Below, piece by piece: positions 1 to 32,000 of a stretch of 32,000 bases of DNA; positions within the stretch are counted from its first letter, which is position 1; every line of letters starts with the position of its first letter. Both the position numbers and the translations under genes were made by a program. The stretch is from assembly GCA_016933055.1 (NCBI GenBank), contig JAFGBS010000001.1, positions 30,001-62,000 on the forward strand, in the 5' to 3' direction. Under the pieces are notes generated by a model. It saw nothing but the letters and a program-made list of their open reading frames with translations, made no database searches and was not told the DNA's origin. Origin of the DNA: Promethearchaeota archaeon (GTDB lineage Archaea > Asgardarchaeota > Lokiarchaeia > Sigyniarchaeales > Promethearchaeaceae).

Positions 1-26
1 TTGATTTTTAACACATAACCTATTTT

Positions 27-1325
27 TTATTCGAAATCTACCACAATGTCTCCTTTTTTTATTACTTTTAGGACATGGTTCACCCCGAATTGATATGGTA
101 GATAATTATGATTCGGTACATCAAATAATACTAAATCAGCTTGCTTTCCCACTTCTATTGATCCAACATCATCATGACGACGTAAAGCAAAAGCCGCATT
201 AATCGTGGAAGCTGTTAATGCTTCTGCTGGGTTCATTTTCATTTTGTAACATGCTAATGCAAGGATCATTTGCATAGATTCTGTCCAACAATTAGGATTT
301 AAGTCTGTTGCCAACGCAATCGGAATTCCTATTTCTATCATTTTACGTGCAGGAGCATACTCTCTTAGCATCATGCAAAAGGGTGTGCCGGGTAATAATG
401 TTGCTACCACCTGTTTTTCCGCCATTGCTCGCAATCCTGTATCATTAGATTTCAGAAGATGTCCCGTCTGTACAGCATTTAAATCTGCTGCTAACTGAGC
501 CCCATTCGTATCAACAATTTCATCAATATGGATTTGAATATCTAATCCAAAGTCTTGTGCTGCTTGCAAAATTTTTCTTGTTTGAGGAACAGAGAAAATT
601 CCTTTTTCACAGAATACATCACAAAATTGAGCTAGATTTTGTTCTTTAATGAGGGGAAGCATATTTGAAATGATAAGATCCACGTAATCATCCGATCTTC
701 CAGCATATTCTGGTGGAATTGCGTGAGCGCCTAAAAATGTAGGTATAATTTCAATTGGATGTTCTTTATCCAAAATTTTCATAGTTTTAAGGGATTTTAT
801 TTCATCTTCTACCGTTAATCCATATCCGGATTTGGTTTCGATGGTTGTTGTTCCGTATTCCAGCATGCGGTCTAAAATATCATGCCCATTTTCTACCAGT
901 TTTGAAATGGAGGCTTCACGAGTTGCTTTTACAGTTTTTAAAATTCCTTCCCCTGAATTCAGAATATCTAAATAGGACATCCCAGATAGTTTCATTTGTA
1001 ACTCATTTTCCCTCGTACCATCAAAAATTATATGAGTATGGGGATCAACAAATCCAGGGGTGACCAATCGATGCTCTCCATTGATGATGATGGGAAAATC
1101 TCTGTGAGAAAACTCTCGATCGAATTCCTTCATAGTACCAACAAAAATGATCGTGTCCTTATGGATAACTACCGCTGCTTTGTGGACTATTCCAAGGTCG
1201 TTCATTTGACTCCCTACTCGAGGAACCCCATATTTTGAATCCATCGTGACTAGTTCTCTTATATTCAGAATTGCTAATGTGGAAAGTTCTTGAAATTCTT
1301 TAGTTGCAACCGTAGGAGTACTCAT
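27..1325 (-). CDS. hutI: Imidazolonepropionase (amidohydrolase family), about 432 aa
   Basis: Motifs LVTPGFVDPHTH, YGTTTIETKSGYGL, FLGAHAIP, FCDVFCEKG, IHIDE, ALATDLNP. Start moved to the ATG at 1325 (MSTPTVAT), because the ORF-track extension to 1532 overlaps hutU. Confidence 0.95.
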   Translation of the reverse strand: MSTPTVATKEFQELSTLAILNIRELVTMDSKYGVPRVGSQMNDLGIVHKAAVVIHKDTIIFVGTMKEFDREFSHRDFPIIINGEHRLVTPGFVDPHTHIIFDGTRENELQMKLSGMSYLDILNSGEGILKTVKATREASISKLVENGHDILDRMLEYGTTTIETKSGYGLTVEDEIKSLKTMKILDKEHPIEIIPTFLGAHAIPPEYAGRSDDYVDLIISNMLPLIKEQNLAQFCDVFCEKGIFSVPQTRKILQAAQDFGLDIQIHIDEIVDTNGAQLAADLNAVQTGHLLKSNDTGLRAMAEKQVVATLLPGTPFCMMLREYAPARKMIEIGIPIALATDLNPNCWTESMQMILALACYKMKMNPAEALTASTINAAFALRRHDDVGSIEVGKQADLVLFDVPNHNYLPYQFGVNHVLKVIKKGDIVVDFE

Positions 1326-1389
1326 ATCAAACACTTTTGAAAATACTAGATAATTATGCTTAAAAGAGGTAATATAAACAATTATAGTT

Positions 1390-3399
1390 ATGGTTGATTC
1401 TATTTCGTTAAGAGATCTGAAATTACCTCCTGATCCTGTTTTTGATAAAACTATTCGACGTTCTCCCTCCCGTGGATATAATTTATCCGCATCTGATACT
1501 ATTCTGGCAGTAAAAAATGCTCTGCGATACATACCCGCGAAATACCATGAAATTTTAGCGCCAGAATTATTAATGGAACTAATAGATAAAGGAAGGATTT
1601 ATGGGTATCGGTACCGTCCTCAAGGAGAAATTAAAGCTAAACCAATAGATCAGTACAAAGGGATTGTGGAAGCTAAAGCTATCCAATTAATGATAGATAA
1701 TAATCTGGATTTTGATGTTGCTTTATATCCCTATGAACTCGTTACCTATGGAGAATCAGGACAAGTTTGTCAGAATTGGATGCAATATCGGTTAATTAAG
1801 AAATATTTGGAAAAAATGACTGATACCCAAACATTAGTAGTAATGTCTGGGCATCCGCTGGGGATATTTCCGAGTAAGAAAGATACCCCTCGGGTAGTTT
1901 CGACAAATGGGTTGATGGTTGGTATGTATGATACTGCTGATGGAAAGGACTTTCATCGTGCGCAAGCTATTGGGGTGGCGAATTATGGACAGATGACTGC
2001 AGGAGGTTGGATGTACATTGGACCACAAGGTATTGTTCATGGTACCTACATAACTCTTCTAAATGCGGGTCGTATTTATTTAGGTAATTCAACAGAGCAA
2101 GATCTTGCAGAAAAAACTTATTTAAGTTCTGGTCTCGGGGGGATGAGTGGAGCACAAGCAAAAGCAGTGGAAATTGCTGGAGGGATTGGTATCTTAGCAG
2201 AAGTAGATAAATCGCGTATTGATACACGATATTCTCAAGGTTGGTTATCCAAATGGTCAGATGATTTAGGAGAAATTTTTCAATGGGTGTCAGAGTATCA
2301 AACACACAATAAACCAGTCTCCATAGGTTATTACGGAAATGTTGTGGATTTATGGCAGTATGTGGTGGATAACAAGATCTCGATTGATCTTGCTTCGGAC
2401 CAGACGTCGTGTCATGCCGTTTATGAAGGTGGTTATACACCAGATGGATTATCATTCAAAGAGGGTCGTGAATTAATCAAAACCGATAGAGAAAAATTCA
2501 AAAAACTAGTAGATGAATCCTTAACAAAACAATACAGACTTATTTTAGAAATGACTAAACGAGGAACTTACTTTTGGGATTATGGAAACTCCTTTTTAAA
2601 AGCCGTATATGATGCTGGTGTGCAAGAAATTGCTGTAGGGAATGATCCAAGGAACGGATTCGTCTTCCCATCATATGTAGAGGAATTAGTCGGTCCGGTA
2701 ATATTTGACTATGGCTATGGTCCCTTCAGATGGGTAGTCACTTCCTTAAATCCTGAGGATTTACGAAAAACTGATAGGATTGCCATGGAATGCATTGATC
2801 CAAAACGAAGAGGTCAAGATCGCGATAATTGGGTATGGATCCGGGATGCTGAGAAGAATAATTTAGTAGTCGGGTCCCAAGCAAGAATTCTCTATGCTGA
2901 TGCACAGAACCGAGTAAAAATTGCTCTCGAATTTAACAAGGCAATTCGCGAAGGCAGAATAAGCAGACCAATAATGTTAGGACGAGACCATCATGATACG
3001 GGGGGAACTGACTCACCGTTTAGAGAAACCTCCAACATTTTGGATGGAAGCAATATCATGTCAGATATGGCACATCATTGTTGGGCAGGAAATGCAGCAC
3101 GTGGCATGACTATGTGCGTTTTATCCAATGGAGGTGGAGTTGGGAGCGGAAAAGTGATTAACGGAGGATTTGGTTTAGTTTTAGATGGCAGCGAACGAGT
3201 GGATTCCATTATAAAGTCAGCATTAGACTGGGATGTGAATGTGGGAGTAGCGCGCAGAGCCTGGGCTCGAAATCCTAACGCGCTAGAGACAGCAAAAAGG
3301 TATAATAGCGAAAAGGGAAAGACAGGAAATATCACCTTACCCGAAATACCCAAAGTAGGATTAGTTGAGGATTTGATCAAGAAAAAATTAAAGAATTAG
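1390..3399 (+). CDS. hutU: Urocanate hydratase, long (~670 aa, UROC1/Bacteroidetes-type) form
   Basis: LYPYELVTYGESGQVCQNW, NYGQMTAGGWMYIGPQGIVHGT, SSGLGGMSGAQ, SDQTSCH, GRDHHDTGGTDSPFRET; flanked by hutI and hutH. Confidence 0.96.
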   Translation: MVDSISLRDLKLPPDPVFDKTIRRSPSRGYNLSASDTILAVKNALRYIPAKYHEILAPELLMELIDKGRIYGYRYRPQGEIKAKPIDQYKGIVEAKAIQLMIDNNLDFDVALYPYELVTYGESGQVCQNWMQYRLIKKYLEKMTDTQTLVVMSGHPLGIFPSKKDTPRVVSTNGLMVGMYDTADGKDFHRAQAIGVANYGQMTAGGWMYIGPQGIVHGTYITLLNAGRIYLGNSTEQDLAEKTYLSSGLGGMSGAQAKAVEIAGGIGILAEVDKSRIDTRYSQGWLSKWSDDLGEIFQWVSEYQTHNKPVSIGYYGNVVDLWQYVVDNKISIDLASDQTSCHAVYEGGYTPDGLSFKEGRELIKTDREKFKKLVDESLTKQYRLILEMTKRGTYFWDYGNSFLKAVYDAGVQEIAVGNDPRNGFVFPSYVEELVGPVIFDYGYGPFRWVVTSLNPEDLRKTDRIAMECIDPKRRGQDRDNWVWIRDAEKNNLVVGSQARILYADAQNRVKIALEFNKAIREGRISRPIMLGRDHHDTGGTDSPFRETSNILDGSNIMSDMAHHCWAGNAARGMTMCVLSNGGGVGSGKVINGGFGLVLDGSERVDSIIKSALDWDVNVGVARRAWARNPNALETAKRYNSEKGKTGNITLPEIPKVGLVEDLIKKKLKN

Positions 3400-3400
3400 A

Positions 3401-4924
3401 TTATTGTAATTTTCCAATCTCTTTTTCAACTTCTTCTAGAATTTCGCAAGATTTTACAAGTGTTTTCATCGCATTGTGGTCATCAAATAACGGTCGATCT
3501 TCATCAAGGAATTCAACATATCTGCGAATCACGTCTTTTGCTTTGGTTACCCCTTTACCAAACTTAAAATCTCGGAAATCTAGTGCTTGAGCTGCTGCCA
3601 TAAACTCAATTCCAAGAACACCATAGGCATTGTCCATGATTTGCCAGTTTTTTATAGCAGTATTCATTCCCATAGATACGAAATCCTCCTGATCTGCTGC
3701 TGCTGGGATAGATTGGATACTTGCTGGGGCAGATAGGATACGCATTTCAACAATTTGCATATCTGCCGTATACTGGCTCAACATCAATCCCGACATCATA
3801 CCAGCACCCTTGGTTAGGAATGGAGGAAGTCCCACACTTAAGGCAGGATGATTTAATCTGTTCATTCTACGTTCGGACATAACACATACCATTGTTATTG
3901 CTGCTCCTGCCATATCCATTGGCAAAGATACTGGGCTTCCTTGGAAATTAGCCCCTGTTAATTGCAATTTCTTATCAGGGAAAAACACAGGATTATCACC
4001 TACACCATTTAACTCAATTTCCACTTGAGATTTAGCCCATTCTAAGGCATCCATGGCTGCCCCAATGACCTGAGGAGCAGATCTCATGGAATACGCATCT
4101 TGCACCTTAACTTTCTTCTTTCCTTCCTTGAGGTCACCTTCTTTAAAGAGGTTGGATAAGTTTAATGCACACTTGATCGCCCCAGAAAATCCTCTGGCTT
4201 CATGTAAAAGTGGTGTATATGGTATCAAATTACCCATCAATGCTTCAATGGACATTGCACATGCAATTTGGGCTTGCTTTATGAACCGAAATGCATCGTA
4301 TAGCCAAATTGCAGACATAGCGGTTAATAAATTACTTCCATTGATAATGGCTAAGCCATCCCGGGCTTTCAACCCCGGAATTTCAATCCCAGCTTGCTTC
4401 ATTGCTTCCTCTCCCCCTAATAATTCTCCTTGATAAAAAGCGCGACCTTCTCCCATTAACAACAATGCAATCTGGGACATAGGTGCTAAATCTCCACAAG
4501 CACCTACTGATCCTTTTTGGCACACTTCCGGGGTAACTCCTTTATTCAACATCTCTACAAGAGTTTCCGCTATAATCGGACGGTTTCCCGAATTTCCATG
4601 AGCTAGTACATTCAATCTTCCAAGCATTGCACCTCTTACAAATTCAAGTGGGGCTGGTTCGCCAATTCCCGCAGCATGATTATAAATCAAATACCTTTGA
4701 AATTGTTTTGTTTGATCATCATCGAGCACTACTTCACTGAATTCACCAATTCCAGTGTTTACACCGTACATAATTTCATGCGCGTTGATCTTCTCTTCCA
4801 ACATTGCACGGCATTTTTTCATTCGTGCCATTGCATCCGAATGCAGCTCAACTTTTTCATTATGACGAGCTACCCGAACTACATCTTCAATAGCTAATCC
4901 TGTACCTTTTATCACGTAGGTCAT
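3401..4924 (-). CDS. hutH: Histidine ammonia-lyase family (MIO-dependent) with an Ala-Cys-Gly MIO tripeptide
   Basis: YGVNTGIG (Tyr53), YNHAAGIG (His83), GSVGACGDLAP, QDAYSMR, DNP, NFQG, QEDFVSMG; hut context. Confidence 0.88.
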   Translation of the reverse strand: MTYVIKGTGLAIEDVVRVARHNEKVELHSDAMARMKKCRAMLEEKINAHEIMYGVNTGIGEFSEVVLDDDQTKQFQRYLIYNHAAGIGEPAPLEFVRGAMLGRLNVLAHGNSGNRPIIAETLVEMLNKGVTPEVCQKGSVGACGDLAPMSQIALLLMGEGRAFYQGELLGGEEAMKQAGIEIPGLKARDGLAIINGSNLLTAMSAIWLYDAFRFIKQAQIACAMSIEALMGNLIPYTPLLHEARGFSGAIKCALNLSNLFKEGDLKEGKKKVKVQDAYSMRSAPQVIGAAMDALEWAKSQVEIELNGVGDNPVFFPDKKLQLTGANFQGSPVSLPMDMAGAAITMVCVMSERRMNRLNHPALSVGLPPFLTKGAGMMSGLMLSQYTADMQIVEMRILSAPASIQSIPAAADQEDFVSMGMNTAIKNWQIMDNAYGVLGIEFMAAAQALDFRDFKFGKGVTKAKDVIRRYVEFLDEDRPLFDDHNAMKTLVKSCEILEEVEKEIGKLQ

Positions 4925-4950
4925 ACTTTTTCATTAACTCCATTCTATAC

Positions 4951-4990
4951 GATAATTGGTTATCATGAGGATAAAAACTATAAATTTTTC
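4951..4990 (-). promoter_or_regulatory. Putative hutH promoter (BRE + TATA) with a palindromic site near the predicted TSS
   Basis: The minus strand reads GAAAAA-TTTATA (4990-4979). About 25 nt downstream lies the inverted repeat GATAA-N4-TTATC (4951-4964). The ATG is at 4924. Confidence 0.4.
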
Positions 4991-5038
4991 CCTTAATATG
5001 AGGAAAAATATTGATTAAGATAAGAAGAAAAACAGATC

Positions 5039-6109
5039 TTAATCTTCAGAAGCTCCGAAAAAGAACATTAAGAAAAATACTATATTATAGATTAACGCTG
5101 AAATTATAATACTCCAATTTTGAATTGCTTTTTGTAATGTTGGGTTCCCCGTGAAATATAGGGTAACTAAATTCAATCCCATTAAAATGACTGTTAAAAT
5201 ATATCCGATTAAATACCTGCGAAATTCAGGTTGGGATCGACCCCTAGTAATATTAACAATGGTTACAAATAGCACAATACCAAGCCCTATCCAATATATT
5301 ACTAGCATTAATATCCGTAATGATTGGATATCGTAAATATATTCCAAGATTTCGATAGTAATAAATAAGGCAAACAAAAAGAATTCTACAACTCTAACCC
5401 AACCAATCCGAATATCTTCACGTTCCGCTTTTATTTCAGCTTGCTCATATTCAGAGACACCTAATTTAACTAAAATTATTAGAGATCCAATGGTCAAAGC
5501 TGTTGCTAATGACATTGATATTCGGTAAAGAATTTCTAAGTAATTGGTTTGATAGTAATCGAAAATTGCAATAGACAAGAAGTAAATATCTTGATAAGTG
5601 GCAATTGCTAGAAAGATCGGAAAAACAGCAAAAATTGCCATTACAATATAGGTAATTTTTGGAACCTTCTCTTGCTCATCCCAATCATGTCCTATTGTTG
5701 AAATACGAAAACCAAAGGAAGCAAATGCTAAAATGCATATAATGGGGGTTATAAAGGGTACCACAATTCCTAAAAATACGACCATTGCAGTAATACCATA
5801 ATATATTTTATAACGGCGGGGGATAACTCGGAAGGATGCATCTACTTTGTCTATTGTGTCAGATATGCGATTAGCAAACAATAAAATCATGAATATCCAT
5901 CCAATTGTGAAACTAATAGGAGTTGCCCACCTCATGAAAATACTATTTTCAAGTGCAGGCACAAATGAAAAATTAAATTGATCTTTATATGCAAAATAGA
6001 GCAAGAAAAACACGGTAGGAATAAGAATTAATGCTAGCACTACTAATAATCGACTTAATTTGAACTCTCTTTTTCCTATTGTACGGTTCCCGTACTGTTT
6101 TAAACCCAT
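5039..6109 (-). CDS. Hypothetical multi-pass membrane protein (about 9-10 TM)
   Basis: 356-aa ORF with ATG start and 9-10 hydrophobic segments; no recognisable family motif. Confidence 0.8.
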   Translation of the reverse strand: MGLKQYGNRTIGKREFKLSRLLVVLALILIPTVFFLLYFAYKDQFNFSFVPALENSIFMRWATPISFTIGWIFMILLFANRISDTIDKVDASFRVIPRRYKIYYGITAMVVFLGIVVPFITPIICILAFASFGFRISTIGHDWDEQEKVPKITYIVMAIFAVFPIFLAIATYQDIYFLSIAIFDYYQTNYLEILYRISMSLATALTIGSLIILVKLGVSEYEQAEIKAEREDIRIGWVRVVEFFLFALFITIEILEYIYDIQSLRILMLVIYWIGLGIVLFVTIVNITRGRSQPEFRRYLIGYILTVILMGLNLVTLYFTGNPTLQKAIQNWSIIISALIYNIVFFLMFFFGASED

Positions 6110-6285
6110 TTGTCATTATACCTCGTTTTCAATTTTAAATCAATTAATATATATCATATATACCCCCTATGCTATAAAATTAAACCGTAGAATTTCTTTT
6201 TTATACAATTATTTTTAAGCTATCACGATCTGTTTTATGTGTTATATAGACTCAAAATTTGAAAATAGATAATTTGGTTAAGAAA

Positions 6286-7143
6286 ATGATTCGAGATTTC
6301 TTCATAGTCGATTTGCACACTAAAAAGAGATTTCATAAATCATTTTCTAAAGAGCCTACTTCTGAAAGTATTGTGAAATCCTTTTTATTAAAATATACCA
6401 AAGAATTTGAAAACACAAGTAATGCTGTTAAAGCTATTAAAATTATTCCTATAAAGGAGTTTATGTTCACGTTTTTGGTGAAAAAGGGATTTATTTTTAT
6501 GATTATATCAGATATTCATGACTCCAAAAAAGATTTGGAACTTGTCCTCCAAAAAGTCGTACATTCTTTATCTCATTTTGATTTACACGAACCTATACCA
6601 AAGGACCACCAAGAGGAGTTAGGAGTAATAATAACAAGAGATTTGTTCTCGCAGATCAAGATAGCTCTGATTGGAAAGGATAATGTAGGTAAATCTACCA
6701 TATTTAATCAATTGGAAGGGGAAATTTCATATCCCCATTCAAAACGAGTTATGAGATCGAAACATATTTTTTCTGAAACCACTGAACCCAGCGTATACTT
6801 ACTTGATTATATAGGAACTGAGGATTATTCCCCCCAATGGCCCAATCTTTTGAGAGGAATACATATAATTTTCATTGTAGTAGATAGTACAGTAGAGAAT
6901 GTGCTATCTACTAAACGATTATTCATTAATCTAATAAAACGGGCAAAACCAGATGCTTTACTACTGGGAATCGCAAATAAACAAGACCAAGCGAAAGCTT
7001 TAGATGCTAAACTCATTCAAAAAATGTTAGATATTGATGCAGTGTTCCCTCTTTCGATGGACAACTTAACTAATACCTCTGCACTGGAAAACATTTTTCT
7101 TCATGCGGTCCAAACTTATCTTGCCCAATTTTTAGATGACTAG
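6286..7143 (+). CDS. Longin-like domain fused to an Arf/Arl-like small GTPase domain
   Basis: Longin-like N-terminus (MIRDFFIVD...FTFLVKKGFIFMIISD). G1 GKDNVGKS, G3-like DYIGTE, IFIVVDST, G4 NKQD. ATG at 6286 preferred over TTG at 6259. Confidence 0.75.
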   Translation: MIRDFFIVDLHTKKRFHKSFSKEPTSESIVKSFLLKYTKEFENTSNAVKAIKIIPIKEFMFTFLVKKGFIFMIISDIHDSKKDLELVLQKVVHSLSHFDLHEPIPKDHQEELGVIITRDLFSQIKIALIGKDNVGKSTIFNQLEGEISYPHSKRVMRSKHIFSETTEPSVYLLDYIGTEDYSPQWPNLLRGIHIIFIVVDSTVENVLSTKRLFINLIKRAKPDALLLGIANKQDQAKALDAKLIQKMLDIDAVFPLSMDNLTNTSALENIFLHAVQTYLAQFLDD

Positions 7144-7249
7144 GATTGCACATGAACTTATTTGGAATTGAGCAAAAAATTATTAGAAATAGAACTTTTT
7201 AGGTGACAGTACACTAGTTTTTATATAATTTTAAATCAGGAGAATATCG

Positions 7250-7972
7250 ATGGGTCTTCGCGAATTGGAAAAAAAAATGAAAATCAAAGAAGCAATGCAA
7301 CGAAAAAATGCTGAGTATAAGCTAAAGGAGATAGAAAACCAAGCGAAAATCCAAAAGATGACCAAAGCTAGGTTGAAAGAAATTGCACGAAAACACGGTG
7401 TTTTAATTGCACTGGATGAATCTCTCAAAGAAGAAGTGGAAGCACTAAAAAAAGATTATAACATCAAAGAATCCAACATAATACGGGAAATTTTAACCGA
7501 AGATGACGTCCTTCCAGGAGATGTACATAATATTATCCATGAACAGTTGGGTATGCTGGCTTACCAACGTGTTATGCTACAAAAAGGGGAGACCGGTGGC
7601 TTACTTCTGTTGACAGATGTATTCGAATTGGTTAATACAGGGATCTTAAACGGCCGAATCACCATTGATGATGTTAAAAAGGCAGTAACCATCCTAAAAA
7701 AGAAAAAAGTGATCCCACAAATTACTATGCTCGATGAAGATGTAATGTTAATAAGTTTCTTCCCCGTGCAATATACTCAAGATCAATCGGAAATTTTGAA
7801 TTTTGCCAAAAATAATAAGGGTACTTGCTCCTTAGCTGAAGTACGCGCAAAACTAGGCTGGTCTGAGATCCGAGCATTACGAGCATTAGAAAATTTGGAA
7901 AACACAGGAATTGCTAAAACCGATGAAAGTTTTCGCACCGGAAAACGATGGTTTTTTCCAAGTCTAAAGTAG
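7250..7972 (+). CDS. ESCRT-II Vps22/Vps36-like (EAP30 domain) protein
   Basis: N-terminal helical region, then GGLLLLTDVF...ITIDDVKKAVTILK and QSEILNFAKNNKG...LGWSEIRALRALENLENTGIA...WFFPSL. These parallel the tandem winged helices of SNF8/Vps22 as I recall them. Confidence 0.85.
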   Translation: MGLRELEKKMKIKEAMQRKNAEYKLKEIENQAKIQKMTKARLKEIARKHGVLIALDESLKEEVEALKKDYNIKESNIIREILTEDDVLPGDVHNIIHEQLGMLAYQRVMLQKGETGGLLLLTDVFELVNTGILNGRITIDDVKKAVTILKKKKVIPQITMLDEDVMLISFFPVQYTQDQSEILNFAKNNKGTCSLAEVRAKLGWSEIRALRALENLENTGIAKTDESFRTGKRWFFPSLK

Positions 7973-7989
7973 ATGAAATTTATCATCAA

Positions 7990-8736
7990 CTAAATTTGAG
8001 GGTAAACACTACTGAAGAGGTCAACTCCTGCATGTGCAAAAGAAAATAAGATAATTCCAACTAATAAGAGTAGGATCATACTCGCAATTTCGATTTTAGA
8101 TATACTGGGTTCGCCGTACGATCTCGAACGAGATAGATGACGCTTCTTATTTCGGTTTACTCCGAAGATTGCATAGGGAAAAATACCTATTAGAATACCT
8201 AATGCATATAAAGATACTAGGATCATTCCATTCCCTATTCCGATACCAGCAGCATATAGAAATATTGCGATTTCATATAAACATGGTGTAAAACCTGCGA
8301 TAATTCCGACTAAAAATCCAGTATGTATTCGATTTTTATTATTTCCCTGTATTTTTTTCACAAATTTGCTATTATAACATGAATGAGGTCTGAATTTCCG
8401 TCTATATAATTGTATAAGTAAATATAAACCCATAGCGACCATTGCAAGTGCTCCAATCTGACTGCTAACAAGTGGGGGTAAATGCTTAAGTAATAAACTC
8501 CCAACGATGGTGACTAGGGAACCAAGAGCTATATTGGAAATTAAAAGACCGGATGAATAACTACCCAAAATTCGAAAAGCATCTTTCGTTTGACGACTAA
8601 CTCCAAAGGTGTAAAAGATGAATAATGTCTTGTCTTGGCAAGGAACACATGAGTGGAGAAATCCCAACATAAATCCTGGCCAATAAACGAATAGAACAGA
8701 AGTCCATAAATTTACATTTGAAATAAATGCTTCCAT
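7990..8736 (-). CDS. DsbD_2/CcdA/RcnA-like membrane protein (about 6-7 TM)
   Basis: GFMLGFLHSCVPCQDK and GIIAGFTPCLYE motifs. ATG at 8736 is preceded by AAAGTGAT-N4. Confidence 0.65.
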   Translation of the reverse strand: MEAFISNVNLWTSVLFVYWPGFMLGFLHSCVPCQDKTLFIFYTFGVSRQTKDAFRILGSYSSGLLISNIALGSLVTIVGSLLLKHLPPLVSSQIGALAMVAMGLYLLIQLYRRKFRPHSCYNSKFVKKIQGNNKNRIHTGFLVGIIAGFTPCLYEIAIFLYAAGIGIGNGMILVSLYALGILIGIFPYAIFGVNRNKKRHLSRSRSYGEPSISKIEIASMILLLLVGIILFSFAHAGVDLFSSVYPQI

Positions 8737-8841
8737 AGCTATCACTTTATCGTTCGTTCCTAGAATATTATGATGAACACAATTATAAGATCTTTGTATC
8801 GAACACAAGAGCATCCCTTGGCTCTATAGGTAATTTATCCC

Positions 8842-9054
8842 TTAGTATACATTTTCTTGAACCCATATACGAAATCCAATTATCCCTATGATACTTATAA
8901 TCGCATATAAAAGATATGGACGGTAATTTATAATTTGGTAAACAAAAGCTGTGATAAACATAGCTATTATACCTAAAATGATAGATACCCAAGAAAAAAA
9001 TAAAATTGCAAGATCAAAAATCTTAGATCGTATATCTTTTTGCTTATCTCCCAT
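8842..9054 (-). CDS. Small 2-TM membrane protein (70 aa)
   Basis: Two hydrophobic helices; GAGTGAT-N4-ATG ribosome-binding site; starts 9 nt after the stop of the S8-like gene. Confidence 0.65.
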   Translation of the reverse strand: MGDKQKDIRSKIFDLAILFFSWVSIILGIIAMFITAFVYQIINYRPYLLYAIISIIGIIGFRIWVQENVY

Positions 9055-9063
9055 TATTATCAC

Positions 9064-19148: not shown

Positions 19149-19918
19149 TTAACTTATCAAATTTTCGGGTTTCCGTATAATTTCACAATACATCATTTCC
19201 ACGGCAATAATTCCAAACCATAAGAACAACGCATTTAGTATATAATGTGCGAACCATTTAATAGCTGATATTCCTCTCGTTCCCATTATGCTCCATGTAC
19301 CATATAGGCTCCAATCTCTCTAAATAATGTGACAACTACGGCATCCAAATATCCAAGCGATATCTCATACAATCCCATCATAAAAAGAAAGGTTTTGAAT
19401 GCATTCAGCCATCGTTTTCCATTAATACCTGCTAATAATCTCATCAAAGGTACCACTGTGATGAGTAAAGCAGGCAAGAACCAAAAGAAAAATTCATGAC
19501 ATATTTGCTGTAAGGTTAAACCTGACCATACAATTATTGGACTTTCCCAATTATCCCCTATGTAGACATTTGTAAACCGCGTGACAGCGATATCCAATGC
19601 TAACATACCGATATAATTTGCAACCATGATAATAACGGGGAAAATAGATACTATGAGAATTTCTCGTTTCACATGCGTTTTCCACCAACTAAGAACTATA
19701 CTCAAGACAATGAAAATGACAAAAAATCCTCCAATCGCGGCCCAATCCAGATCCTATCTCCAATATACTGTATAGATAATGTCCCGGAATATCACACTAA
19801 TATAAGCGTCCATTATAAACAAATACAACGAAAAACCTGCTCCGTACATTCCAGATAGGATTAGAATCGTTTTAAAAAATCTTGTTCTCCATACAGATTT
19901 TATTGTTTTAAAATCCAT
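19149..19918 (-). pseudogene. Interrupted multi-TM membrane protein gene (about 255 aa if repaired)
   Basis: AGGTGA RBS plus ATG at 19918 gives MDFKTIKSVW...VYWR. An in-frame TAG at 19756-19754 (codon 55) is followed by a continuous hydrophobic frame to TAA at 19286. Removing 2 nt from the AGAGAGA run (19321-19315) joins a further TM-encoding frame that ends at 19149. Confidence 0.65.
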
Positions 19919-19987
19919 ACGCTCACCTTTTATATATTCTGCTTGGTGGGAAAATCCCTATAATAATGTTGATAGATTCTTCATGAA

Positions 19988-21004
19988 CTAAAAATGGAAC
20001 CTATAGATCTTTTGATAGTTCTGATTAACAGAGATATGAACTTGTCTAGTTCTTAAATTATAAACATTCGACCATAAAGTCCACCCATCTTGAGAACATG
20101 CCTTTAAAATATCCATTCCGTGTTGCATCGTCACACTCCCCAGAGACTGGTGAAGCAACTCAGTCGCAGTCTGATATCTCCAACATGGTGTTATACCATC
20201 GGTAAAAATAAAATTCGTAGATACTTGCCAGCTCTGTTCATTCCGATAAATATTCATATTTCCATCTATCCATTCTACAATAGCTGATTTTCCCGTAGGG
20301 TCTGCAATAAGATAATGGATTGGTACCGAACCAAATTCAATATTGTAATTTTCCCATATTACTAATACTTCATCCACGGTAGTCGCAAATTCCAACGCCA
20401 GACGGACAATATCTAAACTGGATATTGTAGGTTGAGAAGTATTGTAGGTACGGCTAGCTCTACTTATTGCCATAATCCCAACTACCAAACCCATTTCATT
20501 GATTCCATCCATCAAGTAATATGGAGTAAGTAATAATCTCTTTTGTGTGGTTGGGTCCTTTATGTTTATGGATGGTTCGATACCGAGAATTCCTAGGTTA
20601 ATAGTAGATATGGATGCGTACCCATAACTGGGTTCTGTGTATAAAAATAATGATCCTTCATCCATCCAATCAAAATTACGCCCAAAAACTGGATCTGACG
20701 ATGAATTCAAAGCAGAAAAGCACGTGCAACCCCATCCTTCTTGTACTTCAAATTCTGATATAAGTTCTGTACCATTTTCCAGAACATCTAGAAATCCATA
20801 ATCTCCATAATACCGCATTGCATAAAATGGATAGATAGGATCTATTTTCTTCAAACTATACAGGGTTTTTTCGGAATTTGTCCGACAAGAAGTATCAAAT
20901 AAGAAGGAAATCGTCGAGTTTGGTATTAATATAGGTATTATGAGGTTACTAACAAATAAAACAGAAAAAAGCGAACCAATAAGAATAATATGGTTTTTCT
21001 TCAC
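19988..21004 (-). CDS. Ntn cysteine hydrolase (C45/C59; choloylglycine hydrolase/NAAA/acid-ceramidase-like) with N-terminal membrane anchor
   Basis: GWG|CTCF...VFGRNFDW, DGINEMGL, HYLIADPTG, QVSTNF, TLWSNVYNL; hydrophobic N-terminus; GTG start. Confidence 0.85.
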   Translation of the reverse strand: MKKNHIILIGSLFSVLFVSNLIIPILIPNSTISFLFDTSCRTNSEKTLYSLKKIDPIYPFYAMRYYGDYGFLDVLENGTELISEFEVQEGWGCTCFSALNSSSDPVFGRNFDWMDEGSLFLYTEPSYGYASISTINLGILGIEPSINIKDPTTQKRLLLTPYYLMDGINEMGLVVGIMAISRASRTYNTSQPTISSLDIVRLALEFATTVDEVLVIWENYNIEFGSVPIHYLIADPTGKSAIVEWIDGNMNIYRNEQSWQVSTNFIFTDGITPCWRYQTATELLHQSLGSVTMQHGMDILKACSQDGWTLWSNVYNLRTRQVHISVNQNYQKIYRFHF

Positions 21005-21073
21005 AAATACTACATTGATGAAAAAATAATTAAATTTATGGATAAAGATTTCAAAAAAGCCAGTTAATTATAT

Positions 21074-22285
21074 TCAAGAGGTATGATCTGGAGCATCTAC
21101 TCCCGCATAGTTCAATTTGAAACCCGTGTCTAGTGTTTTCACTTTTTTCTTCAATTCATTTGCAATAACAATTCGCTGAACTTGATTGGTTCCCTCGTAA
21201 ATTTGGAGTAATTTAGCGCCTCGAAACATTGTTCCAATTCCATATTCTACCGCGTATCCGTATCCGCCAAAAATTTGTATAGCATCCGTTGTGTTCTGCA
21301 TTGCCCAGTCGGAAGCTACTAATTTCGCAATTGCTGAATCAAACGAACTTTTTTCTCCGTGATCAGCTAACCAAGCTGCGTACCGGGTAGATAATCTTGC
21401 ATTCTGTGCTCGTGCGGCCATATCTGCTAACATAAAACTAATTCCTTGATTATTAAAAATTGGTTTTCCAAATTGCACTCTTTTAAGTGCAAACTTCGTT
21501 GCCTCATCAACAGCGCGTTGACATACTCCTGTAGCAATGGACGCAATGCCCGTTCGGGTCTTATCCAAGGTCATCATTGCTATATGAAATCCTTTTCCTA
21601 CTTCACCCACCAGGCAATCTTCAGGAACGTACACATTTTTAAGAAATACTTCGGATTGTTGAGATGCCTTTTGACCGATTTTATTTTCAATATGTCCAAT
21701 TTCCACACCAGCATCTTTCGGAACCATGAAGACAGCCATTCCTTTATACCCAGAACCCGGTTCTGTTTGAGCAAAAACTGTAAATAGATCTGCAACTGGA
21801 GCGTTTGTGCTCCAACATTTAGTTCCGTTTAATACCCATTCATCGCCTTCTTTAACAGCGGTGGTTTTCGTTGCAGATGCATCCGATCCCGCATCTCGTT
21901 CAGTAAGACAGAATGCACCGAATTTTACTTTCTCGCCTGTCACTAACGGTTGTACATATTTTTGGAGCTGTTCAATGGTGGCTCCAATTACAAGCGGTGC
22001 AAAAGCGAGGTTATTGACATTGATTGAGGTAGCAGTACCCGCATCTCCATATCCAATCGCCTCGTAAATTAAAGTTTCTTCAAATAGGGATTTTCCTGGT
22101 CCACCTGCCTCCTTGGGTATATGCAAATTCATAAAACCTGCTTTGTAGGCTTTCTGACATATATCAATAGGGATCTCATTTGCAATATCAAGTTCGATCG
22201 CCCGAGGAACGATCTCCTTTCGCGCAAATTCCATTGCCCGTACATATAATTCTTGTTCGGAAGGTGATAAACTATAATCTACCAT
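21074..22285 (-). CDS. Acyl-CoA dehydrogenase (short-chain/butyryl-CoA DH-like)
   Basis: GAFCLTERDAGSDA, LNGTKCWSTNA, RVQFGKPI, QIFGGYGY, QIYEGTNQVQR. Confidence 0.95.
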   Translation of the reverse strand: MVDYSLSPSEQELYVRAMEFARKEIVPRAIELDIANEIPIDICQKAYKAGFMNLHIPKEAGGPGKSLFEETLIYEAIGYGDAGTATSINVNNLAFAPLVIGATIEQLQKYVQPLVTGEKVKFGAFCLTERDAGSDASATKTTAVKEGDEWVLNGTKCWSTNAPVADLFTVFAQTEPGSGYKGMAVFMVPKDAGVEIGHIENKIGQKASQQSEVFLKNVYVPEDCLVGEVGKGFHIAMMTLDKTRTGIASIATGVCQRAVDEATKFALKRVQFGKPIFNNQGISFMLADMAARAQNARLSTRYAAWLADHGEKSSFDSAIAKLVASDWAMQNTTDAIQIFGGYGYAVEYGIGTMFRGAKLLQIYEGTNQVQRIVIANELKKKVKTLDTGFKLNYAGVDAPDHTS

Positions 22286-22307
22286 GCTTTGGTTTTAGGT
22301 TAACTCC

Positions 22308-22324
22308 AATATAAGGATTTTTTT
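22308..22324 (-). promoter_or_regulatory. Putative BRE/TATA for the acyl-CoA dehydrogenase (leaderless or short leader)
   Basis: The minus strand reads AAAAAAAT-CC-TTATATT, ending 23 nt upstream of the ATG at 22285. Confidence 0.35.
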
Positions 22325-22561
22325 ATCGCCATTGAGAGAAAGTCAACAGATCTGTACTATGCGATTTTTTTTCTTTATATCAATAAGAAACATGGATATG
22401 GAAAGTATTTCTAAAGAAAGCACTGAAATTATGCGTTTATTACAAGATATGTGGGGGAAATAGCAATTATATAGAGGATTTATTAGAGAAGGAAAATTCC
22501 AATAAAATTGTTGTGTGGTCAAACAACGATACAATGAAAAATATTTCCACTGGTAAAATTC

Positions 22562-23728
22562 CTAGTTACGCTTTCCTTTCTTCTTCTTTAGATTGGAGCG
22601 AATTTTTTTTCTTAAATTCTTTATATAATTTGTATTACTGATATCTGATTTTTGGGATGAATTAAGACCAATCTTTTTATTTTCCTCACTTTCATCATCC
22701 AAAAACAAGAAAGAATCATCAATATCCGTGAATTCATCATCATTATCATCGCTAATATATTCTGCAAACTCTTCCTCGTCCTCATAGAAGTCCTTAAATT
22801 TTTCATCTGAATCTTCATTCAAATCAATATCATCTGGTTTAAATAAAAAGTCTGTATCTTTGGTTTCGTTAAGCTGTTCGTTCAAGAAATAAATAGCTTG
22901 ATTATCCAATATCTGACGCACAGCTTTATACAGTCGATTCCAGTCAATTTCTGTGTTCTTTTGAGATGATGAATTACTTTCATAACATTGAATTACATTA
23001 ATGCAATCCCTGATCGAATATGATCTATCTTCAAAATGAGCGGACTGTAGGAAATCAACCATTTGTTGAAGCAGAGTTGGATTTACGGTTGGAAAAAAGT
23101 ATTTTAACACATTTAATTCATGTTTTCTACTCGGATGGTTAATATTGATAACGGGTTTTAGTATAACCGAGATGTATTCGGGAATCCTTATAAAAGAAGC
23201 ATTTTTTTCCTCATAATTTTGAGTAAAACATACCCGAAAGCGATTGTGGGCATGAACTTTTAAACCGACTACTTCTGAAGTGATATATCGTTGTTCTAAC
23301 AATGATGAAATTGCAGCCCATGATTCTGAAGGAAGAAATTGACACTCATCCAATATGCATATCCCTCCCTTTACCATTGCAGTAACTAAAGGACTGGCAT
23401 GATATTCTATATTCCCCTCTAATTCGGCTTGGTGGATAAGTAGGTGATCCGGTGAAGTAGTATCGGAGCAATGAACTACAAATACTTCTGAAGGCGTATT
23501 GGGGTAAAATAATTTACCAGCACTATATGCAAGCGTTGACTTTCCCATACCGCAGCGTCCAATAATTTTAGGATTAAATGATGTATGAATTCGATTATCT
23601 GCATCTGTTTCATAAAGCCATGCTGAATGTATCTGTGCTATATATTGATTATCCCCAATCCATGGAATTTTCTGCTCATCGGGGAACGCTAAATGCAATG
23701 TTTTTCCTTCGATCTCAATAGTTTCCAT
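22562..23728 (-). CDS. MoxR/CbbQ-like AAA+ ATPase (degenerate) with acidic and basic C-terminal tail
   Basis: Walker A GRCGMGKS, YHASPLVTAMVKGG, Walker B ICILDE, VHAHNRFRVCFTQN; AAGGAG RBS before the ATG at 23728. Confidence 0.8.
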   Translation of the reverse strand: METIEIEGKTLHLAFPDEQKIPWIGDNQYIAQIHSAWLYETDADNRIHTSFNPKIIGRCGMGKSTLAYSAGKLFYPNTPSEVFVVHCSDTTSPDHLLIHQAELEGNIEYHASPLVTAMVKGGICILDECQFLPSESWAAISSLLEQRYITSEVVGLKVHAHNRFRVCFTQNYEEKNASFIRIPEYISVILKPVININHPSRKHELNVLKYFFPTVNPTLLQQMVDFLQSAHFEDRSYSIRDCINVIQCYESNSSSQKNTEIDWNRLYKAVRQILDNQAIYFLNEQLNETKDTDFLFKPDDIDLNEDSDEKFKDFYEDEEEFAEYISDDNDDEFTDIDDSFLFLDDESEENKKIGLNSSQKSDISNTNYIKNLRKKIRSNLKKKKGKRN

Positions 23729-23835
23729 GGTGTCACACTCCTTCAATGAATGAATATAAATATGTTTTTTCCCAAAAAAAGTTACTTTTTAAGGAGATAC
23801 TTCCTTTTACCTTAGCTAAATAATCGGTGATAAAC

Positions 23836-24228
23836 ATGAATCCGGAAAAGGATAAGGAAACATCAAGACTCAACTCAAACGATCCCGGTGACGATTCCTC
23901 CCGTTCTCTAACTAAATCTGAATTAGAAATGTTTTCCAAGGTTGAGGAAATATTGCAAACAGAAGGATCACAACAAATCAAGGAGGAAAACTTAGAATCT
24001 ACCGATCGTACTCTTTTTGCATATTGTTCAGTGTGTCAGGAAAACATTTTCATCCAATATGATGAATCTATAATTACCAAAGCAAGTTCATATCCTGTGT
24101 ATTTAGTATGGGTACATGGAAAACCTTTTCATGGATTGTTGGTACGCATCGATAAGAATTTTGTTAGTCGAGGAGAACGAGTTGTGCAATTGGAATTTGA
24201 TCCAGAACTAACAACTCATTATGGTTAA
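23836..24228 (+). CDS. Small hypothetical protein with a putative Zn-binding CxxC...HxxxH domain
   Basis: GGTGAT-N4-ATG; YCSVCQ...VHGKPFHGLLVRIDKNFVSRG. Confidence 0.7.
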   Translation: MNPEKDKETSRLNSNDPGDDSSRSLTKSELEMFSKVEEILQTEGSQQIKEENLESTDRTLFAYCSVCQENIFIQYDESIITKASSYPVYLVWVHGKPFHGLLVRIDKNFVSRGERVVQLEFDPELTTHYG

Positions 24229-24318
24229 TTATCAGATCATTTTAACTCCTTTTAATATTGTATTAATCAAAGGGTAACATTTTTTTACTTTTAAACACCC
24301 ATATGGTATAGAACCCAG

Positions 24319-26016
24319 ATGGCTAAGATCGAAACTCTCAAAAGGTCGGTTAGTCTTTGTCCAGAATGTTTAAAAAATATTAGTGCGGAAGTTGTGTGGG
24401 ACAAAGAGGAGAACAAGATATTTATGGTAAAAACCTGTCCTGAACATGGTGATTTTAAGGATCGGTTGAGTAGTAACCCCGAGGACTTTTTATGGCAACA
24501 AATGTATACATCCTCGTTGGGATCGGACGAAGGAAATAGTACACAACCCGAAGATTTATTAAAAAACACAAAAGGATGCCCATATTCTTGTGGGTTATGT
24601 GAGAAACATAAAAGTGCGCCTTGCATTGCTTTGATTGATTTGACTAATCGCTGTAATTTACGATGTCCGGTATGTTTCGCGAACTCTGCCGTTGCCGGAT
24701 ACATATACGAGCCGACTTTTGACGAAATAGTCCAAATTATGGAACATTTTCGTAACATAAAACCGATACCTCCTATATTATTGCAATTATCTGGTGGAGA
24801 ACCTACTATTCGAGAGGATTTGTTCGATATTATCCGTAAAGGTGTTGATCTAGGTTTTGTTAATGTTATGCTTACAACGAACGGTATCAAATTAGCAAAA
24901 TCTGTGGATTATTGCAAACAATTGATTGATGCAGGATTGAACTCTCTTTACTTTAGCTTTGATGGCATTGAACCAGAAACATGGAAACAAATGCGGGGTG
25001 TTGATCTTAGCAAAATCAAAATGCAAGTCCTAAAGAATTGTAGAGAAGCCGGTTTTGCTGCGGCAAATATAGGCATTGTTCTTGTCCCTACCATAGTTAA
25101 CGGGATAAATGATCATGAAATAGGAAATATCATAGATGTGGCACGAGAATTCAGCGATATAGTAATGGGCATCGTTTTCCAACCTGTATCTCTCACGGGA
25201 CGCATTGCTATAGAAGATCTAAATAAGATGCGCTACACTACCAGTGACCTAAAAGAAGCAGTCAATAAACATACAGAAGGTTTGATAAACAAATTTTATC
25301 CATTATCTTTGACTTCCAAAATGACAAGATTAATTGCGTGGTTAGAGGATGAACCAGCATTTTCTATGACTTCTCACCAAGATTGCGGATTTGCTACAAT
25401 TGGTGTGTTAGATGATGACAATAATTGGCAACCGATTGAGAAATTTTTCGACGTAGATGGGATCATCAAATTTTCGAATGAAACCTTTGATTTAATCCAG
25501 AAAAGGAAATTACCCAAAGTTAGTCATTTAATAGATGGGATGAAAAATCCGCCCAAATTATTGACAACTATCATGCAATTCACGGATACTATGACTGATC
25601 TCGCATATCGAGAAGTAATGAAACTATATTATATGGCTGGAGCAGCTCGATTTTTCAAAGGAGATATAACTCAAATTAGGAATAATCAAAAAACTTTCTT
25701 GAATTTCTTAAAAATAATGTGGAATCCCAATTTAGATTCAGTAGCGGACTTTTTCTTATCACGCAATATAATGATTTCCAGTATGCATTTCCAAGATGCC
25801 TATAATTTCGATTTAGAGCGTATACAACGGTGTTTAGTACATTATGGTGTCATTAATCCTGAAGATCGTTCAAAAGTATTGGAAATTCCCTTTTGTGCTA
25901 TGAATACGTTACATCGTCCCGTACTCGAAAAAGCTCTAGCTGTTGTGCAAGAAACGAAAACTGTGGATCAATTAGATAACGAAGTGAGTGAATTAATACA
26001 GCAATTTGCAAAATAA
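24319..26016 (+). CDS. tes: Radical SAM tetraether (GDGT) lipid synthase, Tes/GDGT-MAS (MJ0619 family)
   Basis: Rubredoxin-like CPEC...CPEHG; GCPYSCGLCEKH; radical SAM CNLRCPVC (24652-24675); QLSGGEPT; SHQDCG; MHFQDAYNFDLERIQRCLVHY...IPFCAMN. Confidence 0.82.
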   Translation: MAKIETLKRSVSLCPECLKNISAEVVWDKEENKIFMVKTCPEHGDFKDRLSSNPEDFLWQQMYTSSLGSDEGNSTQPEDLLKNTKGCPYSCGLCEKHKSAPCIALIDLTNRCNLRCPVCFANSAVAGYIYEPTFDEIVQIMEHFRNIKPIPPILLQLSGGEPTIREDLFDIIRKGVDLGFVNVMLTTNGIKLAKSVDYCKQLIDAGLNSLYFSFDGIEPETWKQMRGVDLSKIKMQVLKNCREAGFAAANIGIVLVPTIVNGINDHEIGNIIDVAREFSDIVMGIVFQPVSLTGRIAIEDLNKMRYTTSDLKEAVNKHTEGLINKFYPLSLTSKMTRLIAWLEDEPAFSMTSHQDCGFATIGVLDDDNNWQPIEKFFDVDGIIKFSNETFDLIQKRKLPKVSHLIDGMKNPPKLLTTIMQFTDTMTDLAYREVMKLYYMAGAARFFKGDITQIRNNQKTFLNFLKIMWNPNLDSVADFFLSRNIMISSMHFQDAYNFDLERIQRCLVHYGVINPEDRSKVLEIPFCAMNTLHRPVLEKALAVVQETKTVDQLDNEVSELIQQFAK

Positions 26017-26024
26017 GTTCAAAA

Positions 26025-26384
26025 TTAAAAAATATCTACATTTTCGGGATCAAGATTTTCGTTTAATTTACCCCTATTTTTTAACCAATTAGCTTGTGTT
26101 CCAGTATATCTCCAGATAATCATGCATTTCTCGCGCTTCTCTTTCTTTTTGGTTTCAAATTCCCATGGAGTGACTAATACTAAATCACCCAGTCTAACCC
26201 ACATACGTTTTCGAATTTTCCCGCGGATAATACCTACTCGTATAACCCCATCCTCGCATTTCACTAACATGCGGTCTCCACCGAAATTCTCTATGATTAT
26301 TGCATACATTTCCCCGTTTTCTCGGTTAGCGTATCGTATTTTTCGTTGATCGGTTCCTGTCTGATTACTTTTTTTTCCTGGCAT
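26025..26384 (-). CDS. eif1a: Translation initiation factor aIF-1A
   Basis: FGGDRMLVKCEDG...IRGKIRKRMWVRLGDLVLVTPWEF...IIWRYT. Confidence 0.96.
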   Translation of the reverse strand: MPGKKSNQTGTDQRKIRYANRENGEMYAIIIENFGGDRMLVKCEDGVIRVGIIRGKIRKRMWVRLGDLVLVTPWEFETKKKEKREKCMIIWRYTGTQANWLKNRGKLNENLDPENVDIF

Positions 26385-26448
26385 GGTATCACTTTTGAAT
26401 TATATTTAATAGAATACTAAATGTTTACGATTATTTAGGTGAGATATA

Positions 26449-27225
26449 TCACATCATGAATTTAGCCCAGTCATCATCTTCCTCTTCTTCATCCTCTTCT
26501 TCCTCTTCATCTTCTTGATCCAAAAATTCATCTTCTTCTTCCACTTCTTCTTCCCCCTCCTCTGAGAATGAGAATGTGTCATCCGTGGAGTGACCTATCT
26601 CCTCTGCAACCATTACTCGTGCGGGTTCTTCTTGTGTGATTGATTCAATAGCTTGAACTCCCTCCTCCGGAGGAACCTCCTCCTCTTCTTGAAGAACATA
26701 TTCTGTCACCGCTTTCTTTTGTTTTTCAATCAATCGCAAGTGATCAGCGTGTTTTTTGACCGTGATGTTACTTGCCTCCCCATCCCCGATTAACCTGAGG
26801 GTAACTTCTTCTTTAGTCTCCTTTTTAGGCATTGTAATAACTTGGGCTTTCTTGTCTTTGAAAAAACCTTCCACAATCTCTACTATATCACCCTCTTCTA
26901 TTATATTTACAATCCGTTCGGGTTTAATTATGTGTTCTATTTCATCCAAAGGAATTGAACCTACTACTTTTCCTCGGACATGGGGAACACCATTAGTAAT
27001 GAGGATTACATCCCTCTGATGGATTGCTTCAATGAAAACATATCCTCGAAATTTTACATCAGCTGTTAAAATAGCTTTTAGATCAGGTACAGGATGTATC
27101 GTTCGCAATCGATTAAATATTAAATCTTGTACTGTTTTTTCCCGTCCAATGGTCGTCCTTACGGCAAATATAGTAGTTTGTGTGCTTTGACTGGTTTGTG
27201 CACCTTCTGATGACTTTTCACTCAC
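26449..27225 (-). CDS. spt5: Transcription elongation factor Spt5 (NGN + KOW) with a long acidic C-terminal tail
   Basis: IFAVRTTIGRE, RGYVFIEA, VPHVRG, EEGDIVEIVEGFFKD KOW motif; GTG start with GAAGGA upstream. Confidence 0.92.
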   Translation of the reverse strand: MSEKSSEGAQTSQSTQTTIFAVRTTIGREKTVQDLIFNRLRTIHPVPDLKAILTADVKFRGYVFIEAIHQRDVILITNGVPHVRGKVVGSIPLDEIEHIIKPERIVNIIEEGDIVEIVEGFFKDKKAQVITMPKKETKEEVTLRLIGDGEASNITVKKHADHLRLIEKQKKAVTEYVLQEEEEVPPEEGVQAIESITQEEPARVMVAEEIGHSTDDTFSFSEEGEEEVEEEDEFLDQEDEEEEEDEEEEDDDWAKFMM

Positions 27226-27364
27226 TTTGCATTCCTTCTGACTACCTTAACTAATTAATTGTTGGATAAATTTTTTTCGTTTCTAACCATAAATTTTTTT
27301 CGATGAAGGTGAAAGATAGCTATATCTATCGAAACAAAACAAACTAAATCAAGGGGTACAAATT

Positions 27365-28114
27365 ATGATTTTCAGTTTTTTTATCATGCGATCAACCGGA
27401 GAAACAATTTTCGTTGATGATTGTCGTACCGATTTTAATGTACCCCTCCTTTCGGGTTTTATTAGTGCTCTTTTTTCTTTTTTAGATAAAGCACTTCACA
27501 CAACCGATATTTTTTCACTGGATGTAGCATTACTTCGATTTATTTTTTCCACCTCGGAAATTGGGAATTCCACATATTATTTTGTGTTATTAGTACAACG
27601 TATTGATACATTGTCGGAATATCAACCAAAACTAAATCTGGTTAAACATAAATTTATTGAGCAATATTCTGACACTCTAAAAAATTGGACAGGAGGTAAT
27701 ACTGCCATATTTGAAGGATTTCGAAAAATTCAGAGGCAGATTTTTGAAACTGTGCCTTTATCTATCCCAGAATTAATAAAAAAAGAATTAAGTGAAACAA
27801 TTAAGTACGTTTCCGACTCAAATGATAATCTTAAGGGCGTTGCGATTTTATCACCAACCGGATCTGTAATAGTTTCATCCCTTAACACACTCACACTTAT
27901 AAAAATCATTGAAATTCTTGAGGGAAGATATTATACAGGTGCAAAAACCGTTAATCAGCTTATCTCTAAAGAAGAAGAAGGGATATTAGTATTAATTGGG
28001 GGAAAGACCGTAATTCTTGCTACAATATTTGATAAAAGTACCCCGCTAGGAACTACTCTAGTGGAGAGTAAACTTCTTGCAGAATCGCTAAACAAAATCA
28101 TTGAAGACTCCTAG
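27365..28114 (+). CDS. Longin domain-roadblock/LC7 domain fusion protein
   Basis: Longin-like FFIMRSTG...LLSGFISALFSF...FIEQY...W.G...FEGF, then roadblock-like LKGVAILSPTGSVIVSS...VILATIFDKSTPLGTTL. Confidence 0.72.
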   Translation: MIFSFFIMRSTGETIFVDDCRTDFNVPLLSGFISALFSFLDKALHTTDIFSLDVALLRFIFSTSEIGNSTYYFVLLVQRIDTLSEYQPKLNLVKHKFIEQYSDTLKNWTGGNTAIFEGFRKIQRQIFETVPLSIPELIKKELSETIKYVSDSNDNLKGVAILSPTGSVIVSSLNTLTLIKIIEILEGRYYTGAKTVNQLISKEEEGILVLIGGKTVILATIFDKSTPLGTTLVESKLLAESLNKIIEDS

Positions 28115-28288
28115 AACATTATCTAGGATGTATCTAACTTGAATGGTTGGAATTTTTACATAATATTGGAGAAATTTTTTTAACGATAACACTTGTAAGA
28201 TCCATCACTAATACCTCCCTATTCAGTGGATATTAAGTAAACTTCGCAAACAATATTAAGCAGAACAACAACATATTCGGTAAATTTA

Positions 28289-29611
28289 ATGAAGCTATTG
28301 ATGACTAACATGATCAACTTGGACTGTATTTACTTTCTTCGACGCACGGATAATTTTCTACTCTTTGCAATGAATGATCTGTCGATTGAAAAATCCTACC
28401 TGCAAATAGACTATCTCCAAATTTTATCTCGATTCCGACTTAATTTCAATCGTGATCCCTCTCGTTTTCCTTCTGAGGATACCATCAATGAAATCGAAGA
28501 TGAAGAACAAAAAAGATATCTTCAAGAACAAATTCATGGTATTAATAGCTCAAACTCCAGAAAGATAGTTCCCTATTACGAAGACATGGAGAATCTGCTT
28601 TGTGGTATACCCCAAACGATAAAATTCACGGACAAGAATAAAACTTATTATTTTTATTTCATTGTAAACGCAAATGCAGTGCTGATTTGCGTCAGTAATG
28701 AATTTGATGATTCATTAAGATCAGATCTCATCCCAATCAGTCGTTGTTTTGAGCAAGAATTTCCTGTGGATAAAATTACGAAAGCTTCAGATATTTTGTA
28801 CTCCGAAAAAATCATATTCAGCTTCATAGAAAACCTTACTAAGAAAGTAATTAACCGCTATTATATACCCCATATTCCTCATTTTTTATATCCTTCAAAT
28901 AGTGTTACTCATTTACTTGTTCAGAATTCAATTAATGACGATAAAAAAATTTACAATGAGATAAAACCATTTTATGACTATTTATCCCATTCTAAACGAA
29001 ATAATATAAGTGTCTATGAACGATTATCAGTGGAGATTGATGGTATCTCGGATATCAAATCAATTGCAGAAACTACTCAATTGGATATTAATGAATTATC
29101 GCAAATTATGGTATTTTTATGGATAAAAGGTCATATAATCTTCCGGATTCCTATATTTGGGTGGAATATATTTGAACGCACCCATAAATCAAATGAATTT
29201 CTTCTAGACGGAAGTGAATCCCAAAAAGAGCTTTTAAATTTCTATGGAGGAGGTAAAATTATTTCACTTCTTTCTCGTTTTGACGGTAGAAGTACGATTG
29301 CAGAAATCCAGAAAAAAATGAATATCAATGAATTAAGATATATGCGTTATGTCTATGATCTATTGGATATGGATCTTATTCAAAAAGCAGAAATATATCC
29401 CGTTTTACGTCACATTGGACAAGAAATCGTTCCTTTGTTAGTAATTCAAGGGTTAAAACAAAAAGATTTGAAAATTATCGAAGAACTTGAGTCGCAATTT
29501 GATGGATCTAAATCTATTACAAGTGTAGCTTTAAAAATGGATGAATCTCCTGAGAAAATCAAACAAATTTTAGATAAAATCCCCGAATTTGTCCAATATA
29601 ATACTATCTAA
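28289..29611 (+). CDS. NPRL2/NPR2-like protein (longin-like N-terminus plus three winged-helix-like repeats)
   Basis: Repeats IDGISDIKSIA, FDGRSTIAEI and FDGSKSITSV; the first aligns without gaps to the NPRL2 IDG...N...L...G...N..T segment as I recall it. The start could be a slightly later ATG. Confidence 0.6.
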   Translation: MKLLMTNMINLDCIYFLRRTDNFLLFAMNDLSIEKSYLQIDYLQILSRFRLNFNRDPSRFPSEDTINEIEDEEQKRYLQEQIHGINSSNSRKIVPYYEDMENLLCGIPQTIKFTDKNKTYYFYFIVNANAVLICVSNEFDDSLRSDLIPISRCFEQEFPVDKITKASDILYSEKIIFSFIENLTKKVINRYYIPHIPHFLYPSNSVTHLLVQNSINDDKKIYNEIKPFYDYLSHSKRNNISVYERLSVEIDGISDIKSIAETTQLDINELSQIMVFLWIKGHIIFRIPIFGWNIFERTHKSNEFLLDGSESQKELLNFYGGGKIISLLSRFDGRSTIAEIQKKMNINELRYMRYVYDLLDMDLIQKAEIYPVLRHIGQEIVPLLVIQGLKQKDLKIIEELESQFDGSKSITSVALKMDESPEKIKQILDKIPEFVQYNTI

Positions 29612-29697
29612 ATTTATCCAAACAATTGAGAAATGTTTTAGAGGAATCATATCTGAGTTTTTTTATACATAATTATTAGCATTTTATGTGAGTAAAA

Positions 29698-30012
29698 ATG
29701 GCAAAGAAGCGACAAAAGACTAAGATCGAAACCCAAGTAATGCATATCAATTTGAATCATCTGCTTTCAGAGAGTGACAAATATATAAAAGATTTGGTGA
29801 GTTTTCTGGAGGAGAAAATTGATCAGTTAAAAACTACTCGAGATGGAAATCTGCTAAAATTAACCGTTCCTAAAACTCTTTCCACCCGTGATTTGCGTAC
29901 ATATCTTAAGAAATTCTTATATACTGCAGCTTTAAGTGATAAATATCGTCCTATTGCGTTGCAGACTGAGGAAAGGGGTTTCGAAATCTTCAAAAAACCA
30001 GAATATGAATAA
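29698..30012 (+). CDS. rpl22e: Ribosomal protein eL22
   Basis: Basic 104-aa protein; LSTRDLRTYLKKFLYTAALSDKYRPIA...GFEI resembles the eL22 C-terminal motif. Confidence 0.8.
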   Translation: MAKKRQKTKIETQVMHINLNHLLSESDKYIKDLVSFLEEKIDQLKTTRDGNLLKLTVPKTLSTRDLRTYLKKFLYTAALSDKYRPIALQTEERGFEIFKKPEYE

Positions 30013-31054
30013 TCCCTCTTTTTTGATCAGATTGAATCAGAAAACTCTAATCACTATTGCACTCAATTCAAGTTTACTGGAAATTCGAACATGGCCTAAA
30101 CCAGGAAATGTTCATAAAACTCAGAATTTCCTTAAGACAACTTATACGGACTTTCTCACCGCAATATATAATGGAAAATCCGTGTGGAATGATTTACTTC
30201 AAACATTAGAAAGTTCGAAAGATAACACAAGCACTATCTATGTGAAAACTTTAATGAAGGCTGTAAAACAGATGCGTTCAGTTCAATCGGGTGGTAACGT
30301 CCTACTTGGGCATTACCTTCTAAATATCCCTTTATTTATGGGCGCCTTCTATTGCATGAAGCATGAAATATTGGATGAATCACAATTTTGGAAATATATA
30401 CATGAAATTTTCAATAAATCTTCCTCACATGATACAATTGTTTTATTTAACGCGATTCGTTTAGCTCAACCGGGAGGAATGGGAACACGGAAGAAATATG
30501 ACTTATACAATCAAAACGTAGAATCAGAATTAATTAAGGATGATATAAATCTACTAAAAATATTTGAATTAAGTAAAAATTATGACACAATTAGTGAACA
30601 ATTAGTATCTAATTATAATTTTGCCCGAACAACAATCATATCCATCTTAATAAAATATCAGTCCGAATATCCCGATATGAACACAACATTTCCTAGGATT
30701 TGTTTAAACCAGATTTTACAACAAGATGTCATTGAAATTTCTGAAGATTTGAATGAATACATCGTAAGAGTATTTTTACATATCTTGTCTCAAAGAATAG
30801 ATACTCTTATTGCTAGAAAAACATCCGTATCCCAAGCAGAACAAGTGAGTAAAAAAGCAAAAAAGATCGTGGATCAATTTTCACGTGTTGCAAGAGATGA
30901 TTGGTTTGGTCTAGTACTGCAATTTGATAGTGAATTGCAGCGATTTAATGGAAAATTAAATCCTGGTACTACGGCTGACTTATTGGCCTGTTCGTTATTC
31001 ATATATCTGATTAAACAGCAATTATTCAACAAGAACCTAGTGAATTCCTTGTAA
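30005..31054 (+). CDS. CitG-family triphosphoribosyl-dephospho-CoA synthase-like protein (archaeal type)
   Basis: LLEIRTWPKPGNVH, GGNVLLG, AIRLAQPGGMG, DTLIARK, LNPGTTADL. ATG at 30005 overlaps the eL22 stop. Confidence 0.85.
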   Translation: MNNPSFLIRLNQKTLITIALNSSLLEIRTWPKPGNVHKTQNFLKTTYTDFLTAIYNGKSVWNDLLQTLESSKDNTSTIYVKTLMKAVKQMRSVQSGGNVLLGHYLLNIPLFMGAFYCMKHEILDESQFWKYIHEIFNKSSSHDTIVLFNAIRLAQPGGMGTRKKYDLYNQNVESELIKDDINLLKIFELSKNYDTISEQLVSNYNFARTTIISILIKYQSEYPDMNTTFPRICLNQILQQDVIEISEDLNEYIVRVFLHILSQRIDTLIARKTSVSQAEQVSKKAKKIVDQFSRVARDDWFGLVLQFDSELQRFNGKLNPGTTADLLACSLFIYLIKQQLFNKNLVNSL

Positions 31055-31570
31055 TTCAAGAATTCTTTTGACAATTATCTCAAAAGCCCCCATAATATTT
31101 TCTCCCGTCTTAGATGAAATTTTGATATGTTCAAATAAATTCAGGGGTTCTAAGAACTCTTGAGCATAATCATCAGGCACAGAAATATCCTCCACTCGAT
31201 CTAATTTCGTCCCCACAAACAAAATTGGCAAATTGGGATCATGCCTTCTACAGATTCCCACCCATTCTTGTAATTTGTCTAAGGTCTTCATCCTTGTTAA
31301 ATCATATAATAAAAGAGCTCCTTTCGCCCCCATTACATAACTATCCAGCATGAATCTAAAGCGTTCTTGTCCCCCAAAATCCCATAACTGTAATGAACAC
31401 TCCACGGAATTCACAGGCATATTGAGGAGGAAAAATTCAACTCCAATAGTTATCTTCGTGTCTTCAATGAATTTACCATGAACAACTCTATGGAGTAATG
31501 TTGTCTTACCTACTCCTCCAGCACCTGCAACAAGAACTTTGAAAATATATTTTTTTGTAATAATTATCAC
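31037..31570 (-). CDS. Rab-like small GTPase
   Basis: G1 GAGGVGKT, G2 TIGVEF, G3 WDFGGQERF, G4 TKLD, G5 SSKTG; no C-terminal prenylation tail; no in-frame ATG start. Confidence 0.92.
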   Translation of the reverse strand: MIIITKKYIFKVLVAGAGGVGKTTLLHRVVHGKFIEDTKITIGVEFFLLNMPVNSVECSLQLWDFGGQERFRFMLDSYVMGAKGALLLYDLTRMKTLDKLQEWVGICRRHDPNLPILFVGTKLDRVEDISVPDDYAQEFLEPLNLFEHIKISSKTGENIMGAFEIIVKRILELQGIH

Positions 31571-31800
31571 CTTGTATGATGAGACTCATGGGTTAAAGAT
31601 TTGGAGTATACCGATTCGTGAGTAAAGTATCGTAATTTTAATCCTCAGTATGAATTGGCTAATTCTAACCTATATGGTTTATTTCATTACTCTTTTTTAG
31701 CTACTATATTTTGTAAATCCTTAATGTCTTTCCAAGAAAAATAACGGGGAGGAAGAAATAATTCTAAAAATTTTTCCGATAGCATAATCATATAAATATA

Positions 31801-32000
31801 ATGAATCTTGTCATTCTTGATGCCAATTTTTTGTTGGTACCCTCTCAGTTTGGAGTAGACATCTATGACGAAATAAGAATGCAATTAACTGGGAGTTTTC
31901 AATTCGTCTATGTTCCGGAAGTTATAGATGAGCTTAAGAATAAACAAAATAGAAGTTCAAGTAAAAAATTTAAAAGATCCGTAGACTTAGCGCTAAAATT
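31801..32000 (+). CDS. PIN-domain protein, Fcf1/Utp24-like (5' part; runs off the window; not in the ORF track)
   Basis: Manual translation from the ATG at 31801: MNLVILDANFLLVPSQFGVDIYDEIRMQLTGSFQFVYVPEVIDELKNK..., which matches the archaeal PIN motif VILDxNFLLVPxQFxVDI...VPxVxxEL. Confidence 0.8.
   Translation, partial: MNLVILDANFLLVPSQFGVDIYDEIRMQLTGSFQFVYVPEVIDELKNKQNRSSSKKFKRSVDLALK

Follow-up and report, generated by a model that had tools for sequence, protein, structure and literature searches.

The small GTPases of Asgard archaea rarely share operons with their regulators, so that matching the one to the other is still an open problem (PMC10933270). The locus analyzed here, within a window of 32,000 nucleotides from a Promethearchaeota genome, offers a conserved Rab-like GTPase together with two candidate regulators that have clear eukaryotic counterparts, and orthologues of all three are found in many genomes, closed ones included. 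A preliminary description of the locus had proposed that the two candidates, here termed P1 and P2, and the nearby GTPase form a nutrient-sensing switch built from Ragulator/Rag and GATOR1 parts. The question raised by the locus is whether P1 and P2 act as one such switch or as separate proteins.

Organization of the locus

The following features were assigned, with positions counted from the first letter of the window.

26025-26384, minus strand: aIF-1A (Pfam eIF-1a), divergent from P1
26449-27225, minus strand: Spt5 (Pfam Spt5-NGN), divergent from P1
27365-28114, plus strand: P1, longin (1-128) and roadblock (136-247) fusion of 249 aa, with the LD1-LD2 layout of tri-longin Rab GEF subunits
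28289-29611, plus strand: P2, NPRL2/NPRL3-type protein of 440 aa, remodelled longin and three winged helices
29698-30012, plus strand: eL22-like ribosomal protein (Pfam L22e, E 0.016)
30005-31054, plus strand: CitG-family triphosphoribosyl transferase (Pfam CitG, E 9.5e-43), likely ATG at 30005, overlapping the eL22 stop
31037-31570, minus strand: Rab-like small GTPase of 177 aa, PIN-linked Promethearchaeales clade
31801-32000, plus strand, running beyond the window end: PIN_9-domain gene (E 9e-17), the most constant Rab neighbour

The open reading frames are as first described, with P1 and P2 adjacent and co-oriented across a 174-bp gap (49 bp in g13), eL22 and CitG following in the same direction, and aIF-1A and Spt5 diverging upstream. 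The small GTPase is likewise intact and lies 1.4 kb from P2, convergent with it, its stop codon overlapping that of CitG. Homologues point to Met8, at 28310, as the true start of P2. A promoter scan returned 17 sites against 22.9 expected, using a sigma-70 model that is uninformative for an archaeon.

Folds of P1 and P2

Pfam and single-sequence searches did not pick up the folds of both proteins; Pfam alone returned no longin, roadblock or NPR2 domain in P1 or P2, and it was the predicted folds that revealed longin and roadblock or NPRL2-type parts. The AF2 model of P1 (pLDDT 86) set the domain boundaries listed above, and by the order of its secondary-structure elements consists of a canonical longin (LD1) followed by a roadblock-type domain (LD2). 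The best Foldseek matches were chains of Mon1-Ccz1, CPLANE and BLOC-3 (E 6e-8 to 3e-6), after which ranked Asgard roadblocks, MglB and LAMTOR2/3, and VIA gave Z 15.4 against the VAMP7 longin and Z 13.7 against the MK-D1 roadblock. Model and structure searches thus agree on the longin-roadblock fusion that had been read from the letters, and Pfam found Fuz_longin_1 in 12 of 31 P1 homologues. All 31 aligned homologues stop after the roadblock, at ~250 aa, with no third longin-type domain. Among the best-kept parts are longin helix 1 (62% pairwise identity) and roadblock helix 2 (59%), and the only GP in P1 falls near residue 55, where some orthologues have it in the turn between strands 3 and 4. 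No PDB sequence match to P1 was found. Paralogues of P1 adjoin roadblock and MetOD1/V4R-like genes, and the source genome carries 16 other roadblock genes away from the locus.

P2 is a genuine NPRL2 homologue over its whole length, as had been suggested, with Foldseek, VIA and HMM comparisons all in agreement. Its model (AF2, pLDDT 84.6) has a longin-like domain (8-187) and then three winged helices (187-440). The first 15 Foldseek matches were all chains of the GATOR1/SEA complex (E 7.6e-10 to 6.6e-5; the 16th, 5.6e-3), and VIA placed residues 187-440 on NPRL2 168-380 (Z 14.8, rmsd 4.1, 193 residues) and residues 9-187 on the Sec22b longin (Z 12.8, rmsd 2.8, 124 residues). The P2 family HMM matched human NPRL2 (E 7.5e-10) and yeast Npr2 (E 4.6e-4), HTH_NPRL3 was matched in 7 of 30 family members, and weak HTH Pfam matches were also seen.

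The GP motif of the catalytic longin GAP subunits NPRL2, FLCN and SMCR8 has been defined (PMC12290439). This motif precedes longin strand 2, and none of 30 P2 homologues has a GP in its first 60 residues. The same 30 sequences have no conserved longin arginine, with no arginine column of the longin exceeding 57%. We take NPRL2 Arg78 to sit in the longin strand 4-5 loop; in the P2 model these two strands are joined by a tight hairpin that contains no Arg. The P2 longin has short helices and a variable insert in place of helix 1, and it is the least conserved part of the protein, with identities across genera of 20-30% in its segments against 38-39% in the last two helices of the better-kept winged-helix tail. 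P2 has a pI of 5.5, and each of its three winged helices is net acidic. It is the single full-length NPRL-like gene of the source genome (91% complete) and belongs to its own Spt5-linked clade, found only in Promethearchaeales (SH-aLRT 99; this and the other trees come from quick searches, with SH-aLRT as the sole support measure and rooting at the midpoint).

The neighbouring GTPase

The GTPase at the locus is Rab-like and not a Rag. Pfam matched it to Ras with E 6.6e-37 compared to 2.8e-4 for Gtr1_RagA, its closest PDB matches are Rab14/Rab11 (E ~1e-32), and its switch II is Rab-like. The G1-G3 motifs are intact and invariant over 23 orthologues, G4 is TKLD and G5 is SSK. The 177-aa sequence has no C-terminal Cys for prenylation and no roadblock tail, the one roadblock at the locus being that fused in P1, and Rag-like genes sit elsewhere in the source genome. 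The gene follows PIN, which adjoins the Rab in most loci and with which it travels by both tree and gene order. As the source genome has 42 Rab-profile matches in 3.76 Mb, Rab proximity alone is weak evidence, and we estimate that in about 5% of cases a gene pair would have a GTPase within ~2 kb by chance.

Gene order and occurrence across genomes

Among 161 Lokiarchaeia genomes, P1 was found in ~127, P2 in 16 and both in 6, with P1 occurring without P2 in ~120 and P2 without P1 in 10, and the two are lost reciprocally and independently. The genes are adjacent in the 6 genomes, which span two families, and in GCA_054386635.1; adjacent, co-oriented copies occur in three separate lineages, and the pair moved jointly in a rearrangement of the source lineage. 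The whole co-oriented run Rab-PIN-aIF1A-Spt5-P1-P2 is present in GCA_054386635.1, and the same Rab-to-P2 run, with genes inserted, in four g13 genomes. Spt5-P1 without P2 was seen in all 19 other f3 loci read, 16 of which have an orthologue of the Rab within ~5 kb. The converse, Spt5-P2 lacking P1, was seen in ten f1 genomes, including three closed ones, and, in the window's own layout, in four further assemblies. No full-length NPRL-like gene was found in four near-complete genomes that carry P1. MAG incompleteness could conceal some copies of P1 or P2. ORFs of 85-97 aa that occupy the P1 slot in close relatives were considered as P1 remnants and rejected, being CxxC zinc-ribbon-like.

In most relatives Spt5 immediately precedes P1 or P2 on the same strand, with the position of P2 beside it constant; in the source genome Spt5 is inverted. 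P1, P2 and the Rab appear to descend from the order-level co-oriented run, to which aIF-1A and Spt5 belong. In the ancestral Promethearchaeales arrangement this run would have faced CitG and eL22, and the rearrangement would have left P1-P2 leading eL22-CitG, with the Rab facing them; eL22, joined to P2 by that event, is convergent in other relatives. Of the conserved neighbourhood looked for, the Rab linkage held at the level of the order, within a housekeeping run, but the joint presence of P1 and P2 did not.

NPRL-like genes and fusions elsewhere

By profile, NPRL-like proteins occur in 112 of 301 Asgard genomes. Paralogues directly adjoin Rabs in 10 Loki loci, in one of which the two are duplicated as a unit, and these cleaner pairs are better bench targets than the pair at the locus. 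In the tree, the Rabs adjoining canonical NPRL-like genes fall in a different clade from the locus Rab. The source-genome GTPase nearest to that clade (C17:522145) was considered as one that tracks P2 and was rejected, being present in 36 of 41 genomes.

In a Thorarchaeia-type protein a longin-roadblock part and the final two winged helices of NPRL type form a single chain, and in two such proteins (P0065 and P0071) both halves match by profile. The fusion roadblock matches P1 with only E 0.01, as unrelated roadblocks do, its longin does no better than many unrelated longins, and the genes adjoin a MinD/ParA ATPase; a Rosetta-stone argument from the fusion was dropped as unspecific. The one-chain form and the adjacency of P1 and P2 in three lineages speak against separability. 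A complex prediction of P1, Rab and P2, with P2 scored, gave 0.00 against a mark of 0.32 and was counted neither way.

Candidate functions

In the switch as originally conceived, P1 and P2 would pair through their longins into a proto GATOR1/Ragulator, and this heterodimer would control, in response to nutrients, which nucleotide the neighbouring GTPase carries. NPRL2 and NPRL3 do pair via their longins (PMC8534245), and the recurrent adjacency of P1 and P2 and the longin-roadblock-winged-helix fusion of other Asgard classes fit such a pair, but co-occurrence in 6 of 161 genomes with reciprocal loss, the missing GAP hallmarks and lost helix 1 of the P2 longin, a Rab-like GTPase with Rag-like genes elsewhere, the unspecific roadblock of the fusion, and a block that contains no sensor domain or sensor gene make this quite unlikely. 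A proto-GATOR/Ragulator nutrient switch is not supported at the locus, and nutrient sensing there is likewise unsupported. P1 and P2 might instead be alternative regulators of one conserved Rab, each acting alone, with lineages having kept either. The slot after Spt5 is indeed filled by P1 or P2 while a Rab orthologue persists nearby, and the Loki NPRL-Rab pairs are consistent with this, but in three incomplete MAGs (G003, G007 and G018) the Rab orthologue is retained while both P1 and P2 are missing from the locus, the Rabs that adjoin canonical NPRL-like genes are of another clade, and the P2 longin is poorly conserved; we regard the reading as unlikely.

The constant place of P2 next to Spt5, its conservation centred on the winged helices and the weak HTH matches could also mean that P2 left GTPase signalling and acts on nucleic acid or on the surrounding transcription and translation machinery (Spt5, aIF-1A, eL22, PIN). 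With all three winged helices acidic, and the best structural match being not a transcription factor but NPRL2, in which the C-terminal domains contact other proteins (PMC8534245), such a role is very improbable. P1 could, finally, be an archaeal equivalent, with two domains, of tri-longin Rab GEFs of the Mon1/Ccz1 type and activate the Rab that is co-inherited with it across Promethearchaeales, with P2 as an optional partner. This too is an unlikely case; if true, an archaeon would have a GEF and its cognate Rab of the late-endosomal kind, and the Mon1-Ccz1 and GATOR1 folds would be linked there.

We consider it probable that P1 and P2 are separable GTPase-platform proteins in an old housekeeping run and not a single nutrient-sensing switch, because related genomes keep either gene alone. 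From the conserved helices we infer that P1 most likely forms a homodimer, or pairs with another longin/roadblock protein of the genome, via its longin helix 1 and roadblock helix 2, and the dimer could present a GEF- or scaffold-type docking surface to a Rab-like GTPase, like LD1-LD2 in Mon1-Ccz1. P2 would act as an NPRL-type scaffold without catalysis, conserved in its winged-helix tail. As client, the neighbouring Rab is the strongest single candidate, though, as one of ~40, a doubtful one.

Comparison with known systems

No paper was found on Asgard tri-longin proteins or on the P1-P2 gene block. In the tri-longin Rab GEFs (Mon1-Ccz1, HPS1-HPS4 (BLOC-3) and Fuzzy-Inturned), LD1 is a canonical longin and LD2 is roadblock-type (PMC6864590). 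P1 shares this layout and has these chains, Mon1, Fuzzy and HPS1 among them, as its top Foldseek matches, but lacks the third domain and, in the source genome, a paralogous partner. The tandem may be convergent, since the whole-chain match has a high rmsd (16 for the Foldseek match of E 6e-8; 6.7 for VIA against Fuzzy, Z 15.0) and is no better than single-domain matches, the VIA score tying with single longins. The C-terminal half of P1 has the fold of Ragulator LAMTOR2/3, MglB and the Asgard roadblocks (Z 12.5-13.7; Tran et al. 2024, PMC10933270), although in P1 it is fused to a longin, and LAMTOR is no closer than MglB or MK-D1. Ragulator/Rag comprises several stand-alone roadblocks and a Rag with a C-terminal roadblock, which the locus does not have. 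Of the Ragulator/Rag and GATOR1 parts first proposed, the NPRL2 homology stands, whereas the likeness of P1 to Ragulator is no greater than its likeness to tri-longin Rab GEFs.

P2 has the domain order of NPRL2/NPRL3 (yeast Npr2/Npr3) of GATOR1/SEACIT, a longin followed by a three-winged-helix C-terminal region, but differs in its remodelled longin helix 1 and in having neither the GP motif nor the conserved arginine finger. The genome, unlike GATOR1, has one full-length NPRL copy without a paralogous partner, beside a Rab-like GTPase. Asgard NPRL2-like proteins are already known: Liu et al. (bioRxiv 10.1101/2020.10.19.343400) reported a family with a longin and an NPRL2-type C-terminal domain from the majority of Thor MAGs and from a few of Loki; P2 shares both domains, and is set apart by its Spt5-linked, Promethearchaeales-only clade and its divergent longin. 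The persistence of an NPRL2-type protein without GAP motifs and without a partner suggests that the winged-helix scaffold is older than the GAP chemistry of GATOR1.

Locus and source genome

The source genome (3.76 Mb, 91% complete) has a nearest relative labelled Promethearchaeota, indicating a Lokiarchaeia-type Asgard archaeon. All open reading frames named in the preliminary description were recovered in place, and the flanking genes were confirmed by Pfam, which did not confirm the longin, roadblock or NPRL2-type domains of P1 and P2.

27365-28114 (+), P1, longin-roadblock gene
Between P1 and P2, 174-bp gap
28289-29611 (+), P2, NPRL2/NPRL3-type gene
Same strand (+), eL22-like and CitG-family genes
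31037-31570 (-), GTPase gene, 177 aa, convergent, 1.4 kb from P2
Start 31801, PIN_9 gene, beyond the GTPase
Upstream of P1, divergent, Spt5 and aIF-1A genes

The neighbouring GTPase is Rab-like, with invariant G1-G3 motifs and no prenylation cysteine. An intact small GTPase near the pair, as first described, stands. The Rag-like genes of this genome lie away from the locus. The genome also has 42 Rab-profile matches and 16 roadblock genes. In a tree, the Rab orthologues form one clade, and the PIN gene is their most constant neighbour. Orthologues in P1-less genera of family f1 end in a C-terminal tail of 120-150 aa, first proline-rich and then charged (relatives' loci L019:11663-12556, L030:4357-5328, L031:3130-4116), and in many family f3 genomes (L064-L082, L129) the PIN-linked Rab is duplicated across the PIN gene as Rab-PIN-Rab.

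Elsewhere in the window, a longin-like and Arf-like GTPase fusion (6259-7143, +) precedes a gene of the EAP30/Vps36 (ESCRT-II) family (7250-7972, +), with a divergent membrane protein gene showing a weak Yip1-domain match (5039-6109). A 1672-aa membrane-anchored subtilase (Peptidase_S8, DUF4350; 9064-14082, -) follows ABC transporter genes.

P2 is an NPRL2/NPRL3-type protein

The P2 model, built from 30 homologues (pLDDT 84.6), gave 15 Foldseek matches at E < 1e-4, every one a GATOR1 or SEA complex chain, with the next match at E 5.6e-3. Structure alignment placed residues 187-440 on residues 168-380 of a GATOR1 subunit chain (Z 14.8) and residues 9-187 on the Sec22b longin (Z 12.8). By sequence alone, a profile of P2 and distant paralogues matched human NPRL2 at E 7.5e-10. 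P2 is thus a true NPRL2/NPRL3-type protein, bearing out the NPRL2-like call made previously, and is the sole full-length copy in this 91% complete genome. Across genera, its longin segments share 20-30% identity and its last two winged helices 38-39%.

P2 does not look catalytic, because the GP motif, a mark of longin GAP subunits (PMC12290439), is present in 0 of 30 homologues and no conserved longin arginine was found among the homologues aligned. On longin-dimer platforms, GTPases sit on the long helix 1 (PMC8213707); the P2 longin has short helices and a variable insert in its place.

Gene order and reciprocal loss

In GCA_054386635.1, the genes for Rab, PIN, aIF-1A, Spt5, P1 and P2 are all co-directional, facing CitG and eL22, and four genomes of genus g13 retain this order with genes inserted. 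This run is likely ancestral. At 19 other f3 loci, the gene after Spt5-P1 is an acyl-CoA dehydrogenase or something else, and at none of the 19 is it P2; at 16 of them the Rab orthologue is no more than about 5 kb away. P2 adjoins Spt5 in ten f1 genomes lacking P1, and four further assemblies show the rearranged layout of the window without P1. In close relatives, the P1 slot directly upstream of P2 is occupied by a protein of 85-97 aa that has a pair of CxxC motifs (L154:5684-5941, L155:5647-5940).

Class-wide, a P1 orthologue occurs in about 127 of 161 genomes, P2 in 16 and both in six. Under lenient settings, searches of three closed genomes that carry P2 turned up no longin-roadblock protein, and searches of four near-complete genomes that carry P1 turned up no NPRL-like protein of full length, a reciprocal loss. 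The neighbourhood recurs within the order, but P1 and P2 seldom occur together, and the block is not retained in family f4 or other orders; the sample searched yielded no P1 orthologue from outside the order.

[quoted passage not shown] Our literature search yielded no publication on the gene run described here, the P2 clade or Asgard LD1-LD2-like proteins.

Wider NPRL-like and longin-roadblock families

A profile search recovered NPRL-like proteins from 112 of 301 Asgard genomes. Two Loki clades other than that of P2 have a canonical longin and adjoin Rab-like genes at 10 loci (11 genes), with eight other paralogue loci having no adjacent GTPase. Genes encoding a canonical longin and three winged helices adjoin co-oriented Rab-like genes at L097, L098, L100 and L102 (genomes G092, G074, G122, G124), at L099, L101 and L105 (G046), and at L085, L092 and L094; on G124:C103 the Rab-NPRL unit is in tandem duplicate. 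Because these loci are related to each other, they amount to about two events, yet they support a general connection of NPRL-type proteins with Rab-like GTPases. They are better candidates than the locus in the window for a regulator matched to its GTPase. In a tree, the Rabs of these loci and that of the window fall into separate groups.

Two GTPases follow the NPRL-like gene at three loci. The first (L092:7686-8216, L094:2638-3168, L085:2296-2829) is a probable pseudoGTPase, its P-loop being degenerate, and the second is an intact Rab-like GTPase. A GP before strand 2 is present in the longin-like proteins L099:5534-6178 and L084:3357-4289, the former lying between Rab and NPRL-like gene, where it is a possible catalytic partner. 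Other Asgard classes often have a longin and two-winged-helix gene arranged in tandem with one for a longin, a roadblock and two winged helices, after which comes a MinD/ParA ATPase (L084:6031-9052, L133:4702-7705, L132, L142).

P1 paralogues reside in a cassette with roadblock and MetOD1/V4R-like genes. This cassette, conserved in three Loki families, also contains a 136-140 aa gene matching no known family (L158:4441-6474, L164:2904-6900, L165:4649-6729, L168:5861-8068), and its parts list recalls a TRAPP-like scaffold.

Proposed roles of P1 and P2

The P1 model (pLDDT 86) places a canonical longin at residues 1-128 and a roadblock at 136-247, upholding the fusion described earlier. The faces through which such domains usually dimerise, helix 1 of the longin and helix 2 of the roadblock, are well conserved. 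We consider it probable that P1 and P2 act as platform proteins separable from each other, and that their adjacency is a relic of an ancient run shared with housekeeping genes. P1 would probably dimerise and, serving as GEF or scaffold, dock a GTPase of Rab-like type, and P2 would probably be a non-catalytic scaffold working through its winged-helix tail. Computation yielded the folds, the homology, the gene order, the reciprocal loss and the lack of GAP motifs; the binding, the activity and the client proposed here are inferred. That the neighbouring Rab is the client of such platforms is a tentative suggestion, on balance doubtful.

Rab orthologues persist at loci that lack both P1 and P2. 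We also weighed P1 and P2 as alternative regulators of one Rab, which appears improbable. A proto-GATOR heterodimer of P1 and P2, close to the nutrient-sensing module originally proposed, we judge slightly less probable again. P2 forms a separate, Spt5-linked clade. An action of P2 on nucleic acid or transcription seems very unlikely.

For P1, the best Foldseek matches were subunits of Mon1-Ccz1, CPLANE and BLOC-3. These subunits combine a canonical longin as LD1 with an LD2 of roadblock type (PMC6864590). The P1 roadblock half is no closer to LAMTOR2/3 of Ragulator than to the MglB or MK-D1 roadblocks, and therefore no special kinship to Ragulator is indicated. Because the whole-chain match of P1 ties with single-domain matches, the scores do not establish common ancestry with the LD1-LD2 subunits, but the modelled P1 has their layout in common.
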